A stretch of 64,000 bases of DNA, from assembly GCA_934254675.1 (NCBI GenBank), contig CAKQLP010000002.1, positions 96,596-160,595 of the forward strand, in the 5' to 3' direction. Of the stretch, positions 1 through 64,000 are shown piece by piece (within the stretch, counting starts at the first letter, position 1; each line of letters begins with the position of its first letter). Both the position numbers and the translations under genes were made by a program. A model generated the notes under the pieces. The model was given only the letters and a program-made list of their open reading frames with translations, was not told where the DNA came from and ran no database searches. This stretch comes from an uncultured Alphaproteobacteria bacterium (lineage in GTDB: Bacteria; Pseudomonadota; Alphaproteobacteria; RF32; CAG-239).

Positions 1-61
1 TAAAACAAAAGATGAAATTTCTATCGAGGAAAAAGATAAGACGGAAGCTAAAAAATAAGCA

Positions 62-90
62 TTGACGATTGTTTGTTTTGAAACTATAAT
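62..90 (+). promoter_or_regulatory. sigma70-like promoter for ORF 128-676
   Basis: TTGACG (62-67), 17-nt spacer, TATAAT (85-90), read directly from the sequence. Confidence 0.6.
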
Positions 91-127
91 CAAAATGTTA
101 ATTGTATTATCATTAAATTATTAGCTT

Positions 128-676
128 ATGGACAAACAATCAAAATTTAAGTTGTTGCAACGAATTGCTTTGACGCGAGAAGAAGCCGATGAGTATTTTG
201 AAAATTATGCCGAAGAAAAAAAGAAAAAATGTGAAATTTTTTTGCCTTTTTCCATTGTGTATGAGACAGAAAAAAAATACCTTAATGTGTTGCCTTATTT
301 GGATTTGTCTCAAAAGGATAAAATTTGGGGTATTTCATTTCACGGCATGTTGATTCATCGAAAAAATAAAAATGCTCATACGATTCAGACTCTGAAAAGC
401 AAATTGCAGCAAGAAAATAAAATGTGCGACAGATATTCTCGTTTTCGTCATTTTCCAACAATGAGAGATTGGGAAGAATTGTTTGCAAGTTTTGACGCAT
501 TTAATGAAGTTATGCAAAATTTGCGCAGTTGCGGAGTTGATGCGGATAATCTTTTGATGGATAAAGATTATTTAACAAAAAAAGATTTGTTTATAAAATT
601 TGTTAACAATACTGTTTCTGTAAGTTTTGCCCAAGATAAAGCGGAAGTTTTTTCCAGATTTATCGTATATTTATGA
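128..676 (+). CDS. hypothetical protein (182 aa)
   Basis: Long ORF behind a consensus promoter. I recognise no family motif. Confidence 0.6.
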   Translation: MDKQSKFKLLQRIALTREEADEYFENYAEEKKKKCEIFLPFSIVYETEKKYLNVLPYLDLSQKDKIWGISFHGMLIHRKNKNAHTIQTLKSKLQQENKMCDRYSRFRHFPTMRDWEELFASFDAFNEVMQNLRSCGVDADNLLMDKDYLTKKDLFIKFVNNTVSVSFAQDKAEVFSRFIVYL

Positions 677-684
677 GTTTTTTG

Positions 685-711
685 GAGCCACTGATGTCTG
701 TTCAGTGGCTC
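685..711. terminator. 10-bp perfect hairpin between convergent ORF 128-676 and uvrB
   Basis: GAGCCACTGA / TCAGTGGCTC with a 7-nt loop. The flanking T-tract is weak, so terminator function is uncertain. Confidence 0.4.
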
Positions 712-791
712 TTATGATATGCAAATGAAACTAAATTAAAGATTATTCTTTCGAAAATTAAAAAATCTGTTGATGGTTAATTTTTCAGTTA

Positions 792-2792
792 TTAAAAATT
801 TTTGAGAGCAAGCTGCTCAAGTTCTTTCAGCTTGTCGCGATAGACCATTGCTTGTTCAAACTCAAGGTTTTGCGCCGCTTCTTTCATCAATTTAGTATAT
901 TCTTTAGTCATTTTTTCAATGTTTTTAATTTTATCAATATCTTGAAATTCATCTTTTATAAAATCTGTTTCCGTCATCTCTTTCAAGGTGGAAGAAATGC
1001 TTTTTTTGATGGTTTGCGGCGTTATGCCGTTGGCGATATTGTATTCGGTTTGTTTTTTGCGCCGACGCTCGGTTTCTTCCAAAGCCATTTTCAAAGAGTC
1101 TGTCATTTTATCGGCATACAAAATAACGCGTCCTTCCGCATTGCGCGCCGCGCGACCTATGGTTTGGATAAGCGAACGGGTTGAACGTAAAAAACCTTCT
1201 TTGTCGGCGTCTAAAACAGCAACCAGCGAACATTCCGGAATATCCAAGCCTTCACGCAAAAGGTTAATGCCGACTAAAACATCAAACACGCCGAGGCGTA
1301 AATCTCGGATAATTTCAATGCGCTCTAAGGTGTCGATATCCGAATGCAGATAGCGAACTTTGACGCCGTTGTCTTTAAGATATTCGGTTAAGTCTTCGGC
1401 CATTTTCTTGGTAAGAGTCGTTACTAACACTCTTTCGCCTTTGGCCGCGGTTTTGCGACATTCTTCCATCAAATCGTCAACCTGATTTTCTACCGGACGC
1501 ACAAGGCACAGAGGGTCGGTCAGACCGGTCGGGCGAATTACCTGTTCGGAAAATACGCCTTTACTTTGTCCCATTTCCCATTCTCCGGGGGTGGCGGAAA
1601 CGAAAATGGTTTGCGGCCGCATTTTATCCCATTCTTCAAACTTTAGCGGACGATTGTCCAAGCAGGACGGCAACCGGAAACCATAGTCGGACAATGTTGT
1701 TTTACGATTGCGGTCTCCGCGGTACATTGCGCCGATTTGCGGCACGGCAATGTGGCTTTCATCAATAAAGAGCAGGGCGTTTTTGGGAAAATATTCAAAC
1801 AAAGTCGGCGGCGGTTCTCCCGGAGCGCGTCCGGTTAAATAACGCGAATAGTTTTCAATACCTTTGCAGTGGCCGGTGGTGTCCAACATTTCCAAATCAA
1901 AACGCGTGCGTTGTTCAAGTCGTTGCGCTTCAAGCAATTTGTTTTCTTGTTTGAATTGTTGCAAACGGATTTCCAAATCTTCTTTAATGTGCGTCATTGC
2001 TTGAGACAGAGCCGGACGAGGTGTTACATAGTGGTTGGCGGGATAAACGGTAATTTCATCAAGTTGACGCGTTTTTTTGCCGGTTAAAACGTCAAATTCG
2101 TAGATTTCTTCTATTTCATCGCCAAAAAAAGAAACTCGCCAAGCGCGGTCTTCGTAGTGCGCCGGAAAAATGTCCAAAGTGTCACCTTGAACGCGAAAAG
2201 TGCTGCGGACAAAGTTAACGCTGCAACGTTCATAAAGAAGTTCGGTCAGGTGTTTGTTTACTTCGTGGATGTCAACCACATCTCCGACTTTCAGTTGAAA
2301 AACCATAGAAGAATAAGATTCCATGCTGCCTAAACCGTAAATGCACGAAACAGAGGCCACAATGATTACATCGCGCTCTTCTAAAACGTTACGAGTGGCA
2401 CCGTGTCGCATTCGGTCTATTTGCTCATTGATGGCCGAATCTTTTTCAATATAAGTGTCGGTTTTGGGAATATAGGCTTCCGGTTGATAATAATCGTAAT
2501 AAGAAACAAAATATTCCACGCGGTTATGCGGAAAAAATTCTTTCATCTCCGTATAAAGCTGCGCCGCCAAAATTTTATTCGGTTCCATAATCAGAGCAGG
2601 TCGTTGGCATTGTTCGATTATTTTAGCCATTGTAAAAGTTTTGCCGGAGCCGGTTACGCCCAGCAACACTTGGTTGCGTTCACCGCGCTCAACGCCTTCG
2701 CATAGTTCTTTAATGGCCTGCGGCTGGTCGCCGGAAGGTTCAAACGGACTTTCAATTTTAAATTCGGGGTCTTTCATGTTTTTAATATTCAT
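792..2792 (-). CDS. uvrB: excinuclease ABC subunit B
   Basis: 666 aa. Walker [11 protein letters not shown], helicase motifs, C-terminal UVR coiled coil ([16 protein letters not shown]). Start could be the ATG at 2777. Confidence 0.97.
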
Positions 2793-3138
2793 AGTTATAA
2801 AGAGAACGTAAATAATTTGCTATTTTCTCACGATTATTTAAGGTTTCTTTTGATAACTTTTGAGGGATAGGCAAATTATTTTGCTTGGCGGCAACAATTT
2901 GGGCTTTGTTCAAAGAAATTGCAAAATTGCGTAGTTCTGCGTCAGAGTAATGGTCAAGCATGTATTGCAAATCTTTTTCTGAAGTGTGAAGTATAGCTGA
3001 AATGTCTGTCGGAGAAGCGACATTTGCGTTTCCGACAGATATTTTAGGAGAGACATCCGGTACGCCTCGAGTTATTTCACCCGCAAAAGATGATTGTATT
3101 GTTAAAATAAAAGCGAAAACATATAAAGCGAATTTCAT
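2782..3138 (-). CDS. hypothetical secreted protein
   Basis: N-terminal signal peptide [19 protein letters not shown]. Tightly packed with flanking minus-strand genes. Confidence 0.55.
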
Positions 3139-3157
3139 GGTAATTTCCTCCAGTTAT

Positions 3158-3712
3158 TTATTGTAAGCTTTTTAATGTGTCGTCAATAGATTTTTCAAAA
3201 TCGAAATTTGTCAGGTCATTAAATTGTCTTTTTAATTTATTTATGGAACGTTTTGAATCTCTCATCCATTTATCATATTCTTTTTCATAATCTTTTAATA
3301 AGTCATTGCTGCCATTGGTAAAAGAAGCGGATGTTTTTTCTTGTTTTACTTCTTTGGGCGGTGTTTTTTTGGTGAAAGAGCTGCTTATGCTGTCAAGCCA
3401 ACCATTGTCATTTCCTGAGTTGGCTGTCTTGGATTGTTCCAAAAGTTTTCGCTGATATTCTATTTCAGCTTTACGGCGTTCTTCATTTGCTTTTCTTATT
3501 CTGGCATTGTTTTCATCAATTTCTTTGACGCGCTGTGCAATCCAATCCTGCTGAGATTGAGATGTTTTTGAAGAATTGGTTGTGTTGTAAGTTTGCGGCG
3601 CGGTTCGAACCGTATGATTAGAAGATTCCCATGGATTTATGGGTAATTCTTCTGACTGAGCGGAATATATTAAAGAAAATGAAAGTAAAAAGGTTAAATA
3701 TGCAGCTTTCAT
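3158..3712 (-). CDS. hypothetical secreted protein, charged or coiled-coil
   Basis: Signal peptide MKAAYLTFLLSFSLIYSAQS. Starts 4 nt after the cysE stop. Confidence 0.55.
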   Translation of the reverse strand: MKAAYLTFLLSFSLIYSAQSEELPINPWESSNHTVRTAPQTYNTTNSSKTSQSQQDWIAQRVKEIDENNARIRKANEERRKAEIEYQRKLLEQSKTANSGNDNGWLDSISSSFTKKTPPKEVKQEKTSASFTNGSNDLLKDYEKEYDKWMRDSKRSINKLKRQFNDLTNFDFEKSIDDTLKSLQ

Positions 3713-3716
3713 TGGT

Positions 3717-4370
3717 TTATCCTTTGTTTGGCTTTTGTGATGAAGGTCGTATCGTCTTCTTTTTTGTTTTGGTAAAGGACGAAGCGTCCGGTTCCAATCC
3801 GTAGGCGCAGAATGTCTTATCTTTTATTTCAGATTTTTTTACAATATATGCCGGTGTGTTGACAACCGTGCAGTTTTCGGGAATGTCCTTAATAACAATG
3901 GCATTGGAACCGATTTTAGTGTTCTTTCCGATAGTAATTGGTCCTAAAATCTGCGCACCGGAACCAATAGTGACATTATCGCAAATTGTTGGGTGTCTTT
4001 TTTCTAGTTTTTTCCCGTTAGCATCATAAAATTTTCGGCCGCCTAAAGTGACGTCATGGTATAAGGTGACATTATTGCCGACAACAGTAGTTTCGCCAAT
4101 AACAACCCCCATGCCGTGATCAATCATAAAACCGGAACCGATTTTTGCTCCGGGGTGAATTTCTATACCCGTAAGAAAGCGGGCTATTTGTGAAAGTATT
4201 CTGGCAGTCAATAAAAAATTTTTTTTCCAAAGGGCATGAGATAGACGATAAATCATGATGGCGTGAAGCCCCGAAGAGCAAATAACAGCTTCTAATTTGC
4301 TGCGTGTTGCCGGATCTCTATCCATAATAGCTTGAATGTCTTGTAAAATTATCTTGTAATTTGAATTCAT
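3717..4370 (-). CDS. cysE: serine O-acetyltransferase
   Basis: SATase N-terminal region (DRDPATRS) followed by hexapeptide-repeat left-handed beta-helix (IHPGAKIGSGFMIDHGMGVVIGETTVVGNNVTLYHDVTLGG). Confidence 0.9.
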   Translation of the reverse strand: MNSNYKIILQDIQAIMDRDPATRSKLEAVICSSGLHAIMIYRLSHALWKKNFLLTARILSQIARFLTGIEIHPGAKIGSGFMIDHGMGVVIGETTVVGNNVTLYHDVTLGGRKFYDANGKKLEKRHPTICDNVTIGSGAQILGPITIGKNTKIGSNAIVIKDIPENCTVVNTPAYIVKKSEIKDKTFCAYGLEPDASSFTKTKKKTIRPSSQKPNKG

Positions 4371-4453
4371 TGTGTGGTATATTCCTCTAAAAATAACAAT
4401 TTTTATTAATGTAACACATTATGTGTTAAATAAAAGTAATAAATGGAAAAAAA

Positions 4454-5218
4454 ATGGTAGAAGTTTTGTTTAACGGTCATGCCGGTCGATTAGAAGGCAG
4501 ATATTATAAGAGTGAACGTCCTAATGCTCCGATAGCATTGATATTGCATCCTCATCCTCAATACGGCGGAACAATGAACAATAAAGTTGTCTATACTTTG
4601 TTTAGTTGTTTTAAGGATTTAGGTTTTTCGGTCTTGAGATTTAATTTTCGTAGCGTTGGGCGTTCACAAGGACAATTTGAAGATGGCCCAGGAGAACTTT
4701 CTGATGCGACAATTGCTTTGGATTGGTTGCAAAATATGAATCCTGATGCGAAACAATGTTGGATAGCTGGCTATTCTTTTGGTGCCTGGATTGGCTTGCA
4801 ACTTTTAATGAGACGTCCGGATATCAATAATTTTATTGCAGTTTCTCCACCGGCGAATGAAAAAGATTTTTCATTTTTAGCGCCGTGTCCGGCATCCGGT
4901 TTGATTGTTCAGGGCGGAAAAGATGAAATTGATAATCCGTTTTTGGTGGAAACGATGGCGCGAAAATTAAACCAGCAGCGAAACGTTGAGATTGATTTTG
5001 CTATGATTGAAGACGGTGATCATATGTATAACAATCATTTAGGTGATTTGTATAAAGTTACCGGACAATATGTTATCAGTGCATTGCAACGCCGTTCTCC
5101 GCAGAAAAAACGTCGCGGACGTCGTAAGAAAACAGAACTGGATGACGATTTATTGTTGGATGGTCCTGAAGATGCGGGCTATGATATGGATGAGCTGGAT
5201 AACGACGGAGAAGAATAA
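4454..5218 (+). CDS. alpha/beta hydrolase (COG2945-like) with basic-then-acidic C-terminal tail
   Basis: HPHPQYGGTMNNKVV, LRFNFRSVGRSQG and nucleophile elbow GYSFGA motifs. Tail is QKKRRGRRKK followed by DDDLLLDGPEDAGYDMDELDNDGEE. Confidence 0.8.
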   Translation: MVEVLFNGHAGRLEGRYYKSERPNAPIALILHPHPQYGGTMNNKVVYTLFSCFKDLGFSVLRFNFRSVGRSQGQFEDGPGELSDATIALDWLQNMNPDAKQCWIAGYSFGAWIGLQLLMRRPDINNFIAVSPPANEKDFSFLAPCPASGLIVQGGKDEIDNPFLVETMARKLNQQRNVEIDFAMIEDGDHMYNNHLGDLYKVTGQYVISALQRRSPQKKRRGRRKKTELDDDLLLDGPEDAGYDMDELDNDGEE

Positions 5219-5243
5219 GGTGAAAAATTCTATTGAAAGCGCA

Positions 5244-6017
5244 ATGATGTCAGATAAATTAAAGGATAATAAGCCTGCCGACGGAGGCAATATTAAAAAA
5301 GCTTTTCTTGAAAATTTAAAAACCGTGTTTTTAGCTATTTTAATAGCCTTAGTTATTAGAAGTTTTTTCTTTGAGCCTTTTCGCATTCCATCCGGTTCGA
5401 TGTATCCGACTTTGCGTGTGGGAGATTATTTATTTGTCAGTAAATATACTTATGGTTTTTCTCGCTATTCTTTTCCGGCGGCATTGCCTTTGTTCTCCGG
5501 ACGCATTTTGTATAGCGAGCCGCAAAGAGGAGATGTGGTCGTTTTTCGTCCCGTTAATAAACCGAACACTGATTTTATAAAACGTATTATCGGGCTTCCG
5601 GGAGATAAAATTCAGGTAAAGGACGGCCGTCTGTATATAAATGATGAACTTGTCCGCCGAGAGGAAATGGATCGTTATGTTATTGATGAGTACGTTGAGC
5701 TTCCGGAATTTTATCATCAGTATGATGAAGTTTTACCGAATGGAAAAATTCATCGTATTATTGAAATTTCCGACAGCGAAAGAATTGTTGATAATACAGA
5801 TGTGTTTGTTGTTCCGGAAGATTCCTTTTTTATGATGGGTGACAATCGTGATCGTTCTGATGACAGCCGTATCAGCGTGGGTTTTGTGCCAAAAGAAAAT
5901 TTGGTTGGAAAAGCTCGCTTTATCTTTTTTTCACATAATGATAAAGGAGAGTTTTATGAACCTTGGACATGGTTCAAAGCTATCCGTTGGAGTCGCTTTT
6001 TTAAGAGGATTTATTAA
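5244..6017 (+). CDS. lepB: signal peptidase I
   Basis: Catalytic Ser box IPSGSMYPTL, Lys box (KRIIGLPGD), GDNRDRSDDSR box. The track ORF starts at 5043 inside the previous gene. A start at ATG 5244 or GTG 5220 is more plausible. Confidence 0.92.
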   Translation: MMSDKLKDNKPADGGNIKKAFLENLKTVFLAILIALVIRSFFFEPFRIPSGSMYPTLRVGDYLFVSKYTYGFSRYSFPAALPLFSGRILYSEPQRGDVVVFRPVNKPNTDFIKRIIGLPGDKIQVKDGRLYINDELVRREEMDRYVIDEYVELPEFYHQYDEVLPNGKIHRIIEISDSERIVDNTDVFVVPEDSFFMMGDNRDRSDDSRISVGFVPKENLVGKARFIFFSHNDKGEFYEPWTWFKAIRWSRFFKRIY

Positions 6018-6673
6018 TGACACAGCTAGAAGATATTTTACAATACCATTTTAATAATCCAAGGTTGTTAACACAGGCTTTGACCCATAGCAGCGTTACC
6101 AGAAATGAACGCAAAAACTATGAACGTTTGGAATTTTTAGGCGATCGGGTGCTGGGTATGACTATGGCTCATTTGCTTTTTAAAATGTTTCCAAAAGACA
6201 GAGAAGGGCAGCTGTCTCAGCGTCATGTCAAGCTTGTTTGCGCCGATGCGGTTGCTGAAGTTGCTAAGAAACTAAAATTAGAAGATTATATTATAACAAA
6301 AGATAAAGATTCTGTTAAAAGCGTTAATGTGTTGTGTGATGTCGGTGAAGCGGTGATTGGAGCTATTTATATTGATTCTGATATAGAAAACGCTATTGCT
6401 TTTGTGGAGCGCAATTGGAAGGATTTGATAGATCAATCAGACAGCGGCGCCCAGAAAGATTTTAAAACAAGTTTGCAAGAAAAATTTCATGCTTTGCATT
6501 TAAGCCTACCGGTTTATGAGGTTGTTGCCAAAGAAGGGACAGAGCATGAACCTATTTTTAAAGTCCGAATTGCTTTAAACTCAGAAGTTTACGCGTATGG
6601 ACAGGGAAAAAATAAAAAGGCGGCGGAACAACAAGCTGCTCGCAATCTTTTGGAACTGATGGATGATAAATAA
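6017..6673 (+). CDS. rnc: ribonuclease III
   Basis: RNase III signature ERLEFLGDRVLG plus C-terminal dsRBD (GKNKKAAEQQAA). Conserved lepB-rnc-era order. Confidence 0.96.
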   Translation: MTQLEDILQYHFNNPRLLTQALTHSSVTRNERKNYERLEFLGDRVLGMTMAHLLFKMFPKDREGQLSQRHVKLVCADAVAEVAKKLKLEDYIITKDKDSVKSVNVLCDVGEAVIGAIYIDSDIENAIAFVERNWKDLIDQSDSGAQKDFKTSLQEKFHALHLSLPVYEVVAKEGTEHEPIFKVRIALNSEVYAYGQGKNKKAAEQQAARNLLELMDDK

Positions 6674-7571
6674 CATGAAAAAAACTCGCTGCGGGTTTGT
6701 GGCGCTTATTGGCGCTCCTAATGCCGGAAAATCTACAATTACCAACAATTTTGTTGGTTCCAAAGTTTCTATTGTTTCGCCTAAAGCACAGACAACCCGT
6801 ACTACGATAAAGGGTATTGGAATTTATGACAATACTCAGATTATTTTTTTGGATACTCCGGGAATTTTTGTTCCGAAACGCCGTTTGGACAGGGCAATGG
6901 TGGCATCGGCTTGGAATGGTTTTACGGATGCGGATATCAATGTTTTGGTGGTTGACGCCAAGCGCGGAATGAATGAAGAAACATCGGCGATTATTGATGA
7001 GTTAATAAAAAGAGATGCGCATGCTGTTTTGGCTTTTAACAAAATAGATTTGGTTTCAGAAGAAAAGCTAGAGGCTTTGAAAGAAGAGTTTGAAAATTTG
7101 TTCCAATTTGATGCCGTGTTTATGTTTTCGGCGCAATCCGGCGACCACATTACAGAGTTCTATGAATATTTGGCGGAAAACTTGCCGGAAAGTCCTTGGT
7201 ATTATCCCGAAGAACAAATGTCTGATATGCCGCTGAAATTGCTGGCTGCCGAAATTGTTCGAGAAAAACTTTTTTTGAATTTAAGACAGGAACTTCCATA
7301 CGCTTTGACCGTGGAACCGGAATTGTGGGAACATAAAGATGATGGTTCAATTCGGGCAGAAATGACAATTTATGTGGAAAGAGACGGTCATAAAAATATT
7401 GTTATTGGTCATAATGGCGCTATGATTAAAAAAATAGGGCAGGCGGCTAGGCTGGAATTGGAGGAACTTTTAGAAGAACGGATTCATTTGTTTCTGTTTG
7501 TAAAAGTGAGAGAAAATTGGGGAAATGATCCCGCGCGTTACAGCGATTGGGGACTAAATTTCAAATCTTAA
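6663..7571 (+). CDS. era: GTPase Era
   Basis: G1 GAPNAGKST, G3 DTPG, G4 NKID, C-terminal KH domain. Alternative start ATG 6675. Confidence 0.96.
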   Translation: MINNMKKTRCGFVALIGAPNAGKSTITNNFVGSKVSIVSPKAQTTRTTIKGIGIYDNTQIIFLDTPGIFVPKRRLDRAMVASAWNGFTDADINVLVVDAKRGMNEETSAIIDELIKRDAHAVLAFNKIDLVSEEKLEALKEEFENLFQFDAVFMFSAQSGDHITEFYEYLAENLPESPWYYPEEQMSDMPLKLLAAEIVREKLFLNLRQELPYALTVEPELWEHKDDGSIRAEMTIYVERDGHKNIVIGHNGAMIKKIGQAARLELEELLEERIHLFLFVKVRENWGNDPARYSDWGLNFKS

Positions 7572-7707
7572 ATTGCTATTGATAAATCCTTGAGTTTTCA
7601 AGGATTTTATTTTTATAACAATATTTTATCATTATATTTCAATAAATTATTAATGAGGTATTATGATACCATATTAATAATATGTTGAAAAATGTATGTT
7701 TTTTTGG

Positions 7708-7735
7708 TTGACAATACATTTATATTGTGTATATT
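7708..7735 (+). promoter_or_regulatory. sigma70-like promoter of the rplM-rpsI operon
   Basis: TTGACA (7708-7713), 16-nt spacer containing TGTG, TATATT (7730-7735). Confidence 0.6.
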
Positions 7736-7777
7736 AACAGCGAATTTAATAACATTTTTAACAAGAAAGAGATAAAA

Positions 7778-8248
7778 ATGATTTCTACACATTCTACAAA
7801 ACCTGCCGACATCGAAAGAAAATGGTATGTTGTTGATGCCAGCGGTGTTATTTTGGGCAGACTTTCTGCTGAAATCGCAAAGATTCTCCGCGGTAAAAAC
7901 AAGCCTTATTTTGCACCAAACTTGGATTGCGGCGATTATGTTGTCGTTATTAATGCCGATAAAGTGAAATTAACCGGTAAAAAATTGACAGATAAACACT
8001 ATTATCAACACACTGGTTTTATTGGTAGCGTAAAAGATACGACTGCCGGTAAAATTTTGAATAGTCGTTTCCCTGAAAGAGTTATTCAAAAAGCTGTTGA
8101 AAGAATGATTTCCCGTAATCCGCTGGGACGTCAAATGATGACAAAATTGAAAGTGTATGCTGGTGAAAATCACCCGCACACAGCGCAAAATCCAATTGTT
8201 TTGGATATTGCTTCTCAAAACCCTAAAAATAAAAGGAGTGCTTTGTAA
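7778..8248 (+). CDS. rplM: 50S ribosomal protein L13
   Basis: [21 protein letters not shown]... matches the canonical L13 N-terminus. The track ORF start at 7727 lies within the promoter, so ATG 7778 is used. Confidence 0.95.
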
Positions 8249-8733
8249 TGGCTACTAAAAAAATTGAATCTTTGCAAGATATTAAATCTGCAACAGTTGC
8301 AGCTAATGCTGAAGCCAAAGCTCCTCGCAAATCTGTAAAAGATAAAAAAGGTCGCTCTTATGCTACTGGTAAAAGAAAAGACGCTGTGGCAAGAGTTTGG
8401 GTTATGCCGGGTAAAGGAAATATTTCAATTAACGGCAAATCTATGGATGAATATTTTGCTCGTCCGGTTTTAAAAATGGTTATCAATCAACCATTTGCTG
8501 TTGCTAATCGTGAAAATGAATTTGACGTTGTTTGCACAGTTAAAGGTGGTGGTTTATCTGGTCAAGCTGGTGCTATCAAACATGGTATCGCAAAAGCTTT
8601 GAACGAATACGAGCCAGAATTGAGAACTGTTTTGAAACAAGCTGGTTTCTTGACACGTGATGATCGTGTTGTTGAACGTAAGAAATATGGTAAAGCTAAA
8701 GCTCGCCGTTCTTATCAATTCAGCAAACGCTGA
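8248..8733 (+). CDS. rpsI: 30S ribosomal protein S9
   Basis: C-terminal [14 protein letters not shown] and [16 protein letters not shown] motifs. ATG overlaps the rplM stop. Confidence 0.96.
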
Positions 8734-8756
8734 TTTTATCAGAAATATCAAAATTC

Positions 8757-8792
8757 AAAGGATTGTGGATGTCTTTCACAGTCCTTTTTTGT
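8757..8792 (+). terminator. intrinsic terminator after rpsI
   Basis: Imperfect hairpin AAGGATTGTG / CACAGTCCTT followed by TTTTTT. Confidence 0.65.
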
Positions 8793-9070
8793 AATGAGAT
8801 TTTACAGCTATTCGTCCTTATGCGCAATAGGCGGATTTAAGCAAGGATTTTGTTTTTTTATATCTGATATGATTTAGAAATTGTCTCAAAATTCTGCAAT
8901 GATAAATTTGTTAACTTTTTTAAGAAAGAATCGATTTTAAGGCCGTTTTTTTGCCCGTAGAAGCATATTGACTATTTTATTTTGGGTATAAAAACGAGAA
9001 AAAACTTTTTATTAGGGCGAATTTTTGCTATGTTTGGACAGTTTAACAAGTTTAACAAAAGAGGTATAAA

Positions 9071-11887
9071 GTGACTGAAGAAATTGAAAATACAGATGTC
9101 ATTAAGTCTGACAACATTACCCCGACAATGATTTCGGAGGAAATGCGCCGTTCATATTTGGATTATGCGATGAGCGTGATTGTGTCGCGTGCGTTGCCTG
9201 ACGCCCGTGATGGTATGAAACCTGTGCACCGCCGCATTATTTACGGAATGTATGAAAATGGTTATGATTGCACAAAGCCATATCGTAAATCGGCGCGTAT
9301 CGTTGGTGATGTTATGGGTAAATATCACCCGCATGGTGATAGTTCTATTTATGAGGCCATGGTGCGTATGGCGCAGCCGTTTTCAATGCGTTTGACTTTG
9401 GTCGATGGTCAGGGAAACTTTGGCTCTATGGATGGTGATGGCGCGGCCGCGATGCGTTATACCGAGGCCAGACTCGCCAAAGTGTCTTCTTGTTTAACCG
9501 ATAACTTAGATGAAGACACAGTTGACTTTATGCCGAACTATGATGAATCATTGCAAGAACCGACGGTTTTGCCGGCGCGTTTTCCTAACTTGCTGGTTAA
9601 TGGCGGCAATGGTATTGCCGTGGGTATGGCCACTAATATTCCGCCGCACAATTTGGGTGAGGTTATTGATGCTTGCTGTGCCTATATTGACAATCCGGAA
9701 ATCAGCATTGAAGAATTAGTCAGCATTGTTCCGGGACCGGATTTTCCGACCGGTGGTTTGATTTTGGGTTATGGCGGAGCCAAACAGGCTTATTTGACCG
9801 GCCGCGGTTCGGTTATGATGCGCGCTAAATGCACAATTGAAGAAATTCGCAAAGACAAAGAGGCCATTATTGTGCACGAAGTGCCGTATCAAGTTAATAA
9901 GGCCGCATTGGTTTCGCACATTGCCGAATTGGTTAAAGATAAAAAAGTTGAGGGTATTTCCGATATTCGTGATGAATCTGATCGTCAGGGTGTGCGTATT
10001 GTAATTGAAATCAAGCGTGATTTTCAGGCCGATGTGGTTTTGAACCAGTTGTATAAGTTTACGGCTTTGCAGACCAGTTTCGGTATGAATATGCTGGCTA
10101 TTAACGCCGGTCGTCCGATGATGATGAATTTGAAAGACATTATTTCAACCTTTATTGAATTTCGTGAAGAGGTAATCCGTCGCCGCACGATTTATCGCTT
10201 AAACAAGGCTCGTAATCGGGCGCACGTTTTGGTTGGTTTGGCTATTGCTGTGGAAAATTTGGACGAAGTTATCGAGCTGATTAAAACCGCGCCGACTCCG
10301 CAAGACGCTAAAGAATCTTTGGTTGCAAAAGCTTGGCCGGCCGCGACCATTGAAGATTGGGTTAAACTCATTGATGAGCCGGATAGAAAGGTTGAAAATG
10401 GTTTTTACCGCTTGTCTGATGACCAAGCCAAAGCCATTTTGGATTTGAAATTGCAACGCTTGACTGGTTTGGAACGTGACAAAATTCACGATGAATTGGT
10501 TTCTTTGGGTGAAGATATTAAAGAGTTTCTTTCTATTTTAGCCAGTCGTGAAAAACTTTATGGAATTATGCGCGATGAATTGGTGGCTGTTAAAGACGAA
10601 TACGCCACTCCGCGCTTGACCAAAATTGAAGACATTGAATACAACCAAGATATCGAGTCTTTGATTCAGCGTGAAGAAATGGTTGTTACCGTGACCGAGG
10701 CCGGTTATATCAAACGCGTGCCGTTAAACGCTTATAAGGCGCAACGCCGCGGCGGTAAAGGCAAATCGGGTATGACTACGAAGGAAGAGGATTTTGTGAC
10801 TCGCTTGTTTGTGGCCAGCACCCACACGCCGGTGTTGTTCTTCTCAAACAAAGGTATTGTTTATAAAATGAAAGTTTATAAACTTCCGTTGGGTTCGCCA
10901 ACTTCTAAGGGCAAACCATTTATTAATTTGTTGCCGTTGGTGCAGGGCGAAACCATTACCGCAATTATGAAACTTCCGGAAAATGAAGCCGATTGCGAGA
11001 ATTTGTCAATTGCTTTTGCAACCGCTAAAGGAAATATCCGCCGTAACAGCCTGATGGATTTTGTAAATGTTCAATCCAATGGTAAAATTGCGATGAAACT
11101 GGACGAGGGCGACAAACTTATCAATGTGGCTTTGTGCGATGACAGCAATGACATTATGTTAGCGGCCAAGAGCGGTAAATGTATTCGTTTTGCTGTGGAA
11201 GATTTACGTGTGTTTGTCGGTCGTAATTCTACCGGCGTGCGCGGTGTCAAATTGCAAGGCGATGATGAAGTTATCTCGATGTCGATTTTGAAACATTGCA
11301 CCGCCAGTGTGGAGCAACGCGACGAATATTTGCGTGTTTCCAACGCTATGAAGCGTATGGAAGCCGAAAGTGGCGTTGATGCTTGCATTTCTCCGGATCA
11401 AACCGGTTTGTTGAATTTGCTGGATACGGCTAAATTTGAAGAAATGCGCAAAGCTGAAGAGTTTATTTTGACTGTTACCGTAACCGGTTATGGTAAGCGC
11501 ACATCTTCGTATGAATATCGTGTGACCGGTCGTGGCGGTCAAGGTATTGCCAATATGGAAATGTCCCCGCGCAACAAAGAAGTTGTAAGTTCTTTCCCGA
11601 TTGAAGATGGTAAAGAAATTATGATGGTTACCGACGGCGGCAAGCTTATTCGTATGCCGGTTGATGATATCCGTGTGGCCGGACGTAAGACACAAGGCGT
11701 TATCTTGTTCCGCACGGGCGAAGATGAAAAGGTTGTTTCTGTAACATGGCTGGATGCAGATGCCGACGCCGATGAAGAAATTGACGAGGAAAACGGAAGC
11801 GAAGTTTTAGGAGATGCCGTGCCGGATGTTGATGAAACAGCGGAAACAGCGGTGAATGAGCCTGAAACACAAGAAGACGATGAATAA
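9071..11887 (+). CDS. gyrA: DNA gyrase subunit A
   Basis: 938 aa. GTG start behind AAGAGG. Motifs [21 protein letters not shown], active-site region [14 protein letters not shown]-like [11 protein letters not shown], beta-pinwheel CTD, acidic tail. Confidence 0.98.
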
Positions 11888-11909
11888 TTTGTGTTTTCTT
11901 TGAGATGTA

Positions 11910-11937
11910 AAAGGCGGGATATGACATCCCGCCTTTT
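11910..11937. terminator. bidirectional intrinsic terminator between gyrA and pilin-like gene 1
   Basis: AAAGGCGGGAT / ATCCCGCCTTT hairpin with A-run upstream and T-run downstream. Confidence 0.8.
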
Positions 11938-11949
11938 AATAATGTAAAT

Positions 11950-13041
11950 TTAATCCTTTCTAGGAACTTTAATATCCGCAAGTAAATCAAAACCGACATA
12001 CATTTGTCCGGTGCCAAAGCTATCTGCGGCGGAACTTTCACAGTATTTTGCGGCAGCCGCGGGGGAAACAGGTTTGAAACGCTGTTCTTTTGTTTCTATG
12101 CAATAATATTCTTGATCATCATTTTCATCGCAATTATAATCACCAACATCACTAGCATTAGCATATACAAATAGAACCCAAAATCCTAAAGTAGTTGGGT
12201 CGGCATCTTTTATCACAATTCCTTTCATATCAGCGTTTCGCCAATCATAAGTTAAAAGAGGTACGCATAAATTTTGGGGTACAAGAACACCGATAGATAA
12301 TGCAGAAAAACCACCTTCTTCATATTCTTCAGTGTATCCAAAGGGGTTGATAAGGGTTAAAGGAGAAGATAAACCAATCCTCTTTTCTCCTTCTAATTCA
12401 AAAATGTATTCTTGCGGTAAAAGCCCCATGTCTTGAATTTGATTATCAGCTCCTATTAGCCCTCCATCGAAAACATCATAAGCTTTTTGGCTGATATAAG
12501 CTGTTCGGATAGTGGCAGAAATATCGGAAATCATATTGACAATTTTATTGATATGAATTTTTTCCATGGCTTTAGTATAGCCGGCAATACCGCCAACGCT
12601 CAACACCCCGATGATGGCCAGAACGCCGAGCATTTCAATCATACTTCGCCCAATCGGGTTTGTCTGTCTGGTCACTGCTTGCGCTTTTCTCACTCGTGTA
12701 CCGCTTTGTACACGTCGTTCCAAAAGTGCGGCGCATTGACGCACAACATCCAAGCCCTTAGTGAAATTCTTCCTATTGTCATACTCGGGCTTGTCCCGAG
12801 TATCCACCATCAAGTCCATGTCATATTTAGGCTTAAAACACATCCTTCTCCTATTGTCATACTCGGGCTTGTCCCGAGTATCCATAGGAGTGTGTTCCGT
12901 ATTGATTCTCGGAATAAATCCGAGAATGACGTTTGTAAGGTGTTTTGTATGGATTCTCGGAATAAATCCGAGAATGACATTTAAAGTGTGTCCGAAAATG
13001 ACGGAGAATAGGGTATTCTGTTCATCCTTAAATTTTTTCAA
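11950..13041 (-). CDS. type IV pilin-like paralog 1, out of frame with its upstream SD/ATG at 13142 because of a (CT)7 tract
   Basis: Contains G-RSMIE-MLGVLAIIGVLSVGGIAGY (Gly at -1, Glu at +5, hydrophobic helix), then a divergent Cys-containing domain. The frame is open for 131 codons upstream of the Gly and is built of palindromic modules. Confidence 0.75.
   Translation of the reverse strand: MKKFKDEQNTLFSVIFGHTLNVILGFIPRIHTKHLTNVILGFIPRINTEHTPMDTRDKPEYDNRRRMCFKPKYDMDLMVDTRDKPEYDNRKNFTKGLDVVRQCAALLERRVQSGTRVRKAQAVTRQTNPIGRSMIEMLGVLAIIGVLSVGGIAGYTKAMEKIHINKIVNMISDISATIRTAYISQKAYDVFDGGLIGADNQIQDMGLLPQEYIFELEGEKRIGLSSPLTLINPFGYTEEYEEGGFSALSIGVLVPQNLCVPLLTYDWRNADMKGIVIKDADPTTLGFWVLFVYANASDVGDYNCDENDDQEYYCIETKEQRFKPVSPAAAAKYCESSAADSFGTGQMYVGFDLLADIKVPRKD
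12695..12975. repeat. cluster of 5 palindromic modules inside the leader of pilin-like gene 1
   Basis: CGTGTAC-N6-GTACACG (12695-12714). ATACTCGGG-CTTGT-CCCGAGTAT at 12781-12803 and 12859-12881. ATTCTCGGA-ATAAA-TCCGAGAAT at 12905-12927 and 12953-12975. Confidence 0.9.
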
Positions 13042-13156
13042 AAAGTGGCAAAAACCGCGTGTAGAAGCTTTAAAACGCTCTGAAATCGAATGTTTAGGAT
13101 TTACAGAGAGAGAGAGAGACCTTTTGATTGCTTATTTTTCATCTTTCTTTCCTCTT
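12998..13156 (-). other. conserved 5' expression cassette (SD AAGAGG, ATG 13142, (CT)7 13105-13118), copy 1 of 3
   Basis: About 150 nt nearly identical to 15053-15209 and 31596-31751. Confidence 0.85.
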
Positions 13157-13313
13157 AAATTTGATTAAAATTTAACTCTAATTTTAGAAAAAATATCTTA
13201 AAATAAAGTTAAATGTTACTTAGAATAGAGGAGTGTTTCATATATATAAATACCTTGCTATTTGGATGTATGTTGTTTAAAAATGATGAAAAATGATAAT
13301 TAAAGAGGATTAA

Positions 13314-14045
13314 ATGATTACCCAATTTTCAAGAACGGAATTGTTGATTGGCGCAGAATATGTTGAAAAACTTAAACATTCGCGCGTGGCTGTGTTCGGA
13401 CTTGGCGGCGTCGGCGGCTATGTGGCGGAAGCATTGGCTCGAGTCGGTGTCGGCGCGCTTGATTTAGTGGATAATGACAAGGTGAGTTTGAGCAATATAA
13501 ACAGGCAGATTTTGGCTTTGCATTCAACTATCGGCATGCCTAAAACAGAGGCGGCGAAACAACGTTTATTGGATATAAATCCTGATTTGAAAATTGTTTG
13601 TCATAATTGTTTTTATTTGCCTGAAAACGCTGATGATTTTGATTTTAAGCAATATGATTATGTGGCCGATGCAATTGACACGATTGCCGGAAAAATTGCT
13701 TTAGTACAGCGGGCGACGGAAGCAAATACGCCGATTATTTGCGCCATGGGCGCTGGTAATAAGCTGAATGCCTGTGGTTTTAAAATTGCGGATATCAGTA
13801 AAACGTCCGTGTGTCCGTTAGCAAAGGTAATGCGACGGGAATTACGTAAACGCGGTATAAATCATTTTAAGGCGGTGTATTCAGAAGAACCGGCTTTGAC
13901 CCCGTTAGGTGCGGCGGAAGACAGCAATAAACGGCAAACACCGGGGAGTATATCTTATGTGCCGGCTGTGGCGGGGTTATTGATGGCTGGCGAAATTATC
14001 AAGGATTTATTGACCCAAAATTCAAAAGAAGCGGCTGATTTATAA
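13314..14045 (+). CDS. tcdA: tRNA threonylcarbamoyladenosine dehydratase (ThiF/MoeB-fold, TcdA/CsdL-like)
   Basis: GLGGVGGYVAEALARVGVGALDLVDNDKVSLSNINRQ Rossmann/E1-like motif. 243 aa with overall TcdA layout. Confidence 0.85.
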   Translation: MITQFSRTELLIGAEYVEKLKHSRVAVFGLGGVGGYVAEALARVGVGALDLVDNDKVSLSNINRQILALHSTIGMPKTEAAKQRLLDINPDLKIVCHNCFYLPENADDFDFKQYDYVADAIDTIAGKIALVQRATEANTPIICAMGAGNKLNACGFKIADISKTSVCPLAKVMRRELRKRGINHFKAVYSEEPALTPLGAAEDSNKRQTPGSISYVPAVAGLLMAGEIIKDLLTQNSKEAADL

Positions 14046-14071
14046 AGGAGACATATTAGTTGTTTAGGTTG

Positions 14072-14117
14072 TTCTGCTATGGTGTAAATGTGAATTTAGC
14101 ATAGCAGAATTGTTTTT
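14072..14117 (+). terminator. intrinsic terminator after tcdA
   Basis: TTCTGCTATG / CATAGCAGAA 10-bp stem followed by TTGTTTTT. Confidence 0.7.
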
Positions 14118-14275
14118 ATTCGCCCAGCTGATAATTAGTTCTATTGTTTTAAAATGTAACTTTTGTATAAAGTAAGAAAGTTCTTTTAAATGAATTTATG
14201 GGCATCAGTAAAAAACGGATGCCCATATTTGTATATATAAAATGCCTTATTTATATGTTTCAAGATAATATTTTG

Positions 14276-15094
14276 TTATTTGGGAATATACATTCCAAAT
14301 ATACAATCTCCATCTTCGCAAGTAGAACAAGCTAAAGCTGTATCGGCAGGTGAAAATGGAATTTGTTTAATTTTTGAATTATTCTTAATAATCCAATTAC
14401 AATTAGTAAAATCGGGGGAGCAATAGGCTAAAGAGTTTGTTTCATCTGCAAAGTTTTCTAGCATTACCAATAATGGATTGAATGTTCGCCAATCAGATTG
14501 AGCTAACGCCATGCAGGATTCTTTTGAAGTTAAAAATAAGCCTAGCAAGAAAAAGTTTTCATCCATTGACAGGTTATCTTGAGCATTTCCAATAATAATA
14601 TCATTTCCAAAAGCGTCAAAAGCACTTAGTCTATCAGAGGCAATCATTTCATCAGGAATGATACCCATTTGAATAGCGGTTTCTGTGCTAAGGTTGTTAA
14701 AATCTTTCTGCTGGATGTAAAGTGTTTGGATATTATTTATTATCGTTGAAAATTGAGAAAGGACAGTGTTTGTTTTAAATTTAGTCATGGCTTTTGAGTA
14801 GCCGGCAATACCACCGACGCTCAACACACCGATGATGGCGAGGACGCCTAGCATTTCAATCATACTTCTGCCGCACTGCACGCCATCTGCTAGGAATTTT
14901 TGCGCTCGTGTACCTCTTTTGTACACGTCGCTTAAAAATCCCGTCGCATCTGGTGTACATTGTGGCAGAAGGTTGTTATTGTCATACTCGGGCGTGACCC
15001 GAGTATCCACAGAAGAGTGTTCCGCATGGATTCTCGGAATAAATCCGAGAATGACGGAGAATAGGGTATTCCGTTCCGACTCAAATTTTTTCAA
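14276..15094 (-). CDS. type IV pilin-like paralog 2, out of frame with its upstream SD/ATG at 15195 because of a (CT)7 tract
   Basis: QCG-RSMIEMLGVLAIIGVLSVGGIAGY motif and a divergent Cys-rich C-terminal domain. The leader carries palindromic modules. Confidence 0.75.
   Translation of the reverse strand: MKKFESERNTLFSVILGFIPRIHAEHSSVDTRVTPEYDNNNLLPQCTPDATGFLSDVYKRGTRAQKFLADGVQCGRSMIEMLGVLAIIGVLSVGGIAGYSKAMTKFKTNTVLSQFSTIINNIQTLYIQQKDFNNLSTETAIQMGIIPDEMIASDRLSAFDAFGNDIIIGNAQDNLSMDENFFLLGLFLTSKESCMALAQSDWRTFNPLLVMLENFADETNSLAYCSPDFTNCNWIIKNNSKIKQIPFSPADTALACSTCEDGDCIFGMYIPK
14907..15052. repeat. 3 palindromic modules in the leader of pilin-like gene 2
   Basis: CGTGTAC-N7-GTACACG (14907-14927), ATACTCGGG-CGTGA-CCCGAGTAT (14984-15006), ATTCTCGGA-ATAAA-TCCGAGAAT (15030-15052). 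Confidence 0.9.
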
Positions 15095-15209
15095 AAAGTG
15101 GCAAAAACCGCGTGTAGAAGCTTTAAAACGCCCTGAAATCGAATGTTTAGGATTTACAGAGAGAGAGAGAGGCCTTTGCTAAGCTTATTTTTCATCTTTC
15201 TTTCCTCTT
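15053..15209 (-). other. conserved 5' expression cassette (SD 15204-15209, ATG 15195, (CT)7 15158-15171), copy 2 of 3
   Basis: Nearly identical to 12998-13156 and 31596-31751. Confidence 0.85.
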
Positions 15210-15443
15210 AAAATAAATTGAAACTCTATTAAGTATTGTCAAAAATAGTAAAAATATATTTAAGATATATGTATGTAAAAATATTTCTTGCATAATAGAC
15301 GAAAACAACATACAATAAAGTCGTATTAAATAAGTATTATGGAAAAAATTATGGCAATTATCTGTGCTGTTTTCAAATCTTTCTAAGGAAGAAATGTCCA
15401 TTATGCTTATATTGAATGTTTAACTCCTTAATTTTTTCAAGAT

Positions 15444-15782
15444 ATGAATAGAGCTGTGATTTTGGGTGTTGTTTCTTTCTTTGTGCTTATGTACATTGGT
15501 GCCAAGTTTAATAACGCATTGCCTATTGATTTGGATGGAAATCAGGAAAACGTCGAATATCTGTTCGGGGCTTTCTTTTCTGCTCTAAGTCTTATTATAG
15601 CGACGTTCCAGCGTCACTACAATAAAAAGTTTATGGCGCTTGCGTTAGTGGTATATTTTATTTATCCGGCATTGTGCGGCTTAGAAACTATTGTTGCGGC
15701 AGTAGTTTTTTGCATTCTCGGCTTTGTCGTGATGAATAAAACAGTCGTAAGAAATCTGAAATATGATTTGGAACACCCATAA
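15444..15782 (+). CDS. small integral membrane protein (about 3 TM segments)
   Basis: ORF with three hydrophobic stretches. No family recognised. Confidence 0.5.
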   Translation: MNRAVILGVVSFFVLMYIGAKFNNALPIDLDGNQENVEYLFGAFFSALSLIIATFQRHYNKKFMALALVVYFIYPALCGLETIVAAVVFCILGFVVMNKTVVRNLKYDLEHP

Positions 15783-15910
15783 AAAAACATCGTTGTCTTG
15801 TATAAAGGCAACGATGTTTTTTTATGTTGAAATGTGTATAACCATAGGTAACTTTTTGAAAAAATCATCTTTTATTATATAATGCTAAAAGTTTAATTAG
15901 GACTGTACAG

Positions 15911-17074
15911 GTGAAAAGTATGGAAAATCAAGATAATAATAAAAAAATAGTCGTGTTGCAGGTTTTGCCGGAATTGGGGCAGGGCGGTGTGGAACTCGGA
16001 ACAATTGAGATTGCATCGGAATTGCAAAAACGCGGTATTGAAAATTATGTGGCGTCGGAAGGCGGACGAATGGAATATAATTTAGAACGCCTTAAAGTGA
16101 AACACTTTACTTTGCCTTTGAAAACGAAAAATATTTTTAAAATGTATTTAAATTCGTTGCGTTTAGCTAAAATTATTAAAAAATATGGGATTACAATTGT
16201 TCATGCCCGTTCTCGCGCGCCAGCATGGAGCGCATATTGGGCGGCAAAGCGTTGCGGTGTGCATTTTGTCACCACTTTTCACGGAACATATGGTTTGGGA
16301 CCATGGGGAATTAAAAAATTTTATAACAAAATTATGACTTATGGCGAACGAGTTATTGCTATTTCAAACCATATTAAGCAACATATTTTGAAAAATTATA
16401 AAACGGATGAAAATAAAATCCGCTTAATTCATCGTTGTGTCAATATGGAAAATTTTAATGTTGAAACCACATCGGCCGAAAGGATGATTAAATATTTGGA
16501 AGACAACAATATTCCAGAAGACAAACCGATTGTTACGCTTATTGGACGTTTGACCAATTGGAAGGGACAAAAACTTTTAATCGAAGCGCTTCATTTAATT
16601 GATGACGAAGACTTTTTTTGTGTGATGATTGGTGATGATCAGGGACGTAAAAAATATTCGGCGGAATTGCGCAAAATGATTGCTAAATATAATATGACCG
16701 AGCGTTTTTTATTTATTCGCAATGTAAAGGATATTCCGGCGGCAATGATGGTTTCTGACGTGGTGCTTTCAACCTCAATTGAACCTGAGGCGTTTGGTCG
16801 CATTGCCATTGAGGGACAAGCCATGGGGCGCGTTGTGGTTGCATCAAATATCGGTGGTTCGGTTGAAACGGTGATTGACGGCGTGACCGGTCGTCTTTAT
16901 GAAAGCACAAGTCCAAAGGCTTTGGCCGAAGCTATTAAATGGGCTTTGCATCTTTCAACAGAAGAAAGAGAAAAAATCGGCGCTGCCGGTATAAAAAATG
17001 TAAAAGAACATTTTACAAAACAAATTATGTGTGATAAAACGATAGAGGTTTATAAAGAATTGATAAACTTATAG
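15911..17074 (+). CDS. glycosyltransferase family 4 (GT-B, GT1-type)
   Basis: N-terminal GGVE motif, C-terminal E-x7-E region (EPEAFGRIAIEGQAMG). Confidence 0.85.
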   Translation: MKSMENQDNNKKIVVLQVLPELGQGGVELGTIEIASELQKRGIENYVASEGGRMEYNLERLKVKHFTLPLKTKNIFKMYLNSLRLAKIIKKYGITIVHARSRAPAWSAYWAAKRCGVHFVTTFHGTYGLGPWGIKKFYNKIMTYGERVIAISNHIKQHILKNYKTDENKIRLIHRCVNMENFNVETTSAERMIKYLEDNNIPEDKPIVTLIGRLTNWKGQKLLIEALHLIDDEDFFCVMIGDDQGRKKYSAELRKMIAKYNMTERFLFIRNVKDIPAAMMVSDVVLSTSIEPEAFGRIAIEGQAMGRVVVASNIGGSVETVIDGVTGRLYESTSPKALAEAIKWALHLSTEEREKIGAAGIKNVKEHFTKQIMCDKTIEVYKELINL

Positions 17075-17107
17075 TGAACTTTACTTAATAGTGAAAAGGT
17101 AGAAAAA

Positions 17108-19039
17108 ATGGTTAAAATTAAATTGCCTGATGGCAGTATCTTAGAAGAAAAAGATGGTGTTTCCGGATTGGAAATTGCCAATAAAATCAGCTCTAGTTTA
17201 GGAAAAGCGGCTTTAGCTGTTTCCGTTAACGGTACATTACAAGATTTGACAACCCCCATAACAACCGATTCTACAGTCACTATTATTACCGCTAAAGACA
17301 AAGAGGGTTTGCAAATTTTACGCCACTCTTGTTCTCATGTGATGGCTCAAGCGGTTAAGGAATTATGGCCTGATGCTCAAGTAACAATTGGTCCGGCTAT
17401 TGAAAACGGTTTTTATTATGATTTTTCATGCAAAGAAAACTTTACAACTGAAGATTTTGCTAAAATTGAAGCAAAAATGCATGAAATTGTAAAACGTGAT
17501 GAAAAAATTGAACGTGTTGTGATGTCTCGTGACGAAGCTATTGAGTTTTTTAAAAATTTGGGCGAGCATTATAAGGTGCAGATTATTGAAGATTTACCGG
17601 AAAACGAGACAATTACATTGTATCGTCAAGGAAATTACACAGATTTATGCCGTGGTCCTCATGTGCCGTCTACTTGCAAAATTGGTGATGCTTTCAAAAT
17701 TACCAAAGTTGCCGGAGCTTATTGGAGAGGAGACTCTAATAATGAAATGTTACAGCGTTTGTATGCAACAGCATGGCCAACAAAAAAAGAATTGGACAGT
17801 TATTTAAATATGCTTGAAGAAGCGGCAAAACGCGATCATCGAAAATTGGGTAAAGAAATGGATTTGTTCCATTTTGAACCGGAATACGCTCCGGGTGCTG
17901 TTTTTTGGCATGACAAAGGTTATCGCGTTTATCGCAAATTGATTGAGTATATGCGCAATCGTCAAGAACATAACGGCTATGAAGAAATTTCTACTCCGCG
18001 CATTATGGACAAGTGCTTATGGGTTACCTCTGGACACTGGGATAAATATGGCGCGCACAACTATTCTGGCAAAACCGAAGATGGTAAGGAATTTTGTGTT
18101 AAACCAATGAACTGCCCAGGTGGATTGCTTGTTTATAAACAAGGTGTTAAATCTTATCGTGATTTGCCATTGCGTATGGCCGAATTTGGTAAAGTTAACC
18201 GCTATGAAGCTTCTGGCTCTTTAATGGGGTTGATGCGCGTACGCGAATTTACGCAAGATGATGCGCATATTTTCTGCACGCCTGAACAAATGGAAGATGA
18301 ATGCATCCGCACAATGAAACTGATTTTTGATATTTATAAGGATTTTGGCTTTGATAATATCAAAATTTATCTTTCAACACGTCCAGACAGCATTTATCGT
18401 ATTGGTTCTGATGAAATTTGGGATTTGTGTGAAAATTCTTTGGCTCACGCTTTGGATAAACATGGTTACAAATATGAAATTAATGCCGGCGAGGGCGCTT
18501 TTTATGGTCCTAAATTGGAATTTATTTTGCGTGATGCCATTGGTCGTGAATGGCAATGCGGTACAATTCAGGTTGATATGAACTTGCCGCAACGGTTTGA
18601 TATTTCTTATATCGGCGAAGATGGTGAAAAACATCAACCGGTGATGTTGCATCGTGCGTTGTTTGGCTCTATTGAACGTTTCTTGGGAATTTTAATTGAA
18701 CACCATGCCGGAAAATTACCTTTGTGGTTGTCTCCGGAACAGGTTGTGGTGGCGCCTATTGTCAGTGATTTTGATGATTACGCCAAAGAAGTTGCCGATG
18801 TTTTATCTAAGGCTGGGTTATCTGTTAAAACGGATTTGCGTAATGAAAAAATCAATTATAAAGTTCGTGAACACTCTTTAGAAAAAATTCCGGTAATTGC
18901 TGTTGTCGGTGCTAAAGAAAAAGAAAACCGCACAGTGACAGTTCGACGTTTAGGCTCAGAAAAACAAGAAGTTATGTCATTGGATGATTTTGTTGCTCAG
19001 TTGCAAAAAGAAGCGGAAATGCCGCATCGTTTTGAATAA
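17108..19039 (+). CDS. thrS: threonyl-tRNA synthetase
   Basis: 643 aa. TGS domain, second additional domain (HSCSHVMA), class II motifs (FRVREFTQDDAHIF, GEGAFYGPKLEF). Confidence 0.97.
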   Translation: MVKIKLPDGSILEEKDGVSGLEIANKISSSLGKAALAVSVNGTLQDLTTPITTDSTVTIITAKDKEGLQILRHSCSHVMAQAVKELWPDAQVTIGPAIENGFYYDFSCKENFTTEDFAKIEAKMHEIVKRDEKIERVVMSRDEAIEFFKNLGEHYKVQIIEDLPENETITLYRQGNYTDLCRGPHVPSTCKIGDAFKITKVAGAYWRGDSNNEMLQRLYATAWPTKKELDSYLNMLEEAAKRDHRKLGKEMDLFHFEPEYAPGAVFWHDKGYRVYRKLIEYMRNRQEHNGYEEISTPRIMDKCLWVTSGHWDKYGAHNYSGKTEDGKEFCVKPMNCPGGLLVYKQGVKSYRDLPLRMAEFGKVNRYEASGSLMGLMRVREFTQDDAHIFCTPEQMEDECIRTMKLIFDIYKDFGFDNIKIYLSTRPDSIYRIGSDEIWDLCENSLAHALDKHGYKYEINAGEGAFYGPKLEFILRDAIGREWQCGTIQVDMNLPQRFDISYIGEDGEKHQPVMLHRALFGSIERFLGILIEHHAGKLPLWLSPEQVVVAPIVSDFDDYAKEVADVLSKAGLSVKTDLRNEKINYKVREHSLEKIPVIAVVGAKEKENRTVTVRRLGSEKQEVMSLDDFVAQLQKEAEMPHRFE

Positions 19040-19071
19040 TTCAGAGTGGTGTAAATCATTGGCTAAAAGAG

Positions 19072-19101
19072 CGAGGGTAACAGATTTTACCCTCGTTTTT
19101 T
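19072..19101 (+). terminator. intrinsic terminator after thrS
   Basis: CGAGGGTAA / TTACCCTCG stem followed by TTTTTT. Confidence 0.85.
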
Positions 19102-19190
19102 ATGGATAAAGCGTTTGACAAAAAATATTCTTTGTGTTAAACAATAATTACATAATGTAATTATTGTTAAACTATTAAAAATAAACATAT

Positions 19191-19613
19191 ATGGTTAGAT
19201 TTATTGTTGTAAATGCTGAATGTGTTGAAGCAAAAGCTTTTTGCATTGCTGTTGAGAGTTGTGAAAACTATGAAGTGGCACTGAAAGTTGATTCCAGCTA
19301 TTATTCAGAACTAGATAGCTGCAATACAGTAACAGAGGCTTTGGAATTGACGAAACCGTCTATGGTGGTTGATTTCAGTGTTGAACCTGCTGAAATAGGG
19401 GCGAATATGTATGCTTATGTGCTTGCCGGCGTACCTGCTGTCTTTCCAAGGGAAGAAGGGTTTTATGATGAAGCCGAAAGGGTTTTGATGGCTAAAAGCA
19501 TTGCTGATTGTCGTGGTTTGAGCACGATGGCTTTGCAAATGATTAATTCTTATATAAAAGATAGAATTACATTTGTGCAAAATTTTATGCAGTACAAGGA
19601 GTATTATATGTAA
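19191..19613 (+). CDS. hypothetical protein (140 aa)
   Basis: ORF only. Faint layout resemblance to the N-terminal half of DapB but lacks a GxxGxxG motif. Confidence 0.45.
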   Translation: MVRFIVVNAECVEAKAFCIAVESCENYEVALKVDSSYYSELDSCNTVTEALELTKPSMVVDFSVEPAEIGANMYAYVLAGVPAVFPREEGFYDEAERVLMAKSIADCRGLSTMALQMINSYIKDRITFVQNFMQYKEYYM

Positions 19614-19681
19614 TATCCTAACGGTGCTACAACTAACAATTTGATCGAAAGAGAGGTGTAAAAGCTTCTCTTTTTTTATAC

Positions 19682-19709
19682 AAAAAAAGCCCGCTCAATG
19701 GAGCGGACT
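19682..19709 (-). terminator. intrinsic terminator after ldh
   Basis: On the minus strand, AGTCCGCTC / GAGCGGGCT hairpin followed by TTTTTTT. Confidence 0.75.
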
Positions 19710-19727
19710 TTGAAAAATTAAATAAAG

Positions 19728-20675
19728 TTATTTACCTTCAATCATAGCCAAGGCTTTGTCTGTATATTCTTTCATAATTTCCGCACTGTTTTTCAGTTTG
19801 GCACGTTCTTCATCAGAAAGTTTCGGCGAAATAACATGGAAAATACCTTTTCTGTTGATAACAGTAGGCAATGACAGACTTACACCTTTAACGCCTTCAA
19901 TATCGTCGTGATGAGAAGACACGGTCAAAATAGCGTATTCATTGTTATTTATAGCGCGGCAAATTTGGGTTAAAGCACCGGCAATACCATAGAAAGTAGC
20001 GCCTTTGCCATCAATAATTTTGTAGGCCGCATTAACAACACCATCTTTGATTTCAGCTTTTTTAGCGTCATCTAAAACTTTGTTAACGCTTTCAGCATAT
20101 TCTTCCAAAGACAAAGTACCGGCTTCGGCGTTAGACCAAATCAAAACTTCGCTGTCACCATGTTCGCCGATTACGTCAGCATGAACTGATTTTGTGGAAA
20201 CACCCAGATAGAAGGCCAACAAGGTTCTGAAACGAGCCGTATCTAAAACTGTGCCGCTACCGATAACGCGTTCTTTAGGAAAACCGGAAAGTTTGCGGGC
20301 AACTTCAGTCATAATGTCGGCCGGATTAGCGGTGATTAATAAAATAGATTCAGGAGCGTATTTAGCAACTTGCGGAATAATGCTTTCAAAAATTTTGACG
20401 TTGCGACCTAACAAATCAATGCGGGTTTCACCTGGTTTTTGATTTGCACCGGCGGTTACAATTACAACTCCGCAACCTTCCAAATCTTCATAAGTTCCGG
20501 CTTTAATTTTTCCGGCGTGACCAAAAGGAGCGGCGTGAGCAATATCCATAGCTTCGGCTTGTGCTTTTTTTTCATTCATATCAATCAAAACAACCTTGTG
20601 CGCAACGCCTGTCATCATCAATGAAAATGCCGCAGCACTTCCAACAGAACCGGCACCGATAATACCAACTTTCAT
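19728..20675 (-). CDS. ldh: L-lactate dehydrogenase
   Basis: MKVGIIGAGSVGSA Rossmann motif, substrate loop GANQKPGETR (Gln rather than Arg at the discriminating position), GEHGDSE active-site motif. GGAG lies 8 nt before ATG 20675. Confidence 0.9.
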   Translation of the reverse strand: MKVGIIGAGSVGSAAAFSLMMTGVAHKVVLIDMNEKKAQAEAMDIAHAAPFGHAGKIKAGTYEDLEGCGVVIVTAGANQKPGETRIDLLGRNVKIFESIIPQVAKYAPESILLITANPADIMTEVARKLSGFPKERVIGSGTVLDTARFRTLLAFYLGVSTKSVHADVIGEHGDSEVLIWSNAEAGTLSLEEYAESVNKVLDDAKKAEIKDGVVNAAYKIIDGKGATFYGIAGALTQICRAINNNEYAILTVSSHHDDIEGVKGVSLSLPTVINRKGIFHVISPKLSDEERAKLKNSAEIMKEYTDKALAMIEGK

Positions 20676-20794
20676 GTTTATCTCCAATCTAAAAAATATG
20701 TTCAAAAATTCATTTACTTATATAGATATGATTAGAGGTAAATTGCAATACCTTTTTTAAATTTTTTGCAAATTTTTTTACATAAAAAACAGGG

Positions 20795-20823
20795 TTGACA
20801 GCCAGAAATAAAATTTATATAGA
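20795..20823 (+). promoter_or_regulatory. sigma70-like promoter ending 6 nt before the ybaK ATG
   Basis: TTGACA (20795-20800), 17-nt spacer, TATAGA (20818-20823). Confidence 0.55.
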
Positions 20824-20829
20824 AAAATT

Positions 20830-21327
20830 ATGAGAAATGTAGAAAAAATGATAAAAACTAATGCGATGCGGATTGTGGAAACTACCAAAATTCCGTATAA
20901 GGTGTATGAGTATGAGGTGACCGACGGTGTTGACGCCAAAAGTGTGGCGCAATATTTGCAAAAGCCGGAGGAACAGGTGTTTAAAACATTGGTAACTCAA
21001 GCACCGACCGACCAACATGGTTTTATTTATTTTGTGTTTGTTATTCCGGCAAATGCCGAACTTAGCGTTAAAAAAGCCGCTCATGCCGCCGGTGTAAAAA
21101 ATTTGGAAATGCTGCCGCTGAAAAAACTTTTGCCGCTGACCGGATATGTGCACGGTGGGTGCTCTCCATTGGGAATGAAAAAACAATTTCCGGTTTTTAT
21201 TGATGAAACGGCGATATTGTTTGACACATTTTGCCTATCGGGCGGAAAAATTGGCATAACTCTTGAGTTAAATGCCGAAACTTTGGCAAAGGCAATCGGA
21301 GCAAAGTTTGCCGATTTAACACTTTGA
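20830..21327 (+). CDS. ybaK: Cys-tRNA(Pro)/Cys-tRNA(Cys) deacylase YbaK
   Basis: About 160 aa. KTLV..., GYVHGGCSPLG and FIDE motifs typical of the YbaK/ProX editing domain. Confidence 0.85.
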   Translation: MRNVEKMIKTNAMRIVETTKIPYKVYEYEVTDGVDAKSVAQYLQKPEEQVFKTLVTQAPTDQHGFIYFVFVIPANAELSVKKAAHAAGVKNLEMLPLKKLLPLTGYVHGGCSPLGMKKQFPVFIDETAILFDTFCLSGGKIGITLELNAETLAKAIGAKFADLTL

Positions 21328-21340
21328 AAGGAGTAAGAAA

Positions 21341-21775
21341 ATGAAATATTTATTAATGGTTTGTTTGTTATTTCCTCTGTCGGCGCAGGCATTTTGTTTG
21401 GGTGAGGTTGGCAGTCAGCGTACAAATGGATTGGGCGAAACCGAATATAGAAACAGCAGCGGACAATTGCTGGGAACATCCCGCCAGAACGGATTGGGTG
21501 AGACCGAATATCGCGACAACAGCGGTCAATTGGTCGGCACGGCCAGACAGAACGGATTGGGCGAGACCGAATATCGGGACAACAGCGGACGATTGTCCGG
21601 AACTTCTCGCCAAAATGGATTGGGAGATACCGAATATCGAAATGGTAACGGCGTGTTAGTTGGAACCTCTCGCGAAAACAGTCTTGGAGATACCGAATAT
21701 CGTGACAACACCGGCAGACTAAATAAAACATCTCATCAAAACGGATTGGGTGAGACAATTTATTATAATTACTAG
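21341..21775 (+). CDS. secreted tandem-repeat protein
   Basis: Signal peptide MKYLLMVCLLFPLSAQA, then five and a half copies of the 21-aa unit NGLGETEYR(D/N)xSGxLxGTxRQ. Confidence 0.75.
   Translation: MKYLLMVCLLFPLSAQAFCLGEVGSQRTNGLGETEYRNSSGQLLGTSRQNGLGETEYRDNSGQLVGTARQNGLGETEYRDNSGRLSGTSRQNGLGDTEYRNGNGVLVGTSRENSLGDTEYRDNTGRLNKTSHQNGLGETIYYNY
21425..21772 (+). repeat. 63-nt in-frame tandem repeat, about 5.5 copies
   Basis: Period of 21 codons read from the translation (N29, N50, N71, N92, N113, N134). Confidence 0.9.
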
Positions 21776-21787
21776 GAGAATCGTTTT

Positions 21788-22255
21788 ATGAATGAAATTT
21801 TACGTCTGGCTATGGAGCAAGCGCGCAAGACAATGAATGAAAATATCGGCGGTCCGTTTGGGGCGGCGGTTATTTCTGAAACCGGCGAAATTTTAGCTAT
21901 AACCTCAAATTCTGTTTTGCGTGACAACGATCCGACGGCACACGCTGAAGTTAACGCCATCCGCGCCGCTTGTCAAAAAATCGGCAGTTACGATTTAAGC
22001 AACTGTATTTTATATACCACGGCTTATCCTTGTCCGATGTGTTTATCCGCAATTATTTGGGCGAATATCAAAAAAGTGTATTTCGGATGTCGTCCAGAAG
22101 ACGCTGAACACATTGGTTTTAGAGATGATTTTATGTATCGGTTTATCGAAAATAAATGTAATGATAAGTCTGTTTTGGATTTGACAGAATTGAACAGAGA
22201 TGAGTGTTTACAACTGTTTAATGAATATCAACAAAAATCTAAAACAATATATTAA
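21788..22255 (+). CDS. guaD: guanine deaminase (CDA-fold, GuaD-like)
   Basis: GGPFGAAV..., zinc motifs HAE and PCPMC. Length and layout match B. subtilis GuaD as I recall it. Confidence 0.8.
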   Translation: MNEILRLAMEQARKTMNENIGGPFGAAVISETGEILAITSNSVLRDNDPTAHAEVNAIRAACQKIGSYDLSNCILYTTAYPCPMCLSAIIWANIKKVYFGCRPEDAEHIGFRDDFMYRFIENKCNDKSVLDLTELNRDECLQLFNEYQQKSKTIY

Positions 22256-22291
22256 ACAAGATAAAAGCATCTATGGAGTTAAAAAAATAAA

Positions 22292-22352
22292 TGTAATGTT
22301 TGACATTACAATTTTTATGTTATATTACTTAAATGTAACAAGATATATTACA
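22292..22352 (+). promoter_or_regulatory. two 19-bp operator-like palindromes overlapping the cupin-Rrf2 operon promoter
   Basis: TGTAATG-TTTGA-CATTACA (22292-22310, overlaps TTGACA 22300-22305) and TGTAACA-AGATA-TATTACA (22334-22352). Confidence 0.55.
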
Positions 22353-22368
22353 ATTATGGAGAAATAAA

Positions 22369-22746
22369 ATGAAAGAATATACTTCTGTAAATTTAGGCTC
22401 TTTTAATGAAATTGCCAAAAAAGAAAATGGTAAGGCTTTTTTGCATGATGCTTTAAACTTAACCAGCTGCGAAATTTCAGTTAACTCTGTTCCAAAGGGT
22501 TTTAAAGTTCCGTTCAGTCACTTACATAAGCAAAATGAAGAAGTTTATATTGTTTTAAAAGGTATTGGTGTAATTACCGTTGGCGAAGTTAAAATTGACG
22601 TAAAAGAAGGCTCGGCGGTCAGAGTTGCCACAAAAGTTGCTCGCACGATTGAAAACATTGGCGATGGTGAGTTCCAATTTATTTGTATTCAGGCCAAAGA
22701 AGGTAGTTTGACACAATTTGGTTTGGGTGATGCGGAACTTTGCTAA
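22369..22746 (+). CDS. cupin domain protein
   Basis: 125 aa with cupin_2-like beta-barrel pattern (HLHKQNEEVYIVLKGIG...VxxGSAVRV). Confidence 0.7.
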   Translation: MKEYTSVNLGSFNEIAKKENGKAFLHDALNLTSCEISVNSVPKGFKVPFSHLHKQNEEVYIVLKGIGVITVGEVKIDVKEGSAVRVATKVARTIENIGDGEFQFICIQAKEGSLTQFGLGDAELC

Positions 22747-22756
22747 AAGGTGAAAG

Positions 22757-23185
22757 ATGCAAATTTCAAGCCGTTTTACCATAGCTTTGCATATATTAAC
22801 TGCCCTTGAAATTTTTAAAGGGCAGTTTCCGCTTACTAGTGATTTTTTGGCTAGTTCGGTACAGGTAAATCCGGTCATCATCCGTAATATATTGCTTAAA
22901 CTTAAAGCCGCTGGAATGATACAGATTTCCCGCGGGCGCAACAATATGAGTTTATTGAAATCTCCAAATGAAATCAGTCTGCTTGACGTGTATAAAGCCA
23001 TAGAACCCTTGGAACACAATACTCTATTTGCTTTTCATAAAAATCCTAATCCTGAATGTCCGGTCGGGCATAATATTCATAATTTGCTAGATAATCGTTT
23101 GATGTCCGTGCAGACGGCTATGGAAGAAAAACTCAGCAAGATGAATTTAGCCGATATTTTAAATGATTTGCACAATTTATTATAA
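22757..23185 (+). CDS. Rrf2 family transcriptional regulator
   Basis: N-terminal MQISSRFTIALHILTAL and winged-helix layout typical of Rrf2/BadM. 142 aa. Confidence 0.85.
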   Translation: MQISSRFTIALHILTALEIFKGQFPLTSDFLASSVQVNPVIIRNILLKLKAAGMIQISRGRNNMSLLKSPNEISLLDVYKAIEPLEHNTLFAFHKNPNPECPVGHNIHNLLDNRLMSVQTAMEEKLSKMNLADILNDLHNLL

Positions 23186-23193
23186 GGAAAACA

Positions 23194-24072
23194 ATGCACG
23201 ATATTTGGAATCCTTGGCACGGGTGTATAAAAAAAAGCGCGGGTTGCCAAAACTGTTATATGTATTTTTTAGATAAGCAACGCGGCAAAGACGGAACTCA
23301 AGTTTATAAGGTTAAAAATAATTTTGATTATCCTTTGCAAAAAGATATAAATGGTAATTATAAAATAAAATCCGGCGAGCAAATTCGGGTTTGCATGACT
23401 TCTGATTTCTTTTTACCCGAGGCTGATAAATGGCGGCAGGAAGCTTGGAATATTATGCACGAGCGTTCTGATGTTGTGTTTTTCTTGCTGACAAAAAGAC
23501 CGGAACGTGTTTTTGATTGTTTGCCCGACAATTGGAAAAGCGGTTGGGAAAATATATTTTTTAACGTCACTTGTGAAAATCAGCAAATGGCCGATGAGCG
23601 GATTCCTCTTTTAGAACAACTTCCCTTTAAGCATAAGAGGATTATGGTCGCACCATTTATAGGTGAGGTAAGTATTGCCAAATATTTAGCTAAGGGTTTT
23701 ATTGAACAAGTTATTGCCGGCGGCGAAAACTATGATGGTTCAAGACCTTTGAAATATGAGTGGGTGAAAGAACTTTATAATGAATGTGTGACGGCAAAAG
23801 TTAAATTTGCTTTTATTGAAACCGGAACTTATTTTGAAAAAGATGGTAAAATCTATAAAATTGAAAATAAGTTTAAACAAAGCCAACAGGCTTATAAATC
23901 AGGTTTACAATATGTGGGAAAACCTATAAAATTTAAACTGACAAAGCTTCAAGGCAATTTATTTGAAGACAATACAAGTCTGTATAAACCTTATTTTTGC
24001 GGGCAATGTAAAACTTGCGGCAGCCGTTTGATTTGCAACGGCTGTTCTAATTGCGGAAGGTGTCGGTCTTAA
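23194..24072 (+). CDS. DUF5131 (phage Gp37/Gp68-like) family protein with Cys-rich C-terminus
   Basis: N-terminal WNPWHGCIKKSAGCQNCYM matches the Gp37/Gp68 signature as I recall it. C-terminus is CGQCKTCGSRLICNGCSNCGRC. Confidence 0.65.
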   Translation: MHDIWNPWHGCIKKSAGCQNCYMYFLDKQRGKDGTQVYKVKNNFDYPLQKDINGNYKIKSGEQIRVCMTSDFFLPEADKWRQEAWNIMHERSDVVFFLLTKRPERVFDCLPDNWKSGWENIFFNVTCENQQMADERIPLLEQLPFKHKRIMVAPFIGEVSIAKYLAKGFIEQVIAGGENYDGSRPLKYEWVKELYNECVTAKVKFAFIETGTYFEKDGKIYKIENKFKQSQQAYKSGLQYVGKPIKFKLTKLQGNLFEDNTSLYKPYFCGQCKTCGSRLICNGCSNCGRCRS

Positions 24073-24079
24073 CCTTTAA

Positions 24080-25510
24080 TCAGAAACGGAAATCATTTCC
24101 TCTTCCGGTGCGGATATCTTCCAATCGTTGCCGCACAATATTGGCTAAATTGTTTGGAATGGTCGCCAGTTCTTGCTCAATCAATTTTTCACCGATGGCT
24201 TTAGTGTCTTTTGAGGCGTAATCGGTTAGATATTCCTGCAAAGTCATCAGCGCATTTGGGTGGCAACAATTATGAATTTGCTTAGCCTTGCAAAGTTCCA
24301 TAAAGCGGTCACCGGTACGTCCGGCGCGGTAACAAGCAGTGCAAAAACTCGGCACATAGCCAAGACGCATCAGCCAATTGATAATTTCATCCAGAGGGCG
24401 ATTGTCTATAACGTCAAATTGTTCGGAGTTTTCATCTTCCGCTTCCGGAGAGGCATAGCCGCCAACCGAAGTCTTTGAGCCTCCGGAAATTTGCGAAATT
24501 CCTAATTGTAAAACCCGTTCGCGAGTTTTTTTGCTTTCCCGAGTGGAAACAATCATACCTGTATAAGGTACGGCAATACGGATGAGAGCGACAATTTTGG
24601 CGAAAATATCGTCTGGAATACAGTTGCTGAATTGGCTTGTATCAATGTCATCGGCATGGCGCAAGCGAGGAACGCTTATGGTGTGCGGACCAACTCCAAA
24701 AACCGCTTCCAGATGTTCGGCATGCATCAATAATCCGCTAAATTCATAACGATATGTCGATAAACCGAACAAAACACCCAGACCGACATCATCAATACCG
24801 CCTTGCATGGCTCTATCCATAGCTTCAGTATGCCAATTGTAATTATGTTTAGGTCCTTGTGGATGAAGCTGCTCATAAGATTCCTTATTGTAGGTTTCTT
24901 GAAACAAAATATATGTTCCGATACCGGCTTTGTGCAATTTGGCGTAATCTTCAACTGTGGTGGCGGCAATATTGACATTAACGCGTCGGATTGCCCCGTT
25001 TTTATGCTTGATTCCATAAATGGTGTCAATGCTCTCCAATACATATTCTAGCGGATTGTTTACCGGATCTTCTCCCAGTTCCAAAGCCAAACGTTTGTGT
25101 CCCATATCTTGTAGGGCGATAACTTCCTGCTTGATTTCTTCCTGAGTCATTTTTTTGCGGAAAATGTGCTTATTTTTGATGTGATAAGGGCAATAAACAC
25201 AGCTGTTGACGCAATAGTTTGAAAGATAAAGAGGGGCAAACAAAACAATGCGATTGCCGTAATAATTATTTTTTATTTGTTCCGCCAGGGCAAATATCTC
25301 GGCTTCAATTTCCTTATTGTCACAAGCCAGTAATACCGAAGCTTCGCGATGGGTCAAGCCTTTTTCCTGTTTTGCCTTATCAATAATTTGATGAATAAGT
25401 TGCAAATTATTTTTATTTTTATCGGCATATTCCAATGTTTCAAGAATTTCTTGATGTGAAATAAATTCTTCTGCTTTTGCTGAGTTCGGATTATATTTTA
25501 TGCTTTCCAT
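24080..25510 (-). CDS. hydG: [FeFe]-hydrogenase maturase HydG (radical SAM tyrosine lyase)
   Basis: 476 aa. Radical-SAM CVNSCVYC preceded by GNRIVLFAPLYLSNYC, and C-terminal CTAC-x22-C auxiliary-cluster motif that is absent from ThiH. Confidence 0.85.
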   Translation of the reverse strand: MESIKYNPNSAKAEEFISHQEILETLEYADKNKNNLQLIHQIIDKAKQEKGLTHREASVLLACDNKEIEAEIFALAEQIKNNYYGNRIVLFAPLYLSNYCVNSCVYCPYHIKNKHIFRKKMTQEEIKQEVIALQDMGHKRLALELGEDPVNNPLEYVLESIDTIYGIKHKNGAIRRVNVNIAATTVEDYAKLHKAGIGTYILFQETYNKESYEQLHPQGPKHNYNWHTEAMDRAMQGGIDDVGLGVLFGLSTYRYEFSGLLMHAEHLEAVFGVGPHTISVPRLRHADDIDTSQFSNCIPDDIFAKIVALIRIAVPYTGMIVSTRESKKTRERVLQLGISQISGGSKTSVGGYASPEAEDENSEQFDVIDNRPLDEIINWLMRLGYVPSFCTACYRAGRTGDRFMELCKAKQIHNCCHPNALMTLQEYLTDYASKDTKAIGEKLIEQELATIPNNLANIVRQRLEDIRTGRGNDFRF

Positions 25511-25525
25511 AATTGACCTTCTTTA

Positions 25526-27115
25526 TTATTTGTTTGGGTTTAACGGATCTTTTTCATCGGCTAACAAATCCTCAACCGATATTTTATGGTTTTCCGACGA
25601 AGGATTGTCTTTCAAAATATCTAAATCCGCTAATTCATTTGCCAAATTATCATTAAAAATAGTATCTAATTTTACTTCATTTTCTTTTTCTTCTTGCGAA
25701 ATATTTAGCGTAGGTTTTGCATCTTTTTCATTAAAATAGTCAGCCGGCGGATTGAATGGATCTGTTGCTTCAAATGAAGTTTCTTCAAAATAAGGTTCAT
25801 GTTGAACAGAACTATCTGTTTTTTGTGATAAATTTTGCGAAATTTCATCAAAATGAGGTTCATTGTTTGGTGTTTTTGATGAAGTATCAGGGGGCAGAAG
25901 AGGTGTGTTCTCTAAACTTGTAAGAGTTGCTGGTTCTGCTGTAATATCACTGTTAGAATCTTGGTCTTTGAATGACATGAATTCTTGTTGTGCATTCTTA
26001 ATTTCTGTGGACAAAGGTTCTTCCCAAGGCAATTTTTCTTCTTTTTGAGCAACATCGTCGGCAACATTGTCTTCAATAATGACTTCTTCTTGATGCTCAG
26101 TTTTATCATCAGCTTCAGGAGAAAGCGGGTTTTCTTGTAATGGAGAGTTTAACAATTCATCAATTCGCTGCTCGTTTTCTTGAATTACATCCTCGTCTTC
26201 TTCCACTTCAACAGGAATATCAGTTGATTTTTCCTCAGAATCATTTTGTTTTTGAGTAAATCGTTCGTCATAAAAATCTGCAATAGATTGCGGCTGTGGT
26301 TCATTGGCTTTTTCTGGTAAAGGTGTTTCCATAGCGTCCGAAAACGTAGTTTGTTTTTTGTCGGAAGAAGATTGCGCCAAAGTGTCTGATTGTTGGTTTG
26401 CAAGCTGTGAATTATCAGCTCGAGCAAGTAGAATTTTTTGGAGTATATCTTTTATTTCATTGTCAATATCGGTGTGACTTTGAATACTTGTTGTAACATT
26501 GTGGCTGATTTGATTGACAACATCCAATAAGCGTCCATTTAAATCATTGATATCTGAACTTAATCGTGAAACAGTACTAACAAGAACGGCAAAATTTCCA
26601 GAATGTCCTGCGTTACGTTCAATTTCTTTAGCATTTTCAGTTTTTATATTTCCCACATATTCGGATATTTGTTCGCAAATGGCAATAAGTTGATTTAATG
26701 TTGTTTGTAAATTTGTTGTGTTTTCAGTTGAATTATTAGTCAGTGAATTTAAGCCGTTGTTAAGTATCTGAAAGTGATTTTCAAGCAATAAGTTTGTTCT
26801 GTCTTCAGCCGAAGATATATGTGATAAAATATCGGGAATTTTGTTTTGTTCTGTATTGTTTTCTAATGAGCCGTTTTGCAAAGAACGAATAAACAATTCT
26901 CCGATACCTTTGTTTTGATAAGCGTCAAAAGTAAGAAATAAAAGTGCAAAGACGAGAGATGAAATAAGAAAAACTATCAATGCAATATTGGCAATCAGCA
27001 AGTTTGATGTTTCTTGGGTTAATTGATATTGATAAGTGTAGTACAAAAAAACGCCAAAAACAATGGCTGATAAAACTCCGCTGAAAAATTTTATCAAAGT
27101 TGCCGCAAATTTCAT
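25526..27115 (-). CDS. membrane-anchored protein with coiled-coil and a long acidic low-complexity C-terminus
   Basis: Two N-terminal TM helices, an N/T/S-rich helical region, and an E/D/P-rich tail. Stop lies 15 nt upstream of the hydG start. Confidence 0.6.
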   Translation of the reverse strand: MKFAATLIKFFSGVLSAIVFGVFLYYTYQYQLTQETSNLLIANIALIVFLISSLVFALLFLTFDAYQNKGIGELFIRSLQNGSLENNTEQNKIPDILSHISSAEDRTNLLLENHFQILNNGLNSLTNNSTENTTNLQTTLNQLIAICEQISEYVGNIKTENAKEIERNAGHSGNFAVLVSTVSRLSSDINDLNGRLLDVVNQISHNVTTSIQSHTDIDNEIKDILQKILLARADNSQLANQQSDTLAQSSSDKKQTTFSDAMETPLPEKANEPQPQSIADFYDERFTQKQNDSEEKSTDIPVEVEEDEDVIQENEQRIDELLNSPLQENPLSPEADDKTEHQEEVIIEDNVADDVAQKEEKLPWEEPLSTEIKNAQQEFMSFKDQDSNSDITAEPATLTSLENTPLLPPDTSSKTPNNEPHFDEISQNLSQKTDSSVQHEPYFEETSFEATDPFNPPADYFNEKDAKPTLNISQEEKENEVKLDTIFNDNLANELADLDILKDNPSSENHKISVEDLLADEKDPLNPNK

Positions 27116-27226
27116 TAAGTTTCTCCAATTATTGTTAACTAATAAATACTATATAAAAATATAAAGCAAACCAGATAAGAACGCAAGGTTTGCTTTATAC
27201 TTCTTAACAGCTTAACAATACAGATT

Positions 27227-28816
27227 TCAGATTGTTTGTTCGCGCGTTTTATGTAGTTCCAAATGCGGAAAATCTTCTTTTATTTTGCCTAAATGCCAAG
27301 CGTTGCGGGCTAAAAATACTTTTTGTCCGTCATAATCATCGGCAATATTCATTTGGTTGGTGTTATAAAATTTTTCCAATTCTGCTTTATCGGAACAGCT
27401 AACCCAACGAGCGGTATAATATTGAGTCGGCTCAAAAATAACGTCAATATTAAATTCGGTACGCAAGCGGTCGGCAATCACTTCAAATTGCAAAACTCCG
27501 ACCACGCCCACAATATATTCCGAACCGATTATCGGTTTGAATACGCTGGCTCCTCCTTCTTCAGCAATTTGTTGAAGAGCGTTTGATAAGTGCTTGGATT
27601 TTAATGGGTCTTTGGCTCGTACGGATTTTAATAATTCTGGTGCGAAACTCGGAATTCCGGTATAATGCAATTTTTCACCTTCGGTTAGAGTGTCGCCAAT
27701 TCGCAACTGCCCATGGTTAGGAATACCGATAATATCACCGGCATAAGCATCTTCCGCCAATTCGCGCTCTTGCGCCAAAAACATTACCGGAGTTGGCACT
27801 TTTATATCTTTGCCGGTACGAACCTGAAGCAAACTCATACCGCGTTTGAAATGGCCGGAGCAAATTCGCATAAAAGCGATGCGGTCACGATGTTTTGGAT
27901 CCATATTGGCTTGAATTTTAAACACAAATCCTGTAACTTTTTTTTCATCAGCTGACACAATTCGCTCGACACTTGGGTGCGGGCGAGGGGTTGGAGCAAA
28001 TTTGTGCAAACCATTCAGAACTTCGCGCACGCCGAAATTGTTGACGGCACTGCCGAAAAACACCGGTGTCAACGCGCCGGCCAAGTATAATTCCAAATCA
28101 AAAGCCGGACACAGTTCTCGAACCATTTCCACGTCTTCACGCAGTTTTTTTATGGCGTGAGCCGGCAAAAGTTCATCAAGTTTCGGGTCGTTTAACCCCT
28201 TGCAAGTTTCAACAGTGTCGTTGATTAAAGATTTGCTGCCGGTTTTGTTCATCAAAATCAACTGGTCGTTAATCAAATCATAACAGCCTAAAAAATCTTT
28301 GCCGCTACCAATCGGCCAACTTGCCGGCGTAACGTCCAAGGCCAACGTTTTTTCAATGTCGTCTAACAACTCAAACGGGTCCAAACCTTCTCGGTCAAGC
28401 TTGTTGATAAAAGTAATAATCGGAATGTTGCGCAAACGGCAGACTTCAAACAATTTTTTTGTTTGAGTTTCAATACCTTTCGCCGAGTCCAAAACCATCA
28501 CCGCCGAGTCAACCGCCGTCAAAACACGATAAGTGTCTTCCGAAAAGTCTTCGTGTCCCGGAGTGTCCAACAGGTTAAATGTAATGTTGTCATAATCAAA
28601 GTTCATTACTGAAGAAGCAACGGAAATTCCGCGTTCTTGCTCCACTTTCATCCAGTCAGAATGGGCGTGACGATTTTCACCGCGCGCTTTGACTGCGCCG
28701 GCTTGCTGAATGGCACCACCAAAAAGCAGTAATTTTTCGGTTAGGGTAGTCTTACCGGCATCCGGATGGGAAATTATGGCAAAAGTTTTGCGTTTGTTGA
28801 CAATTTGTTCTGGCAT
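27227..28816 (-). CDS. prfC: peptide chain release factor 3
   Basis: RKTFAIISHPDAGKTTLTEKLL, DTPGHEDF, NKLDR. About 529 aa from ATG 28816. The track ORF carries a 17-codon extension. Confidence 0.95.
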   Translation of the reverse strand: MPEQIVNKRKTFAIISHPDAGKTTLTEKLLLFGGAIQQAGAVKARGENRHAHSDWMKVEQERGISVASSVMNFDYDNITFNLLDTPGHEDFSEDTYRVLTAVDSAVMVLDSAKGIETQTKKLFEVCRLRNIPIITFINKLDREGLDPFELLDDIEKTLALDVTPASWPIGSGKDFLGCYDLINDQLILMNKTGSKSLINDTVETCKGLNDPKLDELLPAHAIKKLREDVEMVRELCPAFDLELYLAGALTPVFFGSAVNNFGVREVLNGLHKFAPTPRPHPSVERIVSADEKKVTGFVFKIQANMDPKHRDRIAFMRICSGHFKRGMSLLQVRTGKDIKVPTPVMFLAQERELAEDAYAGDIIGIPNHGQLRIGDTLTEGEKLHYTGIPSFAPELLKSVRAKDPLKSKHLSNALQQIAEEGGASVFKPIIGSEYIVGVVGVLQFEVIADRLRTEFNIDVIFEPTQYYTARWVSCSDKAELEKFYNTNQMNIADDYDGQKVFLARNAWHLGKIKEDFPHLELHKTREQTI

Positions 28817-28951
28817 TTTAACCTCGTCTTTCTTTATTATGTGCAAGTTATAAACAAAAATAAGCAATTTGCAACATTTTTATGAAATTTTGCTTGATTT
28901 ATAAAATATTTTATGTTCTAATTCGCCGTAATTGGGATGTAATATCCTTGC

Positions 28952-29036
28952 GCGGGTATGGTGAAATTGGTAGACACGCCAGACTTAGGATCTGGTGCCG
29001 CGAGGCTTAAGAGTTCGAGTCTCTTTACCCGCACCA
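28952..29036 (+). tRNA. tRNA-Leu (anticodon TAG), CCA encoded
   Basis: Acceptor stem GCGGGTA/TACCCGC, D-arm GGTGAAATTGGTAGACAC, anticodon loop CTTAGGA, long variable arm, T-arm GAGTTCGAGTCTC, ACCA 3' end. Confidence 0.93.
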
Positions 29037-29092
29037 TCACTTTTCTTGGGTGATGAATGTTGAATAACAATTTATTTTTAGAGAAAATCACA

Positions 29093-30451
29093 ATGAACGT
29101 AAAAGAAGAAAAAACAAAAGGTTTGAATAAAAAGTACAATGTGACTTTGGCTGCTGCGGATTTTGCCAACGCTGTTGATAAAAAATTGGAACAGGTTGCC
29201 AAAACTGTTAAATTAGCTGGGTTTAGAGCTGGTCATGCTCCAAAAGCTATGATTAATCAAAAATATCGTCCAAGTGTTTTAGGCGAAGTTCTTGATGATA
29301 TGATTCGCGATGCCGTTAACGAGGTAATTGCCAATAACAAATTGCGTCCGGCTGTTACTCCAGATATTAAAATTGAAAAATTTGAAGATGGTAAAGATGT
29401 TGAATTTACGGTAGAAGTTGAAGTTTTGCCGGAAATTAAAGTCGGTGATTTTTCTAAAATTACATTAAATAAATATGTGGCTAAAGTTCCGGCTGAAGAA
29501 ATTGAAAAAGCTGTAAAATATATGGTTGATTCTCGCCGCGATTCTGCAAAAGTTGAAGAAGACAGAGCCACTAAAAAAGGTGATATTGCCGTTATTGACT
29601 TTGTGGGCTCCATTGATGGTGTTGAGTTCCAAGGCGGTAAAGGAAATTCTTATCCGTTGGAATTGGGTTCAAACTCTTTTATTCCGGGATATGAAGATCA
29701 GTTAATCGGTAAAAAAGCCGGTGAAACAGTAGAAGTTAAAACAACATTCCCTGCCGATTATCACGCTAAGGATTTGGCCGGAAAAGAAGCTTTGTTTGTT
29801 ACCACAATTAAAGAAATTCGCGAGTACAAACCGGCAGAATTGAATGATGAATTTGCTAAATCTATGGGCGCAAAAGATGTTGCTGATTTGAAGTCTAAAA
29901 TTGAAGCTCGTATTTTGGAAGACTATAACGCAACTTCTCGCATTAAATTAAAACGTGACTTGTTGGATGCTTTGGATAAAGAATATGACTTTGAAGTTCC
30001 GCAAAAACTGATTGATGCTGAATATGCCGCTATTGAAAAGCAATATCAAGACGCAAAAGCTAAAAATCAGCTTGATGAAAGCGAAAAAGCTCGTGATGAA
30101 AAAGATGTTTTGGCTGAATATAAAGAAATTGCTTTACGTCGTGTTAAATTGGGTTTGTTGCTGTCAGAAATCGGTGCCGATGCAAAATTGCAATTGTCTG
30201 CCGATGATGTGAACAAAGCTATTATGAATGAAGCAAAACGTTATCCTGGACAAGAAAAAATGGTTTTGGATTATTACGTTAAAAATAAAGAAGCTGTTGA
30301 GGCTCTTAAAGCTCCGGCTTATGAAGAAAAAATCGTTGATTATGTTTTGGAAAAAGCTAATGTCGGCGATAAAGAAGTTTCAGTTGAAGAACTTTATGAT
30401 TTTAGCGATGGTTCTGCTAAAAAAGAAAGCAAAGCTAAAAAGTCTGCCTAA
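29093..30451 (+). CDS. tig: trigger factor
   Basis: N-terminal ribosome-binding GFRAGHAP (GFRxGxxP), central FKBP PPIase (DFVGSIDGVEFQGGK), C-terminal arm domain. Confidence 0.95.
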   Translation: MNVKEEKTKGLNKKYNVTLAAADFANAVDKKLEQVAKTVKLAGFRAGHAPKAMINQKYRPSVLGEVLDDMIRDAVNEVIANNKLRPAVTPDIKIEKFEDGKDVEFTVEVEVLPEIKVGDFSKITLNKYVAKVPAEEIEKAVKYMVDSRRDSAKVEEDRATKKGDIAVIDFVGSIDGVEFQGGKGNSYPLELGSNSFIPGYEDQLIGKKAGETVEVKTTFPADYHAKDLAGKEALFVTTIKEIREYKPAELNDEFAKSMGAKDVADLKSKIEARILEDYNATSRIKLKRDLLDALDKEYDFEVPQKLIDAEYAAIEKQYQDAKAKNQLDESEKARDEKDVLAEYKEIALRRVKLGLLLSEIGADAKLQLSADDVNKAIMNEAKRYPGQEKMVLDYYVKNKEAVEALKAPAYEEKIVDYVLEKANVGDKEVSVEELYDFSDGSAKKESKAKKSA

Positions 30452-30482
30452 TTATAGCTTAACTGAAATTGCAGAATAATAC

Positions 30483-30518
30483 AAAAAGAGTCCCATGTTA
30501 CGGCATGGGACTCTTTTT
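30483..30518. terminator. bidirectional terminator between tig and pilin-like gene 3
   Basis: AAAAAGAGTCCCATG / CATGGGACTCTTTTT 15-bp stem. Confidence 0.85.
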
Positions 30519-31737
30519 AAGAAATAAAGTATAAAATTAAATCACAATTTTCAGTTGTGCAGCTTTTACAAAACTGGGTCATTTTTATCGGTGTCATGTT
30601 TTTAAAGCAGGTTTGTCGAGAGTCGGTACAATAGATTTTACCCCAAATAATAACATCAGTCGTATAATTGTTTTTTAATTCCAATCTAGAAATATTACCG
30701 TTTTCAGCATCAAAGGCTGTGATAGCTTTTATAATGTTTTTGCATTGATTTTCAGAACTTATGGCAAAAGCGTTATTTATGGTTTTAAGACTGATTCCCA
30801 AATAAAATGAGGTACTGTTACAAGGGGATAAAGAACCATCTGGTTGTCGGCATGTGTCAACACCATAAGATAAAATAAATTTATTTCCAAATCGATCCTG
30901 AGCAGTCTCATTAGAGATAAGCTTCATGTCGTCAGGTAAATATCCAAGAGCATTGATAGCGCCCATAAGGTCGTTTATTCTGATTGTTGATTGGTTACGG
31001 TAGTCTTGTTTGAAAGTGTCACGAAGTTCTAATATATGATAAATAAGGGAATTGATTTGTTCAAGTTGTTTGTGTGATTGATAAGTTTCCATGGCTTTGC
31101 TGAATCCCTGAATACCTCCGACGGATAGCACCCCAATAATGGTGAGAACGCCCAGCATTTCAATCATGCTTCGCCCAAGGGAAAACTCGTTTAGCTGGTG
31201 TCTGCTTGAAATTTTCGCGCTCGTGTACCTCTTTTGTACACGTCGCTTAAAAATTCCGGCGCATTCACGCACGCTATCCAAGTTTTCAAGTAAGATGTTA
31301 GGATTTTTTTCGCAGCTAGAAACCTCTTTATCTACACCACTCTCCGCGGTTTCAATACATTCATTTGTCTGTCTGGTCACTGCTTGCGCTTTTCTCACTC
31401 GTGTACTACTTTGTACACGTCGTTCCAAAATTGCGGCGCATTGACGCACGACATCCAAGCCCTTGATAAGACTCTGTTCTCTGTCATACTCGGGCTTGAC
31501 CCGAGTATCCAAAGAATAGTGTTTTGTATAGATTCTCGGAATAAATCCGAGAATGACGTTTAAAAATTGGTTAACATTTAAGGTGTGATTGAGAATGACG
31601 GAGAATAGGGTATTCCGTTCATCCTTAAATTTTTCCCAAAAGTGGCGAAAACCATGTGTAGAAGCTTTAAAACGCTCTGAAATCAAATGTTTAGGATTTA
31701 CAGAGAGAGAGAGACCTTTTGATTGCTTATTTTTCAT
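30517..31737 (-). CDS. type IV pilin-like paralog 3, intact and in frame from the cassette ATG ((CT)6), with a 188-codon leader
   Basis: MKNKQSKGLSLSVNPKH... runs through palindromic modules to LG-RSMIEMLGVLTIIGVLSVGGIQGF, then a divergent Cys-rich domain. SD AAGAGG lies 8 nt before the ATG. Confidence 0.8.
   Translation of the reverse strand: MKNKQSKGLSLSVNPKHLISERFKASTHGFRHFWEKFKDERNTLFSVILNHTLNVNQFLNVILGFIPRIYTKHYSLDTRVKPEYDREQSLIKGLDVVRQCAAILERRVQSSTRVRKAQAVTRQTNECIETAESGVDKEVSSCEKNPNILLENLDSVRECAGIFKRRVQKRYTSAKISSRHQLNEFSLGRSMIEMLGVLTIIGVLSVGGIQGFSKAMETYQSHKQLEQINSLIYHILELRDTFKQDYRNQSTIRINDLMGAINALGYLPDDMKLISNETAQDRFGNKFILSYGVDTCRQPDGSLSPCNSTSFYLGISLKTINNAFAISSENQCKNIIKAITAFDAENGNISRLELKNNYTTDVIIWGKIYCTDSRQTCFKNMTPIKMTQFCKSCTTENCDLILYFIS
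31222..31554. repeat. 4 palindromic modules in the leader of pilin-like gene 3
   Basis: CGTGTAC-N7-GTACACG (31222-31242), CGTGTAC-N6-GTACACG (31400-31419), ATACTCGGG-CTTGA-CCCGAGTAT (31486-31508), ATTCTCGGA-ATAAA-TCCGAGAAT (31532-31554). Confidence 0.9.
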
Positions 31738-31751
31738 CTTTCTTTCCTCTT
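31596..31751 (-). other. conserved 5' expression cassette (SD 31746-31751, ATG 31737, (CT)6 31702-31713), copy 3 of 3
   Basis: Nearly identical to the cassettes at 12998-13156 and 15053-15209 but one CT unit shorter. Confidence 0.85.
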
Positions 31752-31918
31752 AAAATAGGTAAAAATATCTAACAAGATAATCTTAATAAACGTTTTTTAT
31801 AAAATCAATTATTTTAATCAAAATTGTTTTTTAATTGCGTTTTTATTGTCAATAAGTGATATAGGAACAAAGACAAAATAAATATTTTTATGCTAAACTA
31901 TAATTAAGGAGAAAAATT

Positions 31919-32353
31919 ATGAATAGTTTTGATTATGTTGCCGGTTTGAGTTTGGCTGAAAAATTGATTTTTTTACGAATGATTATTCGGCTTATCGGAA
32001 AGGATGGGCGTATTGATGCGGATGAGCGTCTTTTTATGAAAGAATTAGCCGAGCAATACCATATTCCCAAAGAATATGGTACACAGATAAATAAAAAATC
32101 TACGGAGGATGAACTTATTGCGGAAGCTCAAAGTCTTTTAGATAGAAAAAAATCAATATATTTAATTAAAGAACTTTTAATGATTGCTAATGTGGATAAC
32201 GATTTGGATGACGCTGAAATTGACTTTGTTATTAAGGTTAGCAAAGCCCTGAATATTGAAGACCAGAAAGTTAGTGACTTAAACCAGCTGGTTTTGGACC
32301 AAATTAGTTTACAGGAAAAATTGATAAAAGTGTTGGAATTAAATAAGGCTTAA
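31919..32353 (+). CDS. TerB-like (tellurite resistance TerB family fold) protein
   Basis: Two copies of the DG/D-x-D-x-E-E...L helix pair pattern (KDGRIDADERLFMKELAEQY; VDNDLDDAEIDFVIKVSKAL). Confidence 0.55.
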   Translation: MNSFDYVAGLSLAEKLIFLRMIIRLIGKDGRIDADERLFMKELAEQYHIPKEYGTQINKKSTEDELIAEAQSLLDRKKSIYLIKELLMIANVDNDLDDAEIDFVIKVSKALNIEDQKVSDLNQLVLDQISLQEKLIKVLELNKA

Positions 32354-32976
32354 TGATATAAATTTTTGAATAAATTTATAATCTGAGACATTTCTTCACG
32401 AGTTATACGGTTATCGCCATTGCTGTCAAAAAGCTGAAATATCATTTTGTTATTATTATTTAAGTCTTTTTGCAAAAAATGGCGCAACTCAAATTCATCT
32501 AAGTAATTGTTTTTATCCATGTCCGCTTCGCTAAAACGTTCTGATAATTTTTTTAGTGTTTGTTCATCTAACTGTTGTTTGCTGTAATAAGATAAAATTT
32601 CTTCTTCTGATATTTTACCATCTTTGTTAGTGTCAAATTCATTAAATGTTTGTTGAACCATTTGCATAAAGTTGTTTTGTTGGTATTGAAGTAGTTCATC
32701 TTCTTCTATAATACCATCTTTATTGGCGTCAGCTTTATCGAAATCATCTTCTGTAAACGGAATTTCAGCAGACGCATTTGAAAAATTCTGGACGTTCATT
32801 TCTGTTGAAACATCTGTATTTTTTTGATTTTCATCAATAAGGCTATCTAATGAAGTCGGCTCATTTTCTGTTGAGATGTTAATTGCTGTGTCCGGCGCAT
32901 TCCAGTTCCATTTTTGAGCAGATAAAATGTTTGGTGTTAAAAGCAATGCAGATAATAAAACAACAGATAATTTCAT
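32350..32976 (-). CDS. secreted EF-hand calcium-binding protein (4 EF loops)
   Basis: Signal peptide MKLSVVLLSALLLTPNILSA. Loops DANKDGIIEEDE, DTNKDGKISEEE, DMDKNNYLDEFE, DSNGDNRITREE. Confidence 0.8.
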   Translation of the reverse strand: MKLSVVLLSALLLTPNILSAQKWNWNAPDTAINISTENEPTSLDSLIDENQKNTDVSTEMNVQNFSNASAEIPFTEDDFDKADANKDGIIEEDELLQYQQNNFMQMVQQTFNEFDTNKDGKISEEEILSYYSKQQLDEQTLKKLSERFSEADMDKNNYLDEFELRHFLQKDLNNNNKMIFQLFDSNGDNRITREEMSQIINLFKNLYH

Positions 32977-33047
32977 TATGATAACTCCTCACAATTCATA
33001 ATTGGTGACAGTATATAATAAAAGCAATCTGTTTGGCAAGAAATTTT

Positions 33048-33851
33048 TTATTGATACGCGTAACCATTAACAATCAGTTTAGTGGTAAACAGAATAAAGC
33101 ACATTCCTGGGTTTTGCCCGCTCATTACATACTCATGATGTTGATTGGTTCGAGTTCCGGTGAGCATACCCATAGACGGTACGTCAACCAAATAACCTTC
33201 AATGTGTACAACATCTCCGGCAATCAGGGTATGTAATCCCTTGTTTATATTTTCATTTGCCGGAATAGGGTGATAATTATTAAACTGATTGTTTTTCATA
33301 TATGTTTCGCAATGTGCGTAATTCTTTTCACTTTTCTCACGTTCTGAATCAGAAGCATAAAACGAAAAGAAAGATTCTTTATATTTTACACCTTTACACT
33401 TGATAAAACCTGTTCGTTCCTCGTGTTCAAACTCAAAAAGTTTATAAATTTCCGGTTTAGCCATATCTCCATAAACCATAAGCAAATCCACAGGCACTAA
33501 ATTGATGTAGTCATTTTGGCTATGCCCGCGGTACATTTTGTTTAGAATGGTGTCATAATGATCGATATAGCCGATTTTAGCGGTGATGCCGTATTGTGTT
33601 TTAGGTTGCAGCTTATAAATATGGTTATTTCTGGTGAACTCAAACGCATTCAGGTTAACATCTTTGTAATTGCCATCTGGTGAAATTGTCAGTGTTTCAG
33701 ATGTTTTTTTAGCAAATAAAAATGGATAAATCAAACGTTTAGGATATTCAGGAAACAAAAACAGGAGTATAATCGCAATACAAATCATTGTGCCAATTTT
33801 TGATCGTTTTTTTGATATTTTTGTTTGGCGTAAAATGTGTAAAGCAGGCAT
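33048..33851 (-). CDS. hypothetical membrane-anchored protein
   Basis: ORF with one N-terminal TM segment. No family recognised. Confidence 0.55.
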   Translation of the reverse strand: MPALHILRQTKISKKRSKIGTMICIAIILLFLFPEYPKRLIYPFLFAKKTSETLTISPDGNYKDVNLNAFEFTRNNHIYKLQPKTQYGITAKIGYIDHYDTILNKMYRGHSQNDYINLVPVDLLMVYGDMAKPEIYKLFEFEHEERTGFIKCKGVKYKESFFSFYASDSEREKSEKNYAHCETYMKNNQFNNYHPIPANENINKGLHTLIAGDVVHIEGYLVDVPSMGMLTGTRTNQHHEYVMSGQNPGMCFILFTTKLIVNGYAYQ

Positions 33852-33878
33852 TGATATACTCCTGTTTTTATATAATAA

Positions 33879-35318
33879 TCAAGCTAATTTGGCTATGGCG
33901 TCTTTAATGCGCGACAAAGTTTCGTTTTTACCCAAAATATGCGCCAATTCGGTTGCGCCACCAGGGGTGGTTTCTTTTCCGGAGAGAGCTATGCGCACCG
34001 GATAGAGAATTTGCCCGTTTTTCATTTCATTGGCAACGGCGGTTTCTTTTAGGGTGTTAAACAAGGTTTCATTAGTCCAATCGTTAATGTTTTCCAACAC
34101 GGGCAAAACTAAATTCAGGGCTTTAGCGGCTATTTCCGGATTGGTTTTCATCTTTTTATTTTCATACAAAGCAATGTCATATTCCGGCATTTTGGCTAAA
34201 AAGTCTGTTTGTTCGGTAATTTGATTTAATACTTCAATACGAGGTTGTAACACTTTGCTTAAAAATACTAAATCCATATTTTTGCTTTCTAAATCTTTAT
34301 AATACGGTAAAGCCAGTTTATGAAAATCTGTTTCAGAAAGGTTGCGGATATAGCAGCCATTCATCCAAGTAAGTTTTGTAATGTCGAAAATCGCCGGAGA
34401 TTTGTTTAATCTTTCACTTGAAAAACATTGTTTAAGTTCTTCTAGTGAAAAGATTTCTTGCTCTGTTCCTGGGTTCCAGCCGAGCAGGGCTATATAGTTC
34501 AAAATTGCTTCTGGTAAATAGCCTTTAGCCACCAAATCTTGGAAAGAGGCGTCGCCGTTGCGTTTGCTTAATTTGTGCTGAGCGTCTTTCATAACCGGCG
34601 GAACGTGAACATAAATCGGCGGTGTCCAGCCAAACGCCTCATAAATCAGGTTATATTTAGGGGTGGAAGAAATATATTCATTACCACGTACAACGTGAGT
34701 TATCCGCATTAAATGGTCATCTACCACATTGGCAAAGTTATAGGTTGGCAGACCATCAGATTTTAGTAGAACCCCTTCGTCAAGTTCGTCATAATCAATT
34801 TCAATATCACCATAAACCACATCGTGAAAAATCGAAGTGCCTTTTTTGTTAATGGTTTGGCGAATGGTGTATGGCTCGCCGGCGGCAACCCGTTTTTTTG
34901 CTTCTTCTAGAGAAATTTTTAAGCACGGGTCCTTAAATTTGATATGTGCTTCCGGCGTATCTTCGTCAGCTTCTTCATTTTCTTCTTTTTGAGCGCAAAA
35001 ACAATAGTGTGCGCCGCCAAGTTCAACCAATTTATGAGCGTATTTTTGATAGATTTCACGACGCTCGGATTGTACATAGGGACCAAATTCACCACCGATA
35101 TCCGGACCTTCGTCCCAGTTCATACCCACACGTTTCAAAGTCTTGAAGATAATGTCGGTCGCGCCTTCTACATAGCGTTTTTGGTCGGTGTCTTCAATGC
35201 GCAGAATAAAATCTCCGCCGGCGGATTTGGCAATTAAATATTCATATAAAGCCGTGCGCAGGTTGCCGATGTGCATATATCCGGTCGGGCTTGGCGCAAA
35301 TCTGGTTCTATTTTTCAT
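33879..35318 (-). CDS. gltX: glutamyl-tRNA synthetase
   Basis: RFAPSPTGYMHIGNLRTAL (HIGH) and KLSKR (KMSKS) class I motifs. 479 aa. Confidence 0.96.
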   Translation of the reverse strand: MKNRTRFAPSPTGYMHIGNLRTALYEYLIAKSAGGDFILRIEDTDQKRYVEGATDIIFKTLKRVGMNWDEGPDIGGEFGPYVQSERREIYQKYAHKLVELGGAHYCFCAQKEENEEADEDTPEAHIKFKDPCLKISLEEAKKRVAAGEPYTIRQTINKKGTSIFHDVVYGDIEIDYDELDEGVLLKSDGLPTYNFANVVDDHLMRITHVVRGNEYISSTPKYNLIYEAFGWTPPIYVHVPPVMKDAQHKLSKRNGDASFQDLVAKGYLPEAILNYIALLGWNPGTEQEIFSLEELKQCFSSERLNKSPAIFDITKLTWMNGCYIRNLSETDFHKLALPYYKDLESKNMDLVFLSKVLQPRIEVLNQITEQTDFLAKMPEYDIALYENKKMKTNPEIAAKALNLVLPVLENINDWTNETLFNTLKETAVANEMKNGQILYPVRIALSGKETTPGGATELAHILGKNETLSRIKDAIAKLA

Positions 35319-35395
35319 GGTTGTAACAATCCTTTAATCTAGTTTTATAGTTAATTGTCCTTAGAATAGACCAAAAATTGCGCATTGCAAGTGTT

Positions 35396-36079
35396 TTATC
35401 GAGTTTTATCCTCAATCAGTTGACAGATTGCTCCGACCATATTTTGCGCGCCTTGGCAAACGTCCAGCATATTGGTGGCAAGCATATAAGCCGGCGTGCT
35501 ACAAACCAGATTTTTATCATCTATGCAAACATCGGAAACGCCGACTTCTTCGTGAATCGCACCAAGTTCTTCTAATTTGCGGGCGGTGTCGCCGCCGGCG
35601 CCGAGTGTGAATTTTACATGTTTATCAGCCAAAACCAAAGCAATCAGCACCGGAGCAATGCACATAGCGCCGATAACCACTTTGTCTTCCCAACACTTGC
35701 GGATAACCTGTCTGACACTGGTGTTGATGTTGCAAGAAACCCCGCGTCCGGCAAAATCACACCAGTTGGTGACAGCTCCAAGCCCTCCGGGGAAAATAAT
35801 GGCGTCATAATCTTTGGTGTTAAATTCTTTAAGATTTAGAATATTGCCGCGGGCAATGCGGGCAGCTTCAACCAAAACATTACGTTTTTCATTCATTGCT
35901 TGGTTGTTTAGATGATTAACCACCGCCGCTTGATCAATATCCGGCGCAAAGCATTGATAGGTGCAACCCATATTTTCAATACACAGCAAAGCACATACGG
36001 CTTCATGAATTTCCGAACCATCGGCGCGTCCGCAACCAGAAAGAACCACAGCAAAATGTAATTTTGTCCCCATAACCAT
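35396..36079 (-). CDS. elbB: ElbB/ES1-type DJ-1/PfpI family protein (isoprenoid biosynthesis glyoxalase ElbB-like)
   Basis: VVLSGCGRADGSEIHEAV N-terminus and nucleophile elbow IGAMCIAP. Confidence 0.8.
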   Translation of the reverse strand: MVMGTKLHFAVVLSGCGRADGSEIHEAVCALLCIENMGCTYQCFAPDIDQAAVVNHLNNQAMNEKRNVLVEAARIARGNILNLKEFNTKDYDAIIFPGGLGAVTNWCDFAGRGVSCNINTSVRQVIRKCWEDKVVIGAMCIAPVLIALVLADKHVKFTLGAGGDTARKLEELGAIHEEVGVSDVCIDDKNLVCSTPAYMLATNMLDVCQGAQNMVGAICQLIEDKTR

Positions 36080-36166
36080 CTCCTTAAAAAGTTTTGTATT
36101 GATTTATCATAATCAAATAATATAATGCTGTCATATGTAATTTTTTAGGATAAGGCAAGATTTTTT

Positions 36167-37429
36167 ATGGAAGTTAATTTAACAACATTGAAAAACGGCT
36201 TGCGGGTGGTGACAGCTGAACGTCCGCAAACCGAAACTGTTTCTCTCGGAATTTGGGTGAATACCGGCAGTGCTTGTGAAACTCTGGATAGAAACGGTAT
36301 TTCTCATTTTGTGGAACATATGGTGTTTAAAGGCACTAAAAAGCGCAATTCTTTGCAAATTTCTGAGGATATAGAAAACGTGGGCGGTCAAACCAATGCT
36401 TATACTTCACGCGAATTTACGGCTTTTTATGCTAAAATGCTTAAAAATGATTTGGAGTTGGCTACCGATGTTTTGGCCGATTTGGTGATGGCGCCGACTT
36501 TTGACGCCGCGGAAATGGCTAAAGAAAAAGAAGTTGTGGTGCAAGAAATTAAACAAACCAATGATGACCCGAGCGATATTGTTTATGACTACTTTCAAGA
36601 AACGGCTTTTGCCAATCAGGCTTTGGGGCGAAGCATTTTGGGACCGGCGGAAAAAGTTCGTTCGTTTAACGCTGAAAAACTGCATAGCTATATGAATCAT
36701 AATTACGCGGCCGAAAATATAGTGGTTGCCGCCGTTGGTAATTTGAAACACAATGACTTTGTTAAAATGGTGGAAGATCGTATGTCCGGTTTGCGTGAAA
36801 AAACAGATTATGTAAAAGAAGCGCAACGATATACCGGCGGTTCGTCTATCAAAACCCGCGATATTGAGCAGGCACAGGTTTTGCTTGGCTTTGAAGGAGT
36901 GCCTTATAACGATGCGGACTATTATCCGGTGACCGTGCTTTCGACATTGCTGGGTGGCAGTATGTCTTCTCGCTTATTCCAAGAAATTCGTGAAAAACGC
37001 GGCTTGGTTTATACGGTATATAGCTTTGCCAACGCTCACACCGGCAGCGGCATATTTGGAATTTATGCCGGATTGAATGAAGAGGAAATTAAACAATATG
37101 TTCCAGTAGTGGCTGATGAACTGAAAAAAATTGTCAATGACTATGTGTCTGATAGAGAATTGGAACGTGTAAAAGTTCAACTCAAGGCAAGTATGCTGAT
37201 GGCTTTGGAAAGTTCTTCTTCCACCGCCGAAGTGATTGCTCGTCAATATTTGCTTTATAACCGCGTGATTCCTGTTGAAGAAATTGTGGAAAAAATCAAT
37301 AGCATATCCAAAGAGGATATTCAGCGTTTGGCGCGTCGGGTTTTTGCCAGTAAACCAACTTATACGCTTTTGGGGAATTTACGGGATTATCCGAGTTATG
37401 ATTTGGTTGAGAAGTATTTGCATTTTTAA
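36167..37429 (+). CDS. M16 family zinc peptidase (pitrilysin/MPP-like)
   Basis: Inverted zinc motif HFVEHMVFKG (HxxEH) and downstream E. 420 aa, two-domain layout. Confidence 0.9.
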   Translation: MEVNLTTLKNGLRVVTAERPQTETVSLGIWVNTGSACETLDRNGISHFVEHMVFKGTKKRNSLQISEDIENVGGQTNAYTSREFTAFYAKMLKNDLELATDVLADLVMAPTFDAAEMAKEKEVVVQEIKQTNDDPSDIVYDYFQETAFANQALGRSILGPAEKVRSFNAEKLHSYMNHNYAAENIVVAAVGNLKHNDFVKMVEDRMSGLREKTDYVKEAQRYTGGSSIKTRDIEQAQVLLGFEGVPYNDADYYPVTVLSTLLGGSMSSRLFQEIREKRGLVYTVYSFANAHTGSGIFGIYAGLNEEEIKQYVPVVADELKKIVNDYVSDRELERVKVQLKASMLMALESSSSTAEVIARQYLLYNRVIPVEEIVEKINSISKEDIQRLARRVFASKPTYTLLGNLRDYPSYDLVEKYLHF

Positions 37430-37455
37430 GCGGAATATGATATCTTAACAAAAAG

Positions 37456-38550
37456 ATGACAACCGGAGGCATTGCTATGTCCAGAGCGGAAGATATTTTT
37501 GAAAAGCTGATTTATTTTGGTGAAGACGCCTTGGATGATTTTATTCGCGAACGGCAAACAGAGGAATTGTTTTTAGATTTTAAACAAGCTGCCTCAACAG
37601 GTAAGCACGGACAAGCTTTGTGTAGTGATGACAGGCGCAATCTTTCTAAATGTATTTCCGGTTTTGGCAATTCCGAAGGCGGTGTAATTATCTGGGGAGT
37701 TGAATGTTCTCGAGATTGTGAAGTCGGCGATGTGGCAAAAAGCAAAGTTAAAGTTCACAATGTCCATCGTTTTATGAGTTGGGTAGAAAACGCCATCTCC
37801 GGCTGCACCATTCCGAGCCATAACAAAGTGCGCAATCATATAATTGCTTGTGATAAAAACGGCGATGGTTATTTGGCCACCTATATTCCTAAATCTGACT
37901 TGGCCCCGTTGATGACCACAATCGGCAGTCATATTTACATTCGTTCAGGTTCCAATAATGTACCGGCTCCATATTCGGTGATTGCCGGAATGTTTGGACG
38001 TCAGCCACAGCCTAATGTGGAATTGATGATAGAAAATCGCAAATTGGAAATTGTGCAGAACGACGAGGCGGAAATTCTTTATCTGAAAAGCAAAAAAGGT
38101 AAGGCTGTGCGCAAATATGTCAAAGTTTCGTTTGATGTCTTTTGCAAAAATGAAAGCAATGTGATTGCCAGCGAACTTTATCTGACTTGCACTACCGAGA
38201 ATTACGGCGGCGTTAATAACAAAGTGCGTTTTTTGGATTATAACCAGATGTATGCCATTCAGGGAATAGCGGGGCATTTGAACTTGATAACCAAGCCGGA
38301 ATTACGTCTGCCGCCGCGCGGAATTTTGAAATTTACAAGGATTGAGATAATTTTGTCACCGCTAGTTGAAGATGATTTGTTGCTTGATGGCGTGGTTGGA
38401 GCAGAGCGCGCCGCGCCGAAATCGTTTAGAATAAGCGGGTTGAAAAATAATTTACGTTCTTTTGTGGCTAAGGCTTTACGGACAAATGAAGAAAGTAACG
38501 AATGGCTGATTAATGAATTTTTTAACGAGTTTTTACGAAAAGTGGAATAA
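37456..38550 (+). CDS. AlbA_2 (Schlafen-like, putative DNA-binding) domain protein with an uncharacterised C-terminal domain
   Basis: E-ELFLDFKQA ... ISGFGNSEGGVIIWGV matches the AlbA_2 pattern (E..EFK ... aFaN..GG.l..GV). Stop abuts the rnhA ATG. Confidence 0.65.
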   Translation: MTTGGIAMSRAEDIFEKLIYFGEDALDDFIRERQTEELFLDFKQAASTGKHGQALCSDDRRNLSKCISGFGNSEGGVIIWGVECSRDCEVGDVAKSKVKVHNVHRFMSWVENAISGCTIPSHNKVRNHIIACDKNGDGYLATYIPKSDLAPLMTTIGSHIYIRSGSNNVPAPYSVIAGMFGRQPQPNVELMIENRKLEIVQNDEAEILYLKSKKGKAVRKYVKVSFDVFCKNESNVIASELYLTCTTENYGGVNNKVRFLDYNQMYAIQGIAGHLNLITKPELRLPPRGILKFTRIEIILSPLVEDDLLLDGVVGAERAAPKSFRISGLKNNLRSFVAKALRTNEESNEWLINEFFNEFLRKVE

Positions 38551-39012
38551 ATGACGGCAAGAGTTGAAATTTTTACGGACGGAGCTTGTTCCGGTAACCC
38601 CGGAGTGGGCGGTTGGGGCGCAATTTTACGCTATAAGGATATTGAAAAAGAGTTAAGCGGTGGAGAAGAAAACACCACCAACAATCGTATGGAACTGATG
38701 GCCGTGATTATGGCGTTGAGCGCGCTTAAAACCAATTGCAATATTTCACTCTATACCGACAGCAAATATGTGATGAACGGCATTACCGAATGGTTGGCAA
38801 ATTGGAAACGCAATAATTGGCGTACGGCTAATAAAAAGCAAGAGGTTAAAAATGTGGATTTGTGGCAACGATTGGATGAACTGACGCAACAGCATGAAAT
38901 TCGCTGGCTGTGGGTGAAAGGACATAACGGTCATCCCGAAAACGAACGTTGTGATGCGCTTGCCCGCGGTGAAGTCGCAAAAATTAAAGATAAGTCAAGC
39001 AACGATATATAA
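38551..39012 (+). CDS. rnhA: ribonuclease HI
   Basis: [45 protein letters not shown] catalytic DEDD residues. Confidence 0.96.
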
Positions 39013-39040
39013 AAATTTGCATTATTTAATATTTGAATGG

Positions 39041-39069
39041 TTGACAAAAAAACATTCTGGCGTTAATAT
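39041..39069 (+). promoter_or_regulatory. sigma70-like promoter of a small transcription unit
   Basis: TTGACA (39041-39046), 17-nt spacer, TAATAT (39064-39069). Confidence 0.6.
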
Positions 39070-39106
39070 ATACTTGTTTTATAAATAATTTAAATATTTT
39101 TGTGCT

Positions 39107-39223
39107 ATGGCAACTGTTGTTTCCGTTGTAGAGTCTGTTTTGGCTCTTGCTATACTGATTGTCTGTGGTATTGCAGCCATTTGGTTTATGTTAAAGAAAA
39201 AACACATCAAAAAAATGATGTGA
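39107..39223 (+). CDS. candidate 38-aa hydrophobic peptide (MATVVSVVESVLALAILIVCGIAAIWFMLKKKHIKKMM)
   Basis: My own translation. One TM helix plus a basic tail, bounded by the promoter and a strong terminator. No SD, so it may instead be an sRNA. Confidence 0.4.
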   Translation: MATVVSVVESVLALAILIVCGIAAIWFMLKKKHIKKMM

Positions 39224-39240
39224 GACAACATGCTAAGAAA

Positions 39241-39279
39241 ACGAGATTTTTGACTGATGGTCAAAAACCTCGTTTTTTT
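39241..39279 (+). terminator. intrinsic terminator of the small unit
   Basis: ACGAGATTTTTGAC / GTCAAAAACCTCGT (13 of 14 bp) followed by TTTTTTT. Confidence 0.85.
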
Positions 39280-39378
39280 GTGTTGATAATATTAAGAATA
39301 AATTTAGACGACAAAATTAATTTTTGTAAAATATTTTGAAACAAAAATTGGTCTTTTTTTAACAAATTAAAATAATAT

Positions 39379-39407
39379 TTGACATAAATTGCAAAGTTTT
39401 ATAGCTT
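39379..39407 (+). promoter_or_regulatory. candidate promoter of the pilin-4 leader
   Basis: TTGACA (39379-39384), 17-nt spacer, TAGCTT (alternative -10 TATAGC with a 15-nt spacer). Confidence 0.45.
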
Positions 39408-39412
39408 TATCT

Positions 39413-39632
39413 CTAGATAAAGGAGGCTTTATCTAGGGCGTCGAAAACCCTTTCAAATAATAACTAGTCGCTTTTGAGCATAAGCGACTTTAAATAGTTT
39501 ATGCCGACTTCTGTTCTGTTGGACGGATGTCGGCTGAATAAGGCTATATGCTGAATAAGCCGAGCTGTTTTATATTTAGTTATTATTTGAACGGTTTTCG
39601 AACATCCGCCCGCTTAAAGCGGGTTTTGTTTT
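39413..39632 (+). ncRNA. unclassified hairpin-rich leader or sRNA ending in an intrinsic terminator, directly upstream of pilin-like gene 4
   Basis: Perfect hairpins CTAGATAAAG-GAGG-CTTTATCTAG (39413-39436) and AGTCGCTT-N8-AAGCGACT (39466-39489), plus GCCGAC...GTCGGC (39503-39534). Direct repeat CTGAATAAG x2. Terminator CCCGC-TTAAA-GCGGG followed by TTTTGTTTT (39609-39632). Confidence 0.5.
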
Positions 39633-39658
39633 GTATAACAATAAACGGAGTTGGAAAC

Positions 39659-40468
39659 ATGTTCAATAATTTGAAAAGAAAAATAATGTTTTGCTTAGAT
39701 AAAGTCATTTTCGGCTTTATTCCGAGAATCCACTTGAAACATCATGCTTTATGCTGTCATTATCGGGCTTGTCCCGATAATCTAGATCCTCGGGTCAAGC
39801 CCGAGGATGACAAGAGGTTGGTCAAGCCCGAGGATGACTATAAAATAGCGCAGTGCGGTCGTTCTATGATTGAAATGCTGGGTGTGCTCGCCATTATCGG
39901 TGTCCTGTCCGTCGGAGGTATTGCCGGTTATTCCAGCGCCATGGAAAAATGGAAATTAAATGAAACATTGGTTGGGTATAATCATTTGATGTACGGTCTT
40001 TTAGAGTATGAGGTTTCTTTAAGAACTTTGGAATCCGGCAGTGGATATTATTTATTAGAAGATGTTATTTCCAGCTTAAATCTATTGCCGGAAAATTGGA
40101 AAAATACTGGCGGCTTTATATATGATCCTGCGGGAAACCGCTTTCGCCCGTTTATTCGTCATAACCGTTTTGTTTTTGATGTATATATAGGAAATACGAA
40201 AAAAGTTGAAGATAAAAGAGTTCAAGATGCGTTTTCATATAAAATGTGCTTAAACCTTATGAGTAACTTGCTCAAACCGATGCATAATCTGATTTATATG
40301 ACAGGTATTTATAGAGACAGCGGTTATAATAAATATCTGTATGGGGATTCATCTTGTGATAATGAAGGACAAAAATGCTTGAGCGACGCAACATTGTCTG
40401 ATATGCAAAATATATGTAACTCTTGTGTGCTGAATGAAGAGTTTTGCATATTCCTTATAGAATTCTAA
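39659..40468 (+). CDS. type IV pilin-like paralog 4 (67-codon leader, no CT tract)
   Basis: GGAG lies 8 nt before ATG 39659. QCG-RSMIEMLGVLAIIGVLSVGGIAGY motif and a divergent Cys-containing C-terminal domain. The track ORF start at 39548 runs through the leader terminator and is rejected. Confidence 0.8.
   Translation: MFNNLKRKIMFCLDKVIFGFIPRIHLKHHALCCHYRACPDNLDPRVKPEDDKRLVKPEDDYKIAQCGRSMIEMLGVLAIIGVLSVGGIAGYSSAMEKWKLNETLVGYNHLMYGLLEYEVSLRTLESGSGYYLLEDVISSLNLLPENWKNTGGFIYDPAGNRFRPFIRHNRFVFDVYIGNTKKVEDKRVQDAFSYKMCLNLMSNLLKPMHNLIYMTGIYRDSGYNKYLYGDSSCDNEGQKCLSDATLSDMQNICNSCVLNEEFCIFLIEF
39707..39838. repeat. palindromic modules in the leader of pilin-like gene 4
   Basis: Degenerate ATTTTCGGC-TTTAT-TCCGAGAAT (39707-39729), ATTATCGGG-CTTGT-CCCGATAAT (39759-39781), ATCCTCGGG-TCAAG-CCCGAGGAT (39786-39808), half copy GTCAAGCCCGAGGATGAC (39820-39838). 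Confidence 0.9.
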
Positions 40469-40567
40469 AAATATAAAACCTGTGCAAAAGTTACAGAGAA
40501 TGTGTACTTTTGTTTACTTTTTGTTAAGATATACTTGTTTTAAGTACTTTTTTACAAGGAGCGTAAA

Positions 40568-41023
40568 ATGAAAAAAATTTTAGGAACAATGGCAGTTTTA
40601 TCTGTTGTATGTTTGGCTGGTACCGCTCACGCTGTTGACAGCACCGGCGGTTGCGGTTTGGGCTCTATGGCTTGGCGCGGTCAAAGCGGTGTAATTCCTC
40701 AGTCTTTGGCTATGACCACCAACTCTTGGTTTTCTAACACTATTGGTGTGACGATGGGAACTTCCGGCTGTGACCCTAACGGTCGTGTAACCGGCGGTAC
40801 GGGTCGTATGACTTTGGCATTTTTGCAAGACAATATGGAACAGTTTGCAATGGACGCAGCGGCAGGACGTGGCGAAACCATTGAAACTTTGGCCGGTATC
40901 TTAGACATGGATAGTGAAACTTTGGGTAAAGAAGTTCAACAAAACTTTGCTTATATTTTCCCTAACGATAATGTAGAAGCTGCTGATGTGGCTTTGAAAG
41001 TTATGGAAATTGCCAAGGCTTAA
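40568..41023 (+). CDS. secreted DUF3015-like protein
   Basis: Signal peptide followed by the GGCGLGSM motif. About 150 aa. Family assignment is from memory. Confidence 0.55.
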   Translation: MKKILGTMAVLSVVCLAGTAHAVDSTGGCGLGSMAWRGQSGVIPQSLAMTTNSWFSNTIGVTMGTSGCDPNGRVTGGTGRMTLAFLQDNMEQFAMDAAAGRGETIETLAGILDMDSETLGKEVQQNFAYIFPNDNVEAADVALKVMEIAKA

Positions 41024-41096
41024 TTGCTGAAATAAGGGAAAGCCGCTCTGTTGCCGTAAATAATTTTTTTGAGGGTAGAGGGCGGCTTTTTTATTT

Positions 41097-42896
41097 GTGC
41101 GTATGCGGAAAATTCTGATTTTTTTTAGTGCTTTATTGTGGTGCGGCGCGGCTATGGCTGTGGAAAGTCCGGCGTATGATGTGTCGTGGCTGAAGTTGTT
41201 GCATTATCATAAAACGCTTAACGGTTACCAGGGTTTAGTGGAAAATCAGGAATTTTATATAAGTTCGGACGGGCGAAACAATCCGCAAGCGGAATTTGCG
41301 GCAGAAATAGAAGCTTTTTCTAAAGGTGAAGAAAAGTGCCGCTTTCCGGCAAGATTTAACTATCTGAAACAGCTAAAAAAAGTGCAGGGTGATTTAAGCG
41401 GGTGCAAGGATTATCAGCAATTTATGCACGACGTGCGTCCGAATGGTATCACGATTTTGTTTACCAACGCGTATATGAGCAATCCGGCTTCGTTGTTTGG
41501 GCATACGTTGGTGCGTATAGACACAGCGCGCAAGGGAACGCAAATGTTGGCGCATGGCTCAAATTTTGGAGCGGATTCCGGAACGGAATATGGCGTGATG
41601 TTTGCGCTCAAAGGTTTGTTCGGCGGATATCTTGGGGTATATAGCGTCAGCCCATATTGGGAAATAATAAACACTTATAATAATATTGAAAATAGAGATA
41701 TTTGGGAATACAATCTTAATTTAACAGATGAAGAAAAACAGAAATTTGTTGACCATCTGTATGAAATGCGTCAAGCCAAAATCCGCTATTATTTTTTGAG
41801 TAAAAATTGCTCGTATATGATTTTGGAGTTGCTGGAGGCGGTGCGTCCGAGTTTAGAGCTGACTAAGCAATATCCGGCGTGGGTGATTCCGTTGGATACG
41901 CTAAAAACCATTAATAATGAGCCGAATTTGGTTAAGTCGCAAAACTATCGTCCGGCGCGTTATACGCAGATTCAAAAATTGTTAAAGGCAATGAATAATG
42001 CGCAATATCAGGCGTTTTTACACGGTGTAGAAGAACATGATTTTACGGCGGAAAATCTGACTGATGACGAAAAATCAGAAGTTTATGAAGCAGTTTATCA
42101 GTATTTTCAATATGAATACACCGCCGGAAACATGCCGCTGAAAGATTATCGAAAAGCCAGTTTCGGCGTGTTGCGTAAACGCAGTGCCCTGCCGATTGTT
42201 GAAAAAGCTAAGCCGGTTGGGGAAAATCCGGCCTTATCGCATGATTCTATGCAAATATCATTCAGCGGCGGAGCAGAACGCCACAAAAGTTTTGAAGAAG
42301 TTGAAATTCGTCCCGCTTATACCGCTTTAACCGACAGTAGTTTCGGGTTGGTTAAAGGGGCGGAAATCAGCGTGATGTCCAGCAAATGGCGGTATTATAA
42401 TCAATCTCACAAAACTGTTTTGCAAAATTTTGCACCGATAAAAATTAAATCATTAGTGCCGGCGGGCAGGGTGTTTAATCCGATTTCCTATGCGGTCGGT
42501 GCGGAAATTAAACGCGACTATAATCCGCAGAATTATGATGAAGGTTATATTGGTTACGGCTATGGCGGAGTGGGTAAAACCATTGTTTTGCCGGCAGATA
42601 TTTGGCTTTATAGTTTGTTGAAAATCAATGGTGCGTACGGCGGTTTTATTCCGCATAACAGTTGGGGCGGATTGGCTCCGGAAATCGGCGTTTTGAAAGA
42701 TTTTGGCGTGGTGCGGCTGCATTTTAACGCCGAAAAAACTTGGGCAACCCGCAAATTTGGCGACAGATTGGTTTACAAAGCCGCCGCGGCGTTGGGTTTG
42801 ACCGATAATTTGTCACTGGAAATCGGCTATGAAGGCAGTCATAACATCGGCCGAAACAGCGAAAGCTGGCAACTTTGGCTACGAAAAAGTTTTTAG
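41097..42896 (+). CDS. DUF4105 (Lnb N-terminal periplasmic domain) family protein
   Basis: Signal peptide (MRKILIFFSALLWCGAAMA) and the SLFGHTLVRI motif typical of DUF4105. Probable start ATG 41103. Confidence 0.65.
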   Translation: MRMRKILIFFSALLWCGAAMAVESPAYDVSWLKLLHYHKTLNGYQGLVENQEFYISSDGRNNPQAEFAAEIEAFSKGEEKCRFPARFNYLKQLKKVQGDLSGCKDYQQFMHDVRPNGITILFTNAYMSNPASLFGHTLVRIDTARKGTQMLAHGSNFGADSGTEYGVMFALKGLFGGYLGVYSVSPYWEIINTYNNIENRDIWEYNLNLTDEEKQKFVDHLYEMRQAKIRYYFLSKNCSYMILELLEAVRPSLELTKQYPAWVIPLDTLKTINNEPNLVKSQNYRPARYTQIQKLLKAMNNAQYQAFLHGVEEHDFTAENLTDDEKSEVYEAVYQYFQYEYTAGNMPLKDYRKASFGVLRKRSALPIVEKAKPVGENPALSHDSMQISFSGGAERHKSFEEVEIRPAYTALTDSSFGLVKGAEISVMSSKWRYYNQSHKTVLQNFAPIKIKSLVPAGRVFNPISYAVGAEIKRDYNPQNYDEGYIGYGYGGVGKTIVLPADIWLYSLLKINGAYGGFIPHNSWGGLAPEIGVLKDFGVVRLHFNAEKTWATRKFGDRLVYKAAAALGLTDNLSLEIGYEGSHNIGRNSESWQLWLRKSF

Positions 42897-42965
42897 AGAA
42901 AAATATTAAATTTTAGCCGGTTTGATTGTTTTAGCGGTATTCGTTACAGCGCTAATTTATATTAT

Positions 42966-43145
42966 ATGCTTATAGCTTTCATTCTTAACCATACTTTAAA
43001 TGTCATTATCGGGCTTGTCCCGATAATCTGGATCCTCGAGTCAAACCCGAGGATGACAATAGGAAGAGGATGTGCGCCATACCCGAGGATGACAATATTA
43101 AAGGGGCATGTGTTAAGTCCGAGGATGACGAGAGTAGTGATGTAA
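42966..43145 (+). pseudogene. orphan pilin-leader remnant: palindromic-module cluster without a pilin body
   Basis: 59-codon ORF MLIAFILNHTLNVI... matches the leader segment SVILNHTLNV of locus 3. Modules are ATTATCGGG-CTTGT-CCCGATAAT (43005-43027), ATCCTCGAG-TCAAA-CCCGAGGAT (43032-43054), and two half copies ending GAGGATGAC. No GRSMIEM helix follows. Confidence 0.6.
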
Positions 43146-43226
43146 GCACAAGCATTTTTGAACACACCTAAAATAGGTGCGGTTTTTCCCTTTCCCAATA
43201 ATGAGAATATGTATTATTTATAATCT

Positions 43227-45308
43227 TTACCCAGCTGAATAAGTCTTTATAGCCTCATCACGTTCAAAAAGATACATTAAAGTGCGGAGGGCAGTGCCAC
43301 GCGTGGTTGACAAGTTTTTGTCCTGATTGAGAATTAATGCGGCATCTTTGGCGGCAGTTAAAAGCAAGTCGCCGTGCACACTTAAATCTGCCACTTTAAA
43401 GCTACTGAAACCGGATTGCCGCGTTCCTAAAACTTCTCCGCCACCGCGTAGTTTCAAATCTTCTTCAGCAATTAAAAAGCCGTTTTCGGTTTGTTTCATA
43501 ATATTCAGGCGAGAGCGTGAAACTTCGCTAAGCGGATAGCCATACATCAAAATACAGCTCGAGGCTTCAAAACCGCGCTTAATGCGACCGCGCAGTTGGT
43601 GCAGTTGCGCCAGTCCAAAGCGTTGGGCGTGTTCAATAATCATAATGGTGGCGTTTGGCACATTTACACCGACTTCTATCACGGTGGTGGAAACCAAAAG
43701 CTTTAATTTACCGCTCTTAAATTGTTCCATAACCGCGTTCTTTTCACTTTCTTTCATCTTTCCATGCACCAAGCCAACCATATTGCCAAATTCCTGACGT
43801 AAGCTTTCATAGCGTTCTTTGGCGGCGGAAAGGTCAATTTTTTCCGACTCTTCCACCAGCGGACAAACCCAATAAGCCTGTGTTTGAGTTTGCAATTTGC
43901 GTTTCAGGGCGTCAATCACTTCGTGAATTTTACTAAGCGGCATAACCGTGGTGGTGACAGGTTTGCGTCCGGCCGGAAGTTCATCTATTTGCGAATAGTC
44001 CATATCTCCGAATTGGGTTAAGACTAAAGTTCTCGGTATCGGTGTGGCGGTCATCACTAAGACATCACAAGATTTACCTTTTTGCGAAAGGCTAAGGCGT
44101 TGTTTGACCCCGAAACGATGTTGTTCGTCAACCACAGCGTAGGCTAAATCTTTGAAAGTCACATCTTCCGTAAACAAAGCGTGAGTGCCGATTAAAATAT
44201 CTATTTCACCATTTTGCAAAGCGTCTAAAATTTGTTGGCGAGATTTTCCCTTAATATTGCCGGTCAGCAATGCTGTTTTTACACCGATTTGCGAACATAA
44301 ATCGGCAATGGTTTCATAGTGCTGTTGGGCTAAAATTTCAGTTGGAGCCATAATGGCCGCTTGCGCGCCGCATTCAACGGCGTTAAGCATTGTATAAAGT
44401 GCGACAATGGTTTTGCCGGAACCGACATCTCCCTGTAACAAGCGTAACATTCTGTATTCGGAAAACATATCGCTTTCAATTTCGGCTATAACTCGTTGTT
44501 GAGCCGAGGTTAATTGAAAAGGCAGAATTTTCGCCAAGCGTTTTTTTAAATGTCCGTCGCCTTGCAAGGCTCGTCCTTTTTGATGTTTCAAACGTTCACG
44601 CACAATGGCGAGTGAAAGCTGATTGGCCAACAGTTCATCATAAGCCAAACGGCGGCGCGCGGTTGAATTTGGCGATAAATCGTCCAAAGTTTGAGGGTGA
44701 TGAACTTGCTCTAAGGCTTTGTTGAAGCTTGGAAAATTCTGTTGCTTCAAAAACTCGGGGTTCAGCCATTCGTTCAGCGGCGGTGTCAAGCCTAGAGCTT
44801 GCGTCATCAGCTTGTTCAGCATTTTGTTGGTAACGCCGGCGGTCAGCGGATATACGGTTTCTATTTGCGGCATTTGCAGAGGTTTGGCGGCGTCCACCAC
44901 ATAGTCGGGGTGCGGCATTTGCCAGCTGTTGTTAAAGCGTTCCAACTTACCGGAAATAATTTTTTCGGCACCAACCGGAAAAATGCGAGTCAGCGTGTCG
45001 CCGTAAGTTTTGAAAAAAATCAAAATCAGTTGCTCTGTACCATCGTCAACGGCAATGCGATAGGGCTGTTTGCGGGTTTGCGGCGCTTTATGCTCTATAA
45101 CGCGCACTTTACCCGTCCAAATATGTCCTTCAACGGCGGAAATTAAAGGCAGATTACAGCGGCGGTCGATTATTCCCGATGGTAAATGCCACAGCAAATC
45201 AACCACGCGTTCACCGCATAAATTCGCCACAAGTTTGGCATATTTATCTCCCACACCGTTTAGGGTGGTGATAGGGGCAAAAAGCGGATATAAAATGGTC
45301 GGTCGCAT
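43227..45308 (-). CDS. recG: ATP-dependent DNA helicase RecG
   Basis: 693 aa from ATG 45308 (MRPTILYPLF...). Wedge domain, Walker A GDVGSGKT, DEQHRFG, TATPIPRT, QLHQLRGR. The track ORF extension to 45845 overlaps mfd and is rejected. Confidence 0.95.
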   Translation of the reverse strand: MRPTILYPLFAPITTLNGVGDKYAKLVANLCGERVVDLLWHLPSGIIDRRCNLPLISAVEGHIWTGKVRVIEHKAPQTRKQPYRIAVDDGTEQLILIFFKTYGDTLTRIFPVGAEKIISGKLERFNNSWQMPHPDYVVDAAKPLQMPQIETVYPLTAGVTNKMLNKLMTQALGLTPPLNEWLNPEFLKQQNFPSFNKALEQVHHPQTLDDLSPNSTARRRLAYDELLANQLSLAIVRERLKHQKGRALQGDGHLKKRLAKILPFQLTSAQQRVIAEIESDMFSEYRMLRLLQGDVGSGKTIVALYTMLNAVECGAQAAIMAPTEILAQQHYETIADLCSQIGVKTALLTGNIKGKSRQQILDALQNGEIDILIGTHALFTEDVTFKDLAYAVVDEQHRFGVKQRLSLSQKGKSCDVLVMTATPIPRTLVLTQFGDMDYSQIDELPAGRKPVTTTVMPLSKIHEVIDALKRKLQTQTQAYWVCPLVEESEKIDLSAAKERYESLRQEFGNMVGLVHGKMKESEKNAVMEQFKSGKLKLLVSTTVIEVGVNVPNATIMIIEHAQRFGLAQLHQLRGRIKRGFEASSCILMYGYPLSEVSRSRLNIMKQTENGFLIAEEDLKLRGGGEVLGTRQSGFSSFKVADLSVHGDLLLTAAKDAALILNQDKNLSTTRGTALRTLMYLFERDEAIKTYSAG

Positions 45309-45383
45309 TGTGAATTTGTCTTTTTTTTGTTGCGTTAATGGCTGTATTGTATATATTTTATAACAAAATGTAAACAGGAAAGC

Positions 45384-48300
45384 GTGATTATGCGTAAAGA
45401 TGTGAATGTTTGGGCGGGGAAGACTGTTTCTTCGGTTGCCGATGGTTATGAATCCTTTGTTTTGGCGCAGATTGCCAATGCGAAAAAGCCGGTTATTTAT
45501 ATTGCAAGCGACGGCGTGAGTTTGGCGCAAACGGCGACAATGTTGCGTTTTTTGCATCCGGAATATGAAGTTTTGGAATTTCCGGCTTGGGATACGGTGC
45601 CTTATGACCGTGTTTCGCCAAACAGCGCGCTTTCGGCCAAGCGTATTGAAACTTTGGCGAAAATTGTCTTTTATGACGGAAAAACGCCTTTGGTCGTGGT
45701 TACCTCGGTTGGGGCCGTGTTGCAAAAACTTGCGCCGGCAAAAATTTTTCGCAACGCCCGCAAATTGGTGAAAGTTGGCGAAAAATTGGATTTTGACAGC
45801 TTTTTGCACTATGTTTCGTTGAATGGATATACTCGGGTGGAACAAGTTATGGAGCCTGGGGAATACGCCGTGCGGGGTGATATTACCGATATTTTTCCGA
45901 GCGGCATGGAAAATCCTTTGCGGATTGATTTGTTTGATGATGAGGTGGAACGATTACGGATTTTTGACGCGGTGAGCCAACGCACTATCGGAGACTTGCA
46001 ACAATATGAATTTCAGGTGGCAAGCGAAGTGCTTTTAGACGCCAACACCATTCGCAATTTCCGTGAACAATATCGAGAGCTTTTTGGGGCCGATGGTTTG
46101 CACGATGAAATATATGAGGCGATTTCCAACGGGCAAAAATATATCGGTATGGAAAATTGGTTGCCGTTGTTTTATAACGATGTTTTGCCGACCTTGTTTG
46201 ATTATTTGCCGAACGCGCAAGTCGTGGCGGGGAAAAATATTGAAGAGTCCTTAAAAGCTAAAACAGAGGGGATTGCCGATTATTACGAAGCTCGTTTAGA
46301 GGCGTTGCAAGTTAAGGGAAAACAGGAAACAGATGCTTATAGGCCGTTGCCTCCGAAAAAACTTTATATGTCGGCAGATGAATTTACAGCCAAGTTGGAA
46401 GACAGACAAGCCGTATATTTTACTCCATTGACGATTGCCGCAAATGATAAAGTTGTGGAACTGAAAACCATTCCGGGGCGAGATTTTGTTCACGCCCGAC
46501 ATATCAGCAACGCCGCTGTTTATGAAGAGTTGCGCGATTATTTGACGGAAAACGGAAAACTTAAAAGAATTGTTTGTTGTTATACCGAGGGTTCGCGAGA
46601 ACGTTTGCGTTCACTGATGACGGATTACGATATTAAAAACACGGCGTTGGTCGATACATGGACAGAAGCTTTACGGGCTTGCGCACAAAAGAAAATTGCT
46701 CTGGTTATGGTTGAGTTGGCGCACGGCTTTAGAGATGATGAATATTGTTTGATATCCGAACAAGATATTTTGGGTGAAAGACAACATCGCAAGGCTAAAA
46801 AAGTTTCTTCCAAAGATTTTATCGCCGATGTGTCGGCTTTGAGCGTGGGCGAATTGGTGGTGCATATTGAGCATGGTATCGGGCGTTTTTTGGGACTGGA
46901 AAATATTATGGCCGGCGGTGCGCCACACGATTGTTTGAAAATTGTGTATGCTCACGATGATAAGCTTTTTGTGCCGGTTGAAAATATTGACGTTATTTCC
47001 CGCTATGGCTCCGATGATGAAAACGTGCAGCTTGATGTGTTGGGCGGGGCGGCTTGGCAAGCTAAAAAAGCTAAAGTAAAGGCAAAAATCAAAGATATTG
47101 CCGAAAAATTGATAAAAATCGCCGCCGAAAGACATCTTAAAACTGCCGATGTGTTTATGGCTCCAAGCGGGGCGTATGATGAATTTTGCGCTAAGTTTCC
47201 ATATAGCGAAACCGACGATCAATTGCACGCCATAAAAGATGTTATTCAAGATTTGAGCGCGGGCGAGCCGATGGACAGACTGGTTTGCGGAGACGTGGGG
47301 TTTGGCAAAACCGAAGTGGCTTTGCGCGCGGCGTTTACCGTGGCAATGTCCGGAGCGCAAGTGGCCTTGATTGTGCCAACGACTTTGCTGGCTCGTCAAC
47401 ATTATTTGAATTTTGTCGAGCGAATGAAGGGGTTTCCAATCCGTGTGCGGATGTTGTCCCGTTTAAGCACGCCGAAAGAAGTACGCGAAACCAAACAGGG
47501 ATTGGCCGAAGGTTCGGTGGAAATTGTGATTGGCACGCACGCCCTGTTGTCCAAAGATGTGCAGTTTTGCAATTTAGGCTTGCTTATTGTGGACGAAGAA
47601 CAGCATTTCGGCGTGGCGCATAAAGAAAAAATTAAGGCGTTGAAATCTGATGTGCATGTTTTAACTTTGAGTGCGACGCCAATTCCGCGGACATTGCAAC
47701 TTTCTCTGACTGGCGTTAAACAACTCAGTATTATAGCCACGCCACCCGTTGATAGACTGGCCGCCCGCACTTTTGTGATGCCTTTTGATAAAGTGATGAT
47801 AAAAGAGGCCATTTACCGAGAAAAATTCCGTGGCGGACAAACGTTTTTTGTGTGCCCGAGAGTGTCGGATATTGCCGATATTTTGGAAACTTTGCAAAAT
47901 TTGGTGCCGGATATCAAAATTGCGGTGGCGCACGGACAAATGCCGGCTAAGCAACTTGAAGACATTATGTGCGATTTTGCCGACGGCAAATACGATGTTT
48001 TACTTTCGACCACCATTATTGAGTCCGGTATTGATATGCCGCGCGTAAACACAATGATTATTCACCGCGCCGATATGTTTGGTTTGGCACAACTTTATCA
48101 ATTGCGCGGACGAGTAGGGCGTTCAAAGGTGCGTGGATATTGCTATTTTACGGTTCCGGCGCGTAAAAAGCTTAATCCGGTGGCAGAAAAACGTTTGAGT
48201 ATTTTGCAGGCTCTGGATACGCTTGGCGCGGGTTTTTCTTTGGCTAGTCACGATTTGGATATCCGCGGTTCAGGCAATGTGTTGGGAACAGAGCAGTCCG

Positions 48301-48857
48301 GACACATCAAAGATGTGGGTATCGCTTTATATCAGCATATGCTTGAAGAAGAAATTGCCCGTCAGAAAGCCGGCCAAGCGGAAGAAACGCAAACCATCGG
48401 ATATAGCGATTGGGCACCGCAAATTACAACCGGTGTACCGCTGATGATTCCGGAAAGTTATGTCAAGGATTTGGGTGTGCGTTTGGGACTGTATAAACGT
48501 ATCGGCTCCTTAAAAGACAAAGACGAATTGTTGGATATGCGCGAAGAATTAATTGATCGTTTCGGGGCAATTCCGCCGGAAGTGGAAAATTTGTTGCAAA
48601 CCATAGAAATCAAACAGCTTTGTTATGCGGCTAATGTGGCGAAAGTTGACGCCGGTGCCAAAGGAATTTTGATTACTTTCCGCAATAACACTTTTGCCGC
48701 GGCGGATAAATTGATTGATTGGGTGACAAAGTCGTTTGGCGTGTTGCAAATTCGTCCGGATCAAAAATTGTTTGTGGCGAAAGATTTAACACAATATACC
48801 GTGCGAATTAAAGAAATTAACGCTATTATTTGTAAGTTAAAAGATATGTGTTTGTAA
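45384..48857 (+). CDS. mfd: transcription-repair coupling factor
   Basis: 1157 aa. UvrB-homology N-terminus, CarD-like RID (GELVVHIEHGIGRF), GDVGFGKTEVA, DEEQHFG, TRG motif, C-terminal D7. Confidence 0.97.
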   Translation: MIMRKDVNVWAGKTVSSVADGYESFVLAQIANAKKPVIYIASDGVSLAQTATMLRFLHPEYEVLEFPAWDTVPYDRVSPNSALSAKRIETLAKIVFYDGKTPLVVVTSVGAVLQKLAPAKIFRNARKLVKVGEKLDFDSFLHYVSLNGYTRVEQVMEPGEYAVRGDITDIFPSGMENPLRIDLFDDEVERLRIFDAVSQRTIGDLQQYEFQVASEVLLDANTIRNFREQYRELFGADGLHDEIYEAISNGQKYIGMENWLPLFYNDVLPTLFDYLPNAQVVAGKNIEESLKAKTEGIADYYEARLEALQVKGKQETDAYRPLPPKKLYMSADEFTAKLEDRQAVYFTPLTIAANDKVVELKTIPGRDFVHARHISNAAVYEELRDYLTENGKLKRIVCCYTEGSRERLRSLMTDYDIKNTALVDTWTEALRACAQKKIALVMVELAHGFRDDEYCLISEQDILGERQHRKAKKVSSKDFIADVSALSVGELVVHIEHGIGRFLGLENIMAGGAPHDCLKIVYAHDDKLFVPVENIDVISRYGSDDENVQLDVLGGAAWQAKKAKVKAKIKDIAEKLIKIAAERHLKTADVFMAPSGAYDEFCAKFPYSETDDQLHAIKDVIQDLSAGEPMDRLVCGDVGFGKTEVALRAAFTVAMSGAQVALIVPTTLLARQHYLNFVERMKGFPIRVRMLSRLSTPKEVRETKQGLAEGSVEIVIGTHALLSKDVQFCNLGLLIVDEEQHFGVAHKEKIKALKSDVHVLTLSATPIPRTLQLSLTGVKQLSIIATPPVDRLAARTFVMPFDKVMIKEAIYREKFRGGQTFFVCPRVSDIADILETLQNLVPDIKIAVAHGQMPAKQLEDIMCDFADGKYDVLLSTTIIESGIDMPRVNTMIIHRADMFGLAQLYQLRGRVGRSKVRGYCYFTVPARKKLNPVAEKRLSILQALDTLGAGFSLASHDLDIRGSGNVLGTEQSGHIKDVGIALYQHMLEEEIARQKAGQAEETQTIGYSDWAPQITTGVPLMIPESYVKDLGVRLGLYKRIGSLKDKDELLDMREELIDRFGAIPPEVENLLQTIEIKQLCYAANVAKVDAGAKGILITFRNNTFAAADKLIDWVTKSFGVLQIRPDQKLFVAKDLTQYTVRIKEINAIICKLKDMCL

Positions 48858-48868
48858 ATTGAAAGAGA

Positions 48869-49807
48869 GTGTGTGTCGTGGAAAAATTTAATAAAAAAGA
48901 GATTGAAAGCTTGTCGGATGTTTTTGCTGTTTGGATGGGAGGATATCCTGAGAAAACTTCAGAAATTCGAAACTTTTTGCAAGAGACGCATTTGGAAAAG
49001 CTTTTTAGCGTGACGGATATTGACAATATTTTATATCACCATGGTTATTTTACATCGGAAACCTCTCGGGCGGTTTTTGCGGTTATGCCAACCGAATTTG
49101 TGGTCGGCGGTAAAAAAATGACGATTTTCGCACAGACTTTAAATCGTTTGAATATTCAGGAATCGCGGCAGAAAAATAGCGCATTGATTAATGCTTCTTT
49201 TTTGGCGGTAAAACAATTGGTCACTTTGTACGAAGATGAAAAGAAAAAATATCTTGCGGAAAATTATAATCGTTTGCGTCGTCAAAATTACTTGCGAAAC
49301 CATCCGGATGCCGCTCAAAAAGCATATGAACGGCAGAAACAAAATTTGAGTGAAGAAAAAAAAGAAGAAAAAAAAGAAAAAGCCCGCTTACGCATGCGAA
49401 AATATCGCGCTGAACATCCGGATATTACACCTAAAAAAACGTTACGCAGATTGACTCCGTTGGAAGAAACGTTAGAAAAAATAAAAAATCGGCGCCGAAA
49501 TAAAGAATATAGAGAAAAAAATAAAGAAAAAATAAGTTTGAAAAATAAAACTTACCGCGCTAAAAAAATGGCAGAAAATCCCGAGGAATTTAAAGAAAAA
49601 GAACGAGAATACAACCATTCGGAAAAGCGTCGGCAAGTTAGCCAGAACTATTATGAGCGGCATAAAGATGAAATAAGTCGTCGAGCTAAAGAAAATCCTA
49701 AAACAGCTCTTTATAAACAACGTTATAAACGAAAAAAACGTTTGGAAAAAACAGGTCCGAAAATATTAAATATATTATCAAGCATAATTCAAAGCCGCGC
49801 TAAATAA
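48869..49807 (+). CDS. hypothetical protein with a highly basic repetitive C-terminal half
   Basis: ORF 11 nt after mfd. C-terminal 190 aa are K/R/E-rich with recurring Y-x3-(N/H)-P-(E/D) motifs. Confidence 0.5.
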   Translation: MCVVEKFNKKEIESLSDVFAVWMGGYPEKTSEIRNFLQETHLEKLFSVTDIDNILYHHGYFTSETSRAVFAVMPTEFVVGGKKMTIFAQTLNRLNIQESRQKNSALINASFLAVKQLVTLYEDEKKKYLAENYNRLRRQNYLRNHPDAAQKAYERQKQNLSEEKKEEKKEKARLRMRKYRAEHPDITPKKTLRRLTPLEETLEKIKNRRRNKEYREKNKEKISLKNKTYRAKKMAENPEEFKEKEREYNHSEKRRQVSQNYYERHKDEISRRAKENPKTALYKQRYKRKKRLEKTGPKILNILSSIIQSRAK

Positions 49808-49877
49808 ATATATTGTAGCTTGACAGTTTTAGCGGTGTTTTGTATGCTTTTTATAATCTTTTTAAGGGGAAAATTAA

Positions 49878-50792
49878 ATGAGTTTGGTTTCGGTGATTGT
49901 GCCGGTTTATAATGTGGCGAAATATTTACCGCAATGTTTGGAAAGTTTATTGGCGCAAACTTATGCAAATTTTGAAGTTATTTGCATAGACGATGGCAGC
50001 ACGGATAACAGTTTGCAAATTTTAGAGGATTATCAGCAAAAAGATTTGCGGATAAAGTTTTTTTCAAAGAAAAACGGCGGACCATCTTTAACTCGAAACT
50101 ATGGTATGAAAAAGGCCAAAGGCGAATATGTTTGTTTTTTAGATTCTGATGATTTTGTAGATTCAGCTTTTTTAGAAATTATGTTGAAAGAAATTCAAGA
50201 CGCCGACGTTGTGGTTTGTTCATATCAGGATGTTGATGCCAATGGCGAATTTTCTCCTGATAAAAAAGAACTTACTTATACGGTTGAAAGGTGGCGCGCG
50301 CCGGAATATTTCAGCAAATCCAAAGATATGGGGCTAACAGTATGGGGAAAATTATATCGGCGGTCAATTTTAGAGGGCTATGAATTTGATGAAAATTGTT
50401 TTTTCTCGGAAGATGTATTGTTTCATTCCGCTGTTTTTGCTCAGAATCTGAAACTAAATGTTTTTGACGCACCTTTGGTTTATTATCGTCATACGCCAAA
50501 TTCTTTGCTACACGCCAAAGCTTCGGTGCGTAAAGTTATGTCTTTGTTGGTGGTGGCCGAAAAAATCAGTCTTGCCTATAAAAATTCTTCTTTATGGCCT
50601 GATGTTTATCAAAATCGAGTGGTCAAATCTGTGGCCAACGCCTTGAAATATGCAGCGCGCTGTGATGATAAACAAGGTCTGTCCGCCAAATTTTATCCTA
50701 AATTGAAACAAATGAGGCGAGAACAAAATTTAAGTTTTCGCGGCCTATCGTTGAGTAAAAAAATTGCTTTATTTAAGGCGTTGTATTTATAA
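49878..50792 (+). CDS. glycosyltransferase family 2
   Basis: VSVIVPVYNVAKYLPQCLESLLAQTY, DDGSTD, DSDD motifs. Confidence 0.9.
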   Translation: MSLVSVIVPVYNVAKYLPQCLESLLAQTYANFEVICIDDGSTDNSLQILEDYQQKDLRIKFFSKKNGGPSLTRNYGMKKAKGEYVCFLDSDDFVDSAFLEIMLKEIQDADVVVCSYQDVDANGEFSPDKKELTYTVERWRAPEYFSKSKDMGLTVWGKLYRRSILEGYEFDENCFFSEDVLFHSAVFAQNLKLNVFDAPLVYYRHTPNSLLHAKASVRKVMSLLVVAEKISLAYKNSSLWPDVYQNRVVKSVANALKYAARCDDKQGLSAKFYPKLKQMRREQNLSFRGLSLSKKIALFKALYL

Positions 50793-50849
50793 GGGAAAAT
50801 AGAATGTTTAATCCTAAAATAGCTTTTTATTTTGAATAAGGAATAATAT

Positions 50850-51740
50850 ATGTACGTTATCACTAAAATAGAAAAATTTTTTACCCGTTTAGGCTTAGGA
50901 ATTATTCCGCTTGAAAATAAAAAATTTATTCGTAAGAAAGTTTTGGCAATGCTGGATAAAAAGTATTTGCGCCGCTATCTTTCAGCTTTAAATGAAATTC
51001 AGAAAAATACAGAAACCGCTGTGAAAAATAGAGAGATTATTTGGACTTGTTGGTTGCAAGGTGAAGAAAAGGCGCCCGCTGTGGTTAAGGCTTGTTTGGC
51101 GCAAATGCGGAAAATGGAAGCAAACCGTAAAATTGTGGTGATAACGCGTGAAAATATTCGCCAATATGTTACACTGCCGGACTATATTTGGGAAAAGTGG
51201 CAAAAAGGCATTATCGGTAATACTCATTTTTCGGATATTTTACGCGTTTGTCTTTTGTATGAACATGGTGGAATTTGGCTGGACGCAACAGCATATTTGC
51301 TTAAACCGATCGTTCCAGAAATTGTTGACGCACCATTTTTTGCATATCATAGTCGCACTTACTTGAGAATTTATCCGCAAGTTTTGGGAAACAATAACTG
51401 GTTTTTGGTTAGTAATCCGCGGCATCCTTTAATTGCCGGCATCAGAGCAATGCTTTTTGCCTATTGGCGGCACGAAAACTCTACAATTCATTATTTTATC
51501 TATCATTTGATGTTTGATTTGATGGTTGAAAACAATGAATTATGCGCTGAAGAATGGCGAAAAGTTCCATTGTTTTACGATGATAACGAAGAACTATATG
51601 AAAACTTTTTAAAGCCTTACAACGCAAAACTTTTGGCTGAAATAGCCGAGAGAAATCCTGTGCAAAAACTGAGTTATAAATATACTCAGGAGCCAACAGC
51701 TGATTTTACGTTTGAAAAATTTGTTTTAGCTGAAAAATAA
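50850..51740 (+). CDS. capsular polysaccharide synthesis-type glycosyltransferase (Caps_synth / DXD sugar-binding family)
   Basis: IIWTCWLQG..., FSDILRVCLLYEHGGIWLDATAY motif. Confidence 0.65.
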   Translation: MYVITKIEKFFTRLGLGIIPLENKKFIRKKVLAMLDKKYLRRYLSALNEIQKNTETAVKNREIIWTCWLQGEEKAPAVVKACLAQMRKMEANRKIVVITRENIRQYVTLPDYIWEKWQKGIIGNTHFSDILRVCLLYEHGGIWLDATAYLLKPIVPEIVDAPFFAYHSRTYLRIYPQVLGNNNWFLVSNPRHPLIAGIRAMLFAYWRHENSTIHYFIYHLMFDLMVENNELCAEEWRKVPLFYDDNEELYENFLKPYNAKLLAEIAERNPVQKLSYKYTQEPTADFTFEKFVLAEK

Positions 51741-51849
51741 GCGGCTTATAAAAAATTTGGCAATTTTTTATATCGTTATTGACAACAACTTGTTTTATCG
51801 TTAAAGTACGGATATCTATAATAAATTTGAGGTAGTTAAAAAATAAATT

Positions 51850-53166
51850 ATGAGTAGTCCCATATTTGTGTATGTTTTCAATCTTTTTTTGGTTTTTCTT
51901 TTAGTTTTTTTCAATGCGTTTTTTGTGGTTTCTGAATTTTCCATTGTAAAAATTCGCCGCACAAAGTTGGAGGAATTGGCTCAAAACGGCAGTAAACGGG
52001 CTAAAATCGGTCTAAAAATTAATGATAATCTAAATACTTATTTAAGTGCGATTCAGTTGGGCATTACTTTGGCTTCTTTGGGACTGGGATGGATTGGCGA
52101 GCCTGCGGTTTCTAAACTTTTGGAGGTTATTTTCGGAACATTTTTGAGTGATAATCCGGTTTTGTTGCACTCGTTGAGTTTTGGCGTGGCGTTTAGTCTT
52201 ATCACTTTGTTTCACGTTGTTTTGGGTGAATTGGTGCCAAAATCTTTGGCTATTCAGGATACGGAACGCTATGCTTTGGCTATTGCGCCGGCTCTCTATA
52301 CTTTTAACCATATTTTTTCGCCGTTTATTTGGGTGTTTGACCACGTTACCATCGGTATTTTGAAAATTATGGGTATTCAATCCAGCAATGAAAATGGTGA
52401 CGCTCATTCTGAAGAAGAAATAAAGCTGATTATTGACGCGTCGCAAAAAGACGGAATTATTGACGATACAGAAGGCGAAATTATTCAAAATGCTATTTGT
52501 TTTTCGGAAACTTGTGCGCATGAAATTATGATTCCGCGACAGGATATGAAATGTATTTATAAAAATTCCAGTTACAACGAAGTTATGGATTTTGTCCGCC
52601 GCCATAATCATACGCGTTTTCCGTTGTGTGATAAAGATAAAGACCATATTATCGGTATGGTGCATATTCGGGATATTTTGGAACATCCGGAAGACAAAGA
52701 CGCTAATGACTTTTTGAATCACATTGCTCGCAAAATTTTGTTTGTGCCGGAAAATCACTCTATTTCTGACATTTTACACCAGATGATGCATAAGCATATT
52801 CATTTGGCAATTGTGGTTGACGAATATGGTGGAACAGCCGGATTGATTTCTATGGAAGATATTTTGGAAGAATTGGTTGGGGATATTCGTGATGAACATG
52901 ATGACACCACAATTGAGCCAATTGTAAAAATTGACGATAAATGCTGTGAATTTGACGGACTTTTTTTGGTTGAAGATGCGTTTGATTGTATGGATTTACC
53001 GCATTATGAACCAGAAGAAAGCACTATCGGCGGTTATGTGTTCGCCTTGATTGGGCGCGAACCGAAAGTCGGTGATATAGCAAAAGACGATTATTGCCAA
53101 TACGAAGTTTTAGCGGTAGATAATATGCGTATTACCCGAGTTAAGATAACCAAAATAATTGGGTAA
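51850..53166 (+). CDS. hemolysin/CNNM family protein (DUF21-CBS pair-CorC_HlyC)
   Basis: N-terminal 4-TM DUF21 (SEFSIVKIRRTKLEEL), CBS pair, C-terminal CorC_HlyC domain. Confidence 0.88.
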   Translation: MSSPIFVYVFNLFLVFLLVFFNAFFVVSEFSIVKIRRTKLEELAQNGSKRAKIGLKINDNLNTYLSAIQLGITLASLGLGWIGEPAVSKLLEVIFGTFLSDNPVLLHSLSFGVAFSLITLFHVVLGELVPKSLAIQDTERYALAIAPALYTFNHIFSPFIWVFDHVTIGILKIMGIQSSNENGDAHSEEEIKLIIDASQKDGIIDDTEGEIIQNAICFSETCAHEIMIPRQDMKCIYKNSSYNEVMDFVRRHNHTRFPLCDKDKDHIIGMVHIRDILEHPEDKDANDFLNHIARKILFVPENHSISDILHQMMHKHIHLAIVVDEYGGTAGLISMEDILEELVGDIRDEHDDTTIEPIVKIDDKCCEFDGLFLVEDAFDCMDLPHYEPEESTIGGYVFALIGREPKVGDIAKDDYCQYEVLAVDNMRITRVKITKIIG

Positions 53167-53188
53167 TTTAGTCGAAAAATGTTGAAAT

Positions 53189-53217
53189 AAAAAGGGGGTG
53201 TCGTTTGCGCCCCTTTT
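53189..53217 (+). terminator. intrinsic terminator after the CNNM gene
   Basis: AAAAGGGG / CCCCTTTT stem with a 12-nt loop and a T-run. Confidence 0.65.
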
Positions 53218-53293
53218 ATTGATATATATATATATATTTAAATTTACCTAAGCATCTGTCTTTTCAGCAAAGAATGACTTGCCGAGATGAAAA

Positions 53294-55144
53294 CTATTCT
53301 TTGGCTAAAATGAGAGTGTTGCGTTCTTTAAGCAGTTGCTGATAACGCGCGTAAATATCTGCGGAATTTTCTGGTTGTTGTGTCATCAAAGACATACATT
53401 CTTTTAGTTCAGCGTCTATTTGTTTTAGCTGGATTTCAAGCAATCCGTTATCAATTTCTGCTTTTAGGCCGGGTAAGGTTGATTTTTGAGATTTATACAT
53501 ATTTATTTCCCATAAATCACCGATTTCTGCCGCAAAATTGAGTTTTAATTTTTCAATTAATGTTTCACTGTCAAGATGTTCGTCTTCTTGGTTAATTTCT
53601 ATGATTTCAGCCAAGACTTTGGCCATGCGTGAATCATTTATTTCAAAAGCCGTTAATTTTTCTTCATATTTTTCAATTAGTTCCGGATATAAGAGCATTG
53701 CCGCAATAATACCGCGAATGACTAAATCATTTAGTGGTGGTTTTTTTACAAAATGATAAACAGAGGTGTTTTCTTGTTTAATACGGCGTGCTTTATATGC
53801 TGTTTTTGGGGGATTATTTACTTGAGTTGGTTCATTATTGTTTGGTGTAGGTGTGTTTTTATAGATAGAACCTTTGCCAAACGTATAATAAATCCGCTTT
53901 TTCATTTCTTGGGTATAATAATTGCGAATCTGGTCATCTTTAATTTTTGCAACCTCGTCAAAGGTTTCTTTTTCTATAAGAGCCTTTTGTTCCGGTGTAT
54001 CCGTATCTTTATTCATTTTGCATTTGTGCCACAATATGTCAACCAGTGGTTTGGCTCTTTGTAAATATTGTTCAAATATTGGAGCGCCTAAACTTCTCAA
54101 CAGTTCGTCCGGATCCTTTTTTTCTTTAAGAAAAATGTAGTTTACAGAATAACCGGCTTTGAGAATCGGTAATACTCGGTCAATGGAACGAATAGCGGCT
54201 TTTATACCGGCGCCGTCTCCGTCAAAACAAAGGGTGGGCGTGTTGCATACCCGCCATGCTTCAATAATTTGTTCTTCAGTTAAAGCTGTTCCCAATGGGG
54301 CAACCGCATAGTTAAAATTAAAGCAATCCAGTGCAATCACATCCATGTATCCTTCACAAATAATCAAACGCTTTGAACCATAAGCCGGTTCGCGAGCGTT
54401 ATTCATGTTGTAAAGAATGCGGCGTTTATTAAAAATGGGAGTTTCAGGGGAGTTTAGATACTTGGGCTGACTGTTATCCATAATCCGTCCGCCAAAAGCA
54501 ATGACGTTGCCTTGTTTGTCAATAATCGGTATCATAACTCTTTCTCTGAAAAAATCATGAGGAGAGCGATTCTTGTCTTCTGGAACAGCTATTAAGCCCA
54601 GCTCCGCCATATCGTGTTCCGATACGCCTTTAGACGACAATAATGCTTTTAAGCCGTTATTGTTAGGAGCAAATCCTAGCCGAAATTTTTTGATGGTTTC
54701 ATCACTTAAACCCCGTTTTTCTTTAAAGTAGGCTAATCCTTGAGCGCCAACCGGCATTCTTAGATTCTTTTCAAAAAAAGCACAAGCTATATCCATAATT
54801 TCGTATAAGGATTTTCGTTTCAGGTTTTGCTCTTGGCTTTCTTTTGACCAACTCGGCAATTGCATTCCGACCTTGTCTGCCAATTTTTTTACGGCGTCAA
54901 TAAACGGCAATCCGTTTGCATCCATTTCAAATTTAACAATATCACCATGTGCGCCGCAACCAAAGCAATGATAAAATCCTTTGCTTTCATTTACAGTGAA
55001 TGAAGGTGTTTTTTCATTATGAAAAGGGCATAAGCCAAGATACTCACGCCCTCTTTTTGTCAATTTGACTTTAGTGCCGACAACATCGGCAATCGAAATT
55101 CGACTACGCAATTCATCTAAAAATTTTTGCAAATCGTCATTCAT
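53294..55144 (-). CDS. dnaG: DNA primase
   Basis: Zinc ribbon CPFHNEKTPSFTV...YHCFGCGAHGD, TOPRIM (EGYMDVI, DGDGAG). 616 aa. Confidence 0.96.
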   Translation of the reverse strand: MNDDLQKFLDELRSRISIADVVGTKVKLTKRGREYLGLCPFHNEKTPSFTVNESKGFYHCFGCGAHGDIVKFEMDANGLPFIDAVKKLADKVGMQLPSWSKESQEQNLKRKSLYEIMDIACAFFEKNLRMPVGAQGLAYFKEKRGLSDETIKKFRLGFAPNNNGLKALLSSKGVSEHDMAELGLIAVPEDKNRSPHDFFRERVMIPIIDKQGNVIAFGGRIMDNSQPKYLNSPETPIFNKRRILYNMNNAREPAYGSKRLIICEGYMDVIALDCFNFNYAVAPLGTALTEEQIIEAWRVCNTPTLCFDGDGAGIKAAIRSIDRVLPILKAGYSVNYIFLKEKKDPDELLRSLGAPIFEQYLQRAKPLVDILWHKCKMNKDTDTPEQKALIEKETFDEVAKIKDDQIRNYYTQEMKKRIYYTFGKGSIYKNTPTPNNNEPTQVNNPPKTAYKARRIKQENTSVYHFVKKPPLNDLVIRGIIAAMLLYPELIEKYEEKLTAFEINDSRMAKVLAEIIEINQEDEHLDSETLIEKLKLNFAAEIGDLWEINMYKSQKSTLPGLKAEIDNGLLEIQLKQIDAELKECMSLMTQQPENSADIYARYQQLLKERNTLILAKE

Positions 55145-55159
55145 TGTTTAACCATTGTT

Positions 55160-55612
55160 TTAGGCTAAAAATTTTTTTATGGCAGCAGACGCTGTGCCAA
55201 AATCCATTTGACCGGCATATTTGGCTTTTAAGGCGCCCATTACTTTGCCCATATCGCGAATACCGGTTGCGTTTGTTTCTGCAATAGCTTCTTTTATGGC
55301 TTTGTCAATTTCTTCCGCAGTCAGTTGTTTTGGTAAAAAACGGTTGATAACATCTATTTCTGCTTGTTCTTTTTCTGCTAAATCCGGACGATTGCCTTCA
55401 TTATAGATTTTAATAGATTCATTTCGTTGTTTAATCATTGTTTGCATCATTGATAGCAAATCGGTGTCAGAAGCTTTTTCCAAACCTTTTCCTCGGGCTT
55501 CAACATCTTTTTCTTTTTGACCGGCAATAATTAAGCGAACGGCGTTGACGGTTTTCATATCTTTGTTTTTCATTGCTTCTTTTAAGCTGTTTTGTAAGTC
55601 TTCTCTTAACAT
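55160..55612 (-). CDS. yqeY: GatB/YqeY domain protein
   Basis: 150 aa. LKEAMK..D....AVRLI...K pattern and C-terminal GKVMGALK. Lies upstream of dnaG. Confidence 0.85.
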   Translation of the reverse strand: MLREDLQNSLKEAMKNKDMKTVNAVRLIIAGQKEKDVEARGKGLEKASDTDLLSMMQTMIKQRNESIKIYNEGNRPDLAEKEQAEIDVINRFLPKQLTAEEIDKAIKEAIAETNATGIRDMGKVMGALKAKYAGQMDFGTASAAIKKFLA

Positions 55613-55623
55613 TTTTATCTCCT

Positions 55624-56436
55624 TTATTCTTTATTTGAAACTCTTTTAGCGCGTTGGGCGGACTGCGGAAAAGCGCTTTCATCAAAAACCAGTGTAACCT
55701 TTTTTTCTTCAAAAGAATCGTCTGGTAATAAAATTCTAAAGACAGCGCTAAATTCCGGCTCCAATCTATCCAATGTCAATGTTTTGGTCGTTTCCGATAC
55801 TATTTTACCGCTATTGTTTAGTAAAGTGGCTTTAATTGGCAAAACCAGTGATTTTTTGTTGCCGGCATTATAAATTAAACCCGTGACTTCAACAAATGTT
55901 TTGCCGTGGCGGTCAATATTTTTAATTTTTATATTTTTAAAAACAATTCCTCGTCCTTTATAAATACTTTCAATGCCTAATTTATTATAAAAATTTTCTA
56001 GTTGAGGAATGAAAGAAACCAGTTCAAACCGGTTGGCGTAGCCTATATATAAAGTAAATGCAAACATACAGAGTAACAAAAGGCAATTTATCATAAACGG
56101 CGTAAAAAATAAGATGATTTTACGCTTGAAAAGTTCCCATTTCGTGTCTGACGAACTTTTTCCGCTAAACAATCCCTTAGTATCTTGGGACAGACGATTA
56201 AACATTTTTTGCAAATCGTCTTCTTCTGTGGATTGAGGACTTGCTATTTGAGATTTAACCTGTGCGGACGAAGGTGTGGCAACCGGCTGAGGAGTAGGTG
56301 TCTGAATTTTGTTTTCAACAGGTTTCACCATCCATATTTCGCCGCACTCGGCACATTTAAACTTTTTTCCTTCCGACGGTATTTGATTGTCGGAAACTTG
56401 ATAGACAGCATTACATTTTGGACAACTTATTAACAT
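55624..56436 (-). CDS. zinc-ribbon (MJ0042-type) membrane protein, DUF3426-like
   Basis: MLISCPKCNAVYQV...FKCAECGEIW double CxxC, central TM helix, C-terminal beta-rich domain. Confidence 0.7.
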   Translation of the reverse strand: MLISCPKCNAVYQVSDNQIPSEGKKFKCAECGEIWMVKPVENKIQTPTPQPVATPSSAQVKSQIASPQSTEEDDLQKMFNRLSQDTKGLFSGKSSSDTKWELFKRKIILFFTPFMINCLLLLCMFAFTLYIGYANRFELVSFIPQLENFYNKLGIESIYKGRGIVFKNIKIKNIDRHGKTFVEVTGLIYNAGNKKSLVLPIKATLLNNSGKIVSETTKTLTLDRLEPEFSAVFRILLPDDSFEEKKVTLVFDESAFPQSAQRAKRVSNKE

Positions 56437-56546
56437 TCTAACCTCTTTTTTTTGCACTATATTCTAAAAATCTGCAGAATAAAAGAAAAAAAGTATTTTA
56501 TTAAATGGATTATTGTTATATGCTTGAAAAAACTTGGAGGATAACA

Positions 56547-57266
56547 ATGGAAAACAATCAATCGACCATAACGCAACCCATTATTGATTTACAAAACGTG
56601 GCGGCCGGTTATGATAACCGTGAAGATGTTTTGCAAAATGTTTATTTTTCTTTATTACCGGGGTCTTTTACATTTGTCACGGGAAAAAGCGGCGCCGGCA
56701 AGACAACTCTTTTGAGCATGCTATACCTAATGAAAAAGCCCAGCAAAGGAATTTTGAAAGCATTTGGAAATAATATTAATTTTTCTAATCGTGACACACT
56801 GGCTTTACTGCGGCAAAAAATAGGCGTTGTTTTTCAAGATTTCCGTTTATTGGAACATTTAAACGTTTTTGATAATATAGCTCTGCCTCTGCGAGTTCGC
56901 GGAATGGGAGAAAAAGAAATTTATAAACGCGTGACCGAATTGTTACAATGGGTTGAATTGCATAAAAGCATTTATAAAGTATGCGCTTCCTTATCAGGCG
57001 GTGAAAAACAACGTGTCGCAATAGCACGCGCCGTTATCAATCGTCCGGAAATTTTATTTGCAGATGAGCCGACCGGAAGTGTGGATGCTGAAATAGCCAA
57101 TAAATTGATGCGGCTGTTTGTTGAATTAAATAAAGTTGGAACCACAGTTGTTATCGCGACACACAACGAGCAGCTGACCTCATCATATAATTATCCGCGT
57201 ATAGCTTTGGCAAATGGTTCAGCAAAACTATATCCGGCCTTAGGAAAAGTGGGGAGAAATATTTAA
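56547..57266 (+). CDS. ftsE: cell division ATP-binding protein FtsE
   Basis: GGAGG lies 7 nt before ATG 56547. Walker A GKSGAGKTT, signature LSGGEKQR, Walker B ILFADEPTG. Confidence 0.9.
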   Translation: MENNQSTITQPIIDLQNVAAGYDNREDVLQNVYFSLLPGSFTFVTGKSGAGKTTLLSMLYLMKKPSKGILKAFGNNINFSNRDTLALLRQKIGVVFQDFRLLEHLNVFDNIALPLRVRGMGEKEIYKRVTELLQWVELHKSIYKVCASLSGGEKQRVAIARAVINRPEILFADEPTGSVDAEIANKLMRLFVELNKVGTTVVIATHNEQLTSSYNYPRIALANGSAKLYPALGKVGRNI

Positions 57267-58180
57267 TGAAGAGAGATTTAGTTACCGGCCGCCGCAATGA
57301 AATAACGACAGAAGATGAAGATACATCGACATTTATGTATGTTTTGACATCTATCTATATGTATCTTTTTGTGGTGGTTTTAGCTATTGTGATGGCTATT
57401 AACGCCATGGCAGATAATTGGAAAAAAGATATTATGGGGTCTATAACGGTTCAAATTATTCCGGTGGAAGATGAAAACAAACACATAGATACGGAAAAAA
57501 CAATAGAACAGCAAAATAAAGTTTTACAATTTATGGAAAATCTTTCAGCTGTGGAAAGCGTGAACGCATTAGACACGCAGACTGTTGAAAAATTAATGAC
57601 GCCGTGGCTAGGTAATAAAGTTGATATTTCATCTTTACCTATTCCTGTTTTGTTAGATGTTAAACTTAAAACAAACGCAGAGCTCGATTATGATGAAGTC
57701 ACACGCGGATTGAGACAGATTTCTGAAAACGCTTCTGTCGATAACCATCGTTTGTGGCTAAATCGTTTGATAAAATTTGCATCTTCTTTGAAAAATATAG
57801 CCATGTCTGTTTTACTGATGGTTGTGGCCATTTGTGCTTTTTCTATCTATTATTCAACAAGAACAAGTTTGGGAATTAATCTAAATACAATTGAAATTTT
57901 GCATATTATCGGAGCTAAAGACGACTATATTGCCCGTCAATATGCTCGTAATTTTGCTAAAATAGGCTTCTTTTCGGGTATTATTGGTTTAATGGCCGCG
58001 ATTCCGTGTATAATATTGGTTGGAAAATATGGAATTTCGACAGGAAGCGGACTTATTAAGGGGGCGCAGCTTTCAACGTTGGCTTGGAGTTTAATTATGA
58101 TGACGCCGCTGTTTTCCTTATTATATGCCATGGGAATGTCGTATATAACAGTTCGAAAGTCTTTGGAGAAAATGCTTTAA
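57266..58180 (+). CDS. ftsX: cell division permease FtsX-like
   Basis: Translationally coupled to ftsE. One TM, a periplasmic domain, then three C-terminal TMs. Confidence 0.8.
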   Translation: MKRDLVTGRRNEITTEDEDTSTFMYVLTSIYMYLFVVVLAIVMAINAMADNWKKDIMGSITVQIIPVEDENKHIDTEKTIEQQNKVLQFMENLSAVESVNALDTQTVEKLMTPWLGNKVDISSLPIPVLLDVKLKTNAELDYDEVTRGLRQISENASVDNHRLWLNRLIKFASSLKNIAMSVLLMVVAICAFSIYYSTRTSLGINLNTIEILHIIGAKDDYIARQYARNFAKIGFFSGIIGLMAAIPCIILVGKYGISTGSGLIKGAQLSTLAWSLIMMTPLFSLLYAMGMSYITVRKSLEKML

Positions 58181-58761
58181 TGAAACGTTGGTTATTATCC
58201 ATAGCTGTTGTCATCGGTGTTATTTGGTTTTTGGGATTCATCTATTTCGTGCGCTATATAAATTCTTATGACATTGATACCAATACCAAAACCGATGCCA
58301 TTATTGTTTTAACCGGGGGACGAAATCGAATTTCAGAAGGAATTAAATTACTGAATGCCGATTTAGCCGATAGATTGTTTATTTCAGGCGTGCCGGAAGA
58401 AATTTCAATTAAACAGATAGAAAGTCAGGCTAAAATCAAAGCAAATGATGAAAATAAAATAGAATTAGGCCGTAAAGCTAAAAATACTATTGAAAATGCC
58501 ATAGAAACAGAAGAATGGATTAGAAAAAACAACATTAAATCCATTAGGCTGGTGACTTCCAGTTACCATATTCCGCGAAGCATGCAGGAATTTATTATTT
58601 ATGTAACCATGGGAAATGATTTGGAAGTTATATTGAATCCTATTTATTCACCTAATGTAAATCCCAAATGGTGGGTAAGTTGGGGAACATTTAAATTATT
58701 GCTTTTGGAATATAATAAATTTTTAATTGTTTATGTTTGCCGTCACTTGCATATATATTGA
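58180..58761 (+). CDS. DUF218 (YdcF/ElyC family) protein
   Basis: ATG overlaps the ftsX stop (TAATG). IIVLTGGRNRI and LVTSSYHIPRS motifs. Confidence 0.8.
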   Translation: MKRWLLSIAVVIGVIWFLGFIYFVRYINSYDIDTNTKTDAIIVLTGGRNRISEGIKLLNADLADRLFISGVPEEISIKQIESQAKIKANDENKIELGRKAKNTIENAIETEEWIRKNNIKSIRLVTSSYHIPRSMQEFIIYVTMGNDLEVILNPIYSPNVNPKWWVSWGTFKLLLLEYNKFLIVYVCRHLHIY

Positions 58762-58773
58762 GGAGTTTTAATT

Positions 58774-59541
58774 ATGCTGTTTGTTCGTTCTTTGTTAACA
58801 AATATTTTCTTTTTCGGAACTTTGGGAATTGGTTGTATTATTCAGCTTCCGTTGGCTTTATTTCCCCAAAAAGTGACTATTTTTTATTGGGATAAAATTG
58901 TTATGCCCATTGCTTTGTTTTGGGTGCGCTGTTTTGGGGGGATAAAATTAGAAGTTCGCGGTGTTGAAAATATCAGGCATCATAATGTGTTGTATGCATG
59001 TAAACACGAATCGGCCTTAGAAACCTATTCCTTCACACAATTTTCTCCGACAACAACTTATATTTTGAAAAGAGAATTAATCTTTTTGCCTTTTTTTGGA
59101 TGGGCTCAATATTTTTACGGGATGATTCCTGTAAATAGAAAAGGCGGCGCCAGTGCGATGAAGCATATGTTAACTGAAGTTAAAAAGAAAACAGATACAG
59201 GTCGTCCCGTGGTTATTTTTCCCGAAGGAACACGTTGTCAACCGGGAACGACAAAAGGTTATAAGTCTGGTATTTTCTTTTTGGCTGAAAATTTAGATTT
59301 ACCGGTTGTTCCGGTGGCAATAAACACAGGTTTGTTTTGGGCAAAAAATTCATTTTTACGCTACCCAGGTACGGCTGTTTTTGAATTTTTGCCACCTATC
59401 AGCGCCAAAGGAAAAACAAAAGAAGAATTTATGATTGAGTTGCAGAATGTTATTGAAAATAAATGCGCAGAACTTAATGAAGAAGCTGTGAAAAAATATC
59501 CTTATGTGACTAAAATGTTACCCCAGATACGGGAGAAATAA
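58774..59541 (+). CDS. plsC: 1-acyl-sn-glycerol-3-phosphate acyltransferase
   Basis: H-x4-(D/E) box KHESALE and FPEGTR box. Confidence 0.85.
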   Translation: MLFVRSLLTNIFFFGTLGIGCIIQLPLALFPQKVTIFYWDKIVMPIALFWVRCFGGIKLEVRGVENIRHHNVLYACKHESALETYSFTQFSPTTTYILKRELIFLPFFGWAQYFYGMIPVNRKGGASAMKHMLTEVKKKTDTGRPVVIFPEGTRCQPGTTKGYKSGIFFLAENLDLPVVPVAINTGLFWAKNSFLRYPGTAVFEFLPPISAKGKTKEEFMIELQNVIENKCAELNEEAVKKYPYVTKMLPQIREK

Positions 59542-61293
59542 ATGTTGAAAATTTGGCAAAAATTCAAAAAATTTATTCGCTTGGCGTGTACATTTACGGG
59601 GGGAGTAACATTAGCAATAGTGATGGGCTTATTTTTTATAAAAATTGCGAATGCTCCAAAGTCTATCAGAAAAAACTCGTATTTGACAATAGATTTAAAT
59701 AAACCAATGTCGGAAACTGAAAATTCTAATATAATTAATGACTTAACAGGGGAAAATTCTATTTCTTTGTTAAAATTGCTGCAAACAATTGAATATGCTT
59801 CTCAAGATGAAAATATTATAGGACTTGTTGTAAAAATTAATAAAACACATCTTGAACCGGCTCAAATTCAGGATGTTGCCAGAGCTGTATCTTTGTTTAA
59901 GTTATCTGGAAAAAAGACTATTGCATTTTCGCAAGGATTTGGTGATTTCGGACGTGGAAATCTTGAATATTATTTGGCTTCATTTTTTGATGAAATTTAT
60001 ATGCAACCACACACATACATAGGTTTAACCGGCATCAACATAGAAGTTCCGTTTGCTAAAGATTTTTTAGACAAGATTGGCGTATATCCAGAGTTTTACA
60101 CACGTTACGAATATAAAAACGCTATGGCGTCTTTTACGGATTTTCGAATATCCAAAGAATATTCCGAACAAATGAAATCTTTGGGAAACAGTTTGTTAGG
60201 GGAATTAAAATTGGATATTACCAATAATCGAAAACTAAATGATTCATTTGAAAGTATTGTAAATAAAGCTCCTTTATCCGCCATAGAGGGAAAAAAATTA
60301 GGACTTGTTGATGAAATTATGTATCAACAGCAATTGGAACAAAAGCTAAAAAAAGAAGGTGCCGAATATTTTGTTGATATAAAAGATTATGCTTCGGAAT
60401 TGTATCCAAATGAAGGAAATTTGCCAACAGTCGCTGTTTTGAATTTAGACGGGGAGATTGTTGAAGGACTTAGTGAGGATAATTTGAGCCAAAGCGGCGT
60501 TATTGGCAGTCAAAGTGTGGTGAATGATATTGAAAACATTAAAGAATTGTCCAATTTAAAGGCTGTCGTTGTACGAATAAACAGTCCGGGAGGAAGCTAT
60601 AATGCGGCGGATGAAATTTATTTTGCCTTGCAGCAGCTAAAGGTTGATAAAAAAGTGCCAATCATAGTGTCTCAATCAGCTTACGCGGCTTCCGGCGGAT
60701 ATTTTATTTCTTTGGCCGGGGATTATATTTTTGCAGAACCAATGACCATAACCGGCTCTATCGGCGTTTTGGGCGGCAAAGTTGTTTTTGAAAAATTATG
60801 GAAAAAGCTAGGCATCAATTGGAGTAATATTGCTTTAGGAAAAAATGCCGGAATTTTGAGTCCAAATCATGCTTTTAGTGCGGAAGAAAAGAAAATATTT
60901 AATGCTTCATTGGATGAAGTTTATTTGGATTTTATTACCAAAGTAAAAGAAAATAGAAAATTAACAGAATCGATAGATTTAATTGCCCGCGGCAGAGTTT
61001 GGACAGGAAGGCAAGCTCAGAAATTGGGCTTAATTGATGATTTAGGCGGTTTTTCAGAGGCAGTTGTAAAAGCTTTGAAAACAGGAAAGGTTAAAGAAAA
61101 TCAGAAAATTAAAATTGTTTCATATCCCAAAGAAAAATCCTTTGGAGAAAAAATCAGCGCGTTGCTGTCGAGCACTAATAATATAAAAGTTGAAAAGGCA
61201 ATTGAGCAAAGCGGTGTTGATATCACGAATTTAAAACTTTTCAAACGCTTACAATATGATACTGTGTTGTTACCGTTTAAAATTGAGATGTAA
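59542..61293 (+). CDS. sppA: signal peptide peptidase SppA (67K type, tandem S49 domains)
   Basis: 583 aa. RINSPGGS..., AASGGYFISLAGD catalytic Ser region. N-terminal TM. Confidence 0.85.
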   Translation: MLKIWQKFKKFIRLACTFTGGVTLAIVMGLFFIKIANAPKSIRKNSYLTIDLNKPMSETENSNIINDLTGENSISLLKLLQTIEYASQDENIIGLVVKINKTHLEPAQIQDVARAVSLFKLSGKKTIAFSQGFGDFGRGNLEYYLASFFDEIYMQPHTYIGLTGINIEVPFAKDFLDKIGVYPEFYTRYEYKNAMASFTDFRISKEYSEQMKSLGNSLLGELKLDITNNRKLNDSFESIVNKAPLSAIEGKKLGLVDEIMYQQQLEQKLKKEGAEYFVDIKDYASELYPNEGNLPTVAVLNLDGEIVEGLSEDNLSQSGVIGSQSVVNDIENIKELSNLKAVVVRINSPGGSYNAADEIYFALQQLKVDKKVPIIVSQSAYAASGGYFISLAGDYIFAEPMTITGSIGVLGGKVVFEKLWKKLGINWSNIALGKNAGILSPNHAFSAEEKKIFNASLDEVYLDFITKVKENRKLTESIDLIARGRVWTGRQAQKLGLIDDLGGFSEAVVKALKTGKVKENQKIKIVSYPKEKSFGEKISALLSSTNNIKVEKAIEQSGVDITNLKLFKRLQYDTVLLPFKIEM

Positions 61294-61310
61294 TAAAAAG
61301 AGGTTGAAAA

Positions 61311-61598
61311 ATGGCCATAGATAACGAAACTGTCAAGAGAATAGCATTTCTCTCTCGATTAAAAGTGAATGACGATAAAATTGAGGCAACAAAAGAAGAA
61401 TTTAATAAAATTTTAGGTTGGATTGAAGAACTGAATGAAATAAACACCGATAATGTTGAACCCTTGATTTCAGTAAACGACACCACACTGCGTTTACGAG
61501 AAGATGAAATTACCGACGGAAACTATCAAGAAGCGGTTTTAGCTAACGCTCCGGATAAAGAATATGATTATTTTGCCGTGCCAAAGGTTGTGGAGTAA
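61311..61598 (+). CDS. gatC: Asp/Glu-tRNA amidotransferase subunit C
   Basis: 95 aa. IAFLSRLKV...NVEPL pattern. Precedes gatA-gatB. Confidence 0.92.
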
Positions 61599-61603
61599 TT
61601 AAA

Positions 61604-63058
61604 ATGAAAAATATCACAAAATTAACTATTCATGAACTGCTGAACGGTTTACAGAAAAAAGAATTTACAGCTGTGGAGCTGACTGAAGCTTATTTGGAAA
61701 ATATGCAATCAGGAAAGCATTATAACGCCTATGTAATTGAATGTGGCGAAAGAGCTTTGGAACAGGCTGCTCAAGCGGATAAACACTATGCAGACAACAG
61801 TAATCGAGCCTTGGAAGGCATACCGTTGGGTATAAAAGATTTATTTTGCACCAAAGGTATTCGCACAACAGCTTGTTCTCATATTTTAGACAATTTTATT
61901 CCGCCGTATGAATCTACCGTGACTTCACAATTGTTGAATGACGGAGCTGTTTTTTTAGGCAAACTTAATATGGATGAGTTTGCTATGGGCGGAAGCAATG
62001 AAACAAGTTATTTTGGTCCGGTAATAAATCCATGGAGCAAAGATAAAGATTTAGTTCCGGGTGGCTCTTCAGGTGGTTCGGCGGCGGCTGTGTCCGCTCA
62101 TTTGTGCGCTGGCGCCACAGCCACAGATACCGGTGGTTCTATTCGCGAGCCGGCGGCTTTTTGTGGTTGTACCGGAATTAAACCGACATACGGCCGCTGT
62201 TCACGTTATGGAATTATGGCTTTTGCTTCCTCGCTTGATCAGGCAGGCCCAATTGCCCAAGATGTGCAAGATTGCGCCATATTGCTAAAAAGTATGGCGG
62301 GTTTCGATGCCAAAGATTCCACCTCTTGTGAAAAGGATGTGCCGGATTATGAAAGTTTCTTAACTCAAGATATTAAGGGGTTGAAAGTCGGTTTGCCGAA
62401 AGAATATCGACCTGAAGGCTTAAATCCTGAAGTTTGCGCTTATTGGGATAAAGCTGCCGAATATTTGAAAGCCCGCGGTGCGGAAATCGTGGATATTTCT
62501 TTACCGCATACAAAATATGCTTTGGCGACTTATTATGTTTTGGCTCCGGCCGAAGCATCTTCCAATCTGGCGCGTTATGATGGTATTCGCTACGGTCTGC
62601 GGCAAGAGGGTGAAAATCTGGATAAACTTTATATCAATACCCGCACAGCCGGTTTTGGCGCGGAGGTTAAACGCCGTATAATGATTGGCACTTATGTTTT
62701 GTCGGCCGGATACTATGACGCCTATTACATAAAAGCGCAAAAAATGAGACGTCTTATCCATGATGATTTTGTTAACGCTTTCCAGAAATGCGACATTATT
62801 TTAACCCCGACTTCTCCGGTTACGGCTTTCCCGATTGGCGATGAAAGTATGCTGAGCAACCCTATTAATATGTATTTGAACGATGTGTTTACGGTTTCGG
62901 TCAACCTTGCCGGATTGCCAGCTTTGAGCTTACCGATTGGTTTGTCTAAAGAGGGCTTGCCTTATGGTATGCAACTGATTGGCAGACCTTTTGACGAAGG
63001 TACGATTTTTAAAGCTGCGGCTAAAATTGAAGCAGATGCAAAGTTTGAAAGGAAATAA
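61604..63058 (+). CDS. gatA: Asp/Glu-tRNA amidotransferase subunit A
   Basis: Amidase signature [11 protein letters not shown]...DTGGSIR. 484 aa. Confidence 0.96.
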
Positions 63059-63059
63059 A

Positions 63060-64000
63060 ATGTCGGATTATATTATCGAAACAGCCAAAGGAAAATGGGA
63101 AGTTGTTGTCGGACTGGAAATCCATTGCCAAATTATTTCCAAGTCTAAAATTTTTAGTGGAGCCTCTACCGAATTTGGTGATGATCCCAATGTTAATGTT
63201 TCATTTGTTGACGCCGGAATGCCGGGGATGTTGCCGACATTGAACAAACAATGCGTGCATCAGGCGGTTAAAACCGGTTTAGGTCTAAACGCTAAAATCA
63301 ATAAATATTCGGAATTTTCACGCAAAAACTATTTTTACGCGGATTTACCAAGCGGTTATCAAATCACACAATTTCGTTTTCCGATTGTGGGCGAGGGTAG
63401 TATCCGTATTGATTTAAGTGACGGTAGCTCTAAAATAATTGGTATTGAACGTATGCACATTGAGCAAGATGCCGGAAAATCAATTCATGATTTGAGCCCG
63501 CATAAAAGCTTTATTGACTTAAACCGTGCCGGTGTGGGTTTAATGGAAATTGTAACCAAACCAGATTTTCGCGCGCCGGAAGAAGCCGGAGCTTTTTTGC
63601 GTAAACTTCGTTCAATTTTACGCTATTTAGGAACTTGTGATGGCAATATGGATGAAGGTTCTATGCGTTGCGATGTTAATGTTTCAGTTCGACCATATGG
63701 TTCTAACGAATTGCGCACCCGTTGTGAAATGAAAAATGTAAATAGCGTTAAGTTTGTTATGCAAGCTATTGAAAATGAAGCAAAACGTCATGTTGAAGTT
63801 TATGAAAACGGTGGAGAAATCTGTCAGGAAACCAGACAATTTGATCCGGTCAGCGGACAGACCAAAGTTATGCGTAAAAAAGAATTCGCACATGATTATC
63901 GCTATTTTCCCGAACCTGATTTACCGCCGTTGGTTTTGAGTGATGAATATATTGACCAAATAAAAAAAGAAATGGTGGAACTTCCGGATGCTAAAAAGCA
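63060..64000 (+). CDS. gatB: Asp/Glu-tRNA amidotransferase subunit B (5' part, runs off the window)
   Basis: My own translation from ATG 63060: [40 protein letters not shown]... The frame stays open to the window end. Confidence 0.93.

Follow-up and report, generated by a model that had tools for sequence, protein, structure and literature searches.

A near-identical 5' segment on the minus strand at positions 31596-31751, carrying a short CT repeat, lies in front of three genes of a 64,000-nt stretch of DNA (the window) from an uncultured alphaproteobacterium, raising the question of what such a segment does for proteins that have otherwise diverged, and whether its repeat length decides which of them is made. 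We consider it probable that the segment is a 5' cassette shared by type IVb-like prepilin genes that form a multi-copy family, and that it acts as a slipped-strand contingency switch.

Anatomy of the cassette and its copies in the window

The conserved cassette of the copy containing this segment (copy 3; 31601..31755, minus strand) comprises a Shine-Dalgarno (SD) sequence, an ATG, eight codons, a (CT)6 tract, and ~36 further codons. Each element named in an earlier sequence-only reading is present on the minus strand, namely the SD sequence AAGAGG (31746..31751), 8 nt 5' of the ATG (31735..31737), the (CT)6 tract (31702..31713), which forms codons 9-12 (LSLS) and leaves the ATG in frame with the pilin, and a complete ON ORF of 406 aa plus stop (30517..31737). 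An identical 406-aa protein is found on 4 contigs. Immediately 3' of the tract, the sequence GTAAATCCTAA (31691..31701, minus strand) supplies both remaining frames with a TAA, translation ending after 13 codons when n=7 and after 16 codons when n=8, compared with 406 codons when n=6, the frame dependence characteristic of a phase-variable locus. A promoter-like site, TTGACA-18-AACAAT (31823..31852, minus strand), lies ~85 nt 5' of the ATG, outside the conserved cassette, and matches 10 of 12 consensus positions, its putative function being assigned by consensus match alone. A hairpin resembling an intrinsic terminator (30482..30519, minus strand) begins at the stop codon, and with its own promoter-like site and terminator the copy 3 gene is predicted to be monocistronic. 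Promoter predictions are weak across the copies, with none on the right strand for copy 1.

The two other cassettes, both on the minus strand, are those of copy 1 (13004..13160; ATG at 13142, (CT)7 at 13105-13118) and copy 2 (15057..15213; ATG at 15195, (CT)7 at 15158-15171). Alignment of the three blocks (155-157 nt) bears out their reported near-identity, with pairwise nucleotide identities of 89-94%, and the 26-mer AAGAGGAAAGAAAGATGAAAAATAAG occurs at exactly three sites of the window (13131-13156, 15184-15209, and 31726-31751) and at none in shuffled sequence. Copies 1 and 2 are OFF, each reaching a TAA after 13 codons, so that, as had been claimed, one of the three cassette-bearing paralogs is translatable. 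Their pilin frames are nevertheless open from tract to stop, that of copy 1 (11950..13104, minus strand) running through a leader mosaic with four hairpins and the motif G↓RSMIE (the arrow marks the predicted cleavage site), and that of copy 2 (14276..15157, minus strand) encoding a mature domain that matches Pfam Bundlin and PilS.

The description of copy 3 as the ON allele of the family holds within the window; however, the source contig carries at least one further cassette-bearing paralog (P0026), and a fourth window paralog without the CT cassette (39659..40468, plus strand), which has its own GGAG SD and ATG and is called as 269 aa, is always translatable. This paralog has a 67-aa leader with hairpin modules followed by G↓RSMIE, and brings the translatable pilin-like genes of the window to two of four. 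The paralogs adjoin gyrA, tcdA, tig, and rnhA, with no prepilin peptidase or pilus-assembly genes found within the 64-kb window by Pfam annotation of its ORFs. Leader-type modules also occur as intergenic orphans (42990..43175, plus strand), with no pilin gene attached.

The divergence outside the cassette claimed by the earlier reading applies past the first 30 mature residues, where the proteins of the copies share 16-21% identity, whereas the cleavage motif and the N-terminal hydrophobic helix (alpha1-N) are conserved. Conservation is likewise not confined to the cassette, with leader modules also common to the copies in mosaic fashion. The cassette RNA has an unremarkable fold z-score (+0.1), and pN/pS in the cassette is 0.63, compared with 0.67-0.89 in the non-coding frames. 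At gathering thresholds Rfam reported tRNA-Leu alone, and no credible match close to the fourth paralog, so that the cassette corresponds to none of the known riboswitches or leader RNAs.

In the proposed mechanism, the cassette would supply the SD, the ATG, and eight codons before (CT)n, with gain or loss of a CT unit in replication shifting the frame by 2 nt. At n=3k (3, 6, 9, 12) the ATG would read into the pilin, at n=3k+1 translation would stop at the TAA abutting the tract, and at n=3k+2 it would stop at the second TAA, three codons on. Copy 3 (n=6) would be ON and copies 1 and 2 (n=7) one CT unit from ON, and since promoter region and tract are separate for every paralog, each would switch independently.

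Tract length among related loci

The survey of tract length suggested by the sequence-only reading shows variation among related metagenome loci, with n ranging from 4 to 9 in DNA loci, and from 3 to 12 once protein N-termini are added. The 29 unique loci are made up of 15 with n=7, eight with n=8, three with n=6, and one each with n=4, 5, and 9. Seventeen of 120 homologues begin MKNK.. with GLS(LS)xVNP, equivalent to an n of 3, 6 (13 proteins), 9, or 12, and the genes read from the cassette ATG are those with n=3, 6, 9, or 12; locus L018, when checked, proved to be (CT)9.

Tract length also varies on a single allele. For each of the alleles P0016, P0114, and P0115, some samples show n=7 and others n=8, while the 400 nt upstream contain 0 mismatches and the sequence downstream is near-identical. 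By locus, the otherwise identical alleles are divided between n=7 at L026 and n=8 at L025 and L027-L030, between n=7 at L038 and L039 and n=8 at L040 and L041, and between n=7 at L034, L036, and L037 and n=8 at L035. One allele is present in both states, being (CT)6 and in frame in P0099/P0123, which start MKNK..GLSLSVNP, and (CT)7 and out of frame in P0122 (locus L043), which is the same protein minus 74 residues. Furthermore, no stop interrupts the pilin frame between the tract and the prepilin cleavage motif in 12 of 12 distinct OFF alleles (28 loci), the P0115 allele being interrupted inside the pilin domain, beyond that motif. By our own arithmetic, ~160 stop-free codons at 39% GC have a chance of ~2e-5 per gene. 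Such intact frames argue that the OFF alleles are not decaying pseudogenes, and that switching would be reversible. A polymorphic tract on identical alleles, both states of one allele, and intact OFF alleles are together what is expected of a contingency locus, and these comparative data support the earlier proposal that tract length turns surface-variant paralogs ON and OFF. On this reading, ON genes would presumably be expressed, with their products at the cell surface, and tract length would change within populations.

Most alleles are OFF, with n=7 the mode, a majority that fits opa-like families and could also mean that OFF alleles are expressed some other way. One such way is a leaky or graded switch, in which some full-length prepilin would come from OFF alleles (n=7 or 8), either by +/-2 frameshifting of the ribosome, the dinucleotide run letting a tRNA re-pair perfectly after a 2-nt slip, or by slippage of transcription on (CT)n, so that the tract would tune the amount and not gate expression. 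The commonness of n=7 and the perfect maintenance of OFF alleles are in keeping with this, as is the stop codon that abuts the tract in n=7 alleles, which recalls stop-stimulated frameshift sites such as that of prfB. Reversible contingency loci are equally expected to maintain their OFF alleles, however, the unremarkable fold of the cassette RNA offers no stimulatory structure, and the n=3k alleles and the allele found in both states are predictions of a plain DNA-level switch. We therefore regard a leaky switch as unlikely.

It is distinctly unlikely that the cassette ORF is a short upstream ORF, with the pilin made from an internal start or by reinitiation and tract length of little effect. 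Gene callers do choose downstream TTG, ATG, or GTG starts in ~100 of the 120 homologues, and both the fourth paralog and the short-leader paralogs of related genomes manage without the cassette. Yet, isolated cases apart, in-frame internal starts up to 45 codons from the cleavage site have no SD-like sequence before them, and no such sequence recurs from one junction type to the next. With internal initiation there would also be no need for the open frame that reaches back to the tract in all OFF alleles, and the stops of both OFF frames lie directly 3' of the tract. Under the contingency switch, most family members would instead be annotated from wrong internal starts, because an out-of-frame tract separates the true start from the pilin. 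Exact look-ups of a hypothetical OFF-called copy 3 (389 aa) and copy 1 (363 aa) returned no record.

We hold it highly improbable that the OFF copies are pseudogenes and that the tract differences reflect neutral drift or assembly error, with no functional switch. The majority of copies are out of frame, repeats can be misassembled from metagenome data, and the same allele occurs behind different upstream genes, possibly through chimeric joins; on the other hand, the tracts (8-18 nt) are well within read length, two alleles show one and the same n across 5-6 independent samples, no OFF allele is otherwise disrupted between tract and cleavage motif, and the cassette is conserved despite the low identity of the coding parts. 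The pseudogene model was rejected because the frames are intact. A fimS-like invertible promoter was also rejected, with the inverted repeats upstream being weak and AT-rich (74-92% over 12-38 nt), one repeat arm lying inside the neighbouring gene, and no recombinase nearby.

Every complete cassette locus examined leads to a prepilin motif. A 21-mer scan of the genome contigs gave 4 loci only, and 4 of 12 matches in the metagenome scan were chance matches without the cassette. Searching proteins with the 54-aa cassette peptide brought back just three fragments, and so gave no answer on whether genes other than pilins also carry the cassette.

The predicted prepilin and its leader

The predicted cleavage motif of copy 3, G188↓RSMIE (Glu at +5), and the hydrophobic alpha1-N segment MLGVLTIIGVLSVGGIQGF that follows it together occupy 31084..31176 (minus strand), and the predicted mature protein of 218 aa (30520..31173, minus strand) consists of a long helix at the N-terminus, then a beta-sheet, and a C-terminus rich in Cys. 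All four window paralogs carry G↓RSMIEMLGVL(A/T)IIGVLSVGG, with Gly at -1, Glu at +5, and a hydrophobic stretch of ~20 residues, which are the features of a class III signal, and S2, M3, I4, E5, and the following residues are invariant in 88 of 88 sequences. Cleavage at G↓R, with Arg at +1, is predicted. Between copies, 25-28 of the 30 alpha1-N residues are conserved, although the TIGR02532 cut-off is reached by copy 2 alone. The family profile matches BfpA (1zwt, 5.5e-9), TcpA (2e-3), and PilS (0.07), and Pfam Bundlin is matched by copy 2 and by 35 of the 88 members.

The pilin-like domain proposed for copy 3 calls for a distinction between its N-terminal motif and its globular domain. No Pfam match to the globular domain was found, and its group aligns with the bundlin-like group over the last 33 columns only. 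The AF2 model of the mature protein (mean pLDDT 81, pTM 0.77) has a 40-residue helix, beta-strands, and a Cys-rich C-terminus, and a Foldseek search of the model against the PDB gave nothing at E<0.3, the best pilin being TcpB (E=0.88). As judged from these comparisons, the term pilin-like is firm for the N-terminal motif and the family, whereas the globular domain of copy 3 does not by itself secure it.

Between the cassette and the cleavage site, residues 47-188 of copy 3 form a translated mosaic leader (31174..31600, minus strand) of palindromic repeat modules, with highly structured RNA (fold z-score -5.9). Leaders are 188 aa in copy 3 and 47-300 aa in homologues as called, whilst the short-leader paralogs of related genomes have 9-11 aa ending ..QSG↓RSMIE. 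Type IVb pilin leaders are ~13-30 aa, short and basic, and neither copy 3 nor the fourth paralog falls within that length. To our knowledge, a prepilin leader of such length (60-300 aa) is unprecedented, and no description of this pilin family or of long prepilin leaders was found in the literature.

The degenerate motif SRM and the sequence NTSvar (CGTCATACTCGGGNNNNNCCCGAGTATC) have been published for Ssn-related repeats (PMC11893778). At one mismatch or fewer, NTSvar is matched at 4 sites, with 0 expected, and SRM, searched as HGTCWYN(0-2)YYVSBRHN(0-5)WNVSBRGN(0-2)RNCYNB by the criteria of that source, is matched at 7 sites, compared with 0.1 in shuffles. Within the leader of copy 3, an Ssn-related (NTS-like) hairpin, CGTCATTCTCGGATTTATTCCGAGAATC (31528..31558, minus strand), lies in gene orientation and is translated as VILGFIPRI, and an NTSvar-type hairpin with 1 mismatch to the published sequence, TGTCATACTCGGGCTTGACCCGAGTATC (31482..31509, plus strand), is inverted relative to the gene and translated as DTRVKPEYD. 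Across 308 kb, 78 of 84 SRM matches lie at most 1 kb upstream of a prepilin motif. The hairpin unit has a 9-bp stem and a 5-nt loop, with GTC invariant on the 5' side and ATC usually ending the unit at 3'. Three stem positions changed in a compensatory manner, giving 35 double-change cells, compared with 11.2 in shuffled data, a value that 0 of 500 shuffles reached; because units had been chosen beforehand to have at least 8 of 9 pairs, the percentage of pairing is inflated. A motif scan of the window and all loci, and Pfam annotation of the window, found no ssn (GIY-YIG) nuclease gene.

The identical DNA element appears in either orientation and is read in two frames. A protein-level function of the leader is disfavoured by this usage, and by a pN/pS no lower than that of the non-coding frames. 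Junction module types and globular-domain clusters occur in every combination, and three other junction types are found on alleles that share 96-99% identity with copy 3, demonstrating, at the level of sequence, that leader modules are reshuffled independently of the pilin domain. An identical pilin allele lies behind gyrB or recA, and behind a Rick_17kDa-antigen gene or lolA, with homology beginning exactly at -17, suggesting that pilin alleles may relocate between loci.

The ON product would accordingly be a prepilin with a 188-aa leader of apparently unimportant protein sequence, the leader being a stop-free, in-frame translation of a palindromic DNA repeat mosaic that includes Ssn-related hairpins. 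Prepilin peptidase would presumably remove the leader at G188↓R189, freeing the variable mature pilin for assembly. The cassette, the repeat modules, and alpha1-N may serve as recombination substrates for exchanging leaders, and perhaps entire pilin alleles, from one locus to another. A further and more speculative reading, which we think unlikely, takes the leaders to be more than tolerated sequence, namely translated arrays of Ssn-target hairpins that act as control points of recombination or transformation. Lying between a universal phase-variable cassette and the conserved alpha1-N segment, they would allow pilin alleles and leaders to move whilst the ON/OFF tract stays with the locus.

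Comparison with known systems and significance

Among H. pylori genes, sabA, sabB, and hopZ carry 5' (CT)n, and the opa repeat of Neisseria is (CTCTT)n in the leader-peptide coding region. For H. pylori oipA (hopH), PMC10564699 describes slipped-strand change in a 5' (CT)n that turns a surface protein ON or OFF. The present genes resemble those H. pylori outer membrane protein genes in the CT unit, its position a few codons past the ATG and in a part of the protein that is later removed, and the ON/OFF logic. They differ in that the products here are type IVb-like prepilins with a class III signal, compared with the Sec-dependent, porin-like proteins of H. pylori, and the gut alphaproteobacterial host, the near-identical 155-nt cassette across paralogs, and the long repeat-mosaic leader are peculiar to the present system. 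PMC3745409 describes opa as a scattered multi-copy family with independent switching, a conserved 5' end, and most copies OFF. As with opa, the copies here stand singly among housekeeping genes, every leader-coding region has a pyrimidine repeat to itself, the 5' end is conserved and the mature part hypervariable, and most copies are OFF; in contrast to opa, the repeat is a dimer and not a pentamer, the product is pilin-like and not a beta-barrel adhesin, and the hairpin-repeat leader is far longer. Given the match to the H. pylori (CT)n genes and opa, the switch belongs to a known kind, and it is the long leader built from hairpin repeats that is the unusual and new part.

Like Neisseria Transformation Sequence (NTS), dRS3, and NIME repeats, the hairpins cluster at variable surface-protein genes, form mosaics with other repeats, and accompany recombination. 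Unlike NTS and dRS3 arrays, which are described as gene-flanking, they are translated inside an ORF, in either orientation and two frames, and in contrast to Ssn systems no ssn gene accompanies them in the window. The proteins share Gly at -1, Glu at +5, alpha1-N, and a Cys-containing C-terminus with the type IVb pilins BfpA, TcpA, R64/Salmonella PilS, and CofA, but have a far longer leader, Arg at +1, genes outside a pilus operon, and extremely diverse globular domains. Rickettsia palindromic elements (RPE) are 100-150-bp single insertions in diverse housekeeping proteins, and Ogata et al. in 2000 reportedly described them in-frame in protein-coding genes, tolerated because the frame is kept open. 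RPE, which are mentioned in PMC10969869, share with the present hairpins the tolerance of palindromic repeats within ORFs by keeping the frame open, whereas the present system gathers several short units into the disposable leader of one gene family.

The leader is the less expected result compared with the switch. Hairpins that match the recently described recognition motif of the Ssn nuclease, concentrated inside an ORF, offer a natural test of whether repeats drive modular surface-gene recombination, and the long leader also tests the tolerance of prepilin peptidase for leader length. Should the leaders prove to be Ssn-target control points, the locus would represent a combined phase- and antigenic-variation system in a gut commensal, and type IV pili, the organelle of DNA uptake, would be tied to the Ssn ssDNA-nuclease system.

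Most of what is known of contingency loci comes from pathogens with small genomes, among them Neisseria, Haemophilus, Helicobacter, and Campylobacter. The same logic would operate here in an uncultured commensal alphaproteobacterium from human gut samples (Hadza and other cohorts), whose pilin-like family has 555 relatives in public assemblies, and so large and hypervariable a family under switch control suggests that its surface fibres are under strong pressure from host, phage, or niche.

The CT tract and its reading frame

Copy 3 of the cassette-bearing pilin-like genes carries an SD (AAGAGG, 31751-31746, - strand) 8 nt ahead of its ATG (31737, -), with the codons AAA AAT AAG CAA TCA AAA GGT leading into a tract read as (CT)6 (31713-31702, -) and followed by GTA AAT CCT AAA. 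Reading from this ATG gives an ORF of 406 aa (31737-30517, -); SD, ATG, tract and ORF length agree with the sequence-only reading. A 26-mer over the SD and ATG occurs at exactly three sites in the 64 kb (13131-13156, 15184-15209, and 31726-31751), and at none in shuffles. The near-identity proposed for the three cassettes is borne out by alignment, with pairwise identities of 89-94% over a conserved block of 155-157 nt, as is the divergence of the remainder of the genes, identity among the window's four pilin-like proteins being 16-21% once the first 30 mature residues are passed; the three loci share no relationship 5' of about -17. Copies 1 and 2 both carry (CT)7, with translation from their own ATG yielding MKNK..GLSLSL and then TAA, and both OFF frames (n, the number of CT units, not a multiple of three) terminating 0-3 codons past the tract, which leaves one translatable gene among the three. 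The earlier description is correct, with a fourth, tract-less paralog (39659-40468, +) to be added; since this paralog is equipped with a GGAG SD and an ATG of its own and lacks the (CT)n cassette, it should be translated independently of any tract. Copy 3 is judged monocistronic, given a promoter-like site with 10/12 consensus matches and a terminator adjoining the stop codon. An invertible promoter found no support in analysis of the upstream region.

Approximately 40 cassette loci were recovered through scans and look-ups, with n across unique loci being 4 (1 locus), 5 (1), 6 (3), 7 (15), 8 (8), and 9 (1); direct reading of locus L018 gave (CT)9. Seventeen of the best 120 homologs start MKNK.. 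with GLS(LS)xVNP, corresponding to n = 3, 6 (13 proteins), 9, and 12, and 2 further members of this set have a degenerate, repeat-less cassette that is in frame; these proteins, P0042 and P0096 (MKNEQSKGLNPKH.. and MKNKLSKGFSENPKH..), appear to represent 'locked-ON' alleles. In 12/12 distinct OFF alleles (28 loci) no stop interrupts the pilin frame between the tract and the cleavage motif, so that the tract is the sole lesion over that span; by our own arithmetic, the chance of ~160 open codons is near 2e-5 per gene, with stops making up ~6.5% of random codons at 39% GC. Furthermore, three alleles have n = 7 or n = 8 depending on the sample, with no difference in the coding sequence or in the 400 nt preceding it. 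Proteins P0099 and P0123 begin at the cassette ATG and contain GLSLSVNP (n = 6), whereas P0122, the same protein with its start assigned to an internal ATG, comes from a locus (L043) that carries (CT)7, so that one allele was found in both the ON and the OFF state.

The tract-length survey and the intact OFF frames support the switching interpretation of the sequence-only reading, with the cassette loci looking, at the sequence level, as slipped-strand contingency loci do. We consider a phase-variation mechanism probable, and infer the slippage event, its rate, and expression. Leaky recoding, by a +/-2 slip on the CT run, might account for the predominance of n = 7, and we regard it as improbable. 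Initiation of pilin translation at an internal site is disfavoured, as the 45 codons nearest the cleavage site contain no conserved SD plus start and the frames are held open back to the tract. Likewise disfavoured is the suggestion that OFF copies are pseudogenes or that tract differences are artefacts, the frames being intact and the same n recurring in independent samples.

Separately, in the P0115 allele (L034-L037) the pilin domain is broken after 96 mature residues, with a 126-aa ORF overlapping the break. The arrangement is alike on all 10 contigs, and the allele therefore looks like a frameshifted family member persisting across samples.

A leader built of hairpins

Known leaders of type IVb pilins are 13-30 aa long, whereas the distance from the cassette to the prepilin cleavage site G|RSMIE in this family is 60-300 codons, a stretch that does not resemble a pilin leader. 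It is assembled from a limited repertoire of modules (NVILGFIPRIH, LDTRVKPEYD, CHYRACPDN, GLDVVRQCAALLERRVQSSTRVRKAQAVTRQTN, ECIETAESGVDKVVSSCEKNPN, ..SRHQLNEFSL, and ..FLVDGVQC), which as DNA are palindromes with a 9-bp stem and a 5-nt loop, of the form GTC-AT[T/A/C][C/A]TCGG[A/G]-N5-[T/C]CCGA[G/T][A/T/G]AT-C, alongside a CGTGTAC-N6-GTACACG family and imperfect long hairpins of ~100 nt. Hairpin modules are still present ahead of G|RSMIE in the 67-aa leader of the fourth paralog. RNA folding of the mosaic part is far better than that of shuffles (z = -5.9), with the cassette at z = 0.1. Compensatory change is seen at three stem positions (UA/AU/CG, CG/AU, and GC/AU), with 35 double-change cells compared with 11.2 in shuffles and 0/500 shuffles as high, among units pre-filtered for >=8/9 pairs. 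The same element can face either way with respect to the gene (VILGLVPRI or DSRVKPEND) and is also translated in two reading frames (VILGFIPRI and CHYRACPDN). Selection appears to act on the nucleic acid and to keep out stop codons, and not to act on the peptide, as pN/pS in the post-tract cassette (0.63) was judged no lower than in the non-coding frames (0.67-0.89).

The leader hairpins match a repeat family described in PMC11893778, the Ssn-related motifs (NTS-like repeats). The paper sets out NTSvar (CGTCATACTCGGGNNNNNCCCGAGTATC, N. wadsworthii), a degenerate SRM motif, and the GIY-YIG nuclease SsnA, which cleaves ssDNA at such hairpins and reduces integration of transforming DNA. The window holds 4 NTSvar sites at 1 mismatch, 7 SRM sites compared with 0.1 in shuffles, and 12 sites of a looser hairpin pattern, all of the latter within the four leaders or an orphan stretch at 42990-43175. 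Across 308 kb of related loci, 78/84 SRM matches precede a prepilin motif by no more than 1 kb. No ssn-like gene was found in the window or related loci by a GIY-YIG motif scan and Pfam annotation of the window ORFs. Some leaders (P0063, P0109) contain ..LRFARNDD.. or ..LRVARNDAE.. peptides; we take these to be what another SRM-type hairpin (CGTCATTGCGAGCGAAGCG-like) typically encodes, suggesting that the leaders have been colonised by several hairpin subfamilies and not by one.

The orphan stretch (42990-43175, +) holds leader-type modules (CHYRACPDNLDPRVKPEDD.., two Ssn-type hairpins) between an Lnb_N-domain gene and recG, with neither cassette nor pilin gene attached, and could represent either a remnant or an unattached NIME-like array. 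Nearby, the recG-like ORF (43227-45845, -) and mfd ORF (45384-48857, +), as listed, overlap at their 5' ends by ~460 nt, so the longest-ORF start is probably overcalled in at least one. Two further structured regions were noted. The intergenic region 5' of the fourth paralog (39400-39640, +) contains several 8-10-bp hairpins, terminates in a terminator-like GCCCGCTTAAAGCGGG plus T-run, and could be a small RNA, with an Rfam search of the region returning no family at threshold. The gyrA and pilin copy 1 genes converge on a hairpin with a 13-bp stem (TAAAAGGCGGGAT..ATCCCGCCTTTTA, 11908-11939), which resembles a bidirectional terminator.

Alleles 96-99% identical to copy 3 in the globular domain bear three other junction modules, and each of the four junction types is paired with all four unrelated globular clusters, which shows that leaders are reshuffled independently of the mature domain. 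Identical pilin alleles also lie, depending on the assembly, downstream of gyrB or recA (L038 vs L041), or of a Rick_17kDa-antigen gene or lolA (L034 vs L035), with homology in both pairs beginning exactly at -17, the cassette 5' edge; recombination at the cassette or a chimeric assembly would each explain this.

Pilin-like identity and setting

All 4/4 window ORFs contain G|RSMIEMLGVL(A/T)IIGVLSVGG, with Gly -1, Glu +5, and a hydrophobic alpha1-N segment, together making up the prepilin (class III) signal, and the cleavage site is fixed by conventional paralogs in related genomes with leaders of 9-11 aa ending ..QSG|RSMIE. For copy 2, Pfam gives Bundlin (5e-10) and PilS; a profile built from 88 family members picks up solved structures of the type IVb pilins BfpA (5.5e-9), TcpA, and PilS, and 35/88 members match Bundlin individually. 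Copy 3 has no Pfam match of its own; its AF2 model (pLDDT 81, pTM 0.77) shows a 40-residue helix, then a beta-sheet and a Cys-rich C-terminus, with no significant Foldseek match in the PDB, and alignment of its globular group to the bundlin-like group is confined to the C-terminal 33 columns. Together these results make the sequence-based 'pilin-like' label firm for the family and N-terminus, and we infer it for the copy 3 head domain. Short-leader paralogs (MFKEINQSG|RSMIE.., 212 aa, Pfam Bundlin/PilS) at L025 (668-1306, -) and L017 (-) are candidates for a constitutive major pilin.

The pilin-like genes are scattered one at a time between housekeeping genes (gyrA, tcdA/thiF, tig, prfC, gltX, rnhA, recG, and mfd), and ORF annotation of the 64-kb window revealed no pilus-assembly genes. 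The source is an uncultured gut alphaproteobacterium occurring in Hadza and other cohorts, and 555 relatives of the family are present in public assemblies.

Relation to known switches

The switch works in the same way as those of H. pylori (CT)n genes such as oipA (PMC10564699), whilst the family resembles Neisseria opa, whose ~11 dispersed loci each switch independently (PMC3745409). NTS and dRS3 arrays are described as gene-flanking and not intragenic, whereas the hairpins here lie inside a translated leader. Although the switch itself is textbook, neither its setting nor the hairpin-mosaic leader is. What is new is that it acts on a type IVb-like prepilin family, that its host is an uncultured gut commensal and, above all, that the translated leader is very long and built of Ssn-type hairpins; this setting and leader yield testable predictions on Ssn-type repeats and prepilin processing.
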